NCBI GenBank assembly: GCA_903852325.1
Contig: CAINQO010000035.1
Span: 34,117 to 98,116 of the forward strand
From: Candidatus Omnitrophota bacterium
GTDB lineage: Bacteria; Omnitrophota; Gorgyraeia; Gygaellales; Profunditerraquicolaceae
Direction: 5' to 3'
Length of the DNA: 64,000 bases
Shown: piece after piece, positions 1 to 64,000 of the stretch
How the letters are laid out: each line of letters begins with the position of its first letter
How positions within the stretch are numbered: position 1 is the first letter of the stretch
The notes under the pieces: generated by a model
Told to the model about the DNA's origin: nothing
The model's input: the letters and a program-made list of their open reading frames with translations, nothing else
Databases searched by the model: none
Translations under genes and position numbers: made by a program

Positions 1-308
1 TAAGTAATAATGCCGGCGGGGTGGAAGGTGGAATATCCAACGGACAGGAGATTGTTTTGCGCGCCTGCATGAAACCGATCGCCACGCTGCTTGATCCGCT
101 GGATTCAGTGCACATCCACACTAAAAAACCGGCCAAGGCGGCGGTAGAACGCTCGGACATCTGCGTAGTGGAATCCGCCGGGGTCGTGGCGGAAGCGGCA
201 TGCGCCCTGGTATTGGCGGACGCTTTCCTGGAGAAATTCGGCTCCGACGCTTTAAGGGACATTAAAAATGCCTACGCCGGATATCTGAAACGGATCCGTC
301 ATGCGTAG
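1..308 (+). CDS. aroC: Chorismate synthase, C-terminal fragment (5' end lies outside the window)
   Basis: Translation GGISNGQEIVLRACMKPIATL...RSDICVVESAGVVAEAACALVLADAFL matches the conserved AroC C-terminal block GGIS.GQ.I....KP..S....RHDPCVVPRA.PVAEAM.A. The ORF runs to the window edge. Confidence 0.8.
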   Translation, partial: SNNAGGVEGGISNGQEIVLRACMKPIATLLDPLDSVHIHTKKPAKAAVERSDICVVESAGVVAEAACALVLADAFLEKFGSDALRDIKNAYAGYLKRIRHA

Positions 309-561
309 CCTGATTTACCGGAATGTTAAGATCGAGCGGTATAAAAGCTCCAATCAGCTGCTCTTAAAAGGGGAGATCGCCAATGAGGCCGGGAAATATT
401 ATACGACGGTCGCGGTGCGGGTGATCCTGTTTATCCGGAATATAATCGTGGTCAATGAAGTTTTTTTGATCAATGATCTGCCGAACGGATCGACCAAGGT
501 TTTCGAGCGGCATATTTATGATCTGACTCCGGCCGATTCGATCAATGATCACCCGCTATGA
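301..561 (+). CDS. Hypothetical small protein (doubtful ORF)
   Basis: An 86-aa ORF with no recognisable motifs. An antisense 62-aa ORF (364..552) overlaps it. The region may instead be non-coding leader sequence for spoVG. Confidence 0.15.
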   Translation: MRSLIYRNVKIERYKSSNQLLLKGEIANEAGKYYTTVAVRVILFIRNIIVVNEVFLINDLPNGSTKVFERHIYDLTPADSINDHPL

Positions 562-749
562 GGTTTTTACGGAAAACTGCTATTAGCGGCTTTGTTCTTA
601 AATAATCCGGTTAGAAAAAATCATTCCTTTCGTCTATTTAAGTGAAGGCACGACTTAATGTATGGCGCCCGCCACAAAGATTGGCGGGTCTGCCGCGAAT
701 TGCGGCGGAACATAAGTTAAGTGCTTTAAACTTAAGAGAGGAGTGGGCG

Positions 750-1004
750 ATGGATGAAAATACCATCAGCGTCAGCCGCATTTTTAAGCTGGAAACCGAT
801 TCCAAGCTTAAAGCTTTTGCGGATGTTTCTTTTTCCGGAATCGTGATCAAGGGTTTTAGCGTAGTAGACGGAGAAAAAGGATTATTTGTGAGTATGCCGC
901 GCCATCAGGGTAAAGATGGGAAATGGTATAACACGGTAATTCCCGCCACTAAAGAACTGAAACAGCAGTTCTGCGATGTTGTCCTGGAAGCGTATAAAAG
1001 TTAA
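750..1004 (+). CDS. spoVG: Septation protein SpoVG
   Basis: MDENTISVSRIFKLETDSKLKAFADVSFSGIVIKGFSVVDGEKGLFVSMPRHQGKDGKWYNTVIP closely follows the SpoVG family pattern (V.D.RV..G.NGLFVAMPS.R..DG.....HP). RBS AGAGAGGAGTGGG precedes the ATG at 750. The track ORF starts earlier at 642. Confidence 0.85.
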   Translation: MDENTISVSRIFKLETDSKLKAFADVSFSGIVIKGFSVVDGEKGLFVSMPRHQGKDGKWYNTVIPATKELKQQFCDVVLEAYKS

Positions 1005-1069
1005 ATAAAGATGTGCCCGGGTAAGGGTGGGAAAGATATCCTATCCTTACCCGGTATTTTAACTATGCG

Positions 1070-1573
1070 ATGAATATTTATCTTGTCGGGTTTATGGGTA
1101 CCGGAAAAACTTCTGTCGGCCGGGTGCTGGCGGAACAGAAAAAATGGAATTTTGTCGACCTGGATGAATTGATCGAATTGCAGCAGCAGCGCAGGATCGT
1201 CGACATTTTTGCCAAGTACGGGGAAGCTTATTTCCGCAAGATCGAGAAGAAGGCTTTAAAGCAGGTGGCTACCCAGGATAAATTTGTGGTTGCTTGCGGC
1301 GGCGGGATAGTTTTAGATCCGCAGAACATTAAGCTGATGAAAAAAACCGGGACGGTAGTCTGCCTGTCGGCAAATTGTGAGACGATCTTAAAAAGAGTCT
1401 CCTCCAGCACGCAGCGCCCGATTTTAAATGTGGCCAAGCCCCGGGAGCGTATAGAGCATTTGCTGAAAATGCGCGCCCCTTATTATGCGCAGGCGCACGC
1501 CATTATCGATACTACCGGCGTTTCCGTCAAGCAGGTCGCCGCTAAGATCAGCAGGAAGCTTCTAAAAAAGTAA
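1070..1573 (+). CDS. aroK: Shikimate kinase
   Basis: N-terminal Walker A IYLVGFMGTGKTSVGRVLA, 167 aa. Sits downstream of aroC as in shikimate pathway clusters. Confidence 0.9.
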   Translation: MNIYLVGFMGTGKTSVGRVLAEQKKWNFVDLDELIELQQQRRIVDIFAKYGEAYFRKIEKKALKQVATQDKFVVACGGGIVLDPQNIKLMKKTGTVVCLSANCETILKRVSSSTQRPILNVAKPRERIEHLLKMRAPYYAQAHAIIDTTGVSVKQVAAKISRKLLKK

Positions 1574-2655
1574 TGAATGATTTTGAGGCTTTGGTAAGCT
1601 TGAATCTTATCCCGCAGATAGGCAGCGCGCGGCTGGAGCGGCTGCTTGAGCATTTCGGCCAGCCGGAGGCGATCTTCCGGGCCAGCCGGCAATCTTTAAC
1701 GGCGGTAGTGGGCGAACAGCTTGGCCAAAGTATCCTTGATTTTGATACCGGAAAACTAAAAGCGGATTTGGCTTTGGCGCAAAAGTCGGGGATAAAGGTC
1801 CTTACCCTCCTGGATCAGGAGTATCCTGCGGCGCTAAGGCAGATACCCGGGCCGCCGATGGTGCTGTATTGTTTGGGGCAGATAACTCCGGCGGATAATT
1901 TAGCGGTGGGAATCGTCGGTTCACGCCAGGCATCCTTTTACGGATTAAATAACGCCCAAAATTTTGCCGCGCAGTTAGCGGCCCGGGGGATTACCGTAGT
2001 TTCCGGAATGGCCCGCGGAGTGGATACTTTTGCCCACCGCGGCGCTTTAAAAGCAAAGGGGCGCACCCTGGCGGTGATCGGCAGCGGTTTTAAGCATATT
2101 TATCCGCAGGAAAATGCGGATCTGGCAGAAGAAATTGCTGCTTGCGGGGCGGTAATCTCCGAATTTCCCATGGAGGTAAAACCTTTGCCGCAGAATTTTC
2201 CCCGGCGCAACCGCCTGATCAGCGGCTTAAGCCTGGGAGTTTTGATCACCGAGGCAGCCAGGAACAGCGGGGCCCTGATCACCGCGGATTTCGCTTTGGA
2301 GCAGGGAAAAGAAGTTTTTGCTTTACCCGGAAGGATAGATTCAGCCGGTTCCCTGGGGACTAACGCTTTGCTTAAGCAGGGGGCAAAACTGGTCACCTGC
2401 TGCGAAGATATCCTGGAAGAGCTGAACTTGGTGGATGCGGGAGGCAAAGATATAGAACCGCCGCCGGAAAATAAAATCCCCGCGGACCGCCAGGAAAGAG
2501 AGCTTTACGGGCACATCGGAGACCAGCCGGTGGCGATCGACGAATTAGTGCAAAAATCATCCCTGGCCAGCAGCAGGGTATTGAACCTGCTTTTAAAATT
2601 ACAATTTAAAAAGCTAATCCGGATATTGCCGGGTAAACAGTATATGAGGAATTAA
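1573..2655 (+). CDS. dprA: DNA processing protein DprA/Smf
   Basis: Rossmann-like core GIVGSRQASFYG...GMARGVDTFAHRGAL, 360 aa. Start overlaps the aroK stop (TAATGAATG). Confidence 0.9.
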   Translation: MNDFEALVSLNLIPQIGSARLERLLEHFGQPEAIFRASRQSLTAVVGEQLGQSILDFDTGKLKADLALAQKSGIKVLTLLDQEYPAALRQIPGPPMVLYCLGQITPADNLAVGIVGSRQASFYGLNNAQNFAAQLAARGITVVSGMARGVDTFAHRGALKAKGRTLAVIGSGFKHIYPQENADLAEEIAACGAVISEFPMEVKPLPQNFPRRNRLISGLSLGVLITEAARNSGALITADFALEQGKEVFALPGRIDSAGSLGTNALLKQGAKLVTCCEDILEELNLVDAGGKDIEPPPENKIPADRQERELYGHIGDQPVAIDELVQKSSLASSRVLNLLLKLQFKKLIRILPGKQYMRN

Positions 2656-4713
2656 ATGCCTAAAAATTTAGTGATTGTCGAATCGCCGACCAAAGCCAAA
2701 ACCATCAGCAAGATCCTCGGGGATGATTTCAGGGTAGTTTCCTCGATGGGGCACGTCATCGACCTGCCGGCGAAAAAACTCGGGGTCAATGTTGAGGATA
2801 ACTTTACCCCGGATTATGTGGTGATCCCGGGAAAAAAGAAGATCCTGGCCCAATTGAAAAAAGAAGCCAAAGGAAAAGAAAATATTTATATCGCGACTGA
2901 CCCTGACCGGGAGGGGGAAGCGATCGGCTGGCAGATAAAAGAAAAATTATTCAAGGGTAAAGAAGTCAAGCGGGTCAGTTTCCATGAGATCACCCCGCAC
3001 GCGGTGGCGGAATCTTTTAAAAACGCCAGGGAGTTCGACCTGGAAATGATCCAGGCCCAGGTCGGCCGCCGGGTGCTGGACCGGATGGTGGGTTATTTTC
3101 TGAGCCCTTTACTCTGGAAGAAGCTTGCCCGGGGATTAAGCGCCGGCAGGGTGCAGTCTGTGGGATTGAGGCTGATCGTGGAGAGGGAGCGGCAGATCCA
3201 GGTTTTTGTGCCCAGCGAATATTGGCAGATCGGCGCGGAATTATTCAAGCCCCAGGTGTCCGGGGAGAGCGGTTTTTCCGCGGAACTGGAGAAGATCGGC
3301 GGCGAGAAAGCGCAAATCAAAAACGGCGGCCAGGCCAAGGAGATCTGCGAATTTTTGCGGGATAAAGAATTTAAGGTTCAGGGAGTGAAGAAGTCGGAGA
3401 AGAAGCGTTACCCGCCCGCCCCGTTTATTACCAGCACGATGCAACAGGAAGCGTTCAATAAATTAAGGTTCAACGCCTCCAAAACCATGTTGATCGCCCA
3501 GCAGCTTTACGAAGGGATCGATATCGGCGAGGATAACCCGGTGGGTTTAATTACTTATATGCGTACGGATTCTCCGCATGTCGCCGCCGAAGCGATCCAG
3601 GAGGTGCGCGAGCATATCGGCAGAAGTTTCGGCAAGGATTTTGTCCCGGAGAAGCCCAATGTTTTTAAAGCGAAGAAATCCGCGCAGGAGGCGCACGAAG
3701 CGATCCGCCCCAGCTATGTCTCCCGGAGCCCGGAGAGCCTTAAGGATTTTCTCAATCACGACCAGATCCGGCTTTATACGTTGATCTACAACCGTTTTTT
3801 GGCCAGCCAGATGAAACCGGCGGAGTTCTTAGCGACGGCGGTAGACATCCTGGCGGATAAATATTTATTCGCGGCTAACGGCAGCCATTTGCTTTTTGAG
3901 GGTTTTCTCGCCGCTTACAATAAAGAGGAGGAGGGGGAGGAAAAAGACGAGGAAGAGGAAAAAGAAAAAGATAAGAATAAAAATGTAATTCCTCCTCTGG
4001 AGCAGGGTGAGGTGCTGGGCTTAAAGGGGTTGAATCCTTCGCAGCATTTTACCAAGCCTCCGCCCCGGTATTCGGACAGCTCTTTGATCAAGGCGCTGGA
4101 AGAAGAGGGGATCGGCAGGCCTTCAACCTACGCCCCGATCATTTATACGATCATTTTGCGCGATTATGTGCGCCGGATCAAAGGCTACCTTAATCCTTCC
4201 GAGCTGGGTTTTAAGGTCAATGACCTTTTAGTGGAATACTTCCCCAAGATCCTCGACTTGAAATTTACCGCCGCTATCGAGGAGCAGCTGGATGAGGTGG
4301 AGGAAGGTAAATTGAGCCGGATAAAAGTGCTGGAAGATTTTTACCAGCCGTTTAAGGAAAGCCTGGATTTTGCCCAGGCCAACATCGTCAAGGAAGTGAT
4401 CACTACGGACCAGGTATGCGATAAATGCGGCAAGCCCTTGATCGTGAAGTGGGGCAGGCGCGGAAAATTCTTGAGCTGTTCCGCTTTTCCGGAATGCAAG
4501 AACTCCAAATCGATTACCTCCGGGGTCAAATGCCCGCTGGAAAATTGCGGAGGTGAGCTAATCGAGCGGCGCTCAAAGCGCGGATTTTTCTACGGCTGCT
4601 CGAATTTCCCCAAGTGCACGTTTACTTCGCGTAATTTACCGGATGACAAGGATGAGGCGGAGAAAAAACCCGAAGCACAGCCTGAAGCTAAACCAGAGGA
4701 TAAACAAGAATAA
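2656..4713 (+). CDS. topA: DNA topoisomerase I
   Basis: TOPRIM N-terminus MPKNLVIVESPTKAKTISKILG. C-terminal Cys4 zinc ribbons (CDKCGKPL..., CPLENCGGEL...CSNFPKC). 685 aa. Confidence 0.95.
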   Translation: MPKNLVIVESPTKAKTISKILGDDFRVVSSMGHVIDLPAKKLGVNVEDNFTPDYVVIPGKKKILAQLKKEAKGKENIYIATDPDREGEAIGWQIKEKLFKGKEVKRVSFHEITPHAVAESFKNAREFDLEMIQAQVGRRVLDRMVGYFLSPLLWKKLARGLSAGRVQSVGLRLIVERERQIQVFVPSEYWQIGAELFKPQVSGESGFSAELEKIGGEKAQIKNGGQAKEICEFLRDKEFKVQGVKKSEKKRYPPAPFITSTMQQEAFNKLRFNASKTMLIAQQLYEGIDIGEDNPVGLITYMRTDSPHVAAEAIQEVREHIGRSFGKDFVPEKPNVFKAKKSAQEAHEAIRPSYVSRSPESLKDFLNHDQIRLYTLIYNRFLASQMKPAEFLATAVDILADKYLFAANGSHLLFEGFLAAYNKEEEGEEKDEEEEKEKDKNKNVIPPLEQGEVLGLKGLNPSQHFTKPPPRYSDSSLIKALEEEGIGRPSTYAPIIYTIILRDYVRRIKGYLNPSELGFKVNDLLVEYFPKILDLKFTAAIEEQLDEVEEGKLSRIKVLEDFYQPFKESLDFAQANIVKEVITTDQVCDKCGKPLIVKWGRRGKFLSCSAFPECKNSKSITSGVKCPLENCGGELIERRSKRGFFYGCSNFPKCTFTSRNLPDDKDEAEKKPEAQPEAKPEDKQE

Positions 4714-4808
4714 GGATTAGCTGCAGCCAGGTGTCCTTGCGGGGAGTTTGTGATTAAAGGCGAATGACAACGGAGCAATCTTTTAGAGGCGCCTAAAGAC
4801 ACCAAATT

Positions 4809-5678
4809 ATGGATAAATACATCGAAAAATTCGCCCGCTATCTGGAAATCGAGAAGAATTATTCTTTGCATACGATCATAAATTATAAATTGGACCTGCA
4901 GGGGTTCAATAAATTTGTTTCCGGGACCGAGCTGGAAAAGATCGATTACCTGACCTTGAGAAAATATCTGGCGGTCCTGAAAGAAAAAAATTTCGGTAAC
5001 CGCACCGTCGGGCGCAAGCTTTCCACCCTGCGCAGTTTTTTCCGTTTTCTTTGCCGGGAAGGCCATCTGAAGACCAACCCGATCCTGATGCTTTCCAGCC
5101 CCAAACTGGATAAACGCCTGCCTTCTTTTATGACCGAGGATGAGGTTTACCGGTTGATCGAATCAGCTTTCGCTAAAACCGCCCGGGATGATCTGGGACT
5201 GCGTGACCGGGCGATCCTGGAAGTATTTTATTCCAGCGGCCTGCGTATCTCCGAACTGGTCGGTTTAAACCTGGAGGATATCGATTTTATCAGCGGTATC
5301 CTGAAGGTCAGGGGGAAAGGCAAAAAGGAGCGCATCGTCCCCATCGGAGAAACCGCGCTCTCGGCGGTAAGGAAATACCTGGATAAAAGGAAAAAACAAA
5401 CGGAGGCTTTATTCTTAAACAATCATTCCGTCCGGATCACCGCCCGCGGGGTGCGTTTTGTGCTGGCAAAATACCTTAAGTCCACCGGGATGAAGCCTGG
5501 GGTTTGCGCGCATACTTTCCGGCACTCTTTCGCTACGCATCTTTTAAATCGCGGGGCGGATTTGCGCACGGTGCAGGAGCTGCTGGGCCATGCAAACCTT
5601 TCTTCCACGCAGATTTATACGCATTTAACTACAGACAAATTAAAGAGCGTCTACGATAAGGCGCATCCGCACGCCTAG
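4809..5678 (+). CDS. xerC: Tyrosine recombinase XerC/XerD (CodV-like)
   Basis: C-terminal catalytic motif HTFRHSFATHLLNRGADLRTVQELLGHANLSSTQIYTH. 289 aa. Follows dprA-topA as CodV/XerC does in Firmicutes-like synteny. Confidence 0.85.
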   Translation: MDKYIEKFARYLEIEKNYSLHTIINYKLDLQGFNKFVSGTELEKIDYLTLRKYLAVLKEKNFGNRTVGRKLSTLRSFFRFLCREGHLKTNPILMLSSPKLDKRLPSFMTEDEVYRLIESAFAKTARDDLGLRDRAILEVFYSSGLRISELVGLNLEDIDFISGILKVRGKGKKERIVPIGETALSAVRKYLDKRKKQTEALFLNNHSVRITARGVRFVLAKYLKSTGMKPGVCAHTFRHSFATHLLNRGADLRTVQELLGHANLSSTQIYTHLTTDKLKSVYDKAHPHA

Positions 5679-5723
5679 AAGAACAGCAGTTAGCGGGTAG
5701 TGGTCAGCAGAAGAGGAAGGCCG

Positions 5724-6995
5724 ATGTTTATAATTTATGACTTTGTGTTTTTAATCTTCGCGGTCATTTGCCTGCCGGTTTATTTTATGCGCGGGAAATT
5801 AAGCGGCGCATTTTCCAGGCGCTTGGGTGTCCTGCCGGAACATTTGAATTTGGACCGGCCGATCTGGATCCATGCGGTAAGCGTGGGGGAGGTCAATGCG
5901 GTCAAAGGGCTCCTGTTGCAGCTGCGCCAGGCTTATCCCGGGAAAAAATTGGTAATTTCCACGGTCACCGCCACGGGGAATAAAGTCGCCAGAGAGGTAA
6001 TTAAAGAGGGGGATTTTTTGACTTATCTGCCCCTGGATTTTAGTTTTATCGTGCGCGGCGTATTAAAGAAGATCAACCCCTGCATGTTTATTATCGCCGA
6101 GACCGAGATCTGGCCGAACTTGATCAGCTGTCTGGATAAAGCGGGGATCCCGGTGATCACGGTCAACGGAAGGATCTCGGACCGTTCTTATCGCGGATAC
6201 CGCTTGATCAAATTATTTATCCGGCCGATCCTGCGCAAGGTCTCCCAATTCTGCGTGCAAACCCGGGAGGACGGACGGCGGCTGGAAAATTTAGGGGTGG
6301 AGGCAAAAAAGATCCGGGTGACCGGCAATGTAAAATTCGATATTAATCTTGGCGTTTCCGATGGCCTGGAAGCGAAAGTTTACCGGGATAAACTTTTACT
6401 GGGGGCCTCCGGGCGGTTGCTGGTTTGCGGAAGCACGCATCCGGGGGAAGAAGAATTGATCCTGGATGCCTACCGGAAAATTTTGCCGGCTTTTCCGGAT
6501 TTAAAAATCCTTATTGCTCCCCGGCATCCGGAACGCCGTAAAGAGGTTTGCCGGGTAGTGGAGCAAAAGGGATTTATGCCTTTGCTTATCTCCGCGCTGT
6601 CCGGATTCTGTCCTTCCTGCGTAAATAACCCGGTATTTATTTTGGATACGGTGGGAGAACTGTTCAATTATTATCGGGCCGCGGATATTGTTTTTATCGG
6701 CGGAAGCCTGGTAAAAAAAGGGGGGCACAATATCATTGAGCCGGCCAGTTTAAAGAAACCGGTAATTTTCGGCCCCTACATGTTTAATTTCCGGCAGATC
6801 AGCGAGTTGTTCCTGGCCAATCAGGCCGCGCTTGCCGTTTCCGGCAGCGGGGAATTATCCGAGCGGGTCAAGGAACTCCTCCAGGGCAGCCTTTTAGCCA
6901 AAGGGTTGGCGGAGCGAGCCTACGCATTAATTCTTAAAAATCAGGGAGCAACCCGGAAAAACATAGAGATCATTAAAGAAATAACTAAAACTTAA
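5724..6995 (+). CDS. waaA: 3-deoxy-D-manno-octulosonic acid (Kdo) transferase
   Basis: WIHAVSVGEVNAVKGLL, APRHPER, GGSLVKKGGHNIIEPA and FNF motifs align with E. coli WaaA/KdtA. N-terminal TM helix. Start moved to the internal ATG at 5724, which is preceded by AGAGGAAGG. Confidence 0.9.
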   Translation: MFIIYDFVFLIFAVICLPVYFMRGKLSGAFSRRLGVLPEHLNLDRPIWIHAVSVGEVNAVKGLLLQLRQAYPGKKLVISTVTATGNKVAREVIKEGDFLTYLPLDFSFIVRGVLKKINPCMFIIAETEIWPNLISCLDKAGIPVITVNGRISDRSYRGYRLIKLFIRPILRKVSQFCVQTREDGRRLENLGVEAKKIRVTGNVKFDINLGVSDGLEAKVYRDKLLLGASGRLLVCGSTHPGEEELILDAYRKILPAFPDLKILIAPRHPERRKEVCRVVEQKGFMPLLISALSGFCPSCVNNPVFILDTVGELFNYYRAADIVFIGGSLVKKGGHNIIEPASLKKPVIFGPYMFNFRQISELFLANQAALAVSGSGELSERVKELLQGSLLAKGLAERAYALILKNQGATRKNIEIIKEITKT

Positions 6996-7007
6996 GGGAG
7001 ACTACTT

Positions 7008-7478
7008 ATGGCCGCAGACATTTATATGACCCAGGAAGGTTATGAAAAACTGGTAGGTGAACTGGAATATTTAAAAACCGTCAAACGCCGCCAGCTGGCC
7101 AAAGCGATCGGAGAGGCCCGCGCTTACGGGGATATCAGCGAAAATGCGGAGTATGACGCGGCCAAGGACGCGCAAGCCCACAACGAAAAAGAAATTATGG
7201 AATTAGAGGATAAGCTTTCCCGGGTGCGCATCCTGGATAAAAATATTCCCAAAGACCAGGTTTTGATCGGGGCAAAAGTAAAATTATTGGATATGGATAC
7301 ACAGGAAGAGTTGGAGTATACTCTTGTGTCCGACCTGGAAGCGGATTATAACCAGGCCAAGATCTCCGTCAGTTCTCCGGTAGGTTCAGGTTTGCTGGGG
7401 CATAAAGTTAATGAGGTCGCCGAAATTAAAATCCCCGCGGGGATACTAAAGTATAAAATTATCGAAATAACCCGTTAA
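7008..7478 (+). CDS. greA: Transcription elongation factor GreA
   Basis: MTQEGYEKLVGELEYLKTVKRRQLAKAIGEARAYGDISENAEYDAAKDAQAHNEKEIMELEDKL is a canonical GreA coiled-coil plus FKBP-like C-domain. 156 aa. Confidence 0.95.
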   Translation: MAADIYMTQEGYEKLVGELEYLKTVKRRQLAKAIGEARAYGDISENAEYDAAKDAQAHNEKEIMELEDKLSRVRILDKNIPKDQVLIGAKVKLLDMDTQEELEYTLVSDLEADYNQAKISVSSPVGSGLLGHKVNEVAEIKIPAGILKYKIIEITR

Positions 7479-7497
7479 CTAAAAGGCTTGAGGAAAA

Positions 7498-8250
7498 ATG
7501 AAGATTAAAAAAATATTCAGTTGGCAGGTGGTGCTCGGGTTTAGTTTGATCATGCTTTCCGCCGCCGTTTACGGTATCCATTATCTGATTTTCCGGGATG
7601 CCCGGTATATTTTCAGTTATTTGATCAGCGATACCGCTTTTGTTTTCCTGGAAGTATTCCTGGTGACTATGGTCGTGCACAATCTCCTGGCGCAGCGGGA
7701 AAAACAGGCGCTGTTTAAAAAAATGAACATGGTGATCGGCGCTTTTTTCAGTCAGGTGGGCAAGGAGCTGGTTAAGTTTTGCGTGGCCTTCGACGCCCAG
7801 GGAGAAGAGTTGGCCGCTAAATTCATCGTGCGCAACGAATGGACGGCCAAGCAATTTAAAGACCTGCAGAAGGAGATTTCCGGTTTTTCCTGTGCGGTTG
7901 ACTGCCATAAAGGGGACCTGGAAGGCTTGAAACTATTTTTGGTAAAAAACCGGGGTTTTCTCCTGGCACTTTTGGAGAACCAGAACCTCCTGGAGCACGA
8001 GTCCTTTACCGACCTGCTTTGGGCGGTTTTTCATCTTACGGAAGAACTGGAAGGCAGGCAAACCCTGCAGGGGCTTGATCCGGCGGACTATAAACATCTT
8101 AACGGGGACATCCAGCGGGCTTACCGGCAATTGATCCGCCAGTGGCTCCTGTATATGGAGCATCTTAAGGCGGATTATCCGTATTTGTTTTCCCTGGCGA
8201 TGCGGACCAATCCTTTCGACCGTAAGGCGACGATCCAGGTGCGCGCGTAA
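7498..8250 (+). CDS. Hypothetical membrane protein (2 N-terminal TM helices plus cytoplasmic domain)
   Basis: 250-aa ORF with hydrophobic segments VVLGFSLIMLSAAVYGIHYLIF and FVFLEVFLVTMVVHNLL. No recognisable family motif. Confidence 0.55.
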   Translation: MKIKKIFSWQVVLGFSLIMLSAAVYGIHYLIFRDARYIFSYLISDTAFVFLEVFLVTMVVHNLLAQREKQALFKKMNMVIGAFFSQVGKELVKFCVAFDAQGEELAAKFIVRNEWTAKQFKDLQKEISGFSCAVDCHKGDLEGLKLFLVKNRGFLLALLENQNLLEHESFTDLLWAVFHLTEELEGRQTLQGLDPADYKHLNGDIQRAYRQLIRQWLLYMEHLKADYPYLFSLAMRTNPFDRKATIQVRA

Positions 8251-8253
8251 TTA

Positions 8254-8421
8254 ATGGAATATAAGATCGGGCATTTAAAAGTCGAAATTTTTAAGATCAA
8301 AAACCGGGAAGGTTTCGCCGCGGTTTGTTACGATCATCTTACGGAGGGCAAAACCGTCCAGGAAGCTTACCAGCGGATGGAAAAAGCGCTGCGGCGCAGC
8401 AGTAAAAAGGAAAATGTTTAG
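8254..8421 (+). CDS. Small UPF0150/HicB-like protein (55 aa), below the ORF-track size cut-off
   Basis: Manual translation MEYKIGHLKVEIFKIKNREGFAAVCYDHLTEGKTVQEAYQRMEKALRRSSKKENV. The block GFAAVCYDHLTEGKTVQEAYQRMEKAL matches the UPF0150/HicB-like pattern (G..A.vP.LPGc...G.T.EEA..n.kEA). No HicA partner was seen. Confidence 0.4.
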   Translation: MEYKIGHLKVEIFKIKNREGFAAVCYDHLTEGKTVQEAYQRMEKALRRSSKKENV

Positions 8422-8426
8422 TTTAG

Positions 8427-9344
8427 ATGAAAATTAAATACTGGTTTTTGCTTTCCCGGGTCCCGTTTTTAAGCGTCTTGGTCGCTCCGTATATTTTAGG
8501 TTCCCTTCTGGCCGGGCGCGCTTGCGGGATCTTTAATCTTCCGGTTTTTATCTTCGGATTATCCGGGGCAGTCCTGGTGCAGCTGGTCGCCCACTACAGC
8601 GGGGAAGTGCATGACCTGGCGGAGGACCGCCTGAGCGTGGTATTAGAAAAAAATTTCTTCAGCGGCGGGAGCGGGGTGCTGGTTGAGAACCGCCTTGTCC
8701 CTAAAAATGTAATAATTTTAAACCGGAGTTTTTTATTCCTGGCAGTGGCCGTGGGATTGATCCTGCAGGGTTATTTCCGGACGGGAAGCCTGACCTTGTG
8801 GCTGGGGATGACGGGAATATTCTGCGCTTATTTTTATTCCACCCCTCCGCTGCGCTTGGTCAGCCGGGGAATCGGGGAGCTGCTTATTGCTTACGCTTTC
8901 GGCTGGCTTTCGGTAAATGCCGGGTTTTATCTGCAAGCGGGGAGGTTCGCTATGTTGGGCACCTGGATCTCTATCCCGGTTGCCTGCAGCGTCGCCAATA
9001 TAATCCTGATCAATGAATTTCCGGATTATCTGGCGGATAAGCAGTGTTTAAAGAAGAATATGCTGGTGCGTATCGGTAAAGAGAACGGGTCGCGGGTTTA
9101 CGCGGCTTTAGCGGTGACCGGGGCGCTGGCCTTTATTTTTTCTTTGGCTAAAGGCGTGCCGCTTCAGACGGGGATTTTTTATCTTCCGGTTTTGTTTCTT
9201 TCATTAGGCCTGGCCTACCGGATGCTTAAGGGAGGATACCGGGAGCGGGTTGCGCTGGAAAAAATGTGCGGCCTGACTATCCTGGTAAACCTGGGGACGA
9301 CTTTAAGTTATCTGCTGGGATTATTATTCCGGTATAAATTTTAG
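8427..9344 (+). CDS. UbiA-family aromatic prenyltransferase (MenA-like)
   Basis: Polytopic membrane protein, 305 aa, with the YSTPPLRL motif characteristic of the UbiA/MenA superfamily. Confidence 0.7.
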   Translation: MKIKYWFLLSRVPFLSVLVAPYILGSLLAGRACGIFNLPVFIFGLSGAVLVQLVAHYSGEVHDLAEDRLSVVLEKNFFSGGSGVLVENRLVPKNVIILNRSFLFLAVAVGLILQGYFRTGSLTLWLGMTGIFCAYFYSTPPLRLVSRGIGELLIAYAFGWLSVNAGFYLQAGRFAMLGTWISIPVACSVANIILINEFPDYLADKQCLKKNMLVRIGKENGSRVYAALAVTGALAFIFSLAKGVPLQTGIFYLPVLFLSLGLAYRMLKGGYRERVALEKMCGLTILVNLGTTLSYLLGLLFRYKF

Positions 9345-9356
9345 GAGGAGATTAAA

Positions 9357-9734
9357 ATGTATCAGGTGGAGATTACCCATGATCAGGAGATGGCGTTTAC
9401 GGCCAGGGCCGGGGAAGCGCAGCTGGTGATCGACGCGCAGGGGAAAGGATTTACTCCGCTGGATGCGCTTTTTGCCGGATTAGGCAGCTGTGTCGGGGTG
9501 TATATTCGAAAATACGCCGTGGGCGCAAAATTAGATTTGAAAAATTTTAAGGTTAATGTTTCCGGGGAGCTTTCCGGATCCCCGCTTACTTTTAAACAGG
9601 TCAACGTGCAGATCGATCTTAACGGCTGTCAATTGGATGAACGCAGGCAAAAAGCGCTGTTGGAGTTTATAAAAAATTGCCCGGCGCATAATACTTTAAA
9701 AGGCAACCCAACAGTGGAGTTTAAAATATGCTAG
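9357..9734 (+). CDS. OsmC/Ohr family protein
   Basis: 125 aa with the paired cysteines and C-terminal CPAHNTL motif typical of OsmC-like peroxiredoxins. Confidence 0.8.
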   Translation: MYQVEITHDQEMAFTARAGEAQLVIDAQGKGFTPLDALFAGLGSCVGVYIRKYAVGAKLDLKNFKVNVSGELSGSPLTFKQVNVQIDLNGCQLDERRQKALLEFIKNCPAHNTLKGNPTVEFKIC

Positions 9735-10450
9735 AAATAAAATTAAGGCAATCCGGCAGTTGCATTATTTTGGATTTGTGCGGGCGCATCGACGTGGATT
9801 CGGCAAACCTGGTCGAGGTGGTCGGCCAGTGCGTGCGGGACGGTTACCCGGACCTGCTCTGCAACCTGGAGGAGGTTACCGGGATAGACTATATGGGGAT
9901 ATCGGTGATCGTCATCGCTTATAAAGAAGTAGTGAACCATCACGGGAGGATGAAATTCGTCAATATCCCGGCGCAATTACGCAGCGTATTCGCGGTTTCC
10001 GGAATGGACCGGGTAGTGGAGATTTACGGCAGCGAAGAGCTGGCGCTCAACAGTTTTAAGGAGGATAAAATTATCGAGGAAATCAAGCGGATGCAGCTGC
10101 GCCGCCGGTTCAAGCGCCTGCCGATCGATTTAAAAATAGAATTAAAATCCAAAACCGACTCTTCCGCCGCATGCCAGAAAGCGGACATCCTTAATTTAAG
10201 CGCGGTGGGGGCTTTTATTTTCGGTTGCGGCAAATTCAGGCTGAAGGATGAAGTGGTCATGAAAATGAAGCTCGGGCCCAAGCAGGAGGAGCTTCAGCTT
10301 GACGGGCGGGTGGTATGGGTACCGGATAAAGAGGTGCAGATCCACGAGTATCCGGGGATTGGAGTGGAGTTTTATGATATTTCTTCGGCCAATCAACAAA
10401 GGTTGATCGAGTTTATCGACCGGAACCTTTCCTCGCTGCCTCAGGAATGA
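9728..10450 (+). CDS. STAS domain (anti-sigma-factor-antagonist-like) fused to a C-terminal PilZ c-di-GMP-binding domain
   Basis: The N-terminal about 110 aa resemble SpoIIAA/STAS (ILDLCGRIDVDSANLVEVV...MGISVIVIAYKEVVNHHGRMKFVNIPAQLRSVFAVSGMDRVVEIY). The C-terminus has PilZ signatures QLRRRFKR (RxxxR) and DILNLSAVGAFIF (D/NxSxxG). Confidence 0.65.
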   Translation: MLEIKLRQSGSCIILDLCGRIDVDSANLVEVVGQCVRDGYPDLLCNLEEVTGIDYMGISVIVIAYKEVVNHHGRMKFVNIPAQLRSVFAVSGMDRVVEIYGSEELALNSFKEDKIIEEIKRMQLRRRFKRLPIDLKIELKSKTDSSAACQKADILNLSAVGAFIFGCGKFRLKDEVVMKMKLGPKQEELQLDGRVVWVPDKEVQIHEYPGIGVEFYDISSANQQRLIEFIDRNLSSLPQE

Positions 10451-10462
10451 TCCTAAAAAAAG

Positions 10463-11119
10463 ATGAAGAAATTAAAAGTAAGGCCTAAGGCGGTTATCTT
10501 TGACCTGGATGGAGTGATCGTTGATTCGATGCCGTATCACTTCATCGCCTGGTATGAAGCGCTTCGCCCCTGGGGAGTGCGCATCAGTTGTTTTGAGGTT
10601 TACGCGCAGGAGGGGGAACGCTGGCAGGAAACCCTAAAAGGCCTGCTTAAGCGTAACCGGATTAAGCCGGAGCGCAAGGTTTTAGAGGCTATTTTTGCCG
10701 CCCGGCAAAAGATCTTTAAGCGTTATTTTAAACGCTTTATCTTCCGGGGCGCCTACGAGCTGCTCCGGGACCTGAAAAAACAGGGTTTTTTATTGGGGCT
10801 GGTCACCGGCAGCCCGATGGAAGAGGTAAGGAAGATCCTGCCCGCCGGGGTGCTTAAACTTTTTGCCGCCACGGTCGCCGGAAATCAGGTCAAGAAAGGC
10901 AAGCCGCATCCGGAACCATATCTTAAAGCCGCCGCCGGCTTAGGCCTGGCGCCGCGGGACTGCCTGGTGATTGAAAATGCCCCTTTCGGCATTACCTCTG
11001 CCAGGCAGGCAGGAATGCCTTGCATTGCTGTTTCTACCAGCCTTCCCAAAGAATACCTGGCCGGAGCCGATTTTACGATCGAAAACCTGGGCCAGATCCA
11101 AGGATTGATCCCGCTTTAA
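10463..11119 (+). CDS. HAD-IA family hydrolase (beta-phosphoglucomutase-like)
   Basis: Motif I VIFDLDGVIVDS, motif II LVTGS, C-terminal motif IV IENAPFGITSARQAGM. 218 aa. Confidence 0.85.
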   Translation: MKKLKVRPKAVIFDLDGVIVDSMPYHFIAWYEALRPWGVRISCFEVYAQEGERWQETLKGLLKRNRIKPERKVLEAIFAARQKIFKRYFKRFIFRGAYELLRDLKKQGFLLGLVTGSPMEEVRKILPAGVLKLFAATVAGNQVKKGKPHPEPYLKAAAGLGLAPRDCLVIENAPFGITSARQAGMPCIAVSTSLPKEYLAGADFTIENLGQIQGLIPL

Positions 11120-11223
11120 TCAAAGGATTTTTTAACTTTTGCCGTCTCTTGAAATAAATACTTCCCAGTGGTTTATTTTTACATATCTCATTGCTAATCT
11201 TAGGTTTTAGTTTTGAAAATCAT

Positions 11224-11252
11224 TTGCCTGGCGAATGGCGGTGTGGTATTAT
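11224..11252 (+). promoter_or_regulatory. Candidate sigma70-type promoter for the UPF0016 gene
   Basis: TTGCCT, 17 nt, TATTAT, sited about 35 nt upstream of the ATG at 11289. Confidence 0.4.
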
Positions 11253-11288
11253 AGATGTTTAAATAAACCGATTTTATAGAGAGGAGCA

Positions 11289-11567
11289 ATGCCGATGGAT
11301 TGGAAAGTGTTTGCGGCTACATTTGCAGCGGTATTTTGCGCAGAATTAGCGGATAAAACTCAAATGGTCGGTATCGGCATGGCGGCTAAAACGGGGAAAC
11401 CTATTTCGGTTTGGGCCGGGTCAGTGGCCGCCTATGTTATCGTCACTGTAATTTCGGTGTTTTTAGGTTCACTGGCGGCCAGATTCATCCGGCCGGAAAT
11501 GATCCGCTATGTCGGCGCTTCATTATTCATTTTGATCGGCGCGCTTATGCTGCTTAAAATACTTTAA
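11289..11567 (+). CDS. UPF0016 (GDT1/TMEM165-like) single-repeat membrane protein
   Basis: 92 aa with three TM segments and the family signature ELADKTQ (E-x-G/A-D-K-T). A single repeat implies a dimeric cation transporter. Confidence 0.7.
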   Translation: MPMDWKVFAATFAAVFCAELADKTQMVGIGMAAKTGKPISVWAGSVAAYVIVTVISVFLGSLAARFIRPEMIRYVGASLFILIGALMLLKIL

Positions 11568-11573
11568 AAGCCT

Positions 11574-12635
11574 ATGTCCTTAGCCAGGGAGTATCTTTAT
11601 AATCTGGTTACCGGTAAGACCAAGGGTCCCGGAGCCGCATTTTTAAGAGGGATTTTATTTATTCTTTCCCTGATTTACGGTTTTATTGTCATTCTCCTTG
11701 CCGGTTTCTATAAAATAAGGCGCCGGCGCCTTCCGGCCAAGGTGGTCAGTGTCGGCAATATCACCCTGGGCGGGACAGGAAAAACTACTTTAGTCCAATA
11801 TTTATCGGTTAAATTGAGCGCCGCAGGCAATAAAGTGGCTGTCTTGACCCGGGGGTATAAACGTAACGCGCAGCTTGAGGGGACCAGGGGGATGGGGGAT
11901 GAGCCGTTAATGCTCGCGGAAAAACTTCCGCAAATTCCGGTGATCGTGAACAAGGACCGGCTAAAAGCCGCCAGGCAGGCGGTCAGGGATTATGCTTGCG
12001 ATACGCTGATCCTGGATGACGGGATGCAGCAGTGGAAACTGGATAAAGACCTGGAGATCGTGACCATCGACGCGGCAAATCCTTTCGGCAATTTACGCCT
12101 GCTTCCGGCGGGGTTTTTGCGTGAGCCGCTCTCTGCCCTTAAGCGTGCGGATATTTTTGTCATTACCCAAACTTCCTGCGTCCGGGATCCAGGCGCTTTA
12201 GCGGATAAGCTTACGCGGATCAACCCCCGGGCGCTGATCGTCGAATCCAACCACGCGCCAAAAGGGTTAAGTCCCCTGGAGGCCCCGGATAAAGAATTAG
12301 GGTTGCCGGCGCTTAAAGGTAAGACCGCGGCGGTATTTTCCGGGATCGGTAACCCGGAGGGTTTTGAAAAATGCCTGCGCGGGCTGGGCATTAAATATAT
12401 GAAAATTTACCGGTTCCCGGACCATCATGCTTATACCCAAAATGATATCCTGGAAATCCTCCAGGCAGCCCGGAAGGATAAGCTGGAGATGGTGATCACG
12501 ACGCAAAAAGACGCGGTGAAACTCCGCAAAACAGGGATCAAGGATTCCGGGATACTGGTCCTGGAGATAAAACTAGAGATCACTAAAAATGAAGCAGAAT
12601 TTGATCGTCGATTACTGCGCTTACATTCTATTTAG
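11574..12635 (+). CDS. lpxK: Tetraacyldisaccharide 4'-kinase
   Basis: N-terminal TM helix then P-loop VVSVGNITLGGTGKTT. 353 aa. Confidence 0.9.
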   Translation: MSLAREYLYNLVTGKTKGPGAAFLRGILFILSLIYGFIVILLAGFYKIRRRRLPAKVVSVGNITLGGTGKTTLVQYLSVKLSAAGNKVAVLTRGYKRNAQLEGTRGMGDEPLMLAEKLPQIPVIVNKDRLKAARQAVRDYACDTLILDDGMQQWKLDKDLEIVTIDAANPFGNLRLLPAGFLREPLSALKRADIFVITQTSCVRDPGALADKLTRINPRALIVESNHAPKGLSPLEAPDKELGLPALKGKTAAVFSGIGNPEGFEKCLRGLGIKYMKIYRFPDHHAYTQNDILEILQAARKDKLEMVITTQKDAVKLRKTGIKDSGILVLEIKLEITKNEAEFDRRLLRLHSI

Positions 12636-14592
12636 GGTAGTAAGTTTTTTTACTTATTTCCTCCCCTTGAATTTCAGCCTGTTCCTGGGCCGCCGGCTGG
12701 GGGACCTGGTATTTTTTTTAGACCGCAGGCACCGGGCGGTCGCTTACGCCAATATCCGCCGCACCGTCGCGGAAAAATTGGACACCGGGGCATGCGCCAG
12801 GATCGCGCGCAAAAGCTACCAGGCGTTCGGGCAAAATTTAATCGAGATTTCTTTTATTCCGCGCATCAATAAGCGGTATTTGCAGAAATATATCCGGATT
12901 GAAGATAAGGAATACGGCTATCAGGCTTTTGACCGGGGCAAAGGGGTAATTTTTTTGATCGTCCATGAAGGGAATTGGGAGCTTTCCAATATCATCATGG
13001 CAAATTTAGATGTGGCCTTTGTGTTGTTTGTCCGGGACCAGGGGTTACCCCGGTTAAACGCCCTGCTGAATAAATACCGGCTGGCCCATGGAGCTAAGAT
13101 CATGCATAAGGACGCCAGCCTCCGGCAGCTGATCGAAGTGCTTAAGAGTAACCAGTCCGTGGGGATGACCGTGGACCAGGGGGGGAAAATCGGGGTAGGG
13201 GTAAATTTCTTCGGCAAAGATGCCTCGATGTCTACGGGAGCGGTAAAGCTGGCGCTAAAATACGATTGCGCGATCATCCCTATTTTTTATACCCGGGTGA
13301 AAGGCCCCTATTCTAAAGTAATCTTAGACCAGGTTTTTACGGCTACCCGCACCGGGGATGAAGAAAAAGACCTCCGGGATAACCTGCAAAGACTGTTTGT
13401 CATTTATGAAAAATACCTGCGTAAATATCCGCATGAATTGCTCTGGACGTATAAGATTTATAAATACAGCCGGGAGCGGGATGTGCTGATCCTTAGCGAC
13501 GGCAGGACCGGCCACCTGCGCCAATGCGAGGCAATAGCGGAGTTGACCCGCCGGCAATTGGAGGAGCGGGGGATAAAAACGCACCTGGCGGTCCGGGAGA
13601 TAAAATTCCGCTCCAAGCCGCGCGCCTTTTTATTGGGTTTATTGGCGAAGTCCACCGGTAAATATGAATGCGGGGGGATTGGGGCGCGTTATTTACGCCA
13701 TGCCTTGACCCCGGAAAGCTGGGAAAGCCTGATGGGGGTCAACCCGGAGATCGTGATTTCCGCCGGCGGCTCGGCCGCGGCGGTAAATTATCTTTTGAGC
13801 GTTGAAACCCAGTCTAAGTCCATCGTCTTGATGCGGCCGGGCTTGCTGAGTTTGAATAAATTTAACTTAGCGCTTATTCCCCGGCATGACTGGCCAGAGG
13901 GCCGTGGTTTGCCATTTTTTTGGCAAAGCCATCTGGGAGGCGGCAAGCTCCCGGCTAAAAATACCATAATCACCGAAGGGGCGCTTAATTTAATTGATTC
14001 CCGGTACCTGATCCAAAAAGCTAAAAGTTTTTCCGGATCAGGATTATTGCGGGGGCCTTTGCATGACCCCTGTATCGGGGTATTGCTCGGCGGAAACAGC
14101 AGGGATTTTTCTTTAGAGCCGCAGGCTATCCGGGAATTGGCGCAGGAGGTCAAAAAAGCCGCCCGGGAGTTAAACGCGGATATCCTGATCACCACCTCCC
14201 GGCGCACTCCGGAAACCGTAGAGTCGCTGCTCAAGGATGAATTTACCGCAGAGCCGCGCTGCAAGCTGTTGGTGATCGCCCGGGAAAACAGTAATCCGGA
14301 TGTGGTGGGAGCGATATTGGGATCAAGCCGGGTTTTGATCAGCTCTCCGGAAAGTATTTCGATGATCTCTGAATCCGTAGCCGCGGAAAAATACGTGGTC
14401 GTGTTTCAGGCGGGCAAGCTGGGCGCAAAGCACACGCGTTTCCTGAAATATTATCAGGATAAGGGTTATATTTATTTAGAACAGATCCAAGGCGTTTCCC
14501 GGAGGATCAGTCAGTTGCTCAAAGACAGGCCGGCGGTGAATTTTCCGCAGGACAATTTAAAAGTCAGCGAGGGGTTAAAGAGGATATTGTAA
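12589..14592 (+). CDS. Bifunctional protein: LpxL/HtrB-family lipid A late acyltransferase (N-terminus) fused to an ELM1/DUF1022-like predicted GT-B glycosyltransferase-fold domain (C-terminus)
   Basis: The N-terminal 300 aa carry a TM anchor plus the H-x4-E catalytic dyad (IVHEGNWELS) and align with HtrB. The C-terminal 360 aa begin VLILSDGRTGHLRQCEAIAE, resembling the ELM1-family signature (V.SDGK.GHENQ). Overlaps the lpxK 3' end by 47 nt. Confidence 0.7.
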   Translation: MKQNLIVDYCAYILFRVVSFFTYFLPLNFSLFLGRRLGDLVFFLDRRHRAVAYANIRRTVAEKLDTGACARIARKSYQAFGQNLIEISFIPRINKRYLQKYIRIEDKEYGYQAFDRGKGVIFLIVHEGNWELSNIIMANLDVAFVLFVRDQGLPRLNALLNKYRLAHGAKIMHKDASLRQLIEVLKSNQSVGMTVDQGGKIGVGVNFFGKDASMSTGAVKLALKYDCAIIPIFYTRVKGPYSKVILDQVFTATRTGDEEKDLRDNLQRLFVIYEKYLRKYPHELLWTYKIYKYSRERDVLILSDGRTGHLRQCEAIAELTRRQLEERGIKTHLAVREIKFRSKPRAFLLGLLAKSTGKYECGGIGARYLRHALTPESWESLMGVNPEIVISAGGSAAAVNYLLSVETQSKSIVLMRPGLLSLNKFNLALIPRHDWPEGRGLPFFWQSHLGGGKLPAKNTIITEGALNLIDSRYLIQKAKSFSGSGLLRGPLHDPCIGVLLGGNSRDFSLEPQAIRELAQEVKKAARELNADILITTSRRTPETVESLLKDEFTAEPRCKLLVIARENSNPDVVGAILGSSRVLISSPESISMISESVAAEKYVVVFQAGKLGAKHTRFLKYYQDKGYIYLEQIQGVSRRISQLLKDRPAVNFPQDNLKVSEGLKRIL

Positions 14593-14597
14593 TTAAA

Positions 14598-14628
14598 AAG
14601 GAAGGGCGGATTGAATCCCGCCCTTCCT
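14598..14628 (+). promoter_or_regulatory. Perfect 11-bp hairpin AAGGAAGGGCGG-ATTGAAT-CCGCCCTTCCT (SD-mimic/anti-SD), a short-loop variant of the repeated leader element
   Basis: Lies 6 nt after the lpxL-fusion stop and 32 nt before the ATG at 14661, whose own SD is AAGGAAGGGTTGGG. The motif AAGGAAGGGCGG(G)AT(T)GAA recurs at 53550. Confidence 0.5.
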
Positions 14629-14660
14629 CAGCGATTTAAGTTAGCAAAGGAAGGGTTGGG

Positions 14661-16754
14661 ATGAAGATTTTACAAATTTTGCCGGAACTTAATGTCGGAG
14701 GGGTAGAGACCGGGACGGTGGACCTTTCCCGTCATCTGGTGCGCCTGGGGCATAAATCGGTGGTGGTTTCCGCCGGCGGAGCGCTGGTCAAAGAACTGGA
14801 GGAGGCGGGGGCTAAACACTATCAACTGCCGGTAAATAAAAAATCCATCATCTCCATGATCAAGCTGGTTCCGGAGTTAGCCGAAATTATCAAACGGGAA
14901 GGGATCGAGATCGTACATGCCCGCTCAAGGGCGCCGGCCTGGATCGCTTATTTTGCCTGCCGAAGGACCCAGGCGGTATTCGTTACCACTTGCCACGGTT
15001 ATTACCAGAAACATCTTTTTAGCGCGGTAATGGGCTGGGGCAAAAAAGTGATCGTTTTAAGCAACGTGATCGCCCGGCACATGATCGAGGATTTTGCCGT
15101 TCCCCATGAGCGGATCAAGCTGGTGCCGCGCAGCGTGGATCTGGAGAAATTTAAATACCGGGACCCTAAAAACAAAAGGAAAGAAGATTTTAATGTCGGT
15201 ATCATCGGCCGGATCACCCCGCTAAAAGGGCATTTGCATTTTATCAAAGCCATGGCACGCATTTCCCGCTCCGTCCCGCGCCTGAAGATCTGGATCGTCG
15301 GCGATGCTCCGGCTTCCAAGGAAGCTTATAAAGAAGAACTGCAAATTTTAGTGCGCCGCCTGGGTTTATGGCATTGCACGGAATTTCTGGGCACGCAGCG
15401 GGATATTCCGGGAATATTGGAGAACCTGGATCTGGTGGTTTTAGCCACGACTACTCAGGAGGCCTTCGGCAGGGTGGTTGTAGAGGCGCAGGCCTGCGGG
15501 GTACCGGTGGTGGCGACCAGGGTCGGAGGGGTGATCGATATTATCGAGGACGGCAAGAACGGGCTCCTGGTCCCTCCGGCGGATTCCAAAAGCATGTCGG
15601 AGGCGGTGATGCGTATTTTTAAGGACGCGGAATTCGCCCGCATCCTGGCGGAAAATGCCTACGCTAAGGTCAAAGAAAAATATAATGTGGAATTGATGGT
15701 CAAAAATACTTTAGAGGTTTACCGGGAGGCGCTGAATAATTTTAAGATCCTGGTGATCAAGCTCAGTTCTTTAGGGGACGTGATCCTTTCTACGGCGGCC
15801 TTAAGGGCGATCCGGGAAAAATTTCCCCAAAGTAAATACAAGATAAGTTTTCTGGTCGGGGAAGAATCCAAGGACCTGCTTTTGCGCTGCCCGTATATCG
15901 ACGAACTTCTGGTTTGCGACTTAAAAAATAAGGACCGCGGCCCCTTCGGTTTGCTGAGGATGGGTCAGCTTTTACGGAAGAAAAATTTCGACTCGGTGAT
16001 CGATCTGCAAAATAGCCGTTCCAGCCACCTGCTGGCTTATCTGAGCGGTTGCGTCCACCGCTACGGATATGACAATAAAAAGTTTTCCTTTTTGCTCAAC
16101 TACCGGATCCAGGATCAAAAAACCCCGCTGGACCCGGTAACCCACCAGTTCAGGATCCTTAAGCTGCTGGGGATCGACCTGTTGAATAATGCCCTTGAGC
16201 TTTGGCCTTCCGCGGAAGACCGGGAGAAGGTGGAGGAACTTTTTAATTCCCAATGGTTGAGCCAGGTGCAGAAAGTGGTGGGGATCAATATCAGCGCTTC
16301 CTCCAGATGGGAGACAAAACTCTGGCCGCTGGAATACGTGATCACCCTGTGTGAAGAACTGGAAGCCAGGGATATCCGGGTGGTCATTACCGGTAAGCAA
16401 GAGGATCAGCCGCGCGCCAACATGCTCGTCGATTCGCTTAAGAACACCAAGGTGATCAATGCCTGCGGCAAGACCAATATCAACGAATTGGCGGTGTTGA
16501 TCAAAAAATGCAATGTGTTCATCTCCGCCGATTCTTCTCCTTTGCATATCGCTTCCGCGGTGGGCACTCCTTTTGTCGCTTTGTTCGGCCCGACGGATCC
16601 TTTGCGGCACCTTCCCCCCGGGGCTAATTACGCGGTGATCGATAAGAAATTGAATTGCAGCCCTTGTTATAAAAATAGATGCCGCAGTAAGCGCTGCATG
16701 ATCGAGATCGATCCGGCGCAGGTTTTTGAAGCGGTAATGAAGTTATTGAAATAA
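14661..16754 (+). CDS. Bifunctional LPS-core glycosyltransferase: GT4 (RfaG-like) N-domain fused to GT9 (heptosyltransferase-like) C-domain
   Basis: N-terminal half has the GT4 E-x7-E motif region EAFGRVVVEAQACGVPVVATRVGGVIDIIEDGKNGLLVPP. C-terminal half has the GT9 pattern ILVIKLSSLGDVILSTAALRAIREKFP...ISADSSPLHIASAVGTPFVALFGPTDP. 697 aa. Confidence 0.8.
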   Translation: MKILQILPELNVGGVETGTVDLSRHLVRLGHKSVVVSAGGALVKELEEAGAKHYQLPVNKKSIISMIKLVPELAEIIKREGIEIVHARSRAPAWIAYFACRRTQAVFVTTCHGYYQKHLFSAVMGWGKKVIVLSNVIARHMIEDFAVPHERIKLVPRSVDLEKFKYRDPKNKRKEDFNVGIIGRITPLKGHLHFIKAMARISRSVPRLKIWIVGDAPASKEAYKEELQILVRRLGLWHCTEFLGTQRDIPGILENLDLVVLATTTQEAFGRVVVEAQACGVPVVATRVGGVIDIIEDGKNGLLVPPADSKSMSEAVMRIFKDAEFARILAENAYAKVKEKYNVELMVKNTLEVYREALNNFKILVIKLSSLGDVILSTAALRAIREKFPQSKYKISFLVGEESKDLLLRCPYIDELLVCDLKNKDRGPFGLLRMGQLLRKKNFDSVIDLQNSRSSHLLAYLSGCVHRYGYDNKKFSFLLNYRIQDQKTPLDPVTHQFRILKLLGIDLLNNALELWPSAEDREKVEELFNSQWLSQVQKVVGINISASSRWETKLWPLEYVITLCEELEARDIRVVITGKQEDQPRANMLVDSLKNTKVINACGKTNINELAVLIKKCNVFISADSSPLHIASAVGTPFVALFGPTDPLRHLPPGANYAVIDKKLNCSPCYKNRCRSKRCMIEIDPAQVFEAVMKLLK

Positions 16755-16819
16755 GCAATATACCTGGCGCTTAGTGGTATTGCGCCAGTACGCGCCACGT
16801 GGCGCGAGGGGCGGGATGA

Positions 16820-16894
16820 CCCCGCACCATCTTCTAATTCACGCTTTAAGTCCTAAGGTTTAATAACAATTAACTATAAGGATGGTGCGGGGTG
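16820..16894 (+). promoter_or_regulatory. Leader element copy A (anti-SD arm CCCCGCACCATCTTCT paired with SD/start arm AAGGATGGTGCGGGGTG) upstream of the GT4 gene
   Basis: The 5' arm at 16820..16835 is complementary to 16878..16894, which holds the RBS and the GTG start at 16892. An AT insertion is matched in both arms. The CGCGCCACGTGGCGCG palindrome lies upstream. Confidence 0.6.
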
Positions 16895-17992
16895 CGGATT
16901 TTATTTTTAGCCAATCATCTTAATGTCGGGGGGATCTCCAGTTACTTGCTGACCTTGGGTAGCGGATTGAAAGAAAAAGGGCATGAGGTTTATTTGGCCT
17001 CCGGGGGCGGTGAATTAGAGGAAAAATTCCGGCAGGCCGGAATAATCCTGATCAATGTCCCCTTGAAAACAAAAAGCGAGATCAGTCCGAAGATCCTGAT
17101 CAGTTACTGGAAATTAAAAAAGGCCGCTGCCGGTTTGCGGATCGAGCTTATTCATTCGCACAGCCGGACCACCCAGGTTTTGGGATGCTGGCTGGGCCGC
17201 TCCCTGGGCAGGCCGCATATTTTTACCTGCCACGGTTTCTTTAAACCGAAACTGCCGCGCAAGGTTTTCGGCTGCTGGGGCCAAAGGGTAATTGCTATCA
17301 GCTCCCAGGTCAAAGAGCACTTGACCGCGGATTTTAAATTCAGCGAAAATAAGATTAGCGTGATCCATAACGGCATCGACACGCAAAAATTCGGGGATTT
17401 TTCGGGAAGGGACCGCTTGCGCAGCAGTTTAGGGGTCGCCCCGGATGGTTTTTTGATCGGGATCATCGCCCGCCTCTCCGATGTGAAGGGGCATCTTTAC
17501 CTTATCCGGGCGATGCCGGAGATTTTAAAAAAATTCCCCGGGACCAAATTAGCGATAATCGGTCAGGGTAAGACCGAAGGCTCTTTGGTCAAAGAAACAG
17601 GGAATTTAGGGTTAGAGGGCAATATTTTATTTGTCCCGGAAGCAAAAGATACCCGGGAATGGCTTTGCGCCATGGATGTTTTTGCCATGCCTTCGCTGCA
17701 GGAAGGCTTGGGGCTGGCTTTGATGGAAGCGATGGCTCAGGGTTTAGCCGTGGCCGGATCGGCGGTAGGGGGGATCAAAACCCTGGTCCAGGATAAAATT
17801 ACCGGACTGCTGGTCCCGGCGCGGGATGCGGGGGCGCTGGCGCAGGCGATCATCTCTTTGCTTGGGGATCCGGATTTACGCCGTAATTTAGGGGATCAGG
17901 CGCGCGAATTTATCGCCGCTAATTTTTCTAAAAAAGAAATGGTGGAAAAGACCGAAGGCCTTTACCGGCAGGTTTTAAATCCCAATGAGTGA
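16892..17992 (+). CDS. GT4-family glycosyltransferase (GTB fold)
   Basis: MRILFLANHLNVGGISSYLL... with E-x7-E region LQEGLGLALMEAMAQGLAVAGSAVGGIKTLVQDKITGLLVP. GTG start. 366 aa. Confidence 0.85.
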   Translation: MRILFLANHLNVGGISSYLLTLGSGLKEKGHEVYLASGGGELEEKFRQAGIILINVPLKTKSEISPKILISYWKLKKAAAGLRIELIHSHSRTTQVLGCWLGRSLGRPHIFTCHGFFKPKLPRKVFGCWGQRVIAISSQVKEHLTADFKFSENKISVIHNGIDTQKFGDFSGRDRLRSSLGVAPDGFLIGIIARLSDVKGHLYLIRAMPEILKKFPGTKLAIIGQGKTEGSLVKETGNLGLEGNILFVPEAKDTREWLCAMDVFAMPSLQEGLGLALMEAMAQGLAVAGSAVGGIKTLVQDKITGLLVPARDAGALAQAIISLLGDPDLRRNLGDQAREFIAANFSKKEMVEKTEGLYRQVLNPNE

Positions 17993-19037
17993 AAAAACAG
18001 AAAATCCGCGGATTTTGATCTTTAATGTTAACTGGCTGGGGGATGTTTTATTCTCATCCGCCGCCATCAGGAATATCCGCAGGAATTTCCCGAAAAGTTA
18101 CATTGCCTGCGTGATCCCTAGCCGCTGTTACCCGGTGCTCAAGGATAACCCGTATCTGGACGAGGTGATCATTTTCGACGAGCATGACCGGCACAAAGGG
18201 ATACTGGAGAAAATGAATTTTGTCAGTCTCCTGAAGAAAAAGCAGTTCGATAAAGTGTTTTTACTGCACCGCTCCTTCAGCCGGGCGCTCATCTGCCGTC
18301 TGGCCGGGATAAAGCAGCTTATCGGCCACTATACCAAAAAACGGGCCTTCCTTTTGACGCACAAAATTTTTCCTCCGAAAAAAGATTCCCTGCATCGCAT
18401 CGATTATTATCTGGATATTATTGAAAAGTCCGGTTTAAGGGTGGAGGACCGGTACCTGGATTTTTTTGTCAGCCATGAAGACCAGGAGCATGTCGACAGC
18501 TTTTTTAAGAAAAATTCCCTTTCCGATAAGGATCTGGTCATTGCCCTTAATCCCGGAGGCAATTGGGTGCCGAAACGCTGGCCGCCGGAATACTGGGCGG
18601 CCCTGGCGGATAAATTGATCAGCCAAACCGGCGCCAAGGTAATTATTACCGGCAGCATTTCGGATTTGTTGCTGGCCGGCCAGATAAAAGAGAGGATGCG
18701 CGAAACGCCTTTGACCGGCTGCGGGGTTTTTAATTTAAAACAGTTAGGGGCGCTGGCCAAGAAAGTGGACCTGTTCATTACCGCCGATACCGGGCCGCTG
18801 CATATTGCCAATGCGGTAGGGGCAAAAAAAATAATCGCTATTTTCGGCCCTACCGCGCAAAAGGTCACCGGGCCGTTCCCTTCGACCAATGTGGTCATCC
18901 TGCAAAAAGATACCGGCTGCCGGATCCCCTGTTATAAGGTGAACTGCCCGGACAGCCACTGCATGCGGGCGGTTACGCCGGATGATGTCCTGGCTCAGGT
19001 CAAGCAAATATTTAATCCCCGGCGGGAAACCCCGTAG
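17985..19037 (+). CDS. GT9-family glycosyltransferase (LPS heptosyltransferase-like)
   Basis: ILIFNVNWLGDVLFSSAAIRNIRRNFP, NPGGNWVPKRWPPEYW, ITADTGPLHIANAVGAKKIIAIFGPT. 350 aa. Confidence 0.85.
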   Translation: MSEKTENPRILIFNVNWLGDVLFSSAAIRNIRRNFPKSYIACVIPSRCYPVLKDNPYLDEVIIFDEHDRHKGILEKMNFVSLLKKKQFDKVFLLHRSFSRALICRLAGIKQLIGHYTKKRAFLLTHKIFPPKKDSLHRIDYYLDIIEKSGLRVEDRYLDFFVSHEDQEHVDSFFKKNSLSDKDLVIALNPGGNWVPKRWPPEYWAALADKLISQTGAKVIITGSISDLLLAGQIKERMRETPLTGCGVFNLKQLGALAKKVDLFITADTGPLHIANAVGAKKIIAIFGPTAQKVTGPFPSTNVVILQKDTGCRIPCYKVNCPDSHCMRAVTPDDVLAQVKQIFNPRRETP

Positions 19038-19076
19038 GTTTACCTGGGGATAAACGGGGATTTCCTGATGGGGAGG

Positions 19077-19106
19077 AAGCCCCGGACTTTAGTCTAAAGG
19101 GGCTTC
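19077..19106 (+). promoter_or_regulatory. Perfect 8-bp hairpin GAAGCCCC-N14-GGGGCTTC whose 3' strand contains the SD (AAGGGG) of the following gene
   Basis: Ends 5 nt before the ATG at 19112. Conceptually the same SD-sequestering arrangement as the leader elements. Confidence 0.35.
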
Positions 19107-19111
19107 ACAAA

Positions 19112-21127
19112 ATGAAAATCCTTTTTGTCACCTTAAGCAATATCGGCGATTGCATCCTCACCTTGCCGGTGCTGGATGGGCTGCGGGAAAAATACCCGCA
19201 GGCCAAAATCACCTGCTTAGTCCCTCCGGGGCCCAAAGAAATCTTTACCGCTAACCCTGCCGTGGCCCGGGTGTTTATTTTTGATAAACACGCCAAATTG
19301 CAAGAGAAGGTCAAATTATTTTTTTCCTTAAGCCGGGAGGAGTTTGACCTGGTGATCGATCTGCGGAATAGTTTTTTCGGCGCTTTCTTACCGGCGAAAA
19401 AATGGAACTTGTTCAGCGGCCCCTTGCGCCGGATACCCGGAAAGATCAAGCACATGAAAGACCGGCATTTATACCGGGCATTAGGCCGGGATTATCCTCT
19501 CTTAAGGAAATACCGTTCTTTTAATATTAAGCCGCAGGATGATGATTATATCGAAAAAATATTGGGCCCGGCCGCAGGGAAGAAACTGATCGTGGTTGCC
19601 CCCGGGGCAAAAAGCCGGTCCAAGTGCTGGGCTAAGGAAAATTTCCGCCTGCTCTGCGGCCGGCTGGCGGAAGAGGGGAATCAAATCGTGCTGACCGGGG
19701 ATAAAGCGGATCAGGAGGCCTGTGCTTATATCCGCCGGGAGGGAATAATCGATCTGTGCGGCCGGACCGACCTGGCGCAATTAGGGGCCCTGCTTAAACG
19801 GGCGCGGCTTTTGATCAGCAATGACAGCGCGGCAATGCACCTGGCCAGTTACCTGAACGTGCCGGTGGCGGCGATTTTCGGGCCGACGGATGAAAAAAAA
19901 TACGGCCCCTGGTCGGATAAAAATATCGTGATCAAAAAAGAGGTTTTTTGCCGCCCCTGCGCCAAAGCCCAATGCCGCTCCCTGAGCCTTGATTGCCTGG
20001 AGGCGATCAAGCCGGAGGATGTCCTGCGGCAGATCGAGCCGTTGCTTAAAGAACAAAAGGATGCCGCACTTTCTTTGCAAAATGAAATCCGAAACGGATT
20101 CCGCCGGATCCTGGTGGTGCGCACCGACCGGTTAGGGGACGTGATTTTATCCACCCCGGCGGTAAAAGCCTTAAGGCAGGCGTTTCCGCAAAGCTATATC
20201 GCGATGCTGGTTTCTTCCTACGCTAAAGACGCGGTGGAAGGTAACCCGGATTTAGATGCGGTGCTCGTTTTCGATAAAGAAGCCAAAGATAAGGGCGTGT
20301 TCGGCAGTTTAAAGTTGGCGGGTGAGCTTAAACAAAAGCAGTTTGATCTGGCGGTGATCCTGCATCCCACGGTGCGGGTGCATTTATTGATGTTTATCGC
20401 CGGGATTCCCCGGCGCGTAGGTTATGACCGCAAATTTGATTTTTTACTCACCGACAGGATCCCGCACGTAAAACAAGAAGGGCAAAAACACGAATCCGAA
20501 TATACCCTGGATTTAATCCGCTACCTGGGGGTCGCTCCGCAAAGCCCCGCATTGTTTGTGCCGGTAAAACAGGAGTCGGAAAAGTGGGTGGAAGCTTTAT
20601 TCCGGCAAGAAGGGATCGGCCCCAAAGATAAATTGCTGGTGATCCATCCGGCGGCAAGCTGTATTTCTAAAATTTGGCCGGCAGAAAGGTTTGCCCTGGT
20701 CGCCGACAGGCTGGCGCAACAATACGGTTTTAAAGTCTGCATTATTGCCGGGCCGAAAGATATAAGTAAAGCGGAACTGGTGAGCAGGAGTATGCAGGTT
20801 CCTGCTCTGAACCTGGCGGCAAAAACAACGGTCAGTCAGCTGGCCAGTTTAATCAAAAGGGCGCAGCTATTTATTTCCACGGATTCCGGACCGGTGCATA
20901 TTGCTTCCGCTTTTTCTATCCCCCAGGTTACGATTTTCGGGCGCAGCCAGGCAGGGCTTAGCCCAGTGCGTTGGGGCCCGCAAGGGGAGAGGATCAGGAT
21001 TTTACATAAAGAAGTCGGCTGTACGGCTTGCCTGGCGCATGACTGCCTTCGGGAATTTGCCTGTATTAAATCCATTACGGTTGAGGATGTACTTGAAGCA
21101 GCGGAGGAACTGATTAGTGGATTCTAG
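19112..21127 (+). CDS. Tandem double GT9 (two heptosyltransferase-like domains in one polypeptide)
   Basis: Two full repeats. Each begins I(L)xVxLxxxGDxILxxP (MKILFVTLSNIGDCILTLPVLDGL and ILVVRTDRLGDVILSTPAVKAL) and ends with the ...DSxxxHLA/IASA...IFGPT core. 671 aa. Confidence 0.8.
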   Translation: MKILFVTLSNIGDCILTLPVLDGLREKYPQAKITCLVPPGPKEIFTANPAVARVFIFDKHAKLQEKVKLFFSLSREEFDLVIDLRNSFFGAFLPAKKWNLFSGPLRRIPGKIKHMKDRHLYRALGRDYPLLRKYRSFNIKPQDDDYIEKILGPAAGKKLIVVAPGAKSRSKCWAKENFRLLCGRLAEEGNQIVLTGDKADQEACAYIRREGIIDLCGRTDLAQLGALLKRARLLISNDSAAMHLASYLNVPVAAIFGPTDEKKYGPWSDKNIVIKKEVFCRPCAKAQCRSLSLDCLEAIKPEDVLRQIEPLLKEQKDAALSLQNEIRNGFRRILVVRTDRLGDVILSTPAVKALRQAFPQSYIAMLVSSYAKDAVEGNPDLDAVLVFDKEAKDKGVFGSLKLAGELKQKQFDLAVILHPTVRVHLLMFIAGIPRRVGYDRKFDFLLTDRIPHVKQEGQKHESEYTLDLIRYLGVAPQSPALFVPVKQESEKWVEALFRQEGIGPKDKLLVIHPAASCISKIWPAERFALVADRLAQQYGFKVCIIAGPKDISKAELVSRSMQVPALNLAAKTTVSQLASLIKRAQLFISTDSGPVHIASAFSIPQVTIFGRSQAGLSPVRWGPQGERIRILHKEVGCTACLAHDCLREFACIKSITVEDVLEAAEELISGF

Positions 21128-21250
21128 GTTGAGGAGTGGGGATTGGGTCGAGTAGTGGGATAGGTAGTGCGGGTGAGTTGTGGGGTAGACCAACTACTAA
21201 TCCACACAACCTAACGCACTACTTTACCTAACCCACACTACTCACCCTAT
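21128..21250. repeat. G-rich/C-rich imperfect long palindrome (GTAGTGGG / CCCACTAC / ACTACTAAT words); related copy at 58419
   Basis: GGATTGGGTCGAGTAGTGGGATAGGTAGTGCGGGTGAGTTGTGGGGTAG is followed by the near-complementary CTAATCCACACAACCTAACGCACTACTTTACCTAACCCACACTACTCACCC. Immediately 3' of the GT9-GT9 gene. Confidence 0.5.
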
Positions 21251-21281
21251 GCTCGATTTTGGCTATCCAGTAATGCTTGAT

Positions 21282-21310
21282 TTGTCAGCAAATTGTGTTA
21301 AAATCATTAT
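21282..21310 (+). promoter_or_regulatory. Candidate sigma70 promoter giving a (near-)leaderless transcript for the DHS-like gene
   Basis: TTGTCA, 17 nt, CATTAT, then 5 nt to the ATG at 21316. Confidence 0.35.
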
Positions 21311-21315
21311 CTATT

Positions 21316-22245
21316 ATGATCAACTTAAAGAAGGTTAAAAGATATTCGCTTAAAGCCCGTTTAAGCAAGGTAAATAAGGGGGATTTTGCCCTTAAACCGG
21401 CTAAAGGCAGGAGTTTTTCCGTTTTTTTTGACTCCTTACCTAATATTTTAAAAGCCAAAGATTTACGCTCGGTTTCTGCCGATATTATCGCGGCGCGCCG
21501 GAAAAATAAAGGGGTGATTTTAATGGCCGGGGCCCACGTGATCAAGTGCGGGCTTAATCCGGTTTTGATCGAGTTGTTGGAAAAAAAAGTGATTACCTGT
21601 ATCTGCCTTAACGGGGCCGGATTGATCCACGATTTTGAGATCGCCTACCAGGGGAAGACTTCGGAAGATGTGGCCGCCAACCTCAAAGACGGGAAATTCG
21701 GGATGGGGATCGAGACCGCGGATTTTATCAACGCCGCGGTCAAAGAAGGGACTGAGGCGGGCTTTGGATTAGGTTATGCCTTAGCCAATAAAATGGCCGG
21801 GGCAGCTTTACCCAATAAAGATCTAAGCCTGATTTATAATGCCTATAAGCGTAAAATCCCGGTTTGTGTTTTTGCGGCGATCGGTACGGATATAATCCAT
21901 CAGCACCCTTCTTTCGACGCTGCGGCAACCGCCGTGGGCTCATTGCGGGATTTCCATATCCTGGTGGAGAGGATCCGCTCCTTGAATCAGGGGGGAGTGG
22001 TTTTAAATTTCGGCTCCGCGGTGCTTTTGCCTGAAGTATTTTTAAAGGCTTTGAACCTTGCCCGCAACCTGGGCAGCAAAGTGAAAGATTTTACTTCCGC
22101 TAATTTCGATATGATTTACCAGTACCGCGCGGCACAGAATGTAGTGAGCCGTCCCACCGCTTCCGGGGGTAAAGGCTATTATATTATCGGTCACCATGAG
22201 ATCATGCTGCCGCTTTTAGCCCAAAGTATATTGGAAAAAATCTGA
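21316..22245 (+). CDS. Deoxyhypusine synthase (DHS)-like NAD-binding family protein, function unknown, embedded in the LPS/heptose locus
   Basis: Three blocks follow the DHS pattern. AGAHVIKCGLNPVLIELLEKKVITCICLNGAGLIHDFE matches SN.ISSG.RE.I..L.....VDV.VTTAGGVEED. IPVCVFAAIGTDIIHQH matches IPVF.PA.TDGS.GD. LNQGGVVLNFGS matches GGGVVKHH. Start moved from the track's 21277 to the internal ATG at 21316 because 21277 overlaps the putative -35 box. Confidence 0.5.
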   Translation: MINLKKVKRYSLKARLSKVNKGDFALKPAKGRSFSVFFDSLPNILKAKDLRSVSADIIAARRKNKGVILMAGAHVIKCGLNPVLIELLEKKVITCICLNGAGLIHDFEIAYQGKTSEDVAANLKDGKFGMGIETADFINAAVKEGTEAGFGLGYALANKMAGAALPNKDLSLIYNAYKRKIPVCVFAAIGTDIIHQHPSFDAAATAVGSLRDFHILVERIRSLNQGGVVLNFGSAVLLPEVFLKALNLARNLGSKVKDFTSANFDMIYQYRAAQNVVSRPTASGGKGYYIIGHHEIMLPLLAQSILEKI

Positions 22246-22246
22246 C

Positions 22247-22317
22247 CCCGCACCTTCTTCGTATTCGATCTGAAGGTCAGGGGTAAAAAATAGTTAATAA
22301 TAGGAAGGTGCGGGGTG
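22247..22317 (+). promoter_or_regulatory. Leader element copy B (CCCCGCACCTTCTTC ... AGGAAGGTGCGGGGTG) upstream of hldE
   Basis: The 5' arm starts 2 nt after the upstream stop. An internal GAAGGTCAGGGG can alternatively pair with the anti-SD. The 3' arm supplies the SD and GTG start (22315). Confidence 0.6.
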
Positions 22318-23328
22318 AAGAACCTAAAAGAGATTGTCCGCAAATTCAAGCGGGCTAATATTTTGGTCGTCGGAGACCTGATCCTGGATGAATACATCTG
22401 GGGCGCGGTGGAGAGGATCTCTCCGGAGGCTCCCGTGCCGGTGCTTTGGGCCAACAAACGTACTTTTGTTCCCGGGGGCACCGCTAACGTGGCCAATAAC
22501 ATCGGCTCCTTCGGGGCAAAAGTGACTCTTTTGGGGGTCACCGGTTCCGACGCGAACTCCAAGATTTTGCTGGGCGAATTAAAGAAGAGAAAGATCGATA
22601 CGCGGGGTATTTTTGTCGAAAAAAATCGGCACACTACGGTCAAGACGCGGATCCTGGCCGGGCATCAGCAGGTAGTCCGGGTGGATTGGGAACATACCCA
22701 TGATCTGTCTCAAGAGTTAAACGATAAGATTTTAAAATTCATCCAGAAGAATATCGATGATTTCGACGCGATCATTATCGAGGATTACGGCAAAGGGGTA
22801 ATCAATGTCCCGCTCTTGAAAACGCTGATCGCTTTGGCGAAAAACCATAAAAAAATCATTACCGTTGATCCGAAAGAGGAGAACTTTCAGTTTTATCGGT
22901 CGGTAGATTCGATCACTCCTAACCGCAAGGAGCTGGAAAACGCGATAAGGAATTTGAAGATCCAGGACACGACCAACGGTTTCAAGATCAATACGGATAA
23001 ACTCTTTACGGATAAGGATGTGGACCGGGCTGCCCGGGAGATCCTGGAATACCTGCGTCTTGATTCTATTCTGGTTACCCTGGGGGAGCACGGGATGAAA
23101 CTTTTGGAAAAGAACGGCCGCCTTACCCATATTCCCACGGTAGCCCAGGAAGTTTTCGATGTTTCCGGCGCGGGGGATACCGTAATCAGCACCTTTACCC
23201 TGGCTTTAAGCGTGGGCGCTTCCAAATTAGAGGCGGCGCACATCGCCAATTTTGCCGCAGGGATAGTGGTAGGTAAATTGGGCACGGCAGTGACCAACAC
23301 TAAAGAACTATTAGAAAGGATTAAATAA
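22315..23328 (+). CDS. hldE: D-glycero-beta-D-manno-heptose 7-phosphate kinase (HldE domain I / RfaE1, PfkB family); no fused adenylyltransferase domain
   Basis: ILVVGDLILDEYIWGAVERISPEAPVPVL and the C-terminal DVSGAGDTV ribokinase motif. 337 aa, GTG start. Confidence 0.85.
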   Translation: MKNLKEIVRKFKRANILVVGDLILDEYIWGAVERISPEAPVPVLWANKRTFVPGGTANVANNIGSFGAKVTLLGVTGSDANSKILLGELKKRKIDTRGIFVEKNRHTTVKTRILAGHQQVVRVDWEHTHDLSQELNDKILKFIQKNIDDFDAIIIEDYGKGVINVPLLKTLIALAKNHKKIITVDPKEENFQFYRSVDSITPNRKELENAIRNLKIQDTTNGFKINTDKLFTDKDVDRAAREILEYLRLDSILVTLGEHGMKLLEKNGRLTHIPTVAQEVFDVSGAGDTVISTFTLALSVGASKLEAAHIANFAAGIVVGKLGTAVTNTKELLERIK

Positions 23329-23329
23329 T

Positions 23330-24082
23330 ATGGACGTAATCGGGGTGATCCCGGCCAGGTATTCATCTACCAGGTTCCAGGGTAAGGTCCTGGCGGACAT
23401 TCTGGGCAAGCCGATGCTCCAGCATGTCTGGGAAAGGGCCAAACAATGCCGTATGCTGGACGATCTGGTCATTGCCTGCGATAACGAGTTGATCCTGAAA
23501 ACCGCCTTAGGGTTCGGAGCCAAGGCGCAAATGACCTCTAAAGAGCATTCCTGCGGCACCGACCGGATCAGTGAAGTAGTTAACCCGCTGGATGTGAAGG
23601 TGATCATCAATATTCAGGCGGATGAACCGCTGATCCACCCGATGATGATCGACAGTGTCGCCCGGGCTTTGCTCGAGGATAAAATGCTGAACATGGCGAC
23701 GTTAATGAAAAAGATCGACGATGTCCTGGAACTTTTGGACCCTAATGTGGTTAAGGTGGTCGTGGATAAAAATAATTTCGCTTTATATTTTTCCCGCGCC
23801 CCGATCCCTTACCTGGCGCCGAATGCCGAAATCGACCAGGTCACTTACTACAAGCACATCGGGCTTTACGGTTACACCAAGGATTTTTTATTTACTTACA
23901 AAAACCTTCCGGTTTCTAACCTGGAAAAAACGGAAAAATTAGAGCAGCTGCGCGTGTTAGCGGAGGGGTTCCGGATCAAAGTGCTCCAGACGCAGTTCGA
24001 CACCGTGGGAGTGGATACGCCTAAAGATTTGGAGAGGGTTTTGTGGCAATTAAAAAAGGGGAAGAACGATGCATCCGGTTAA
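23330..24082 (+). CDS. kdsB: 3-deoxy-manno-octulosonate cytidylyltransferase (CMP-Kdo synthetase)
   Basis: VIGVIPARYSSTRFQGKVLADILGKPMLQHVWERA. 250 aa. Confidence 0.9.
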   Translation: MDVIGVIPARYSSTRFQGKVLADILGKPMLQHVWERAKQCRMLDDLVIACDNELILKTALGFGAKAQMTSKEHSCGTDRISEVVNPLDVKVIINIQADEPLIHPMMIDSVARALLEDKMLNMATLMKKIDDVLELLDPNVVKVVVDKNNFALYFSRAPIPYLAPNAEIDQVTYYKHIGLYGYTKDFLFTYKNLPVSNLEKTEKLEQLRVLAEGFRIKVLQTQFDTVGVDTPKDLERVLWQLKKGKNDASG

Positions 24083-24881
24083 TGTGGGAAAAATAAAATT
24101 CGGAGACCGCTACCCGCTGGTTTTGATCGCCGGCCCTTGCGCGATCGAATCGGAAAGTTCCTGCCTTGAGGCGGCGGCAAAGCTCAAGGAGATTACCGCC
24201 GGCTTAGGCGTTCCGTTCATCTTCAAGTCCAGCTTTGATAAGGCCAACCGGCTTTCCGTGGGGTCTTACCGCGGTCCGGGGCTAAAAAAAGGGTTGGCTA
24301 TTTTAAAGAAAGTAAAGTCGAAACTGAAACTCCCCATTTTAAGCGATGTGCATTGCGTGCATGATGTCGAGCCGGCCGCGCAGGTCCTGGATATTATCCA
24401 GATCCCGGCGTTTTTGAGCCGCCAAACCGATATTGTTTTAGCCGCCGGGCGCACCGGTAAAGTGGTGAATATTAAAAAAGGCCAGTTCCTGGCCCCCTGG
24501 GATATTTTACCGATTATCAAAAAAGTGGAAAGCACGGGGAATAAACAGATTTTAATCACTGAACGCGGAGCAAGCTTCGGTTACAATAATTTAGTCACGG
24601 ATTTCCGGAGTTTAGCGATCATGCGGGATTTTGGCTATCCGGTAATTTATGACGCTACCCACAGCGTGCAGCTTCCCGGAGGCCAGGGCGGCTGTTCGGG
24701 AGGGCAGACCCAGTTTGTCGCCGGGTTGTCCCGGGCGGCGGTGGCTTTTGGCTGCGACGGTTTATTTTTGGAGGTGCACGCTAACCCCAAAGCCGCTCCC
24801 TGCGACGGGCCGAACATGATCAACTACCGGGAATTGGAAGAGCTTTTAAAGCAAATCAAAAGGATCAGCCAGGTAATATAA
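24069..24881 (+). CDS. kdsA: 2-dehydro-3-deoxyphosphooctonate aldolase (Kdo-8-P synthase)
   Basis: PLVLIAGPCAIES...KSSFDKANR...DVH DAHP-synthase-like fold motifs. 270 aa. Confidence 0.9.
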   Translation: MHPVNVGKIKFGDRYPLVLIAGPCAIESESSCLEAAAKLKEITAGLGVPFIFKSSFDKANRLSVGSYRGPGLKKGLAILKKVKSKLKLPILSDVHCVHDVEPAAQVLDIIQIPAFLSRQTDIVLAAGRTGKVVNIKKGQFLAPWDILPIIKKVESTGNKQILITERGASFGYNNLVTDFRSLAIMRDFGYPVIYDATHSVQLPGGQGGCSGGQTQFVAGLSRAAVAFGCDGLFLEVHANPKAAPCDGPNMINYRELEELLKQIKRISQVI

Positions 24882-24899
24882 ACTTTAATAAGGTGCGGG

Positions 24900-25868
24900 A
24901 TGAGTATTGATTTGATCAAACGGGCAAAAGAAGTTTTGGAAATCGAAGCGCAGGCAGTGCGCCGGTTAAAGGGGTGCCTGGATAAAGGTTTTATTAAAGC
25001 GGTTGAGCTGATCCTGAAGAGCAAGGGCAGGGTAGTGGTTAGCGGAATGGGCAAGACCGGAATTATCGCCCAAAAATTTTCCGCGACTCTTGCTTCGACC
25101 GGGACCCCCAGTTTATTCCTGCATACCGCCGAAGCTATTCACGGGGATTTAGGCAAGGTTACCGCGGATGATGTGGTGATCATCCTTTCTAACAGCGGTT
25201 CGACCGAGGAGATGAAACAGCTTTTGCCGATCCTCAAAAAGATCGGCGCTCCGATCATTTCTTTGACCGGCAACACCAAATCCATTCTGGCCAAATACAG
25301 CGATGTGGTCCTGGATGTCTCCGTGAAAAAAGAGGCCTGTCCGTTAGGTTTGGCCCCCACGGCTTCCACTACCGCGGCTTTGGCGATGGCCGATGCCCTG
25401 GCGGTCTGCCTGCTGGAACGTAAGGGGTTTAAAGAAAAGGATTTTGCATTTTTCCATCCTGGGGGCACTTTAGGCAAGCGCCTGCTTTTGAGCGTCGCGG
25501 ATATCATGCGCCAGGGGCAGTCTAATGCCATTGTCCGCGAGGATAAATTGGTGGCGGAAGTTTTGTTGGCGATTACCCGGGCCCGGGCCGGCAGCGCTAT
25601 TGTGGTGGATAAGCAGGGAAAACTGAAGGGGATATTCACCGACGGAGACCTGCGCCGGCATTTAGCCACCGACAAGTATTTACCGCAGCGGCCGATCAAA
25701 GAAGTAATGACCAAAAACCCCACGGTAGTGAGCAAAGATATGCTGGCGGCAGAGGCGATGCGGATATTACAGGCCAGGAAGATCGATGAAGTCCCGGTGG
25801 TGGATAAATTCAGGCGCCCGGTGGGCTTATTGGATGTCCAGGACCTGCTTAAAGCCGGATTAATTTAA
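24900..25868 (+). CDS. kdsD: Arabinose-5-phosphate isomerase (SIS plus tandem CBS)
   Basis: SIS motif VVVSGMGKTGIIAQKFSATLASTGTPS plus C-terminal CBS pair. 322 aa. SD AAGGTGCGGG precedes the ATG. Confidence 0.9.
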   Translation: MSIDLIKRAKEVLEIEAQAVRRLKGCLDKGFIKAVELILKSKGRVVVSGMGKTGIIAQKFSATLASTGTPSLFLHTAEAIHGDLGKVTADDVVIILSNSGSTEEMKQLLPILKKIGAPIISLTGNTKSILAKYSDVVLDVSVKKEACPLGLAPTASTTAALAMADALAVCLLERKGFKEKDFAFFHPGGTLGKRLLLSVADIMRQGQSNAIVREDKLVAEVLLAITRARAGSAIVVDKQGKLKGIFTDGDLRRHLATDKYLPQRPIKEVMTKNPTVVSKDMLAAEAMRILQARKIDEVPVVDKFRRPVGLLDVQDLLKAGLI

Positions 25869-25872
25869 TCGA

Positions 25873-25963
25873 GGCGCAGCAATCAATGACTGCGCCGAAG
25901 ATTATCCGCCAACGATCCAGTGGCGGATAAATTTAGAAAGAAACTCCGGGCTTAGCCCGGAGT
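25873..25963 (+). promoter_or_regulatory. Three consecutive perfect stem-loops between kdsD and kdsC
   Basis: GGCGCAG-N10-CTGCGCC (25873..25896), TTATCCGCC-N11-GGCGGATAA (25902..25930) and ACTCCGGGC-TTA-GCCCGGAGT (25943..25963). None has a U-tract. Confidence 0.4.
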
Positions 25964-25974
25964 GATCCATTAAA

Positions 25975-26517
25975 ATGCCCTGGGAATCCCTCAATCAAGA
26001 CCTAAAAACACGTTTCAGCAAGATCCGCCTCCTGCTTTTGGATGTGGACGGGGTTTTAACCGACGGCCGGATCGTTTATGATTCCCGGCGCCGCGACTCT
26101 AAATTTTTCGACGTGCATGACGGCCTGGGGGTTTATGTCTTGCATAAATTCGGGATCAATACGATCCTGATTACCGCCAAGAATTCCAAAGCGATCGCCC
26201 CGCGCTCTAAGGATATGCGGGTGGTGGAGGTTTTTGCGGGGATCACCCCTAAAAGCATGGTTTTAGATAGGATCCTCAAGAAATACGGGGTGGAAAAAGA
26301 GGCGGTTTGTTTTATGGGGGATGACCTGGTGGATCTGTCCCTGATGCGCAAGATCGGCCTTCCGGTGGCTCCCGCCAATGCCCGGGAAGAAGTCAAGGAG
26401 GCAGCAGTGTATGTCACCAGCTGTTCCGGCGGCAGGGGAGCGGTCCGGGAAGTGGCGGAGTTGATCCTGAAATCCCAGGATAAATGGAAAGATGTTTTAA
26501 AACTTTATGAAGCATAA
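25975..26517 (+). CDS. kdsC: Kdo-8-phosphate phosphatase (HAD-IIIA)
   Basis: LLLDVDGVLTDGRIVYDS, FMGDDLVDL. 180 aa. Confidence 0.85.
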   Translation: MPWESLNQDLKTRFSKIRLLLLDVDGVLTDGRIVYDSRRRDSKFFDVHDGLGVYVLHKFGINTILITAKNSKAIAPRSKDMRVVEVFAGITPKSMVLDRILKKYGVEKEAVCFMGDDLVDLSLMRKIGLPVAPANAREEVKEAAVYVTSCSGGRGAVREVAELILKSQDKWKDVLKLYEA

Positions 26518-27403
26518 AGATTTAGTTTTAACTTTTGTATTTTTATTCTTTGCCTGCGGTTCCTTGTTTGCGGCGGTAGAAGTCAAGGATCCCGGTGAAT
26601 CTGCCGGACAGGTGGGGGATTTTTCCCTTGCTGGTTTCGGGGACAAAGGAAAGAAAGCCTGGGACCTGGCGGGTAAATCCGCCAATATTTTCACCGATGT
26701 GGTTAAATTGCAGAAAGTCGTCGGTAATGATTACGCCCTCACCGATACGATCAACCTTACCGCCGATAACGGGGACTTTAACAAGAAAAGCGGCCTGGTG
26801 CATTTGCAGGACAATGTCGTCATCACTACCGCCAGCGGCGCCAAGATGACTACCGATACCCTGGATTGGGACAGGAAGCAGCAGATCGTCAAGACCTTGG
26901 ACAGGGTCAATCTGGCCAAGCAGGATATGAACCTTTCCGGCCAAGGCGCCCAGGGAAAGACGGAATTAAAGCAAATCAAGCTGGAAAAAGATGTGCGCCT
27001 GGATATTCAGACCCTGGATAAGCAGGTGAACAAAAAAGAAAAGATCGTCATTACCTGCGACGGGCCGCTGGACGTCGATTATGAAAAAAATATTGCCATA
27101 TTCAATAATAATGTTAAAGTAGAAAAGCCGGATATGACCATTTACAGCGATAAAATGGAAGTTTTTTTTACCCCTAAAGAGCAGCCGGCGCAGCCTAAAA
27201 CGCCTGCTCCCGGGATGGCGGCGCTCTCCAGTTCCGTGGATCGGATCGTCGCTTCGGGGAATGTGCGCATCGTGCGGGGGGAGAATACTTCTTTCAGCCA
27301 GCAGGCAATTTATACCGCCGCGGATAAAAAAATCACTTTGACCGGAAAGCCGCAAATTATCATTTACCAGACGGAGAACGCGAATGCAGCTTTTGGAAAC
27401 TAA
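26507..27403 (+). CDS. LptC/LptA-family (OstA-like beta-jellyroll) LPS transport protein, N-terminally anchored
   Basis: Signal/anchor [17 protein letters not shown], then two OstA-like repeat regions ([24 protein letters not shown] and [37 protein letters not shown]). 298 aa, so possibly a combined LptC plus LptA function. Confidence 0.6.
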
Positions 27404-28106
27404 GGGCCTGGCTAAATCCTATGACGGTCGCTGGGTGGTTAAGGGCGTGGATATCACGGTCAAGCGCGGGGAGATCGTCGGGCTTTTAGGCCCCAACGGA
27501 GCCGGCAAGACTACTACTTTTTATATGATCGTCGGGATCGTCCCCCCCAACAAGGGCACGATCGTTTTTGATAACCATGAAATCACCCGGATGGCGATCC
27601 ACGAGCGGGCGCGTTTCGGGATCGGCTATCTTGCCCAGGAACCCTCGATATTCCGGAAACTGACCGTGGAAGAAAATATCAACGCGATCCTGGAGACTTT
27701 GCCTTTGAGCCGCGCGCAGAGAAAAAACCGGCTGGCGTTTTTGCTGGAGGAGTTGAATATCGCGCACCTGGCAAAGCATAAAGCCTACACTTTAAGCGGC
27801 GGAGAGAGAAGGCGCCTGGAGATCACCCGGGCGCTGGTGACCAATCCTTCTTTTATCCTGCTGGATGAACCTTTCAGCGGGATCGACCCGATCGTCGTCA
27901 ATGAAGCGCAGGAGATCATTAAGGAATTAAAGGCCAAAGGCCTGGGTATTCTTTTGACCGACCATAATGTGCGGGAGACCCTGGCGATCACCGACCGGGC
28001 GTATTTAATTTCCGAAGGGGCGATCCTTATTTCCGGATCCGCGGAGGAGCTGATTAATCACCCTCAGGCCCGCCAGGTTTATTTAGGTGAGAAGTTTAGG
28101 ATGTAA
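27384..28106 (+). CDS. lptB: LPS export ABC transporter ATP-binding protein
   Basis: Walker [12 protein letters not shown], signature [11 protein letters not shown], Walker B ILLDEP. 240 aa. Confidence 0.9.
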
Positions 28107-28248
28107 CCCCGCACCTTCTTCTGTATTCGGAAGAAAAACGGATTGATTAAAGGCGCGGGACAATAATAACCATGGTCATTTCTTTAAACATCAAGGTTCA
28201 AAGCTTAGATGCAGGGAATGATATAATTAAGAAAGAAGGTGCGGGGTG
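28107..28248 (+). promoter_or_regulatory. Leader element copy C (CCCCGCACCTTCTTC ... AAGAAGGTGCGGGGTG) upstream of tig, with a 25-codon uORF
   Basis: The 5' arm begins at the first nt after the lptB TAA. The uORF at 28173..28250 ends with TGA overlapping the tig GTG (GGTGA). Confidence 0.6.
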
Positions 28249-29133
28249 AAAACCGAAGTTAAGAAATTAGACGGAACTAAACGTGAAATTAATGTCGCCG
28301 TGACCGGCGACTTGGTCAAAAATAAATTTGAAGAAGTTTTCGCACAGGTCGCCAAAGAAGCCAAGGTCCCGGGTTTTCGCCCGGGAAAAGCGCCCCGGGA
28401 TCTTCTGGAAAAGCATTACGGTTCCAGCGTCCATGAGCAGGTGTTAAAGGAGCTGGTCCCGGATGTGTATAACCAGGCGGTCGCGGCGGAAAAACTCGAT
28501 GTCATTGAGCTGCCCCAGATCACCGATGTGCAGCTGGATCGGGCCAGCCTTTCTTTTAAAGCGGTCGTGGAGGTCAGCCCGGAAATTACGCTGAAGAATT
28601 ATAAAAACCAGGTAATTAATTATAAGCTGCCGGTTGTTTCCGCGGATGAAGTGAAACGCCAGATCGACTCGGTCAAGGAATCGCGTAAGGCCGAAAACCT
28701 GGATGATAAATTCGCCCGCTCCCTGGGTTATCCTGATTTAGGGGAATTGGAAAAAGCGGTGGAAAGACAGATCTTTCTTACCAAGGAGAATCAGGAACGC
28801 CAGCGGATTGAAAATGAATTAATCGAAAATATTACCAAAGGGGTGGAATTTAAGCTGCCGCAAGGATTGGTGGACCGGCAGGTTCAGGATATGCTGCGGC
28901 AGACCAAGATCGATTTGGCGATGAAAGGGCTGCCCCGGGAGAAGATCGACGCGCAGGATAAATTGCTTTTAGAGGGGATCGAACCGGAAGCAAAAAAGCA
29001 GGTCAAGATTTACCTGATCCTGGCGCAGATCGCGAAAAAAGAGAATATCGCCATCGACGACCATATGCCGCGCAAGGTGATGGAGTTTCTGCTGGGTGAA
29101 GCAGAGTGGAAGGCTGCACAAGAGAATAAATAG
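28246..29133 (+). CDS. tig: Trigger factor lacking the central FKBP/PPIase domain
   Basis: N-terminal ribosome-binding domain (MKTEVKKLDGTKREINVAV..., GFRPGKAP signature) joined directly to the C-terminal chaperone arm. 295 aa versus about 430 typical. GTG start. Confidence 0.8.
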   Translation: MKTEVKKLDGTKREINVAVTGDLVKNKFEEVFAQVAKEAKVPGFRPGKAPRDLLEKHYGSSVHEQVLKELVPDVYNQAVAAEKLDVIELPQITDVQLDRASLSFKAVVEVSPEITLKNYKNQVINYKLPVVSADEVKRQIDSVKESRKAENLDDKFARSLGYPDLGELEKAVERQIFLTKENQERQRIENELIENITKGVEFKLPQGLVDRQVQDMLRQTKIDLAMKGLPREKIDAQDKLLLEGIEPEAKKQVKIYLILAQIAKKENIAIDDHMPRKVMEFLLGEAEWKAAQENK

Positions 29134-29152
29134 CGGTATTCATGTTGATTAG

Positions 29153-29260
29153 CTCCGCGCCTAAGCCTTGGATGTTACGCTTAGCATATATTCGAATATT
29201 GTAACGCGCGGAGTAAATTAAAAATTACCACTTATTATAAATAATTTTAAATTTAAGGAG
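29153..29260 (+). promoter_or_regulatory. Conserved structured element upstream of clpP (copy 1 of 2; second copy upstream of queH)
   Basis: 8-bp stem CTCCGCGC/GCGCGGAG enclosing CTAAGCCT..GTTACG..ATATATTCGAATATTGTAAC, then GTAAATTAAAAATTACCACTTATTATAAATAATTTT and the clpP RBS. Confidence 0.6.
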
Positions 29261-29266
29261 GCAAAA

Positions 29267-29881
29267 ATGGATATTAAGAACCAAATATTGGTCCCGATGG
29301 TTATTGAGCAGAACCCGCGCGGTTTTGAACGCGCATACGATATTTACTCGCGCCTGCTTAAGGACCGGATCCTGTTCATCGGCACCCCCATCGACGATTA
29401 TGTCGCTAATTTAGTGATCGCCCAGCTTCTTTTCCTGCAAATGGAGGACAAAGATAAAGATATTAATATCTATATCAATTCTCCCGGGGGTTCGGTAACC
29501 GCGGGCCTGGCAATTTATGACACGATGCAATTTATCAAATGCGATGTGGCCACCTATTGCGTGGGCCAGGCAGCCAGCATGGGGGCGGTATTACTGGCGG
29601 CGGGAAGAAAAGGAAAACGTTTCGTGCTCCCCAATTCCCGGGTAATGATCCATCAGCCCTGGGGAGGGGTGCAGGGAGCGGCCTCGGATATTTCCATCCA
29701 GGCCAAAGAGATCTTAAAGCTGCGCGATCGGCTCAATGAAATCCTGGCGCACCATACCGGCCAGCCGCTGGAAAAAATACAAAAGGACACGGACAGGGAT
29801 TATTTTATGTCCGCTCAGGAATCCAAAGATTACGGTTTGGTCGATGAAGTGATCTTGCCGGAAACACCGAAAAAGAATTAA
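29267..29881 (+). CDS. clpP: ATP-dependent Clp protease proteolytic subunit
   Basis: Catalytic Ser context [20 protein letters not shown]...[14 protein letters not shown] and His MIHQPWGG. 204 aa. No clpX follows. Confidence 0.95.
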
Positions 29882-29898
29882 AATATAACTAAAAGAAG

Positions 29899-29910
29899 CG
29901 ACAATTGTCG
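29899..29910. promoter_or_regulatory. Perfect 12-bp palindrome CGACAATTGTCG upstream of serC (candidate operator)
   Basis: Located 27 nt upstream of the ATG at 29937. Same architecture as the ATATTCGAATAT palindrome. Confidence 0.3.
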
Positions 29911-29936
29911 ACGATCATTATCAGGAGAGATATAAA

Positions 29937-31076
29937 ATGAAGAAAGAGTACTTATTGACCCCGGGTCCTACCCCTTTACCGCCGCAGGTCAGCCTGGCCA
30001 TGGCCAAACCGATCATTCATCATCGCACTCCGCAGTTCCAGGAGATCCTGAAGGAGGCCAGCGCCGGATTAAAATGGGCTTTCCAGACGGCTAACGACGT
30101 TTTTATTATTTCTGCATCGGGTACCGGAGCGATGGAAGCGGCGGTGGTCAATCTGCTTTCCTGCGGGGATGCCGCGTTAGTAGTCCAGGGCGGTAAATTC
30201 GGCGAAAGATGGACGGAGCTTTGCAAGGCTTACGGGATCAAGGCTGAGGTTGTTGACGTGGAATGGGGCAAAGCGGTCAGCCCGGAGGAGATTGCTAAAA
30301 GATTGAAAGCCAATCCGCAGATCAAGGCGGTATTTGCCACTTTATGCGAAACTTCCACCGGCGTGGACAATGATATCCAGGCGATTGCCGCCGTGGTCAA
30401 GCAGACTCCGGCAGTTTTAGCGGTGGACGCGATCAGCGGCCTGGGAGCGGTCGATCTTAAAACCGATGCCTGGGGGGTGGATGTGGTAGTGGCCGGTTCG
30501 CAGAAAGGCCTGATGCTTCCTCCGGGGCTAGGGTTTATTTCTTTAAGCGCCAAGGCCTGGAAATTGGTCGAGGAGTCCAAAACCGGCCGGTATTACCTTG
30601 ATTTGAGAAAAGCGAAAAAAGCCCTGGATAAAAATGATACGCCGTTTACTTCCGGGATCACCTTGATCATCGCTTTAAATGAAGCTTTAAAATTAATGCA
30701 GGCCGACGGCCTGGAAAACATATTTAAGCGCCACCGGGTAATGGCGGATGCCACCCGCGCCGCGGTTAAGGCTTTGGGGATGGAGCTGTTTGCCCCCACC
30801 GCTGCTTCTGACGGGGTTACCGCGGCTAAGGTGCCTGCCGGCCTTGACGGGGAAAAATTGGTCAAGACTATGCGGGATACTTACGGGGTAACCATTGCCG
30901 GCGGACAGGAAGAGCTTAAGGGCAAAGTCATCCGCATCGCGCATATGGGTTATATCGCCGAATCTGATATTATTTTAGGGATAACCTGCCTGGAAAAAGT
31001 CCTGGCCCAGATGGGCTATAAATTCAACTTAGGGGCAGGGGTCAAGGCAGCGGAAGAGGTATTTTTGAAGGGCTAA
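29937..31076 (+). CDS. Class V aminotransferase (AGXT/SPT family), probable phosphoserine aminotransferase
   Basis: LLTPGPTPLPPQV...ISASGTGAMEAAVVNLL...GSQKGLMLPPGLGF (PLP-Lys context). Directly upstream of serA. 379 aa. Confidence 0.75.
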   Translation: MKKEYLLTPGPTPLPPQVSLAMAKPIIHHRTPQFQEILKEASAGLKWAFQTANDVFIISASGTGAMEAAVVNLLSCGDAALVVQGGKFGERWTELCKAYGIKAEVVDVEWGKAVSPEEIAKRLKANPQIKAVFATLCETSTGVDNDIQAIAAVVKQTPAVLAVDAISGLGAVDLKTDAWGVDVVVAGSQKGLMLPPGLGFISLSAKAWKLVEESKTGRYYLDLRKAKKALDKNDTPFTSGITLIIALNEALKLMQADGLENIFKRHRVMADATRAAVKALGMELFAPTAASDGVTAAKVPAGLDGEKLVKTMRDTYGVTIAGGQEELKGKVIRIAHMGYIAESDIILGITCLEKVLAQMGYKFNLGAGVKAAEEVFLKG

Positions 31077-31091
31077 ATTTAGAGAAAGAGC

Positions 31092-31219
31092 AAATCCTAG
31101 GCACTAAATCCTAAACTCTAAACAAACTCAAAAAATTTAAACTCAAAACCCGAAACATGGGTTTGGAGTTTTGGATTTTGGATTTGTTTAGGATTTAGAG
31201 TTTAGTGTTTAGAGTTTAG
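31092..31219. repeat. Long imperfect hairpin built from inverted heptamer tandem repeats (CTAAAYN x3 ... NGTTTAG x4) between serC and serA
   Basis: The left arm CTAAATC CTAAACT CTAAACA AACTCAAAA...AAACCC and loop GAAACAT precede the right arm GGGTTTGGAGTTTTGGATTTTGGATTTGTTTAG GATTTAG AGTTTAG TGTTTAG AGTTTAG. The arms are A/C-rich versus G/T-rich. Confidence 0.5.
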
Positions 31220-31240
31220 AATAATAATGAGGGGTGAGAG

Positions 31241-32827
31241 ATGATCAAAGTTTTAGTCAGTGATGCGTTAAGCCAGGAAGGGCTCAAAATATTCAATGAT
31301 TGCAAAGAGCTTACCGTAGATGTCAAGACGGATTTAAAACCCGATGCGCTCAAAGAAATCATCAAGGATTATGACGCTTTGGTGGTCCGCAGTGCGACCA
31401 AGGTGACCAAGGAAATAATCCAGGCCGCCGAAAAACTAAAAGTGATCGGCCGGGCCGGAGTAGGTTTGGATAATGTGGATCTGGAAGCGGCGACCGCCAA
31501 AGGGATCATCGTTATGAACACCCCGGCGGGAAACACGATCTCTACCGCCGAACATACCTTCAGCATGATCCTGACCTTATCCCGGAATATCGCCCAGGCA
31601 AACGCCTCGATGAAGAAGGGGGAATGGAAACGTTCCAAATTCATGGGGGTGGAATTATACAATAAGGTTTTGGGGATCGTTGGGTTCGGCCGGATCGGTT
31701 CGGAGGTGGCTAAGCGCGCGCTTTCATTCGGAATGAAGGTGTTGGCGTATGACCCGTTTTTATCTGCCCAGGTTGCCGAGAGCATCGGGGTGGAGATTGC
31801 CGAATTGAAGAAGGTACTGCAGGAATCCGACTATATTACCGTGCACACTCCTTTAACCGAAGAAACCAGGCACATGATTTCGGATAAAGAATTCGCTTTA
31901 ATGAAAAAGAATGTGCGCATCGTCAATTGCGCCCGCGGCGGGATCATCGACGAACTGGCTTTAGTCAAAGCGGTTAAAGAAGGTAAGGTTTCCGGAGCGG
32001 CGATGGATGTTTTTGAAAATGAACCGCTGGCCGCCGACAGTGAACTTTTGAAGCTGGATAACGTGATTACTACTCCGCATCTAGGGGCTTCTACCGAAGA
32101 GGCGCAGATCAATGTCGCCATCGAAGTGGCGGAGATCGTGCGCGACGCGCTCCTGGGCCGGGGGATCCGTAACGCCGCCAATTATCCCTGCTTAGAAGCG
32201 GAGGTGTGCAAGATCCTTAATCCCTACATTAACCTGGCGGAAAAACTGGGGATGTTCAGCGCCCAGCTGGTTGAGGGCCGGTTCCAGGAATTAGTGATCA
32301 ACTATAGCGGACAGATCACTAAGTATGATTTAAGTTCGGTAACCATGGCCCTGGCCAAAGGACTGCTTACCCCGATATTAAAAGAGACGGTTAATTTCGT
32401 TAACGGCATCTCTTTGCTCAAAGAAAGAGGGATAAAGCTGCGCGAATCGAAATCCGCGGAAGAAGGAGAGTTCGTTAATCTTATTCAGTTGGAAATTAAG
32501 ACCGACAAAGAAAGCAAATCGGTTTGCGGGACCCTTTCCAGCAATAAGCAGCCCCGTATCGTAAAAATCGACGATTATTACCTGGAATTATACCCGATCG
32601 GAGAAATGGTGTTTATCCGGAATTGGGATAAGCCGGGACTGATCGGAAGCCTGGGGACATTCATGGGTAAGAACGGGATCAATATCGCCGCAATGACCTT
32701 CGGCCGGGATAAACCGGGCGGAAAGGCGATCAGCGTGTTGAACGTGGATAGCCTGGTCAGCCAGGAGATCCTGGACAAGATCAGGGAATTGGAAAATATC
32801 CTCACTGCTAAAATAATCCGGACGTGA
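31241..32827 (+). CDS. serA: D-3-phosphoglycerate dehydrogenase (long form with ASB and ACT domains)
   Basis: NAD-binding GIVGFGRIGSEVAKRA, catalytic ...CARGGIIDE...HLGASTEEAQ, C-terminal ACT domain. 528 aa. Confidence 0.9.
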   Translation: MIKVLVSDALSQEGLKIFNDCKELTVDVKTDLKPDALKEIIKDYDALVVRSATKVTKEIIQAAEKLKVIGRAGVGLDNVDLEAATAKGIIVMNTPAGNTISTAEHTFSMILTLSRNIAQANASMKKGEWKRSKFMGVELYNKVLGIVGFGRIGSEVAKRALSFGMKVLAYDPFLSAQVAESIGVEIAELKKVLQESDYITVHTPLTEETRHMISDKEFALMKKNVRIVNCARGGIIDELALVKAVKEGKVSGAAMDVFENEPLAADSELLKLDNVITTPHLGASTEEAQINVAIEVAEIVRDALLGRGIRNAANYPCLEAEVCKILNPYINLAEKLGMFSAQLVEGRFQELVINYSGQITKYDLSSVTMALAKGLLTPILKETVNFVNGISLLKERGIKLRESKSAEEGEFVNLIQLEIKTDKESKSVCGTLSSNKQPRIVKIDDYYLELYPIGEMVFIRNWDKPGLIGSLGTFMGKNGINIAAMTFGRDKPGGKAISVLNVDSLVSQEILDKIRELENILTAKIIRT

Positions 32828-34569
32828 AAAGTCTTAAGTACTTATTCTTGATTTTCGGCTTTCTGGCTTCCTGCGCCGGCAGCTTGCACGCTAAGGAGAT
32901 CACCGTAGTTTACAGCGGCCAGACGCATGCCGCCCTTTACCCTTGCAGCTGCCCGATCCGCCAGGACGGGGGGTTGACCCGCCGGGGGACGTTGATCAAA
33001 GAATTAAAGAAGCAGTATCCGGGGATGCTGCTTTTGGATTCCGGAAATTTTACCGCCGGCGGAAGGATGGACGAATATACCTTGAACACCCGCCTGGATA
33101 TGCAGCGCTCCGAGGTCAATTATAAAGCCATGGAGCTGATGGGTTACGACGCGGTGGGGGTGGGTCCGGAAGAATTTAATTTCGGGAAAGAGTTTTTTTT
33201 AAAAAACGTCAAGAAAAATAATCCCGTTTACTTGAGCGCTAATTTATCGCTCCAGACCGTTGTTCCTTATCTCATTAAGGAGGTCGGGGGGGTGAAGGTG
33301 GCGGTCCTGGGGTTGACCGGCTTATCCGCCAAGCAAAAGGCGGAAGGGATAAAGATCGATCTTCCGGAGATCAGCGGATTGATCGATGACTTAAGGCTTA
33401 AACAGGGGGCGCAGGTCTTGATCATCCTGAGTACCCAGGGGGAACGCGAAGATTTAAAACTGGTTTCTAAAACCAAAGGCATCGATATCATTATTATCGG
33501 CGACCAGCCGCTGAAAGAAGACCCTTTGACTAAGGTTGATTCGACCTTCATGTTCCGTCCGGCCTGGCAGGGCCGCCAGCTGGGAAGGATAGCCATATCG
33601 GTAGAAAACGGGAAACTGGCCGGTTGCCGCCTGGAAGAATTGCCTTTGATCCCGGGAATAAGCGATGATCCGGAAATCGGCGCGATCGTGCCGGCCTGTT
33701 ATGCCGATGCTAACTGTAAAAATAAGGAGCAGGTGGGGATTTGCCAGAATGCCGGTGCGCCCAACGCCTCCTGCAGGTTCGACAAACCCAATAAAGTAAA
33801 TTTAACGCTCATCACCAGGAAAGATTGCCGCATCTGCAACACCGGGCCGGAGGTTTTACGGTTAAAGAATAAATTTCCCGGGCTTTCCGTGGAAAGCCTT
33901 GAGCTGACGGATAAAAAAGCGCGCTCCCTGGTTAAAGAATTAGAGATCACTACTTTGCCGGCTTTTATCCTGGAGAAAAAGATCGAAGAGGAGAATAATT
34001 TCGAGAGCGTTAAGGATGATCTGCTGCTTAAAGGTGATTTTTATCTATTAAAGCCGCAAGCCAGCGGGATCTCCAACTTTATCGACCAGGAAACAAAGCC
34101 GGGAAAATTCGATTTATTTTTCAGCCTGTTCGATAAAGACGCGCCGTTATTATTAGCTACCGTAAAAGAGTTTAACCCGGCGCTGCATTTTCTGGCCGAA
34201 GAAATAAAAGAGGGTTTTACCGCCGGACAGGGGACCGCTGAGGTGGAAGAGGATTTGCGCGCGGTATGCGTGCAGAAGATCTATCCGGAGAAATTCTGGG
34301 ATTATCTGGCTTGCCGGGCTAAAAATATCCAGAGCACTTACTGGCAGGATTGCCTGGGCGCGCAGGAAAGCCAAAATATTTCCGGATGCGCCAGGGGCCC
34401 GCAGGGGGCGCAGCTGCTTAGGGAAAATACCGGCCTGAATAAAAAATTACAGGTTTCCTTCGGGCCAAGCTATCTCGTGGACAACCAGGAGATTTTTTCC
34501 TCCCGGGGCGTTCCGTCAAAAGAGAGGTTAAAAGAAATATTACAAAAGAAGCAGGGGGATAAAAAATGA
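32824..34569 (+). CDS. Lipoprotein with an N-terminal degenerate metallophosphatase/5'-nucleotidase-like domain and a Cys-rich C-terminal region
   Basis: Lipobox LASCAG. YDAVGVGPEEFNFG in place of the usual GNHEFD motif. Cys-rich segments (CQNAGAPNASCRF, CRICNTG, C...C) follow in the C-terminal half. 581 aa. GTG start overlapping the serA TGA. Confidence 0.5.
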   Translation: MKSLKYLFLIFGFLASCAGSLHAKEITVVYSGQTHAALYPCSCPIRQDGGLTRRGTLIKELKKQYPGMLLLDSGNFTAGGRMDEYTLNTRLDMQRSEVNYKAMELMGYDAVGVGPEEFNFGKEFFLKNVKKNNPVYLSANLSLQTVVPYLIKEVGGVKVAVLGLTGLSAKQKAEGIKIDLPEISGLIDDLRLKQGAQVLIILSTQGEREDLKLVSKTKGIDIIIIGDQPLKEDPLTKVDSTFMFRPAWQGRQLGRIAISVENGKLAGCRLEELPLIPGISDDPEIGAIVPACYADANCKNKEQVGICQNAGAPNASCRFDKPNKVNLTLITRKDCRICNTGPEVLRLKNKFPGLSVESLELTDKKARSLVKELEITTLPAFILEKKIEEENNFESVKDDLLLKGDFYLLKPQASGISNFIDQETKPGKFDLFFSLFDKDAPLLLATVKEFNPALHFLAEEIKEGFTAGQGTAEVEEDLRAVCVQKIYPEKFWDYLACRAKNIQSTYWQDCLGAQESQNISGCARGPQGAQLLRENTGLNKKLQVSFGPSYLVDNQEIFSSRGVPSKERLKEILQKKQGDKK

Positions 34570-35804
34570 CACATAAGCCGAAAATTTATCTTTTAGATGT
34601 GACTAATCGCGACGGGGTGCAGACCTCGCGCATTTGCCTTTCCAAGCTGCAAAAAACCATGATCAACTGGTACCTTGACCAGATGGGCGTATATCAATCG
34701 GAATTCGGATTTCCGCTTACCCGCCATGAGACAAATTATCTTAACGCTAACCTGGAACTGGTCAAATTAGGGGGGTTTTCCCGGATCCGCTTGAGCGGCT
34801 GGCTGCGGGCGACAAAAGAGGATGTCAAGGGGGCTTTGAAGCTTGTCCCGCATTTAAAATATCTGAACCTTTCTATCTCCACCAGCGACCAGATGATCGT
34901 GCATAAATTTAAAGGCAAGCTTGACCATCAGTCGGTGATCGCAGAGATGCAGGAAGCGGTGGCTGCGGCTAAGGAAGCCGGGGCGGAATGCATCGGGGTA
35001 AATGCCGAGGATGCCTCGCGGACTAACCTGGATTACCTGGTGGAGTTTTCCCTTAAAGCCAAAGAAGCGGGGGCCGACCGTATCCGCTACTGCGACACTC
35101 TGGGGTGCGATACGCCTTTTAGCATCTATGACCGGATCAAGTTCCTGGCGGAAAATGTTGGCCTGCCCATCGAAGTGCACTGCCACAATGATTTAGGACT
35201 GGTGGTGGCTAACTCCATCGCCGGGGCAAGGGCGGCGGCGGATGCCGGGCAGGATTCTTACATCAATACTTGCGTGAACGGGATGGGGGAGCGCGCCGGT
35301 AACGCCGATCTGGTTTCCGTGATCCTGGCGATTAAATACGGCCAGGGGATGAATGGTTATACCCTGGATGAAAAAGTGGATTTAAAGATGGCCTGGAAGA
35401 TCTGCAAATACGCTTCTTATGCTTTCGGGGTTCCTATCCCGATCAACCAGCCGGGAGTGGGGGCCAATGCCTTCGCCCATGAATCCGGGATCCATGCCGA
35501 CGGGGCTTTAAAGGACAGGCGCAATTACGAACTTTACGATTATGAGGAGCTGGGCCGCGGGGAACCGGAGATAATCGAAACCGGGCGCAAGATCACCGCC
35601 GGAGAATATTCGGGGATCAAGGGGTTCCGCAATGTTTATGAAAAACTGGAAGTGGCTTTCAAGGACGACGCAGAAGCAACGCGCATTTTGGAGCTGGTCC
35701 GCTACGCCAATGTGCATAACCAGAAACCGCTGGTCGACGATGAATTGAATTTTATCGCTAAATATCCGGATATCGCGCATAAGATATTTACGATGACCCC
35801 GTAA
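34566..35804 (+). CDS. DRE-TIM metallolyase (HMGL-like; isopropylmalate/homocitrate/citramalate synthase family) of unassigned specificity
   Basis: LLDVTNRDGVQ (variant of TLRDGEQ) and HCHNDLGLVVANSIAGARAAADAG...TCVNGMGERAGNADL. 412 aa with no LeuA-type regulatory domain. Confidence 0.7.
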   Translation: MTHKPKIYLLDVTNRDGVQTSRICLSKLQKTMINWYLDQMGVYQSEFGFPLTRHETNYLNANLELVKLGGFSRIRLSGWLRATKEDVKGALKLVPHLKYLNLSISTSDQMIVHKFKGKLDHQSVIAEMQEAVAAAKEAGAECIGVNAEDASRTNLDYLVEFSLKAKEAGADRIRYCDTLGCDTPFSIYDRIKFLAENVGLPIEVHCHNDLGLVVANSIAGARAAADAGQDSYINTCVNGMGERAGNADLVSVILAIKYGQGMNGYTLDEKVDLKMAWKICKYASYAFGVPIPINQPGVGANAFAHESGIHADGALKDRRNYELYDYEELGRGEPEIIETGRKITAGEYSGIKGFRNVYEKLEVAFKDDAEATRILELVRYANVHNQKPLVDDELNFIAKYPDIAHKIFTMTP

Positions 35805-35852
35805 ATATCGAACGAGAGAGTAGTTAGCAGGCTGAATGCGGGTTAGTTAACA

Positions 35853-37198
<1,346 letters not shown>

Positions 37199-37217
37199 GT
37201 GGTTGAGGATAAAACAC

Positions 37218-37246
37218 TTGACTAGTAAATTTGGTTATGGTATATT
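37218..37246 (+). promoter_or_regulatory. Strong sigma70-like promoter for the ompA-like operon
   Basis: TTGACT, 17 nt, TATATT, about 45 nt upstream of the ATG at 37292. Confidence 0.5.
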
Positions 37247-37291
37247 TAAACTTCAACAAAAAAATAAATCAATTTACGCATTGGAGGAAAA

Positions 37292-37942
37292 ATGAGGAAT
37301 AAATTTCTTAAATCAATATTCGTATTTTTTATCACTTTAAGTTTGGCCGGATGTACCTTTATTTTCCAGGCCGGTAAGCGCAGCGACGCGCAGAAAATCG
37401 AAGAATTAAGCGCGCAATTGGATGAACTGGCGCGCTCCAAGGGGCTTCTGGAACAGAAACTCGGCCAGGAAATCAATGATAAGCAGATCAAGCTCCAGAT
37501 GATGGAAAAGGGGCTGGTGATTACCGTGGTCGGGGACCTGATCTTTGATTCCGGTAAAGCCAAGATCCGCCCTGAAGCCTATTCTTTGCTGACCAAGGTT
37601 TCGGATGTATTAAAAGATAATATGGCCCAGTTCAATATCGGCATTGAAGGGCATACGGATAACGTTCCGATCAAACAAAGCGGCTGGAAATCTAATTGGG
37701 AACTTTCTACGGCCAGGGCTTTAAGCGTCCTGCATTATCTGGCCAAAGATCAGGGTATACAGCCGGAACGCTTGTCAGCGATCGGCTATGGCGAGTACCG
37801 CCCGGTAGCTTCCAACGAAACCAAGGACGGCCGCAAGCAGAACCGCCGGGTGGAGATAGTTATTTTACCCAACGTTACCAAGGTTAAGGGTGGCTCATCC
37901 GGCGCCGCGGAAGCGAAAGAACCGCAGGAAAACCTTAAATAA
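37292..37942 (+). CDS. OmpA/MotB-family lipoprotein (coiled-coil plus OmpA-like peptidoglycan-binding domain)
   Basis: Lipobox LSLAGCT. OmpA_C motifs GHTDNVPI...NWELSTARALSVLHYL...NRRVEIVI. 216 aa. Confidence 0.8.
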   Translation: MRNKFLKSIFVFFITLSLAGCTFIFQAGKRSDAQKIEELSAQLDELARSKGLLEQKLGQEINDKQIKLQMMEKGLVITVVGDLIFDSGKAKIRPEAYSLLTKVSDVLKDNMAQFNIGIEGHTDNVPIKQSGWKSNWELSTARALSVLHYLAKDQGIQPERLSAIGYGEYRPVASNETKDGRKQNRRVEIVILPNVTKVKGGSSGAAEAKEPQENLK

Positions 37943-37944
37943 AA

Positions 37945-38328
37945 ATGGATGAAGCTTTAAAAGACCGTATTTTAATAACTTTATCGGTATTAACGGCAAT
38001 CTTTTTTTTCAGCACCTTGAGCTCCTGCAATAGCGCGATGCGCCAGCGGTCGGCGCGCGATAAAGAGATGGCCGCCCGGTTAGCCTTGGAAGAGAAATCC
38101 GGCAAGTATTCGCAGGAAAAATCCGCCTTAGAAGAAAAGGCCAAGGCCAAAGAGAATGAAGTTGTCGAGTTAAAAGCCACCCTGGATGCAACCAAGAAAG
38201 CCTTACTTCAGGACCAGCTGGTCAGTCAAAGCTTGAAAGACGAGCTGCAAAAAGTTACCAAGCTGAAAGAAAATCTGGAAGAACAATTGCAGCAGGCTGT
38301 GTCAGACGGGAAGAAACCTAAAAAATGA
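37945..38328 (+). CDS. Membrane-anchored coiled-coil protein (hypothetical)
   Basis: N-terminal hydrophobic segment with LSSC, then a heptad-rich K/E region. 127 aa. Confidence 0.45.
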   Translation: MDEALKDRILITLSVLTAIFFFSTLSSCNSAMRQRSARDKEMAARLALEEKSGKYSQEKSALEEKAKAKENEVVELKATLDATKKALLQDQLVSQSLKDELQKVTKLKENLEEQLQQAVSDGKKPKK

Positions 38329-38374
38329 AATAAAGGGGGAAAATAGGGGTGAGGTCGGTAAGATTTTAAGTTTC

Positions 38375-38399
38375 AGGGGAGAGAATCCCCTTTTTTATT
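38375..38399 (+). terminator. Rho-independent terminator
   Basis: GGGGA-GAGAA-TCCCC followed by TTTTTTATT, 47 nt after the stop at 38328. Confidence 0.6.
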
Positions 38400-38417
38400 G
38401 GAAGGAGGCAGGCGGCA

Positions 38418-39401
38418 ATGAGAAAAATATTAAAGAAATCCAAAGAGGCCTTGATCAAAACTATTTCTAAGGCTAAATCCAAATTGCGGGCGGGTTTGAA
38501 AAGGAAGCCGGCAGCGGCTAAAGTTTCCGCAAGGCAGGCAGCCAAAACCGCCGTGGGTCTTGATGAGACCATCATTGCCAATACCAAATTTTACCAGGCC
38601 CCGCAGGCGCCTTTTATTCCGGTGCGCCCGCAGGAACTGCCGGCGTTTTACGACCAGGACAGGATCATCCTGCAGGTGCGCGATCCGCATTGGCTGCACA
38701 CTTATTGGGAGGTCAGGCAGAAGACGCTCGAAGATCTCCGGCATCGGCTGGGAGATGATTTTTCCCGCGCCAAAAAAGTTTTAAGGGTTTATGATGTTAC
38801 CAATATTATGTTTAACGGTTCCAACGCTAACCGCTTTTTCGATATCCAGATCAATGATTTTGCCAGCAGCTGGTATGTGGACACCGCCGGACCCGGCCGG
38901 GCCTGGTGCATTGATTTAGGTTTAATGCTGCCCGACGGGCGCTTTATTACCATTTTGCGTTCCAATGTTGTGCAAACCCCCCTGGACGGGCCATCCTGGG
39001 TCACCGATGAAGAGTGGATGATCCCCGATGAAATGTTTGCCCGGCTTTACGGGATGGGGTTTGGTTTGGGTAAAAGTTCCCCGGTGGGCGGTGCCTGGCA
39101 GCAGAGGATCAAAGAGGGATTGTTCAGTTCCGGGCTGTCCAGCGGAAGCCCGGTAAAAAAACAGGTCAAAGAAAGAAGCTTCTGGTTAAAAGTTGACTGC
39201 GAATTGATCGTTTACGGGGCCACCGAGCCCGACGCCAAAGTTACCGTTCAGGGAGCGCCGATCAAACTAAGGCCGGACGGCACCTTTACTTTGCGTTATT
39301 ATCTTCCCGATGGAAAACAGGTGATTCCGGTCAAAGCCGTTGCTGCGGATAAGCTGGAAGAACGCACCATCACTCCGATCGTAACCCGGGAAACCAAATA
39401 A
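38418..39401 (+). CDS. DUF4912-like protein (commonly found upstream of GH57 genes)
   Basis: 327 aa with a basic N-terminus and no enzymatic motif. Family assignment rests on the conserved W/Y-rich core and its adjacency to GH57. Confidence 0.5.
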   Translation: MRKILKKSKEALIKTISKAKSKLRAGLKRKPAAAKVSARQAAKTAVGLDETIIANTKFYQAPQAPFIPVRPQELPAFYDQDRIILQVRDPHWLHTYWEVRQKTLEDLRHRLGDDFSRAKKVLRVYDVTNIMFNGSNANRFFDIQINDFASSWYVDTAGPGRAWCIDLGLMLPDGRFITILRSNVVQTPLDGPSWVTDEEWMIPDEMFARLYGMGFGLGKSSPVGGAWQQRIKEGLFSSGLSSGSPVKKQVKERSFWLKVDCELIVYGATEPDAKVTVQGAPIKLRPDGTFTLRYYLPDGKQVIPVKAVAADKLEERTITPIVTRETK

Positions 39402-39406
39402 AAAAT

Positions 39407-40987
39407 ATGCCTAAAGGATACCTTTGTTTAGTCTTGCATGGCCACCTGCCTTTCGTGCGCCATCCGGAACATGAAAATTTTTTAGAGGAAGATTGGCTGT
39501 ATGAAGCGATCACCGAAACTTATGTGCCGTTGCTTTCCGTTTTTCAGGGGCTGGTCAATGAGGGGGTCGATTTCAGGATCACCATGACCCTTAGCCCTAC
39601 GCTGATTTCCATGCTCAGCGACCCGCTTTTGCAGGGCCGTTACCTAAAGCATATCAATAAGCTTATCGAGCTGACCCAAAAAGAGATCGAGCGGACAAAA
39701 TGGCAGCCGGAGTTCCGGGATCTGGCGCAGATGTATTTCGATAGATTTTCCCACGCCCGCAACATGTTCCAGCAGTATGATTCCAACCTGGTTACCGCTT
39801 TTAAAAAATTCCAGGACCTGGGAAAGCTGGAAATAATTACCTGCGGGGCGACGCACGGATTTTTCCCGCTGATGGATGTTTCCCGGGCTTCGGTGCGCGC
39901 TCAGGTAAAAGTGGCGGCGGACCATTACGAGCGGACCTTTGGCCGGCGGCCGCGGGGGATCTGGCTGCCGGAATGCGGGTATGCTCCGGGCCAGGATGAG
40001 ATACTTAAAGAAGCGGGGATCCGTTATTTTTTCACCGATTCCCACGGATTGCTGCACGGGACTCCCCGGCCCAAATACGGGGTATTTGCCCCGGTTTATT
40101 GCAAGGGCAGCGGCGTCGCGGCTTTCGGCCGGGACCTGGAGTCTTCTAAGCAGGTGTGGAGTTCCATCGAAGGTTATCCCGGCGATTATAATTACCGGGA
40201 ATTTTACCGGGATATCGGTTTTGACCTGGAGTTCGATTACATCAAGCCTTATATCCATCCGGATGGAGTGCGGATCAATACCGGGATAAAATATTACCGG
40301 ATTACCGGCACGACCAACCATAAAGAGCCTTATGTGGCGCAGTGGGCCAGAGACAGGGCGGCCGATCACGCCGGAAATTTTATGTTCAACCGCCAGAAAC
40401 AGGTTAGCTACCTTAATGACCTGATGGGTAAGGCCCCGATCCTGGTTTCCCCTTATGACGCCGAGCTTTTCGGGCATTGGTGGTATGAGGGGCCGATGTG
40501 GCTGGATTTTCTGTTCCGCAAGATCGCTTTTGACCAGAATGAGATCAGCCTGATCACTCCTTCAGAATACCTGGAGCAAAATCCGCGCAATCAGGTAGTC
40601 ACCCCGTCTTTTTCCAGCTGGGGATATAAAGGTTATTCGGAAATGTGGCTGCAGGGAAGCAATGACTGGATTTACCGCCACCTGCATGTCGCCTCCGAAC
40701 GGATGACCGAGCTGGCCAGGAACCATCCCTCATCCGACGGGCTTATGCGCCGGGCATTAAATCAGGCTTTACGCGAATTACTGCTGGCGCAAAGTTCCGA
40801 TTGGGGGTTTATCCTGGGCACCGGCACGCACACCAGTTACGCCATACGCCGCACCAAGGACCATCTTTTGAGGTTTACCAGGATTTATGAAGATATTAAA
40901 TCCAACAATCTCGATGGAAATTGGCTTGCTGATATAGAATATAAAGATAATATCTTCCCGGATATAAATTACCAGGTCCATCAGTAG
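39407..40987 (+). CDS. Glycoside hydrolase family 57 (alpha-glucan branching enzyme-like)
   Basis: N-terminal GH57 signature LCLVLHGHLPFVRHPE...EDWLYEAITETYVPLL. 526 aa. Confidence 0.85.
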   Translation: MPKGYLCLVLHGHLPFVRHPEHENFLEEDWLYEAITETYVPLLSVFQGLVNEGVDFRITMTLSPTLISMLSDPLLQGRYLKHINKLIELTQKEIERTKWQPEFRDLAQMYFDRFSHARNMFQQYDSNLVTAFKKFQDLGKLEIITCGATHGFFPLMDVSRASVRAQVKVAADHYERTFGRRPRGIWLPECGYAPGQDEILKEAGIRYFFTDSHGLLHGTPRPKYGVFAPVYCKGSGVAAFGRDLESSKQVWSSIEGYPGDYNYREFYRDIGFDLEFDYIKPYIHPDGVRINTGIKYYRITGTTNHKEPYVAQWARDRAADHAGNFMFNRQKQVSYLNDLMGKAPILVSPYDAELFGHWWYEGPMWLDFLFRKIAFDQNEISLITPSEYLEQNPRNQVVTPSFSSWGYKGYSEMWLQGSNDWIYRHLHVASERMTELARNHPSSDGLMRRALNQALRELLLAQSSDWGFILGTGTHTSYAIRRTKDHLLRFTRIYEDIKSNNLDGNWLADIEYKDNIFPDINYQVHQ

Positions 40988-40988
40988 G

Positions 40989-41711
40989 ATGCAGGAAAAT
41001 CCCGACAGAATTCCCAAGCATGTCGCTTTTATCATGGACGGCAACGGGCGCTGGGCGAAAAATAAAGGTTTGGCGCGCACCGCCGGGCACCGCCGGGGAG
41101 TGCAGCGGGTAAAAGAGATCATCCGCGGCGCCGCCGGACTGGGCATTGAAGCGGTGACCTTTTTTGCTTTTTCGACGGAAAACTGGAGCCGCCCCAAGGC
41201 CGAGGTCGCCGTGCTGATGCGTTATCTGGATAATTTTCTCGATAAAGAGATCGAGGCCTTGCATAAAAGTAATGTGCGTTTTACGGTGATCGGGCGGGCT
41301 GATCCGCTCCCCAAATATCTCCAGGCCAAGATCGCTAAGTGCGAAGAAAAGACCCGGAAAAATTCCGGGCTCAGGGTAATCCTGGCTTTAAATTACGGCG
41401 GCAGGCAGGAGATCGTGGATGCCGCCGAAAAATTTGCCCGGGAGGTACTGGAGAAGCGGGCGGATTTAGGGGGTTTGGATGAAGAAGGATTCAGCCGGTA
41501 TTTATATACCTCCGGGATCCCCGATCCGGACCTGTTGATCCGCACGAGCAATGAGATGCGGATCAGTAATTTTTTACTCTGGCAATTGTCTTACACGGAG
41601 TTTTACTTCCCGCATAAATTCTGGCCGGATTTCGGGATCGAAGATCTTAAGGAAGCGATAAAAGAATATCAAAAAAGGAATAGGAGATTCGGGGGATTAG
41701 ATGCTCATTAA
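40989..41711 (+). CDS. uppS: Undecaprenyl diphosphate synthase
   Basis: HVAFIMDGNGRWA and LNYGGRQEIV motifs. 240 aa. Confidence 0.9.
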   Translation: MQENPDRIPKHVAFIMDGNGRWAKNKGLARTAGHRRGVQRVKEIIRGAAGLGIEAVTFFAFSTENWSRPKAEVAVLMRYLDNFLDKEIEALHKSNVRFTVIGRADPLPKYLQAKIAKCEEKTRKNSGLRVILALNYGGRQEIVDAAEKFAREVLEKRADLGGLDEEGFSRYLYTSGIPDPDLLIRTSNEMRISNFLLWQLSYTEFYFPHKFWPDFGIEDLKEAIKEYQKRNRRFGGLDAH

Positions 41712-42489
41712 AAGGATATTTACTTCCGCCGCATTGATCGCCATCATTACCGGAGTGATTTTTTCCGAATGGCTCTGCAGCCTGACGATCATCGCCTTTA
41801 TTGTCCTGGGGCTGTATGAATATTTCGCGATGTTGGAGAAAAAAGGGATCTGTATTTATAAATATTTCGGCATCGGGGTTGGGGCGATCATTCCTTTATC
41901 GATCATGTTCCGGTTTGAGCCGACCAAGAGCTGGGAGCTGCTTTTTATCGTCCTGGCTTTGATCTTTCTTATTTTGATGCAATTTAAACGCCGGGACAAC
42001 TCCGGGGTGATCGTGGACATCTCCACCACTCTTTTCGGTATCCTTTATGTTTCCTGGTTCTTCAGTTTTATGATCAAGATCCGCTATCTTCCCGGCGGGT
42101 TGGGATTTTTAGTCGCCCTGCTCTCCATCACCAAATTGGGGGATATCGGAGCATATTTAGTGGGGAGCAAGTGGGGAAAGAAACTTTTAATGCCCCGGAT
42201 CAGTCCGAAGAAAACCGTGGAGGGTTCATTGGGGGGGTTGATTTTCAGCATCGCCGGAGGCTTGGTTTGCAAGCCGCTTTTGCCTTTTAATTTCGGCCAG
42301 CTTTTTTTTGTTTCCGCCTGCCTGGGTATCCTGGGGCAGCTTGGGGATTTGTCGGAATCTTTGCTCAAACGGGACTGCCAGGTTAAAGATTCCGGAAATA
42401 TTTTCCCGGGAATGGGGGGAGCCTTGGATGAAATTGACAGCTTATTGTTTACCGCTCCGGTTTTTTATTTTATCTTAGCGCGGTTATAA
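41701..42489 (+). CDS. cdsA: Phosphatidate cytidylyltransferase
   Basis: Polytopic protein with the C-terminal CTP-transferase signature SxxKRxxxxKDxxxxxPGHGGxxDRxD (ESLLKRDCQVKDSGNIFPGMGGALDEIDSLLF). 262 aa. Confidence 0.85.
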   Translation: MLIKRIFTSAALIAIITGVIFSEWLCSLTIIAFIVLGLYEYFAMLEKKGICIYKYFGIGVGAIIPLSIMFRFEPTKSWELLFIVLALIFLILMQFKRRDNSGVIVDISTTLFGILYVSWFFSFMIKIRYLPGGLGFLVALLSITKLGDIGAYLVGSKWGKKLLMPRISPKKTVEGSLGGLIFSIAGGLVCKPLLPFNFGQLFFVSACLGILGQLGDLSESLLKRDCQVKDSGNIFPGMGGALDEIDSLLFTAPVFYFILARL

Positions 42490-42492
42490 AAA

Positions 42493-43674
42493 ATGAATCC
42501 TGCTCCAAAAAATATTGCGGTTTTAGGTTCCAGCGGCTCTATCGGTCAAAGTACTTTGGAAGTGGTCAGGGGCCTGCCGCGTGAATTTAAAATTGTCGCC
42601 CTAAGCGTTAATTCCGATATTGTCCGGTTAGAACAACAGATCAGGGAATTTAGGCCGAAATTAGTCTGTGTCGGGGATCCCCGGCAAGCGGTAAAATTAA
42701 GCGCCCGGACCGGTCCAGGGGTAAAAGTTCTTTGCGGAAAATCCGGCCTGGAAGAATTGGCGCAGCATAAAGATATTCAACAGGTGATGGTGGCGATTAC
42801 CGGCGCAAATGCTTTAGCTCCGTTAATCAGCGCGATCAAAAGCGGCAAAGAAGTGGCTTTGGCTAACAAAGAAGCGCTGGTGATGGCCGGCTCGCTGGTG
42901 ATGCGTTTAGCCAGCCGGCATAAAGTTTTGATCCGTCCGGTAGATAGCGAACAGTCGGCGATCTGGCAGAGCCTGGGCGATAGCGGGGCGGAAAATATCA
43001 GGAAGATATACCTGACCGCTTCCGGCGGGCCGCTTCGGACCTGGCCGGCAAGTAAGTTTAAGCGGGTGTCGGTGGAAGAAGTATTGCGCCATCCGCGTTG
43101 GAAAATGGGCAGGAAGATCACGGTAGACTCGGCAACCTTGATGAATAAAGGGCTGGAGCTGCTGGAAGCGATGTTCCTGTTCGGCCTGGGGGAGGATAAA
43201 ATAAAAGTATTGGTCCACCCGGAAGCGTTGATCCATTCCATGGTCGAATTTAAGGATGGGGTGACCATGGCGCAGCTTTCCGTCACGGATATGCGCGTGC
43301 CTATCCAGTACGCCTTGACCTATCCCCGGCGCCTGCCGAATACGATCAGGGGAATAGATTTTTACCGTTTGCATAAACTGCATTTTGCCAAACCTGATCT
43401 ACAAAAGTTTCCCTGCCTGGCGCTGGCTTACCAGGCTGCCCGGCAGTTAGGCACCGTGCCGGCGGTTTTAAATGCCGCCAATGAAGCCTGCGTAGAGATG
43501 TTCCTTGAGCGCAAGATCGGTTTCTTAAGTATCGCCGGGATCGTGGAGAAAGTGATGCGCCGCCATACCAGGATTTCTTCTCCGGGATTGCGGGAAATAA
43601 TGGATGCCGATAGCTGGGCCAGGGAGGAAGTTTTGCGCATCGCCGCCGGCTCAAAAACTATGAGGGTTTTATAA
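42493..43674 (+). CDS. dxr: 1-deoxy-D-xylulose 5-phosphate reductoisomerase
   Basis: IAVLGSSGSIGQSTLEV, LANKEALV, HPRWKMG. 393 aa. Confidence 0.95.
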   Translation: MNPAPKNIAVLGSSGSIGQSTLEVVRGLPREFKIVALSVNSDIVRLEQQIREFRPKLVCVGDPRQAVKLSARTGPGVKVLCGKSGLEELAQHKDIQQVMVAITGANALAPLISAIKSGKEVALANKEALVMAGSLVMRLASRHKVLIRPVDSEQSAIWQSLGDSGAENIRKIYLTASGGPLRTWPASKFKRVSVEEVLRHPRWKMGRKITVDSATLMNKGLELLEAMFLFGLGEDKIKVLVHPEALIHSMVEFKDGVTMAQLSVTDMRVPIQYALTYPRRLPNTIRGIDFYRLHKLHFAKPDLQKFPCLALAYQAARQLGTVPAVLNAANEACVEMFLERKIGFLSIAGIVEKVMRRHTRISSPGLREIMDADSWAREEVLRIAAGSKTMRVL

Positions 43675-43677
43675 ATC

Positions 43678-44760
43678 ATGATTACTGTCCTGATTTTTAT
43701 TTTTATCTTGAGCCTGTTGATTATAGTGCATGAGTTCGGCCATTTTATCTGTGCCAGAGCCAACGGGGTGCGGGTGGAGCAATTTTCCCTGGGGTTCGGG
43801 CCGCTCATCTTTAAAAGAAAAAAAGGGGATACCGAGTATAGCCTGAATTTGATCCCTCTGGGCGGTTACGTCAAGATGGCCGGGGACACCCAGTCGGAAT
43901 ATAAAGGGAAAGGCGATGAGTATTTCGCCAAGCCGGCGGGAAAAAGATTTCAGATTATTTTTTGCGGGCCGCTCCTGAATTATTTCCTGGGATTTTTATT
44001 TTTCTGGCTGATCCTTTTTATCGGCTATCCCGGTTTGACCGCTAAAGTCGGCGGTCTGGTTGAAGGTTACGGCGCCCAAGCCGCGGGTTTGGCCGTCGGG
44101 GACAATATCCTTTCAGTGGATGGCAAGAAAGTTTTGCTTTGGGAGGAGCTGCAGCAGGCGGTACGGGAAAGAAAAAACCCCGGCAGCGTCGCTTTGCAGG
44201 TTTTACGCGGGGATAAGGAATTCAGTGTCAATGTTCCGATCAAATCTAAGGTGCTTGATGACCAATTGGGCGAGAAGCGCGCTTTGGGGATCATCGGTAT
44301 TTCTCCTTTTGATGAAGTAATCGAAGTCAGGCACGGCTTTTTAGAGTCGGCGGGGCTGGGATTTAAAAAAACCCTGGAACTGACGGCGATGACCTATACC
44401 GGTTTATGGAGACTGGTTACCGGAAAAATGTCGATGCGCGATTCGATGACCGGTCCGCTGGGGATATTTTTTATCACCTCCCAGGCGGCAAAATTAGGGT
44501 TGGTCGCCTTACTGCACCTGGTGGCCGTGTTAAGCGTGAGCCTGGCGATCTTTAATCTTTTGCCGTTGCCGATCTTAGACGGCGGCCACATTTTTTTGCT
44601 GGGGCTGGAAAAATTAAGGAAAAAAGCGCTGGGGGTAAAGGCGGAAGAAATTATCAATAATGTCGGGCTTTCCCTGATGATCACCCTGGCCTTATTTGTT
44701 ACTTATAACGATATCCTCAGGCTTTACGGGGAAAAGTTCAGCAAGCTGGCGGGTAAATAA
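43678..44760 (+). CDS. rseP: RIP metalloprotease RseP (site-2 protease, with PDZ)
   Basis: HEFGHFICAR zinc motif and C-terminal LPLPILDGGH. 360 aa. Confidence 0.9.
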   Translation: MITVLIFIFILSLLIIVHEFGHFICARANGVRVEQFSLGFGPLIFKRKKGDTEYSLNLIPLGGYVKMAGDTQSEYKGKGDEYFAKPAGKRFQIIFCGPLLNYFLGFLFFWLILFIGYPGLTAKVGGLVEGYGAQAAGLAVGDNILSVDGKKVLLWEELQQAVRERKNPGSVALQVLRGDKEFSVNVPIKSKVLDDQLGEKRALGIIGISPFDEVIEVRHGFLESAGLGFKKTLELTAMTYTGLWRLVTGKMSMRDSMTGPLGIFFITSQAAKLGLVALLHLVAVLSVSLAIFNLLPLPILDGGHIFLLGLEKLRKKALGVKAEEIINNVGLSLMITLALFVTYNDILRLYGEKFSKLAGK

Positions 44761-44762
44761 GC

Positions 44763-45839
44763 ATGGAAATAAAAAGAAGGAAATCCCGGGTAATTAAAAT
44801 CGGGAATTGCGCGATCGGAGGCAGGAATCCGGTAGCGATCCAATCGATGGCCAAGACTAAAACCGCCGACATTGATAATACTGTGGCCCAGATCCGGCAA
44901 TTGGAACTGGCCGGCTGCCAGATTGTCCGTTTGGCGGTTAAGGATGAGGATGACGCCAGGGCGATAAAGGCAATAAAGGCGCAGGCTAAAATCCCCCTGG
45001 TTGCGGACATCCATTTTTCCTACCGCCTTGCCTTGGCTGCGATTGAAAGCGGGGCGGATAAGATCAGGCTTAACCCGGGAAACATCGATAAGCCGCAGGA
45101 AATTAAAACGGTGGTCAGCGCCTTAAAATCCGCCGGGATACCTTTACGCATCGGATTAAACAGCGGTTCGGTAAAGGATGGGACGCGCAGGAATGCTTCG
45201 ATGACCGCTAAATTGGTCGCCGCGTGCCTGGATTATGTTAAAACGATCGAGAAATTAAAATATAACCGCCTGGTTATCTCACTCAAGGCCAATAATGTCC
45301 TGGATACGGTGGAAGCTTACCGTAAGGTGGCCAAGCTTTGCGACTACCCTTTGCACCTGGGTGTCACCGCTACCGGCAGCCCCTATAACGGGATAATCAA
45401 ATCCAGCATTGCTTTAGGGGCTTTGCTCCTGGAGGGGATTGGTGATACAATAAGGGTGTCCCTTACCGATAATCCCGTAGAAGAGATCAGGGCGGCCAAG
45501 GGTATTTTAGAGTCACTGGGGTTACGCCAGATTAAGGGGGTCCAGGTAATCAGCTGTCCGACCTGCGGGCGCTGCGAATTGGACCTGATCAATATCGTTA
45601 AAGAGCTGGAAACTAAATTAGCGCAGGAAAAATACCCGTCCTCCTTTAAAGGCTTAAAGGTTGCGGTGATGGGGTGCGTGGTTAACGGCCCGGGAGAGGC
45701 AAAAGAAGCCGATCTGGGAGTGGCCTTTGGCAGGGATACCGGGCTTTTGTTTGCGCGGGGTAAACCGGTTAAAAAAATATCCGCGAAAGATTGCGTGCGC
45801 ACTTTATTAAAAGAGATCGATTTAAGAAAAGCGCAATAG
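44763..45839 (+). CDS. ispG: 4-hydroxy-3-methylbut-2-enyl diphosphate synthase
   Basis: IQSMAKTKTADIDNTVAQI and the C-terminal CPTCGRC [4Fe-4S] cluster motif. 358 aa. Confidence 0.95.
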   Translation: MEIKRRKSRVIKIGNCAIGGRNPVAIQSMAKTKTADIDNTVAQIRQLELAGCQIVRLAVKDEDDARAIKAIKAQAKIPLVADIHFSYRLALAAIESGADKIRLNPGNIDKPQEIKTVVSALKSAGIPLRIGLNSGSVKDGTRRNASMTAKLVAACLDYVKTIEKLKYNRLVISLKANNVLDTVEAYRKVAKLCDYPLHLGVTATGSPYNGIIKSSIALGALLLEGIGDTIRVSLTDNPVEEIRAAKGILESLGLRQIKGVQVISCPTCGRCELDLINIVKELETKLAQEKYPSSFKGLKVAVMGCVVNGPGEAKEADLGVAFGRDTGLLFARGKPVKKISAKDCVRTLLKEIDLRKAQ

Positions 45840-45882
45840 TTTAATAACCGTATTTTTAGCTAACTGTCTAAGAGGAGAGAAT

Positions 45883-47145
45883 ATGGCTCAGCAGACATTA
45901 AAAGGCAGGGTCCGCGAAGATTTTCTGGCTAAATACAGCAGCGTTCTATTCAAAAGCGCCGGCAATAAGGGCGAGGTGGCCAACGTCGTGCGCAATATCC
46001 TGGAAGGGATCTTGAGCCAGCCGCGCAGTCCGCTTAAAGAAATTGAGCGGGACGCGATCATTAATGAACTGGTCGATGAATTCGCCGGACTGGGTCCGAT
46101 CGAACAATTAATGATGGATCCGGATGTTACGGAAATTATGATCAACGGGACGCATAATGTCTATGTGGAAAAGTTCGGCAAGAAAGTGCTCACCGGGATG
46201 CGTTTTGACAGCGATCAGCAATTAATGTATGTCATCCAGAAGATACTTTCGCCGACCAGAAGAAGGGTCGACGAATCGGTGCCCTATACGGACATCTGCC
46301 TTCCCGACGGCTCCCGCGTGAATATTATTATTCCGCCTTTGGCTTTAGACGGCCCGACGATCACCATCCGTAAGTTCCTGAAAAAGATCACTACCGCCGA
46401 AAACCTGATTGAATTAGGGACGCTGGACCGCAGGATGGCGGATTTTTTGATCGCCTGCATTAAGGCCAAGGCCAATATTATCTTTGCCGGCGCTACCGGA
46501 AGCGGTAAAACGACTACGGTGGGGGTGCTCTCCGGCTATATCGGTAATGACGAGCGGACGATTACGATTGAAGATACGGCAGAATTACATTTGGCGCAGG
46601 ACCATGTGGTCAGATTGGAAACCAAGCCGCCGAATATCGAAGGCAAGGGTGAAATTACCATCCGCGACCTTTTCCGCAATACCCTGCGTATGCGTCCGCA
46701 GAGAATAATCTTAGGAGAGATCAGAAGCGCCGAGGCGCTGGATATGCTTCAAGCAATGTGTTCGGGGCACAGCGGAGCGCTTTCGGTTATTCACGCTGAT
46801 ACACCGCAGGATGTTTTGCACCGGTTAGAGACGATGATCCTGATGTCCGGGATCCCGATCAGTTTGGAGGCAATCCACCGGCAGATCGTTTCGGCGCTGC
46901 ATTTGGTCATTCAGCAGGACCAGTTGGTTGACGGCGGCCGTAAGATCACCCGGATCAGTCAGGTTAACGGTTTAAAGGACGGCTGGGTAAATCTGGAAGA
47001 CCTTTTTTATTATGAAATTGAAAGCGTGGATAAGGAGGGCAGGGTCCACGGCCGTTTCCGGGCTACGGGTGTTGTCCCGGTATTCTACCCTATTTTTGCC
47101 AAAAGAGGGGTAGTGTTGAACAAGGATGTTTTTAATAAGGACTAA
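45883..47145 (+). CDS. CpaF/TadA-family type II/IV secretion ATPase (orphan)
   Basis: Walker A GATGSGKTT, then the Asp box and Walker B typical of CpaF. 420 aa. No other tad/pil genes in the window. Confidence 0.8.
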   Translation: MAQQTLKGRVREDFLAKYSSVLFKSAGNKGEVANVVRNILEGILSQPRSPLKEIERDAIINELVDEFAGLGPIEQLMMDPDVTEIMINGTHNVYVEKFGKKVLTGMRFDSDQQLMYVIQKILSPTRRRVDESVPYTDICLPDGSRVNIIIPPLALDGPTITIRKFLKKITTAENLIELGTLDRRMADFLIACIKAKANIIFAGATGSGKTTTVGVLSGYIGNDERTITIEDTAELHLAQDHVVRLETKPPNIEGKGEITIRDLFRNTLRMRPQRIILGEIRSAEALDMLQAMCSGHSGALSVIHADTPQDVLHRLETMILMSGIPISLEAIHRQIVSALHLVIQQDQLVDGGRKITRISQVNGLKDGWVNLEDLFYYEIESVDKEGRVHGRFRATGVVPVFYPIFAKRGVVLNKDVFNKD

Positions 47146-47152
47146 AATAAAA

Positions 47153-48403
47153 ATGAATTGGAGTAAAGTATTTATTCCCACGCTGAAAGAAACCCCTAAA
47201 GAAGCCGAGTCTACCGGCCACCAGTTGTTGCTGCGCGCCGGGTTTGTGCGGATGCTTATGGCCGGGGCCTACACTTATTTGCCGATGGGTTTAAGAGTGC
47301 TGGAGAATATTCAGGGGATCATCCGCCAGGAAATGAATGCCACAGGGGCAAGCGAGCTGCTCCTGCCGGCGCTGCATCCTTTAGAGCTTTGGCAGAAAAC
47401 CGGCAGGGATAAGGACCTGGGGGAAGTGATGTTTAAATTTAAGGACCGCCGGGGCAGGGAGCTGTCTTTGGGGCCGACGCATGAAGAAATAATCACCGAT
47501 CTGGTGAAAAATAATCTTTCCAGTTACCGGCAGCTTCCGCTGGTTTTATACCAGATCCAAACCAAATTTCGCGATGAGATCCGGCCGCGGTTCGGCCTGA
47601 TCCGCTGCTGCGAATTCATTATGAAGGATGCCTATAGTTTCGACGAGGATGAGGCGGGGTTGGATAAAAATTACCAGTTGATGTTTGAGGCGTATAAAAG
47701 GATATTCGCCCGGTGCGGATTAAAGGTGTTGATCACCGAAGCCGATTCCGGGGTGATGGGGGGCAAGGTCTCCCATGAATTTATGGTTGAGGCGCCTTTA
47801 GGGGAAGATGTGGTTTGTTTCTGCCCGCAGTGTAAGACCGCTAAAGCCGCCAAGGGCGGTTCCAGCCTTTGTTTTACCTGTAATACGGAAATGCGGCAGG
47901 TGAATACCATCGAGATCGGCCACATCTTTAAATTAGGCACTAAATACAGCCAGGCGCTGGAGGCGGTTTTTCCCGATAAGAGCGGCCAGTTGAAGCCTTT
48001 GATCATGGGTTGTTACGGTATCGGGGTATCCCGCCTTGTCTCGGCGATCATTGAACAGAACAATGACGCTGACGGGATCCTTTGGCCCAAAGAAGTCGCT
48101 CCTTTTCAAATTATTCTTTTGCCTTTGGACGTAACCAATCCGGAGATTATGGAGGCGGCCAACAGCCTGTACCGCCAACTGGCAGAAAACGGAATAGAGG
48201 TGTTGTTTGACGACCGTAATGAACGGGCGGGGGTAAAATTCAAGGATGCCGATTTGATTGGGGTCCCCTTAAGTATCGTCATCGGCAAAAAAAGCATCGA
48301 AGAAAAAAGTATTGAATTAAGGGTGCGCAAGGATAAAAGCTCCCAGCTGGTCCCGCAGGCGCAGGCCTTAAACATGGTAAAGAATTTATTGGCTAATCTT
48401 TAA
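47153..48403 (+). CDS. proS: Prolyl-tRNA synthetase (short form without the INS editing domain)
   Basis: Class II motifs (FRDE, GxGxGxxR) and C-terminal anticodon-binding domain. Start chosen at MNWSKVFIPTLKE (the track ATG at 47126 lies inside the cpaF 3' end). Confidence 0.85.
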   Translation: MNWSKVFIPTLKETPKEAESTGHQLLLRAGFVRMLMAGAYTYLPMGLRVLENIQGIIRQEMNATGASELLLPALHPLELWQKTGRDKDLGEVMFKFKDRRGRELSLGPTHEEIITDLVKNNLSSYRQLPLVLYQIQTKFRDEIRPRFGLIRCCEFIMKDAYSFDEDEAGLDKNYQLMFEAYKRIFARCGLKVLITEADSGVMGGKVSHEFMVEAPLGEDVVCFCPQCKTAKAAKGGSSLCFTCNTEMRQVNTIEIGHIFKLGTKYSQALEAVFPDKSGQLKPLIMGCYGIGVSRLVSAIIEQNNDADGILWPKEVAPFQIILLPLDVTNPEIMEAANSLYRQLAENGIEVLFDDRNERAGVKFKDADLIGVPLSIVIGKKSIEEKSIELRVRKDKSSQLVPQAQALNMVKNLLANL

Positions 48404-48417
48404 AAAGCGGAGCGGTT

Positions 48418-48876
48418 TTGGCCAACGAAGGATTAATTGAACAGTTAAATGATTTATTTTCCGGCTTTTTGGAGAACAAGGGGCTGGAGCTTGTGGAATT
48501 ACTCCACCAGTACGGCGGCCCGAAATTGATCCTGACCGTTTTAGCGGACAGGCCGCAGGGAGGGATAACCCTTGCCGAGTGCGCCCGGGTTTGCAAGGGA
48601 TTAAAAGAACTTTTGGAGGAAAAAAACCTGATTCCCGGCGACTATATCCTGGAGGTGGCTTCTCCGGGGCTGGACCGGCCGCTGAAAAGCGACAAAGATT
48701 TTAGCCGCGCGGTAAATAAAGAAGCGGTATTTTTCCTGAATGATCCGGTAAACGGCAAAATCCAGTGGCAGGGGATAATTCAGCAGGCCGATGAAAATTC
48801 CGTATCCATCCAGGTTGCAGGAGAAGCGATTGGGATCCCATTGATAAAAATAAATAAAGCAAGATTAGTAATTTAA
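48418..48876 (+). CDS. rimP: Ribosome maturation factor RimP
   Basis: Conserved position immediately upstream of nusA-infB, plus a typical RimP N-domain. 152 aa. Confidence 0.85.
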   Translation: MANEGLIEQLNDLFSGFLENKGLELVELLHQYGGPKLILTVLADRPQGGITLAECARVCKGLKELLEEKNLIPGDYILEVASPGLDRPLKSDKDFSRAVNKEAVFFLNDPVNGKIQWQGIIQQADENSVSIQVAGEAIGIPLIKINKARLVI

Positions 48877-48891
48877 TCGGAGAAATAAAAA

Positions 48892-50184
48892 ATGAGTCAG
48901 GAACTTTTGGCAATTATCGAACAGATTGAACGCGAAAAAGGAATTAAAAAAGAGATCATGCTTGAAGCCGTGGAAAGCGCGATGCTTTCCGCCGCAAAAA
49001 GGGTGATCGATTTAAAGCCGGATGAGGAATTTAAGGTGCAGATCGACCGGGTTACCGGAGAGATCCGCGCTTTCCGGAATAATGAGCCGGTGACCAATAT
49101 TGATTTCGGCAGGATCGCCGCTTCTACCGCGCGCCAGGTGATCATCCAGAAAATGCGGGAAGCGGAAAAGGATGTGGTTTTTATGGAATTTCAGGCCCGG
49201 GTCGGTGAAATTGTCAGCGGCACGGTGTACCGATTTGAAAAAGGGAATGTGATCGTGGATTTATTGGGCAAGGCTGAAGGGGTCCTTTTAAAACGGGAAC
49301 AATCCCCGAAGGAAGAATTTAAGCAGGGGCAGCGTATCCGCGCTTATGTGGTCGAAGTAAAAAAAGACACTAAGGGGCCGCAGATTATCCTCTCCCGGGC
49401 GCACCCAAATTTGGTTAAAGAGTTGTTCGAGCTGGAGGTTCCCGAGATCTATGAAGGGATCGTGGAGATTCGGGGGATTTCCCGTCAGGCCGGAGAGCGC
49501 ACCAAGATCTCCGTTTATTCCAAGAACGATAAGGTCGACGCGGTAGGGGCATGCGTGGGGATGCGCGGAAACCGGGTGCGCAATATCGTCAATGAATTGC
49601 AGGGAGAAAAGATCGATATCGTGCGTTTCAATGAAGATGTGCGTGAATATATCAAGGCGGCATTATCGCCGGCCAAGGTTTCGGAAATCAAGCTGGACCG
49701 GGATAAAATGAAGGCCGAAGTCGTCGTGGATGATGACCAGCTTTCTTTGAGCATCGGAAAACACGGCCAGAATGTTCGCCTGGCATCGCGCCTGGTCGGT
49801 TGGGAACTGGATATCCGCACCAAGAGTATGATCGCCGCGGAAGCGCTGGGCGGCACTGCGCCCGCTGCCGAAGCTGTTGCGGAAACAGGAGCGCCGGCCG
49901 GGGAAGAAGAAGCTAAGCCCAAGAAAGCAAAAAAAGCGGCTAAAAAATCCGCCAAGCCAGAGTCAAAAAAAGAAAGTAAAAAAGAAGCGAAAAAAGAAGA
50001 GGGCAAGGAAGCCTCTTTGGGGGAATCTCTGGGGGTAAGTGAAAAGATCGCCGAGAGCCTCAAAGCCTCCGGGGTTAAAAACGCCGCGGACGTGATTAAA
50101 TTGGGAGTGGAAGGGCTTACCCAAATCAAAGGGATCGGTGAAAAGAAGGCGGAAAAAATCATTGCGGAAGCAAAAAAATTGTAA
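48892..50184 (+). CDS. nusA: Transcription termination/antitermination factor NusA (with Lys-rich linker and C-terminal HhH)
   Basis: S1 and KH domains (GEIVSGTVYRFEKGNVIVDL, GMRGNRVRNIV). 430 aa. Confidence 0.95.
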   Translation: MSQELLAIIEQIEREKGIKKEIMLEAVESAMLSAAKRVIDLKPDEEFKVQIDRVTGEIRAFRNNEPVTNIDFGRIAASTARQVIIQKMREAEKDVVFMEFQARVGEIVSGTVYRFEKGNVIVDLLGKAEGVLLKREQSPKEEFKQGQRIRAYVVEVKKDTKGPQIILSRAHPNLVKELFELEVPEIYEGIVEIRGISRQAGERTKISVYSKNDKVDAVGACVGMRGNRVRNIVNELQGEKIDIVRFNEDVREYIKAALSPAKVSEIKLDRDKMKAEVVVDDDQLSLSIGKHGQNVRLASRLVGWELDIRTKSMIAAEALGGTAPAAEAVAETGAPAGEEEAKPKKAKKAAKKSAKPESKKESKKEAKKEEGKEASLGESLGVSEKIAESLKASGVKNAADVIKLGVEGLTQIKGIGEKKAEKIIAEAKKL

Positions 50185-50239
50185 TCGCTTTTATATAAAA
50201 TAAAGCTGCACTTTAAAGAGCGCAGAGAAAAGAGAAAAA

Positions 50240-52546
50240 ATGCCCAAAACAAAAAAAGAAAAACCCCCGGTAGAAAAAACAGCTAAACCTAAAAAAACCG
50301 CGGCCAAGGAAGCAGCTAAGCCTAAGGCGGTCAAAGCGGCCAAGCCTAAACCTTCCGCAGTAAGGGCGGTCAAGGAAAGTAAGCCAAGCCCGAAGCCGGT
50401 ATTTAAATCCATGCTTAAACCGGGGCCAAAGCCTGATTTTAGGCCCCTGGTTAAAACTCAGATTAAGCCGGTGGTAAAACCTGAAATCAAGCCGGAAATA
50501 AAGCACGAGGTTAAGCCGGCAATAAAACCCGAACTCAAACCCGAGCATAAGCCTGAAGTTAAGCATGAAATTAAGCATGAGGTAAAGCACGAAGCAAAGC
50601 ACGAAGCAAAGCACGAGGTGAAGCCTGAAATTAAACATGAGGTAAAACCGGAAACGAAATCTGATATAAAACCTGAGGTTAAAGTTGCGCATAAGCCGGA
50701 AGTTAAGGCTGAGCATAAGCCGGAAGTTAAGGTTAAAGTTTCGGCCCCGGTTCCGGTTGTTCCTGTCGAAGTTAAGGCTCCGGCGGCCCCAGAAAAAGAG
50801 ATTGAGCTGGAATTGCCGATTACCGTTAAAGATTTGGCCGTAAAATTGCAGGAAAAATCTTCAATCCTCATCAAGCACCTTATGGGGATGGGGATAATGG
50901 TGGGGATCAATCAGCCCCTGGACGAAGTTTCTTTAAATAAATTATGTTTAAAATATAATTTCAAAGTAAAAAAAGCGCTTAATGCCGAAGAGATAGTTTT
51001 GCAGGCGCACAGTAAAATAGACAAACCCCAGGATAAAAAGACCCGCGCTCCGATCGTCACCTTTATGGGGCATGTTGATCACGGTAAAACTTCTCTTTTG
51101 GATGCGATCCGTAATACTAAAGTAGCGGATAAAGAGCACGGAGGGATCACCCAGCATATCGGCGCCTACCGGGTGCAACTTCCCCAGGGGGAGATCACTT
51201 TCCTGGATACGCCGGGCCATGAAGCGTTTACCGCGATGCGCGCCCGCGGCGCCAGGATCACCGATATCGTGGTTTTAGTCGTCGCTGCGGATGACGGGAT
51301 TATGCCCCAGACGCAGGAAGCGATCGATCATGCCAAAGCCGCGCAGGTCGCGATCATTGTGGCGGTCAATAAAATCGATAAGGCGCAGGCAAATTTGGAT
51401 ATGGTCAAAAAACAGCTGGCCGCGGCCGGTTTAACTCCCGAGGATTGGGGAGGTAAAACCATTACCGTGCCGGTTTCGGCAAAGACCGGAGCGGGGATCG
51501 ATACCCTGCTGGAAATGATCCTGCTGCAGGCGGAAATGATGGAATTAAAGGCCAATCCTGACCGGTTGGCCAACGGAGTGGTAGTGGAAGCCAGGATGGC
51601 CAAAGGCCGGGGCCCGGTCGCCACCCTGCTTATCCAGAACGGAACTTTGCATCTTAATCAAAATATAATCGTCGGCAATCTTTACGGAAAGATCCGGGCG
51701 ATGCTTAATGACCGGGGGCAGGGAGTGACCGCGGTAGGGCCGGGAACTCCGGTAGAAATTTTAGGCATCAGCGGGATTCCTCAGGTAGGGGAGCAATTTT
51801 TCGCGATCGAAGATGAAAAGCAGGCCAAAGAATTGATCCAGGCGCGCCAGGAAAAAGAAAGGATCGCCCAGGTCAAGGAAGTAAAAAGGGTTAATCTGGA
51901 AGAGCTGCATGCCCAGATTGCCGCCGGTGAGATCAAGGAATTAAATTTGATTATCAAGGCCGATGTTCAGGGATCCCTGGAGGCGATTAAAGATACCCTG
52001 GAGAAATTGAATGTCTCTGAGATAAAGATCAATATCCTCCACATGGCTGCCGGCAACATCAATGCCTCCGACGTGATTTTAGCGGTAGCTTCCGATGCCC
52101 TGCTGGTGGGGTTCAACGTTTTATCCGATGAGCCGGCCAAGGAGCTGATCGCCAAAGAAAAGATCGAGGTAAAGATATACAACATTATTTATGAGCTGGC
52201 CAACGATATAAAAGCGGCGGTGGAAGGAATGCTTGACCCGAGGTTAAAGAAAATATTTTTGGGCCGGGCGGAAGTCAGGAAAATGTTCAAGCTTTCCCAT
52301 TCCGGAATTATCGCCGGCTGCATGATTACCAAGGGCAAGATCAACCGCCACTGCCAGGTTACCGTAATGCGTAACGGGGATGCGATTTTTGAAGGCAAAA
52401 TTTCCAGCCTCAAACGGTTTAAGGATGATGTCCGCGAGGTAGGGGAGGGTTTTGAATGCGGTATCGCCATCGGCGGTTTCGACCAATTAGCCGAAGGGGA
52501 TATCATTGAAGCCTACGATATCGAGAAAATAGCCAGGAAGCTGTAA
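50240..52546 (+). CDS. infB: Translation initiation factor IF-2 with a repetitive (KPEV/KHEV)n N-terminal region
   Basis: G-domain [25 protein letters not shown]. 768 aa. Residues about 75-165 are tetrapeptide repeats. Confidence 0.95.
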
Positions 52547-52566
52547 TTAAGCTGCGCAGAATAAAT

Positions 52567-53550
52567 ATGAATAAGAAGCGGATATTAAGCGGAATGCGTC
52601 CGACGGGCAAGCTGCACCTTGGGCACCTGGTGGGGGCGCTTTCCAACTGGATCAAGCTGCAGGATGAATACGACTGTTTTTTTATGGTGGCGGATTGGCA
52701 CGCGCTGATGTCGGAGTACGAAAATCCGGCTGAGCTTAAGGCGAACATGCTGGATAATGTGCTGGATTGGCTGGCCTGCGGGATTGACCCGGGAAAATCG
52801 GTGATTTTTATCCAGTCGCAGATCCCGGAGCATCTTGAGCTATATTTTATCCTTTCCCTGATCACCCCCCTGGGGCTGCTTGAGCGCTGCCCTACTTATA
52901 AGGAACAACTGCGCCAGGTAACCAACCGGGATTTAAGCACCTACGCTTTTTTAGGTTATCCGGTATTGCAGGCCGCCGACATCCTGCTTTATAAAGCCGA
53001 TAGCGTACCGGTTGGAGAGGATCAATTGCCGCATTTAGAGCTGACCCGCCAGATCGCGCGTAAGTTCAACCATATTTATAAAACAGATTGTTTTTCCGAT
53101 CCCAAGGCCTTGCTTACCCAGACTACCCGGCTTTTGGGTTTAGACGGCCGCAAGATGAGCAAGAGTTATAATAATTACATCGCTATTTCCGAGGCGCCGG
53201 AAGTGATCCGTAAAAAAGTGCAGGGGATGTTTACCGACCCGGCGCGCATCCGGGTCACCGACCGGGGGCATCCGGAAAAATGTAATGTTTATTATTATTA
53301 TGAAGCTTTTTTCCCCGAGATAAAAGACAAGGTCCATGACCGTTGTGTTAATGCCCAGATCGGCTGCACGGAATGCAAAAAAGAACTGGCGGACCGGTTG
53401 ATCGGATTATTGGCGCCTATTCAGGAAAAAAGGAAGGCTTTGGAAAAAGATAAAAAGTATATTCAAGAAATTTTATCCGTTGGACGGGAAAAGGCCGACC
53501 TTTCAGCCAAAAAAACCATCGCCCAGGTCAAAGGGCTTTTAAAGATATAA
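52567..53550 (+). CDS. trpS: Tryptophanyl-tRNA synthetase
   Basis: HIGH-type motif (GKLHLGHLVG) and KMSKS. 327 aa. Confidence 0.95.
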   Translation: MNKKRILSGMRPTGKLHLGHLVGALSNWIKLQDEYDCFFMVADWHALMSEYENPAELKANMLDNVLDWLACGIDPGKSVIFIQSQIPEHLELYFILSLITPLGLLERCPTYKEQLRQVTNRDLSTYAFLGYPVLQAADILLYKADSVPVGEDQLPHLELTRQIARKFNHIYKTDCFSDPKALLTQTTRLLGLDGRKMSKSYNNYIAISEAPEVIRKKVQGMFTDPARIRVTDRGHPEKCNVYYYYEAFFPEIKDKVHDRCVNAQIGCTECKKELADRLIGLLAPIQEKRKALEKDKKYIQEILSVGREKADLSAKKTIAQVKGLLKI

Positions 53551-53719
53551 AGGAAGGGCGGGATGAACCCTGCATTTTCTTGTTATTCAATATTAAAGTC
53601 TTAGGAATTTGATGATTAAACAGAAGGAAGGTGCGGGGGTGAATCCCGCTCCTTCTAATTGTTCAATGCTAAAACCCATACGTTTTAAAGAATTCAATAA
53701 GAAAGAAGGAGCGGGATGA
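53550..53719 (+). promoter_or_regulatory. Tandem (degenerate plus intact) leader element copies E1/E2 upstream of scpA, each with a uORF
   Basis: Pseudo-start AAGGAAGGGCGGGATGAA (53550..53567), then uORF1 MNPAFSCYSILKS (53563..53604). Second pseudo-start AGAAGGAAGGTGCGGGGGTGAA, anti-SD TCCCGCTCCTTCT (53644..53656) and uORF2 MNPAPSNCSMLKPIRFKEFNKKEGAG (53639..53719). Real SD AGAAGGAGCGGGA (53704..53716), exactly complementary to the anti-SD with two compensatory changes relative to the consensus. Confidence 0.6.
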
Positions 53720-54489
53720 ATTATAAAATCCGCTTAGAGATGTTTGAGGGGCCCTTAGACCTGCTGCTTTACCTGGTCAAGAAAGACCACCTGAATATCT
53801 ACGATATCCCCATCGCCAAGGTCACCCAGCAATACCTGGAATATATCAACCTGATGCAGCTTTTGGATTTGAATGTGGTCGGGGAGTTTTTGGTGATGGC
53901 GGCGACCCTGATGCAGATAAAATCCAAGATGCTTCTTCCGGCGGAGGAGTTGGCCGCGCAGGAGGAGGAAGAGGATCCGCGCGCTGAGCTGGTCAAGCGG
54001 CTTTTGGAATATGAAAAATTCAAACAGATCGCCGAAAATTTAAAACAGCGGGAAGCCAGCCAGCAGGAAGTTTTTAAACGCCCCAAGACCGAGACCCCGC
54101 AGGAGCTGCAGGTGCAGGATAAGGAAGAGGAAAAGTATTTTGAAGCCAGCATTTTTGACCTGATCGATGCCTTTTCCCGGGCGATCAAAGACATCCCCCG
54201 GGAAGTTTTTTACGAAGTGATTAAGGATCAGTTTACGGTCGAGCAGAAGGTGCATGATATTCTGCATTTATTGCTGGTAGAAACAAAAATCAAGCTTTCG
54301 GATCTTTTCTCCAAGAGCAAGGGCAAGCTAGAGATCATCGCCATATTTTTGGCGATCCTTGAGCTGGCGAAAATGAAGGAGATCCTTGCCCGCCAGGACG
54401 CCGATTTTGCCGACATTATCATTATCCGCAACAAGGAAAACATAATCCCTTATGAACGAAGAGACCAGACACCCGCTGCTGAAGGCTAA
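53716..54489 (+). CDS. scpA: Segregation and condensation protein A
   Basis: FEGPLDLLLYLVKKDHLNIYDIPIAKVTQQYLEYI. 257 aa. Confidence 0.85.
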   Translation: MNYKIRLEMFEGPLDLLLYLVKKDHLNIYDIPIAKVTQQYLEYINLMQLLDLNVVGEFLVMAATLMQIKSKMLLPAEELAAQEEEEDPRAELVKRLLEYEKFKQIAENLKQREASQQEVFKRPKTETPQELQVQDKEEEKYFEASIFDLIDAFSRAIKDIPREVFYEVIKDQFTVEQKVHDILHLLLVETKIKLSDLFSKSKGKLEIIAIFLAILELAKMKEILARQDADFADIIIIRNKENIIPYERRDQTPAAEG

Positions 54490-55504
54490 TTCCGTTATCA
54501 CCGACGTAAAAGAATCCGAAGAGGATATTGTTTTAAATATATCCCTGCGGCCAAATAAATTTACGGATTTTGTCGGGCATAAGGATATCGTGGATAACCT
54601 TAAAATTTCCATCCAGGCCGCCAAGCAAAGGAGCGAGCCCCTGGAGCATGTGCTTTTAAGCGGGCCTCCGGGTTTAGGCAAAACTTCCCTGTCGCATATT
54701 ATCGCTCACGAAATGGGGGCAAAGATCACCGCCACCAGCGGCCCGGCGATCGAGCGGGCCGGGGACCTGATCGGGATCCTTACCAACCTGGAAAGAGGGG
54801 ATATCCTGTTTATCGACGAGATCCACCGGATGTCTAAAGTCGTGGAAGAATTCCTGTATCCGGCGATGGAAAGTTTCCAGATCGATTTTATAATCGATAA
54901 AGGCCCTTACGCTAAAACGATTAAATTCAACCTCAAGCCTTTTACCCTGATCGGCGCCACCACCCGCACCGGGCTTCTGGCCGCTCCGCTCAGGGGGCGC
55001 TTCGGTTTGTTCTACAGCCTGGATTTTTATAAAGAGGAGGAGCTGGCCAGAATAATCAAAAATTCAAGCCAGCTGTTGACGATAAAGATCGATGACGCGG
55101 CGGCACTGGAGATCGCCAAGCGTTCCCGGGGGACTCCCCGGATCGCCAACCGCCTCCTGCGCCGGGTAAGGGATTACGCTCAGGTGTTGAAAATGGATAA
55201 AGTCGAACGGGCCTCGGCCTCCAAGATCCTGGATGACCTGGGTATCGACCAGGCCGGGTTTGATGACCTGGACCGTAAAGTTTTGAGATTAATTTTGGAA
55301 TCATTCGGCGGAGGGCCGGTGGGGATAGAATCTTTGGCCGCCAGCCTCAATGAAGAAGTGGATACGATCGAAGATGCGGTGGAACCCTATCTGTTGATGG
55401 CCGGATATTTAAAGCGCACTTCCCGGGGGCGCCTGGCCACCCGTAAAGCTTATGAACATTTCGGTTTAAAATTCAACCGGGAACAGCAGGAAGAGATTTT
55501 CTAA
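54452..55504 (+). CDS. ruvB: Holliday junction branch migration helicase RuvB
   Basis: LSGPPGLGKTSLSHIIAHEMGAKITATSGPAIERAGDLIGILTNLERGDILFIDEIHRMS. 350 aa. Confidence 0.9.
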   Translation: MNEETRHPLLKANSVITDVKESEEDIVLNISLRPNKFTDFVGHKDIVDNLKISIQAAKQRSEPLEHVLLSGPPGLGKTSLSHIIAHEMGAKITATSGPAIERAGDLIGILTNLERGDILFIDEIHRMSKVVEEFLYPAMESFQIDFIIDKGPYAKTIKFNLKPFTLIGATTRTGLLAAPLRGRFGLFYSLDFYKEEELARIIKNSSQLLTIKIDDAAALEIAKRSRGTPRIANRLLRRVRDYAQVLKMDKVERASASKILDDLGIDQAGFDDLDRKVLRLILESFGGGPVGIESLAASLNEEVDTIEDAVEPYLLMAGYLKRTSRGRLATRKAYEHFGLKFNREQQEEIF

Positions 55505-55544
55505 ATTAACAATTGCCACTGATTATAATAGGTAGTGGTTGAAA

Positions 55545-55645
55545 GCGTCGAACTAAGCCTATAGGTTACGGTTTATATATATTCGAATATTGAAACGTTC
55601 GACGTAAATTAAAAATTACCACTGATTATAAACAATTTTTAATTT
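55545..55645 (+). promoter_or_regulatory. Conserved structured element upstream of queH (copy 2 of 2)
   Basis: 8-bp stem CGTCGAAC/GTTCGACG (different sequence from copy 1 at equivalent positions) enclosing TAAGCCT..GGTTACG..ATATATTCGAATATTGAAAC, then GTAAATTAAAAATTACCACTGATTATAAACAATTTTT. Confidence 0.6.
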
Positions 55646-56203
55646 ATGGATATTCTGTTGCACATCTGCTGCGGGCCTTGTTTGATTTATCCTTTCGGCA
55701 AATTAAAAGAAAAAGGATTTAATATCCGGGGTTATTACTATAATCCCAATCTCTATCCGCAGGATGAATATCTTCGCCGCGTTGAGGCGCTGCAGCTCTT
55801 ATGCCGGGAATTTTCGCTGGAGGTCGCCTATCCCGGGCACAACCCTGAGGATTTTTCCCGGACAGTTAAATCCCTGGAAGATCCTTTGGCAAAACAGCGC
55901 TGCGTTTTATGCTGGTCATTGCGTTTGCGTAAGACCGCCCAGGCGGCCAGGGAAGCCGGCGTAAAAACGTTCAGCACTACTTTATTGGTCAGCCCGTACC
56001 AGGATCATGACGCGTTGCGCCGTTTAGGCACTCAGATCGCCCGGGAAACCGGCGTAGATTTTTATTATGAAGATTTCCGCCCCGGGTTTAAATGGGCGCA
56101 GCAGGAAGCGAAAGATAAAGGTATTTACCGGCAAAAATATTGCGGCTGCGAATATTCCATGGTGAAAACAAAACCGGCCGCACCGGTCCAGGCAAAAAAA
56201 TGA
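55646..56203 (+). CDS. queH: Epoxyqueuosine reductase QueH (DUF208)
   Basis: HICCGPC...YNPN...C..C Cys motifs of the QueH family. 185 aa. Confidence 0.85.
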   Translation: MDILLHICCGPCLIYPFGKLKEKGFNIRGYYYNPNLYPQDEYLRRVEALQLLCREFSLEVAYPGHNPEDFSRTVKSLEDPLAKQRCVLCWSLRLRKTAQAAREAGVKTFSTTLLVSPYQDHDALRRLGTQIARETGVDFYYEDFRPGFKWAQQEAKDKGIYRQKYCGCEYSMVKTKPAAPVQAKK

Positions 56204-57378
56204 AAGCTAAAATATTACTCTTAATTTTATTTTGCGTTTTAGGCGGGAGGCCCGGGGCTGGGGCTCAGGATGATGCGCTTGGCGTTAAAACGCAGGAACC
56301 GCGGGGGGTCTGGGTATCGGTTTTTTCCGGGAAGAAAATACTTTATTCCGAGCAGGGGGTTTATGACCTGATCGCCCAGTGCAAGAAGGCCAGGATCAAT
56401 GAAATTTACCTGCAAATCTTCCAATCCGGCAACGCTTATTATGATTCCCGGATCGGCGATAAAACAAAATACAGCCAGATGGTCGCTTCTGCCGGCTTAG
56501 ATACCCTGGATTTATTGCTGCGGGAGGCTAGCCAGAGCAATATCAAAGTTTTTGCCTGGGTGAATGTCCTGGGGCTGGGAAGGAATGACAAGGCGGATAT
56601 CCTGAAAAAATACGGTAATTCCATTCTTACCCGCGACCAATACCTGAGGCCGTCGAAGATCTCCACTACTACCGAGCTGGATAAATATTATCAAAGAGAG
56701 GATATGATATTCCTGGAGCCCGGAGACCCTAAAGTGGAAGCTTACGCGCTGACGATCATCAATGAAATCATTAACCGTTATCCGTTGTTCAGCGGAATAC
56801 ACCTGGATTATATCCGTTATCCTTCTCCGGTCCCGTTCCCTCCCGGTTCACGCTTTAATAAGTTCGGTTTAACCTACGGATACGGCCCGGCCAATATCGA
56901 AAGGTTCCGAGAAAAGACCGGGATCAATGTTTTAGATACCCTCAATAACGAGGATGAATATCTGGCTTGGGATAACTGGAAGCGCCAGCAGGTCACGGAT
57001 CTGGTGCGTAAAATTTCCAGCCTGGTTAGAGTCAAGTCTCTGGCTTTAACTGTTTCCTGCGCGGTGGTCCCGGTGGTTGAGCGCGCTTACGCTAATGCGT
57101 TCCAGGACTGGTCGGAGTGGCTGGATGAGGGGATCGTCGATTATGTGGTATTGATGTCCTATACTAAAGACAACCAGTTTGCTAAAGAAGTGGTCAAAAG
57201 CGCCCTGGGCCACCGCGGCAAAGGTAAGATTTATGCCGGGATCGGGGTATTTTTGATGAAAAACAATCCGGATCTGTTTTTTAACCAGTTACACGCGGTT
57301 ACCGCGCTGGCTCCCGACGGCATAGTTTTCTATTCTATCGATGACCTGAACGATCAGATCATCGGCTACCTGGATTAA
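56200..57378 (+). CDS. Secreted glycoside-hydrolase-like family 10 (GHL10/DUF187) protein
   Basis: Signal peptide MKAKILLLILFCVLGGRPGAGAQD. (beta/alpha)8-like core with conserved HLDYIRYP. Start set at the ATG at 56200 (ATGA overlap with the queH stop). The track ORF starts upstream, inside queH. Confidence 0.65.
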   Translation: MKAKILLLILFCVLGGRPGAGAQDDALGVKTQEPRGVWVSVFSGKKILYSEQGVYDLIAQCKKARINEIYLQIFQSGNAYYDSRIGDKTKYSQMVASAGLDTLDLLLREASQSNIKVFAWVNVLGLGRNDKADILKKYGNSILTRDQYLRPSKISTTTELDKYYQREDMIFLEPGDPKVEAYALTIINEIINRYPLFSGIHLDYIRYPSPVPFPPGSRFNKFGLTYGYGPANIERFREKTGINVLDTLNNEDEYLAWDNWKRQQVTDLVRKISSLVRVKSLALTVSCAVVPVVERAYANAFQDWSEWLDEGIVDYVVLMSYTKDNQFAKEVVKSALGHRGKGKIYAGIGVFLMKNNPDLFFNQLHAVTALAPDGIVFYSIDDLNDQIIGYLD

Positions 57379-57415
57379 ACCCAAAGCCACATTTAAATAA
57401 AATAAGACTATCGCA

Positions 57416-58408
57416 ATGTTAAAGCTTGCTGAATTTGACTATCTTCTTTCCAAGGAGCTGATCGCCCAATACCCTTTAGAAAAAAGGGAGGCGGCCAGGC
57501 TTTTAACGGTTAACCGCAAAGACGGCCGGATCAGCCATACGGTGTTCAGCCAGCTCGGGAGTTTTTTGGAAAAAAATGATTTACTGGTGCTTAACGATAC
57601 CAAGGTGCTGCATTGCCGTTTGATCGGGAAGAAGATCACCGGAGGTAAAGTGGAAATTTTGCTTACCCGCCGCTTAAACGGCACCGCTTTTTCCTGCCTG
57701 GTCCAGCCCAGCCGGACCAAGGTGGGGGAAAAGATCCTTTTTGCCGCGGGGGCGATCACCGGAATTTTAAGCGGACGGGGGCAGATCAGTTTTAAACAGG
57801 CGGATGCGGATGCGATTTACGGTTATGGAGTGGTTCCTCTTCCTCCCTATATCAAGCGGGAGCCGGAAGAGCTGGACACCCGGTATTATCAGACGGTTTA
57901 TGCCAGGAACGAAGGGGCGCTGGCCAGCCCCACTGCCGGTTTGCATTTTACGCCGGAAGGCTTAAAACAGCTTCAGGGCGCGGGGGTTAACCTGGCCTAT
58001 GTCACTTTACATGTGGGGTTAGGGACTTTTCGTCCGGTAAAATGTGAAAATATAACCGAGCATAAAATGGAGCCGGAAAGTTTCCTGGTTCCCGACGCGA
58101 CCATTGAGGCGCTGGCGACAGTAAAAGAGCATAAGGGCAGGGTGATTGCCGTGGGTACCACCAGCTTGCGGGCGCTGGAGACTTATGCCTCCGGCAGCAG
58201 GCAGGGGAATACCGATTTATTCATTTACCCGGGATATAAATTCAAATTAGTGGACGCTTTGTTGACCAATTTTCATCTGCCGATGACCACTCTTTTTATG
58301 CTGGTTTGCGCTTTTGCCGGAAAAGAGTTAATGCTTAAGGCGTATCAGGAAGCGGTGGAGCAAAAGTATCGTTTTTACAGCTACGGCGACGCAATGTTAA
58401 TAGTGTAA
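57416..58408 (+). CDS. queA: S-adenosylmethionine:tRNA ribosyltransferase-isomerase
   Basis: MLKLAEFDYLLSKELIAQYPLEKREAARLL and HVGLGTFRPV. 330 aa. Confidence 0.95.
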   Translation: MLKLAEFDYLLSKELIAQYPLEKREAARLLTVNRKDGRISHTVFSQLGSFLEKNDLLVLNDTKVLHCRLIGKKITGGKVEILLTRRLNGTAFSCLVQPSRTKVGEKILFAAGAITGILSGRGQISFKQADADAIYGYGVVPLPPYIKREPEELDTRYYQTVYARNEGALASPTAGLHFTPEGLKQLQGAGVNLAYVTLHVGLGTFRPVKCENITEHKMEPESFLVPDATIEALATVKEHKGRVIAVGTTSLRALETYASGSRQGNTDLFIYPGYKFKLVDALLTNFHLPMTTLFMLVCAFAGKELMLKAYQEAVEQKYRFYSYGDAMLIV

Positions 58409-58418
58409 ATAATTTTGG

Positions 58419-58490
58419 TTTAGTAGTGAGGGTTAGGCTAGGCAGTGTGTTAAGTAGTGGGGTTGGGTAGTGGGTAATACTCACTACTAA
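58419..58490. repeat. G-rich hairpin repeat (11-bp stem TTAGTAGTGAG/CTCACTACTAA around a G-run loop), related to 21128
   Basis: Loop GGTTAGGCTAGGCAGTGTGTTAAGTAGTGGGGTTGGGTAGTGGGTAATA contains at least 5 G-runs. Shares the GTAGTGGG and ACTACTAAT words with the 21128 repeat. Confidence 0.5.
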
Positions 58491-58517
58491 TACATTTCTG
58501 AATTTTAGGGTTAATAA

Positions 58518-60307
<1,790 letters not shown>

Positions 60308-60314
60308 GGAAAAG

Positions 60315-60432
60315 TTTCGCCTCAGATTCTGCGTCAAAATTCTCTGGAATTTTGACGCATTCGGCGAAATAAATTCGCAGACGGCCTGGCGGCCTACGAC
60401 TTACGTCGCTGCCGCTTCCGTAAGTCGTCTGC
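60315..60432 (+). promoter_or_regulatory. Highly structured 150-nt leader between trmD and rplS (candidate r-protein L19 autoregulatory leader)
   Basis: Hairpin 1 is TTTCGCC...GCGTCAAAATT-CTCTGG-AATTTTGACGC...GGCGAAA (11-bp perfect inner stem). Hairpin 2 is GCAGACG..CGACTTACG....CGTAAGTCG.TCTGC. The RBS GGGAAGGAG follows. Confidence 0.4.
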
Positions 60433-60461
60433 TCATTTAAGAAAGGGAAGGAGTAATAAGC

Positions 60462-60818
60462 ATGGACATTAAATCAATTGAGGCAGGTTTTACGAGAAAA
60501 GAGATGCCGGCGATCAATGTCGGGGATACGGTGAAGGTAATGACCAGGATCCCCGAAGGGCCGGATAAGTTCCGCTTGCACCCGTTTGAGGGAGTGGTGA
60601 TCGCTAAAAGCGGTTCGGGCACCAAGCTTAATTTTACGGTGAGAAAAGTTTCTTCCGGCGAGGGGGTCGAAAGGGTGTTCCCGCTGTATTCGCCGGTAAT
60701 CGACCGGATCGAGATCATCCGTTTAGGTAAGGTTAAACGCGCCAAGCTCTACTACCTAAGAGAGAAAATCGGCAAGCATGCCACTAAGATCGAAGTCAAA
60801 GAAGAAAAAGTCCAGTAG
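60462..60818 (+). CDS. rplS: 50S ribosomal protein L19
   Basis: Close overall match to bL19. 118 aa. Confidence 0.95.
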   Translation: MDIKSIEAGFTRKEMPAINVGDTVKVMTRIPEGPDKFRLHPFEGVVIAKSGSGTKLNFTVRKVSSGEGVERVFPLYSPVIDRIEIIRLGKVKRAKLYYLREKIGKHATKIEVKEEKVQ

Positions 60819-61434
60819 CCCCATATCCTACGAAAAAAAACTTAAGCACCAGGGCTATGATTTAATTATCGGCTTGGATGAGGTAGGGCGCGGTTCTTTA
60901 GCCGGCCCTGTAGCCGCGGCTGCGGTCTGGTTGAAAGATTTTAAATTCAAGCACCGGGTAGATGATTCCAAAAAATTGACCCCGGAAAGAAGAGCGCGCG
61001 CTTTTTCCGAAATAAAAAGCAAATCTTTATACGCCATTGCCCTGATCAACCACCGCAAGATCGACCAGGTCAACATCCATCAGGCGACCATTTTAGCCAT
61101 GCAAAAAGCGGTGGCGCAGCTGTCCCGGCAATTAAGCGCTGAAGAATTAAAACGCGCTTTTGTGCTTATCGACGGCAACTTGCGGATCGAATTAGAGCTG
61201 CCTTACCGCAGCATCGTCGGGGGGGATGCCAAATCGCGCAGTATCTCCGCGGCGAGCATCCTGGCTAAGGTGTACCGGGACCAAATTATGGGTATCTTTG
61301 ACGGGCTTTACCCGGAATACGGATTTATCAGGCACAAAGGTTACGGGACTGCCCTGCATTTAAGGGCGATCAGGGAAAAAGGCCCGGCAGCCATCCATCG
61401 CAAAAGTTTTATCGAGTGGGCAGGGAAAACTTAG
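60778..61434 (+). CDS. rnhB: Ribonuclease HII
   Basis: LIIGLDEVGRGSLAGPVAAAAV with a Lys/Ser-rich N-terminal extension. The true start is uncertain (41-nt overlap with rplS). 218 aa as drawn. Confidence 0.8.
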   Translation: MPLRSKSKKKKSSSPISYEKKLKHQGYDLIIGLDEVGRGSLAGPVAAAAVWLKDFKFKHRVDDSKKLTPERRARAFSEIKSKSLYAIALINHRKIDQVNIHQATILAMQKAVAQLSRQLSAEELKRAFVLIDGNLRIELELPYRSIVGGDAKSRSISAASILAKVYRDQIMGIFDGLYPEYGFIRHKGYGTALHLRAIREKGPAAIHRKSFIEWAGKT

Positions 61435-61796
61435 ATTTCGCAAAAACCGCGGAAGACGCGGCCGCCGGATTTATAAAGGCTAAAGGATATAAGATCCTTG
61501 AGCGTAATTATAGAAATAAATTCGGGGAGATCGATATTATCGCCCGGGAGAAGGGGGTGATCTGTTTCCTGGAGGTTAAGGCCAGGCGCAGCCGGCAATG
61601 CGGGGCGCCGGAAGAAGCGGTTGGCGCCATGAAACAAAAGCAGATCTGCCGGGTGGCGGTCAGTTATTTAAAATCCAAAAACTCCCTTGCGCTTCCGGCG
61701 CGTTTTGATGTCGTAGCGCTTTTATATTCCGGGAATCTCCCGGAGATAGCGTTGATCAAAAACGCTTTTGAATTAAACCCGGATTTTACCATTTAA
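61416..61796 (+). CDS. yraN: YraN-family (UPF0102) endonuclease
   Basis: FGEIDIIAREKGVICFLEVKARRS. 126 aa. Confidence 0.8.
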   Translation: MGRENLDFAKTAEDAAAGFIKAKGYKILERNYRNKFGEIDIIAREKGVICFLEVKARRSRQCGAPEEAVGAMKQKQICRVAVSYLKSKNSLALPARFDVVALLYSGNLPEIALIKNAFELNPDFTI

Positions 61797-61799
61797 ATT

Positions 61800-62363
61800 A
61801 TGAAATATAAAACCCAGAGCCTGACTCAGTACTTAAAAGACCTTTCCGCCAAGCTTCCCGCTCCGGGAGGCGGATCCGCGGCGGCATTTACCGCCGCGAT
61901 GGGGTCAGCGTTGCTGAGCATGGTGGTGAATTTTACTTTAGGCAAACCTAAGTACGCGCGTTTTGAGAAAGAATTAACTCTGATCCTGTCTAAGACAGAG
62001 GCTTTCCGGAAAGAATTCCTGGAATTGGTGGATGCGGATGTCGCCGCCTACCGCAGTAAGAATATCAGAAAAGCTTTGGCCGTGCCCCTGAAAGTGGCGC
62101 GGCTTTGTATCCGGGCGCTGGATTTGTGCCTGCCGCTGGCAAAAAAAGGAAATGTTAATTTGGTCAGTGATGTGGCGGTAGCGGCTGATCTTCTGGAGTC
62201 CGCTTTTTCCGCCGCCGCTTTTAATGTTAGAATTAACCTGAAAAATTTAGGGGACCAGAAGCTTACGCAAAAGACGCGCCAGGAACTTGAGCGGATGCAT
62301 AAGATCGCGCGTGAGATCCGCAAGGATACGGAGGAGAGGGTTGGCAAAGTTATTAGAGGGTAA
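61800..62363 (+). CDS. Cyclodeaminase/cyclohydrolase family protein (FTCD C-terminal-like, methenyl-THF cyclohydrolase-type)
   Basis: LPAPGGGSAAAFTAAMGSALLSMVVNFTLGK matches the FTCD_C signature. 187 aa. Adjacent to folD and metF. Confidence 0.7.
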   Translation: MKYKTQSLTQYLKDLSAKLPAPGGGSAAAFTAAMGSALLSMVVNFTLGKPKYARFEKELTLILSKTEAFRKEFLELVDADVAAYRSKNIRKALAVPLKVARLCIRALDLCLPLAKKGNVNLVSDVAVAADLLESAFSAAAFNVRINLKNLGDQKLTQKTRQELERMHKIAREIRKDTEERVGKVIRG

Positions 62364-63186
62364 GGAAGTCGCGGATAAGATCAAACAGGAGCTTAAAGCC
62401 AGCGTCCCGGGCTTAAAAAATCCTCCGGTATTGGCCAGCATTTTAGTGGGAGATAATCCCAGCGCGGTAGCTTATGTAAAGACCCAGGCTAAAACCGCTG
62501 CCAGCCTGGGGATTGTTTATAAACTGCATCAGTTTCCTACGATCAGCGAGGAACAATTAATCGATTTTGTGCTTAAGCTTAATGATGACCCCTCGGTTAA
62601 CGGGATCATTCTTCAGGTTCCGCTGCCTAAAGAGATCGACTATATGACCGTTTGCGAATTTATCCTTCCCCATAAAGATATTGAAGGGATGCATCCGACC
62701 AATATCGGTAAAGTGCTTTTTGGCCGGGCCAGGATCGCTGCCTGCACCGCTAACGCCGTAATTGAGCTTTTGAATTCTACCGGAGTGGATTTATACGGGA
62801 AAGAAGTAGTGGTCGTTGGCCACAGCGAGATCGTCGGCAAACCTTTAGCGATGCTCCTTTTGGAAAAGTTTGCCACGGTCACTATCTGCCATATCGCTAC
62901 CAGTCAGGCCGGTAAATTAAAAGAGCACGTGCAAAGGGCGGAAATCCTGATCGTGGCGGTGGGCCATCCGGGTTTAATCAAGGGGGAATGGGTAAGGCCG
63001 GGCGCGATTGTCGTGGATGTGGGCATGAATCATGTGGAGAATGATAGGATCGTCGGGGACGTGGAGTTTGATGCGGCCAAGGAACGCGCTGCCTACATTA
63101 CCCCGGTGCCTGGCGGAGTGGGCCCGATCACTGTCGCGATTTTAATGCGTAACCTTGTGGAAGCAGCCAAAGAGCAGCAGTCCTAA
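62341..63186 (+). CDS. folD: Bifunctional methylene-THF dehydrogenase / methenyl-THF cyclohydrolase
   Basis: LLEGKEVADKIK...ILVGDNPSAVAYVKTQAK...GHSEIVGKPLAMLL...PVPGGVGP. Start proposed at TTG 62341, preceded by GGAGGAGAGGG. The track ATG at 62287 lies deep inside the previous gene. Confidence 0.8.
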   Translation: MAKLLEGKEVADKIKQELKASVPGLKNPPVLASILVGDNPSAVAYVKTQAKTAASLGIVYKLHQFPTISEEQLIDFVLKLNDDPSVNGIILQVPLPKEIDYMTVCEFILPHKDIEGMHPTNIGKVLFGRARIAACTANAVIELLNSTGVDLYGKEVVVVGHSEIVGKPLAMLLLEKFATVTICHIATSQAGKLKEHVQRAEILIVAVGHPGLIKGEWVRPGAIVVDVGMNHVENDRIVGDVEFDAAKERAAYITPVPGGVGPITVAILMRNLVEAAKEQQS

Positions 63187-63221
63187 GGGAACATCTCCTT
63201 AAATCACCCAAAATTAAGCCA

Positions 63222-64000
63222 ATGACCTTTAAAGAAAAAATCCAGGCGGGTAAATTTTTACTTACTTCCGAGGTGGGGCCGGAAAAAGGGATTCACGCAG
63301 ACAGGTTATTAAAAGACGCCGAGCTGATCCGCAATAAAGTCGACGCGATTAACGTTACGGACTTGCAGAGCTCGGTAATGCGCCTGGGCTCATTGACCGT
63401 AAGTTTCCTGCTCAAACAAAAAGGTTTTGAACCGATTTATCAGCTGACCTGCCGGGACCGCAACCGCCTGGCGCTGCAATCCGACCTGCTTTCGGCCGGC
63501 GCTTTGGGGATCCAGAATATCCTTATTGCTACCGGAGACCATCCCAGTTTAGGTGACCATCCCCAGGCAAAACCGGTGTTTGACCTGGATTCGGTGCAAT
63601 TGATCCAGGTGGCTAAAAAACTGGAATCAGGTTTCGATATGCAGGGGCATAAGTTAGACGGAGAGCCTCCGGAATTCTGCGTGGGGGCGGTGGTTAATCC
63701 CGGCTCCGACCCTTTGGAGCCGCAAATAATGAAAATGGAGAAAAAATTTGCCGCCGGCGCGGAATTTTTCCAGACCCAGGGGGTTTTTGACCTGGCTGCT
63801 TTCGAAAACTTTATCTCTCGGACCAGGCATATCAAGGCCCCGGTGGTGGCCGGAATAATTTTACTCAAGTCGGCGGCGATGGCCCGTTATATGAACAAGC
63901 ACGTTGCCGGAATCAGCGTTCCGGATAATTTGATCCAGGAAATGCAGGAAAGTAAGGACAAAACGGCAACTTCTATCCAAATTGCCAGCCGACTGATCAA
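63222..64000 (+). CDS. metF: Methylenetetrahydrofolate reductase (3' end beyond the window)
   Basis: MTFKEKIQAGKFLLTSEV...AINVTDLQSSVMRLGSL...QLTCRDRNRLALQSDLL. TIM-barrel MTHFR signature. The ORF runs to the window edge. Confidence 0.8.
   Translation, partial: MTFKEKIQAGKFLLTSEVGPEKGIHADRLLKDAELIRNKVDAINVTDLQSSVMRLGSLTVSFLLKQKGFEPIYQLTCRDRNRLALQSDLLSAGALGIQNILIATGDHPSLGDHPQAKPVFDLDSVQLIQVAKKLESGFDMQGHKLDGEPPEFCVGAVVNPGSDPLEPQIMKMEKKFAAGAEFFQTQGVFDLAAFENFISRTRHIKAPVVAGIILLKSAAMARYMNKHVAGISVPDNLIQEMQESKDKTATSIQIASRLI

Follow-up and report, generated by a model that had tools for sequence, protein, structure and literature searches.

The trpS-scpA spacer of a Candidatus Omnitrophota genome lies within a stretch of 64,000 nt that was analyzed as a whole and is referred to here as the window. 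It raises the question of why a leader with a small open reading frame (ORF), which ends on the scpA start codon, occurs in tandem and recurs in front of other genes. A first-pass annotation had seen in it a leader peptide whose translation melts an SD-sequestering helix, i.e., the logic of translational coupling or attenuation.

The trpS-scpA Spacer Contains a Tandem Array

The spacer comprises one intact element copy of about 80 nt, one decayed copy, and a vestigial third right arm. One degenerate and one intact copy had been described before, and both are evident in the sequence and from nhmmer searches with the family profile (E=4e-7 for copy 1; E=1.8e-13 for copy 2, which matches at 53639-53721). 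The features are, all on the forward strand:

53548..53550, trpS stop codon TAA; relatives have a TGA here, within an ATGA overlap with scpA
53551..53562, copy 0, vestigial right arm AGGAAGGGCGGG, 5' of the degenerate copy, seen in the sequence
53563..53638, copy 1, degenerate, still folding as a hairpin
53563, start ATG of copy 1, with flank TGAA at 53564-53567
53568-53580, decayed left arm of copy 1, CCCTGCATTTTCT
53626-53638, right arm of copy 1, GGAAGGTGCGGGG
53563 to 53602-53604, copy 1 ORF of 13 codons from ATG to TAG, reading MNPAFSCYSILKS
53639..53719, copy 2, intact, with a 26-codon ORF from GTG 53639-53641 to TGA 53717-53719
53640..53643, left TGAA flank of copy 2 (target-site duplication)
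53644..53656, left terminal inverted repeat and anti-SD arm of copy 2, TCCCGCTCCTTCT
53704..53716, right terminal inverted repeat of copy 2, AGAAGGAGCGGGA
53717-53720, right TGAA flank of copy 2
53716..54489, scpA (PF02616), its ATG rebuilt from the last repeat base plus TG

The 26-codon ORF of copy 2 is translated as (M/V)NPAPSNCSMLKPIRFKEFNKKEGAG, and its coordinates agree with the earlier description, as do those of the copy 1 ORF (53563..53604); the TGA at 53717-53719 overlaps the scpA ATG at 53716-53718. The GTG had been placed inside the anti-SD arm and is in fact situated immediately 5' of it. The right repeat of copy 2 carries the SD together with the A that opens the scpA start codon, and the A:T change in its arms is compensatory with respect to the family consensus (Y:R covariation). 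From the comparison with empty sites, copy 0 would be the remnant of an older, mostly deleted copy, and its right arm may act as a putative SD for the copy 1 ORF. Successive insertions or duplications would have left this array of a vestige, a decayed copy, and an intact copy. Folding of the whole spacer gives z=-5.35 and that of the scpA copy alone z=-5.8.

An Element Family of the Omnitrophota

The element reads, from left to right, TGAA, YCCCGCACCTTCT, an AT-rich spacer, AAGAAAG AGAAGGTGCGGGR, and TGAA, so that terminal inverted repeats (TIRs) of 13 bp (YCCCGCACCTTCT and AGAAGGTGCGGGR) are flanked on each side by a TGAA direct repeat. With at least 112 sites in Omnitrophota MAGs and 126 unique copies, the family pervades Candidatus Omnitrophota. 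The arms are almost invariant across copies. The spacer between them is hypervariable, and no ligand-binding core is conserved in it. An NTG follows directly 3' of the arm pair in 134 of 140 pairs, and the SD-sequestering helix is present in the MFE structure of 123 of the 126 copies (mean -32 kcal/mol). The nucleotide that precedes CCCGC and the initial nucleotide of the main start codon covary (C:G in 79, T:A in 31; Fisher 2e-15), and compensatory arm variants occur in locus L016 as well. Nested or tandem units are encountered at L081, L109, L002, and L077. The genes downstream of the copies belong to 77 unrelated clusters.

The segment AAGAAAGAAGGTG agrees at 11 of 12 positions with the complement of the canonical 16S tail; the Omnitrophota 16S 3' end was sought in the fetched loci in connection with a possible extended-SD "toehold," and these loci contain no 16S gene. 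Rfam 15 covariance models gave 0 matches in the whole window at the gathering threshold and chance-level matches only at E<=1 on 53400-53850. Neither the short nor the full-length form of the element was found in viral contigs, and our literature search retrieved no description of the motif in Omnitrophota or of GIY-YIG elements at start codons.

Six Element Loci in the Window

Within the window there are 6 element loci, and the 16-mer SD/start motif occurs 8 times compared with 0.2 expected occurrences. Besides the scpA array, the following features were annotated, all on the forward strand:

35853..35933, purA copy, ATG 35853, nhmmer family profile match; left arm 35858-35870 (CCCCGCGCCTTCT), right arm 35918-35930
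28104..28249, tig copy, 142 nt from arm start to TGA; left arm 28107-28119, abutted by the TAA of the upstream gene, right arm 28234-28246
22243..22318, copy at an hldE-like gene, nhmmer family profile match, GTG 22315; left arm 22246-22258, abutted by the upstream gene TGA 22243-22245, right arm 22303-22315
16816..16894, glycosyltransferase copy, GTG 16892; the ORF closes early
14600..14663, variant-subfamily copy, upstream arm GGAAGGGCGGA, TTG start; left arm TCCCGCCCTTCC 14616-14627, right arm GAAGGGTTGGGA 14650-14661
24889..24902, solo right arm (TAAGGTGCGGG plus ATG) at a kpsF-like gene

The purA copy has a 26-codon ORF (35853-35933) ending on GTGA, with its TGA overlapping the GTG at 35930, and its peptide is identical to that of scpA copy 2 at 17 of 26 positions; here the earlier reading was correct. 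The same holds for the internal 25-codon ORF of the tig copy (MVISLNIKVQSLDAGNDIIKKEGAG), which ends on GTGA 28246-28249; the 3' 60 nt of this copy match the 3' end of the nuclease cassette described below. The glycosyltransferase copy has the compensatory arm variants CCCCGCACCATCT (16820-16832) and GATGGTGCGGGG (16881-16892). The copy at 14616-14661, previously regarded as frame-disrupted, possesses an in-frame ORF of 17 codons from its TTG to the ATGA at 14661-14664. For the kpsF-like gene, the element is complete in the orthologues of L061, L088, and L109. When the window was scanned, blind to structure, for 12-bp long-range helices of any kind, GC-rich multi-register helices appeared at element copies only. 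All window copies are short, within the family range of 57-142 nt, and neither an intact nuclease gene nor a full-length cassette is present in the window. The element accounts for 6 of the approximately 18 intergenic spacers longer than 60 nt, for 4 of the 8 GTG start codons in the window, and for some spurious small "genes" in public annotation.

Filled and Empty Sites Indicate Mobility

Among 80 orthologous trpS-scpA junctions in relatives, 36 display the empty site ATATGAATTAT with its ATGA stop/start overlap. The empty junction is laid out as ..ATA TGAA TTATAAAATC, and the filled junction of L151 as ..ATA TGAA (C CCCGCACCTTCT..GAAGGTGCGGG G) TGAA TTATAAAATC, in which the inserted part is given in parentheses. 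Only L151, L126, L128, and L136 are filled relatives among the 80, each with an exact insertion and TGAA duplication, and the element is absent from 70+ of these junctions. On the ScpA tree the filled loci are nested among empty ones; this NJ tree is a rough one and gives no firm count of independent insertions. The flanks covary as direct repeats, TGAG being paired with TGAG in 7 of 10 cases versus 2 of 116 (p=5e-8), and the pairs TCAA/TCAA and TTAA/TTAA also match. Comparison of filled and empty sites shows that insertion targets the TGAA within ATGAA at start codons, in very many cases at the ATGA stop/start overlap of two operon genes. The family displays three hallmarks of a MITE: a short multi-copy sequence with terminal inverted repeats and a target-site duplication with filled/empty polymorphism.

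The Small ORF Is Kept Open, Its Peptide Is Not Conserved as Such

The start codon of the small ORF is located exactly 6 nt before the left arm in 103 of the 126 copies, other offsets being represented by 0-8 copies. Preservation of frame and length had been suggested as a diagnostic, and both are maintained far above chance: the element length is a multiple of three (3n) in 83 of 126 copies (66% versus 33%; p=9e-14) across length classes of 57-84 nt, and the ORF is open through to RTGA in 52 of 103 copies compared with 14.9 +/- 3.3 in shuffled spacers, statistics that are not fully independent, the copies being related by descent and partly inheriting the ORF of their parent. The other two frames are open in 0 and 4 copies. 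In 44 copies the TGA of the upstream gene falls inside the ATGA of the small ORF. A diverged subfamily avoids stops (1/18 versus 6.2 simulated, P=0.005, assuming a star phylogeny and about 8 substitutions per copy). Among length variants of the 75-nt class, those of +/-3 nt (30 copies) exceed those of +/-1 (9) and +/-2 (18), an indel of 3 nt, which leaves the frame intact, distinguishes L017 from its orthologous partner L094, and in L126 the ORF is still open though the left arm has decayed.

The N-terminus MNPAPS and the C-terminus KEGAG are nearly invariant in the small ORFs. At the same time, dN/dS in the ORF frame is 0.66, equal to the off frames (0.72 and 0.67), and no codon periodicity was detected within the ORF, entropy being flat over codon positions. 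The 17/26 identity is therefore attributable to the nucleotides, as the first-pass annotation had considered for the conservation in general, and the synonymous Ser and Arg codon differences that it had noted are, by the dN/dS analysis, not evidence of selection on the peptide. In about half of the copies the ORF stops early within the element, many ending after 6-15 codons; 23 of 126 copies have no start codon, and among radA orthologues the arms are conserved while the small-ORF start is ATG, ATT, or absent. The full relay through the small ORF is therefore not obligatory; of the filled scpA junctions, 2 of 5 have a fully open ORF. Selection appears to favor the presence of a start codon and a 3n length and to act against stops; the peptide itself is not under selection.

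A GIY-YIG Nuclease Cassette Shares the Ends of the Short Copies

Pairing of distant arms over 1.1 Mb of fetched loci identified L095 as the sole full-length copy, a cassette of 303 nt with ends identical to those of the short copies and with a single ORF for a 100-aa GIY-YIG nuclease, which runs from MNPAPS in the left repeat to KEGAG in the right repeat. A subsequent protein search revealed 124 nuclease homologues, many of them exactly 100 aa long and of the form MNPAPS...KEGAG. Both termini encoded by the repeats are present, in frame, in at least 35 distinct nucleases, and 46 of 120 homologues lack both. In the DNA, cassettes were confirmed between gcvPA and gcvPB and between cdd and nrdR, with 4-nt overlaps on both sides; the nearest empty site for a full-length cassette, nrdR in L017, is an approximate one only (1-nt gap, ATGCGT start). 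The Pfam GIY-YIG domain PF01541 is recognized in full-length relatives at residues 11-76 (E=1e-16), what lies outside these residues is repeat-encoded, and the 100-aa nuclease contains no separate DNA-binding domain. Its dN/dS of 0.12-0.19 indicates strong purifying selection.

The window copies match the cassette profile at positions 1-32 and about 242-303 only, and, in addition to the repeats, short copies in general keep about 30 nt from the 5' part of the cassette and about 55 nt from its 3' part. These alignments show the short elements to be in-frame internal-deletion derivatives of the 303-nt cassette, and the candidate nuclease may mobilize them in trans. We know of no prokaryotic GIY-YIG transposase. 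GIY-YIG homing enzymes usually leave 2-nt overhangs, versus the 4-bp duplication observed here.

Discussion

We consider it probable, at roughly 70%, that the scpA leader is a non-autonomous miniature inverted-repeat element of about 75-85 nt, which inserts at start codons, derives from the nuclease cassette, and carries an ORF relay that preserves coupling. On insertion, the original ATG of the host remains on the left, where it is now the start of the small ORF (MNPAPS...KEGAG), the right repeat brings a new SD (GAAGGTG) and, for the rebuilt start codon (R+TG), its initial base, and the duplicated TGA serves as small-ORF stop (RTGA, -4 overlap). In the mRNA, the repeats are predicted to pair (13-16 bp; about -32 kcal/mol for the leader) and to bury the new SD and start codon. 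Ribosomes would start at the old start codon, often delivered there by termination of the upstream cistron at ATGA, unzip the helix while translating the small ORF, terminate on RTGA, and then re-initiate or expose the SD; by this relay the host gene would keep its original translational control. In this model, pairing of the helix in the cell, passage of ribosomes through the small ORF, and their re-initiation are inferences. Of the coupling logic proposed in the first-pass annotation, the mechanical part stands: the ORF begins just 5' of the arm that sequesters the SD, and it terminates at the main start codon. An attenuator or leader peptide of the host, its peptide being conserved, is not supported.

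By the distribution and boundaries of its copies, the element is mobile DNA that appears to preserve coupling rather than the leader of a regulon. A cis-regulatory leader evolved by the host, i.e., an attenuator, RNA thermometer, or riboswitch-like switch of a regulon, in which the anti-SD arm pairs by turns with a pseudo-SD, upstream or internal, and with the real SD, would explain the strong SD-sequestering helix, the hairpin of anti-SD arm and internal pseudo-SD that a truncated leader can form in 88 of 126 copies, and the presence of the element at the same gene in several species (e.g., radA, hldE, and kpsF). It is made very improbable by the many empty scpA junctions, the exact filled/empty boundaries with TGAA duplication, a hypervariable spacer without ligand-binding core, and the absence of an Rfam match, and the internal "pseudo-SD" is leftover nuclease coding sequence. 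The riboswitch or regulon reading was rejected on two grounds, the lack of a common function among the downstream genes and the empty site of most orthologues; secondary exaptation as a regulator may have taken place at some loci. Hardly credible at all is a regulatory arrest peptide, in which MNPAPS... would stall the ribosome in the manner of SecM, ErmCL, or TnaC and hold the helix open on a signal. Nearly invariant ends and an ORF ending on a start codon would suit such a peptide, but these ends are encoded by inverted repeats and are also the termini of a 100-aa nuclease, the middle is free of amino-acid constraint (dN/dS 0.66 versus 0.67-0.72; flat entropy), many copies stop after 6-15 codons, and, as with the attenuator, most orthologous scpA junctions lack the element.

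Two further explanations, which we judge unlikely, accept a repeat and dispute either its translation or its enzyme. If the element were an untranslated, REP-like structural repeat with a role in RNA stability, RNA processing, or at the DNA level, its ORF features would be inherited and not yet decayed; the descent of the copies from an ORF, the interruption of half of the ORFs, and the far better conservation of arms than of ORF starts in the radA group are consistent with this. Mere inheritance does not sit well with 3n lengths at 66% rather than 33% over many length classes, the excess of +/-3 variants in the 75-nt class (30 versus 9 and 18), avoidance of stops despite about 8 substitutions per copy, the frame-keeping indel in L017/L094, the open ORF beside a decayed left arm in L126, or the ATGA overlap with the upstream gene in 44 copies. 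Similarly, the GIY-YIG gene might be an unrelated selfish passenger in a pre-existing hairpin repeat moved by another enzyme or by recombination, which would fit the single full-length copy in 1.1 Mb, the 46 of 120 homologues without both repeat-encoded termini, and the missing DNA-binding domain. Against a passenger speak the at least 35 distinct nucleases that share both termini in frame, the same TGAA/RTGA junctions at different host loci, and the cassette sequence retained in short copies (about 30 nt 5' and 55 nt 3'), which is the usual relation between a MITE and its parent. 

More tentatively, and with slightly less confidence than an even chance would warrant, we propose a new class of prokaryotic transposable element: a 303-bp cassette whose only gene product, a minimal Slx1/YhbQ-type 100-aa nuclease with termini encoded by the 13-bp repeats, would catalyze insertion at TGAA within start codons and be expressed solely via the host ribosome-binding site with handback at RTGA, the 80-nt scpA and purA copies being MITEs mobilized in trans.

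As summarized in two articles (PMC12548453; PMC3184786), the mycobacterial MIRUs (Supply et al., 1997) are intercistronic repeats of 40-100 bp whose apparent insertion sites are start codons. They contain a small ORF coupled at -4 spacing, one end of which overlaps the neighboring stop codon and the other the neighboring start codon; their filled sites show direct repeats of four nucleotides, their TIRs are imperfect, and units occur in tandem. They are the closest analogue of the Omnitrophota element, by a likeness in workings rather than as a claim of membership, sharing start-codon insertion, a small ORF ending -4 on the host start, with RTGA at 134 of 140 arm pairs in the Omnitrophota family, and tandem arrays as in the scpA spacer. 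In contrast, the Omnitrophota element occurs in a different phylum, its perfect 13-mer TIRs also serve as SD and anti-SD and restore the start codon, and it has a protein-coding parent, the GIY-YIG cassette, with the same ends. To our knowledge, no mobilizing enzyme has been assigned to MIRUs.

In T4-like phages, the seg genes encode free-standing GIY-YIG homing endonucleases and are promoter-less and co-oriented between conserved genes, with start/stop overlaps that suggest translational coupling and in some cases with RBS-sequestering hairpins (PMC2988022). The cassette resembles them in its position between conserved genes with start/stop overlaps. However, seg proteins have a DNA-binding domain and act by allelic homing through double-strand-break repair, without TIRs or target duplication, whereas the Omnitrophota nuclease is a bare catalytic domain of 100 aa in a chromosomal, TIR/TGAA-bounded cassette that occupies many non-allelic sites and has spawned MITEs. 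Other bacterial MITEs (e.g., Neisseria Correia) are likewise short, multi-copy, TIR-bounded, accompanied by a target-site duplication, and co-transcribed with their neighbors; those known to us derive from DDE or other IS transposases, with neither start-codon targeting nor an in-frame relay ORF. Neisseria REP2 and Borrelia IR provide the downstream gene with an RBS and ATG (PMC3184786), REP2 differing in its lack of TIRs. In E. coli rpmI-rplT, MS2 coat-lysis, and f1 VII-IX, coupling proceeds by RNA unfolding or re-initiation (PMC12548453). As in these systems, the downstream SD and start are predicted to pair with a segment of the upstream ORF, and the stop overlaps or adjoins the start (helix in 123 of 126 copies; RTGA overlap). 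Those are single evolved loci, whereas here a portable module was copied to dozens of genes.

To MIRUs as mobile DNA aimed at start codons, the element adds a second case, which is independent and much clearer and which translational coupling would keep harmless. Its sharp ends and its candidate mobility enzyme make the mechanism directly testable. The module of anti-SD, relay ORF, SD, start base, and stop is a portable coupling cassette of possible use in operon engineering. Transposition by the nuclease, if true, would provide a model for the movement of MIRU-type repeats and would hint at the role of stand-alone bacterial GIY-YIG proteins, and the cassette suggests that some stand-alone minimal GIY-YIG nucleases may serve selfish elements.

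Copies of the element in the window

The spacer between trpS and scpA carries more than one copy of an approximately 80-nt inverted-repeat element that recurs throughout the window. All features described in the first-pass annotation, i.e., the intact scpA ORF, the purA ORF, the degenerate copy, and the tig ORF, were recovered when the sequence was re-read.

Element copies and related features in the window
53551-53715, + strand: trpS-scpA spacer, preceded by the trpS TAA stop; read from sequence as AGGAAGGGCGGG directly after this TAA, copy 1 (degenerate) as ATGAA + CCCTGCATTTTCT ... GGAAGGTGCGGGG, and copy 2 (intact) as GTGAA + TCCCGCTCCTTCT ... AGAAGGAGCGGG, with the scpA start, ATGAA(TTAT), directly 3' of copy 2
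16819-16894, + strand: family-profile match
22245-22321, + strand: family-profile match
28105-28252, + strand: family-profile match
35852-35937, + strand: family-profile match
14600-14663, + strand: variant copy
24889-24902: solo right arm at a kpsF-like gene, TAAGGTGCGGG+ATG, 18 nt past the upstream stop

The family profile also matched both scpA copies (E=1.8e-13 and 4e-7). All genes of the window lie on the + strand and every copy ends exactly at a gene start codon. The ORF of copy 2 runs from GTG 53639 to the TGA at 53717-53719 inside ATGA and would encode (M)NPAPSNCSMLKPIRFKEFNKKEGAG; the purA leader (35853-35933) has the same arrangement, and the two peptides are identical at 17 of 26 positions. 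The peptide of the degenerate copy starts with MNPAFSCYSILKS and ends at TAG 53602, and the tig leader contains a 25-codon ORF ending on GTGA. Orthologues of the kpsF-like gene at three loci from relatives (L061, L088, and L109) are preceded by a complete element, and the solo arm has the appearance of a remnant of partial deletion in which the Shine-Dalgarno (SD) sequence of the element was kept. Eight long ORFs of the window start with GTG, and four of them belong to element-bearing genes (starts 16892, 22315, 28246, and 35930); in these four, the G is contributed by the 3'-terminal base of the right repeat, which pairs with the C preceding CCCGC.

Two further spacers and one coding region of the window are repetitive. 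At 31105-31220, an AT-rich stretch 5' of the gene at 31241 contains interlocking direct and inverted 12-mers (TAAATCCTAAAC / GTTTAGGATTTA, TTTAGAGTTTAG) unrelated to the element. Two adjacent long-range inverted repeats at 21155-21250 (GTGGGATAGGTA/TACCTAACCCAC and GGGTGAGTTGTG/CACTACTCACCC), in the 150-nt spacer 5' of the ORF at 21277, may be a structured RNA; this region had no match in Rfam. At 50240-50800, in infB, the N-terminal part of IF-2 contains a long, low-complexity tract of KPE(I/V)K / HE(V/A)K units, which is probably not unusual in this lineage.

Distribution and small-ORF conservation

Species-representative genomes were searched with a pattern demanding the two arms plus RTGA and nothing else. 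It matched at least 112 places, nearly all in Candidatus Omnitrophota MAGs, the first 80 loci deriving from at least 37 assemblies; together with the window copies, 126 distinct copies were obtained. Two features outside the search pattern are widely shared: a start codon exactly 6 nt 5' of CCCGC in 103 of 126 copies (ATG 92, GTG 10, TTG 1; other offsets 0-8), and an element length that is a multiple of three in 83 of 126 (p=9e-14). In 52 of these 103 copies, the frame beginning MNPAPS... contains no stop before the TGA of the main RTGA, versus 14.9 +/- 3.3 in dinucleotide-shuffled spacers; of the other two frames, one is open across the spacer in 0 copies and the other in 4. Start, phase, and openness of the ORF are thus conserved, although about half of the small ORFs stop early. 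In 44 copies, the TGA within the ATGA of the small ORF is also the stop of a long upstream ORF, and in eight further ones the upstream stop abuts the left arm directly, an arrangement on which the hldE and tig copies of the window rely. Some orthologous sets keep the arms and not the ORF start. The proposed ribosome relay is therefore frequent, not universal.

Mini-hairpins consisting of the two arms and a 4-nt loop also occur (L081:5881-6010, L109:6274-6380, L039:2879-2905), for example ATGAAT CCCGCACCTT TAAT AAGGTGCGGG ATGAAT; some are nested within another copy, again with ATGAAT on either flank. Relic ORFs are sometimes reported as proteins by annotation pipelines: on the public 612-kb contig ERZ1426847, a 35-aa gene is called on the scpA small ORF with a 4-nt overlap with scpA.

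A predicted helix that takes in the start codon

Left arm YCCCGCACCTTCT and right arm AGAAGGTGCGGGR are reverse complements in each copy, the right arm including the SD (GAAGGTG) and its final base doubling as position 1 of the start codon. A structure-blind search for long-range helices of 12 bp, covering the whole window, detected GC-rich multi-register helices at element copies only. Copy 2 is predicted to fold with -32.7 kcal/mol (z=-5.8) and the whole trpS-scpA spacer into two tandem hairpins with -62.9 kcal/mol (z=-5.35); the arm helix is part of the predicted MFE structure of 123 of 126 copies. Compensatory arm changes are present at scpA (T:A), at 16820/16881 (CCATC/GATGG), and in L016 (CCCAGCCCCTCCT/AGGAGGGGCTGGG). 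The nucleotide immediately 5' of CCCGC and the initial nucleotide of the main start codon covary (C:G 79, T:A 31, Fisher 2e-15), which places the start codon within the helix. No Rfam family matched the element. The L016 copy (~650-810, at a purN-like gene) represents a divergent subfamily whose arms are different yet perfectly complementary; its SD is the canonical AAGGAGG, and its start reads ATGAAC. All copies conserve AAGAAAG 7 nt 5' of the right arm and outside the helix. Together with AAGGTG it agrees in 11 of 12 positions with the complement of the canonical 16S 3' tail; AAGAAAG could serve as a toehold for 30S invasion of the helix.

The parent GIY-YIG cassette

At locus L095 (6425-6727), identical ends 296 nt apart enclose a GIY-YIG ORF with one frameshift, of 1 nt in an A-rich run after codon ~20, which could reflect a pseudogene, an assembly error, or programmed frameshifting. 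A search with the frameshift-corrected 100-aa protein identified 124 homologues, mostly from Omnitrophota, many of exactly 100 aa with an MNPAPS start and a KEGAG end; among 120 sequences, the N-terminal motif is at residue 1 in 47, the GAG end is present in 58, and both in 35. Residues 11-76 match the Pfam GIY-YIG catalytic domain (E=1e-16). The cassette DNA reads ATGAAC+CCCGCACCTTCT ... AAGAAAGAAGGTGCGGG+GTGAA and is located between gcvPA and gcvPB or between a dCMP deaminase gene and nrdR, overlapping both neighbours by 4 nt; in the relative L017, nrdR lies directly 3' of the deaminase gene. The nuclease ORF, with a dN/dS of 0.12-0.19 versus 0.74-1.5 off frame, is under strong purifying selection. 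A full-cassette profile matches the window copies at positions 1-32 and ~242-303 only, and the 80-nt elements thus consist of about 30 nt from the cassette 5' end and 55 nt from its 3' end. Copies were not found in viral contigs.

Mobile relic or host leader peptide

The first-pass annotation read the conserved 26-codon ORF as that of a possible leader peptide. The likeness of the purA and scpA peptides is accounted for at both ends (N-terminal MNPAPSxYS... and the C-terminal stretch) by derivation from the cassette ends. In a 75-nt subfamily of 17 copies preceding different genes in different genomes, including those of purA and scpA, column entropy is flat across codon positions (0.606, 0.611, 0.663), and the dN/dS of the ORF frame (Nei-Gojobori), 0.66, compares with 0.72 and 0.67 in the other two. 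The synonymous Ser and Arg differences pointed out in the first-pass annotation carry no weight as a sign of peptide selection. Stop-bearing copies are rarer (1/18) than the 6.2 +/- 2.0 expected from the observed substitution number (P=0.005, approximate because the simulation used a star phylogeny). Judged from these alignments, selection has kept an open, correctly phased ORF and not an amino-acid sequence.

Mobility of the element, in turn, is indicated by its surroundings. Genes downstream of the copies fall into 77 unrelated clusters, and spacer sequence is common to copies preceding different genes. A left ATGAG is accompanied by a right RTGAG in 7 of 10 cases versus 2 of 116 otherwise (p=5e-8), and rare copies away from start codons are flanked by GTCAA/GTCAA or TTAA/TTAA; left and right flanks covary as direct repeats. 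Among 80 orthologous trpS-scpA junctions (ScpA identity 70-88%), 36 are empty with the stop/start overlap ...ATA TGA ATT AT (gap -4), 19 have a 1-nt gap, and the element is present only in L126, L128, L136, and L151, plus the window. L151 differs from the empty site by an insertion, C CCCGCACCTTCT ... GAAGGTGCGGG G, and a duplication of TGAA. On a rough NJ tree, filled loci are nested among empty ones in at least 2-3 places. The left arm has decayed in L126 and L136, and the L126 ORF is still fully open. In the window, trpS ends in ATATAA followed by a lone right arm, which we read as a mutated TGAA and the remnant of an older copy; the scpA array would then comprise a vestige, a decayed copy, and an intact copy. 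The junctions of the more distant L185/L186 and L190 contain other, unrelated 86-92-nt insertions, one with CATTGCGAGGAGCGAAGCGACGAAG, which makes the stop/start junction a likely hotspot for small elements of several kinds. The leader-peptide reading therefore gives way to that of a relic of mobile DNA descended from the GIY-YIG cassette, to which we assign a probability of about 0.9.

Comparison with known systems and proposed mechanism

By its ends, its flank duplication, its copy number, and the existence of filled and empty sites, the element can be classed as a MITE. In the way it works, its closest analogue is the mycobacterial MIRU: MIRUs appear to insert at start codons, with an internal ORF coupled to the gene at -4 spacing (PMC12548453, section 11, citing Supply et al. 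1997); their filled sites have direct repeats of four nucleotides, their TIRs are imperfect, and their ORFs overlap the neighbouring genes (PMC3184786). The cassette works like the free-standing GIY-YIG homing endonuclease genes of T4, which lack promoters, are flanked by conserved genes, and in some cases overlap these at start and stop codons (PMC2988022). In contrast to classical homing endonucleases, the Omnitrophota nuclease has no separate DNA-binding domain. Stand-alone minimal GIY-YIG proteins of prokaryotes are Slx1-like domains without auxiliary domains, for which no mobile context is described (PMC1564403). Neither this Omnitrophota repeat nor any GIY-YIG cassette that is bounded by TIRs and targets start codons turned up in our literature search. 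That the nuclease is itself the mobility enzyme is conceivable, if somewhat doubtful.

The translational coupling originally proposed finds comparative support in ORF start, phase, openness, and helix covariation, and the small ORF is probably translated and relays ribosomes. Insertion would split ATGAA such that the host RBS and ATG become the start of the element ORF; the right repeat would supply the SD and the R of the new RTG, and the duplicated TGA would end the element ORF on the new start codon. The repeat helix would prevent independent initiation until it is unwound by a ribosome arriving either from the old start site or, through ATGA, from the upstream cistron; this ribosome would then re-initiate or free the SD. 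Such coupling by RNA unfolding or re-initiation has been reviewed (PMC12548453), and the Omnitrophota element would represent the same logic as a portable module. In the full-length form, the same ribosome traffic would express the nuclease. As the helix would be opened by ribosomes from the old start site or the upstream cistron, the host gene would retain its former translational input.
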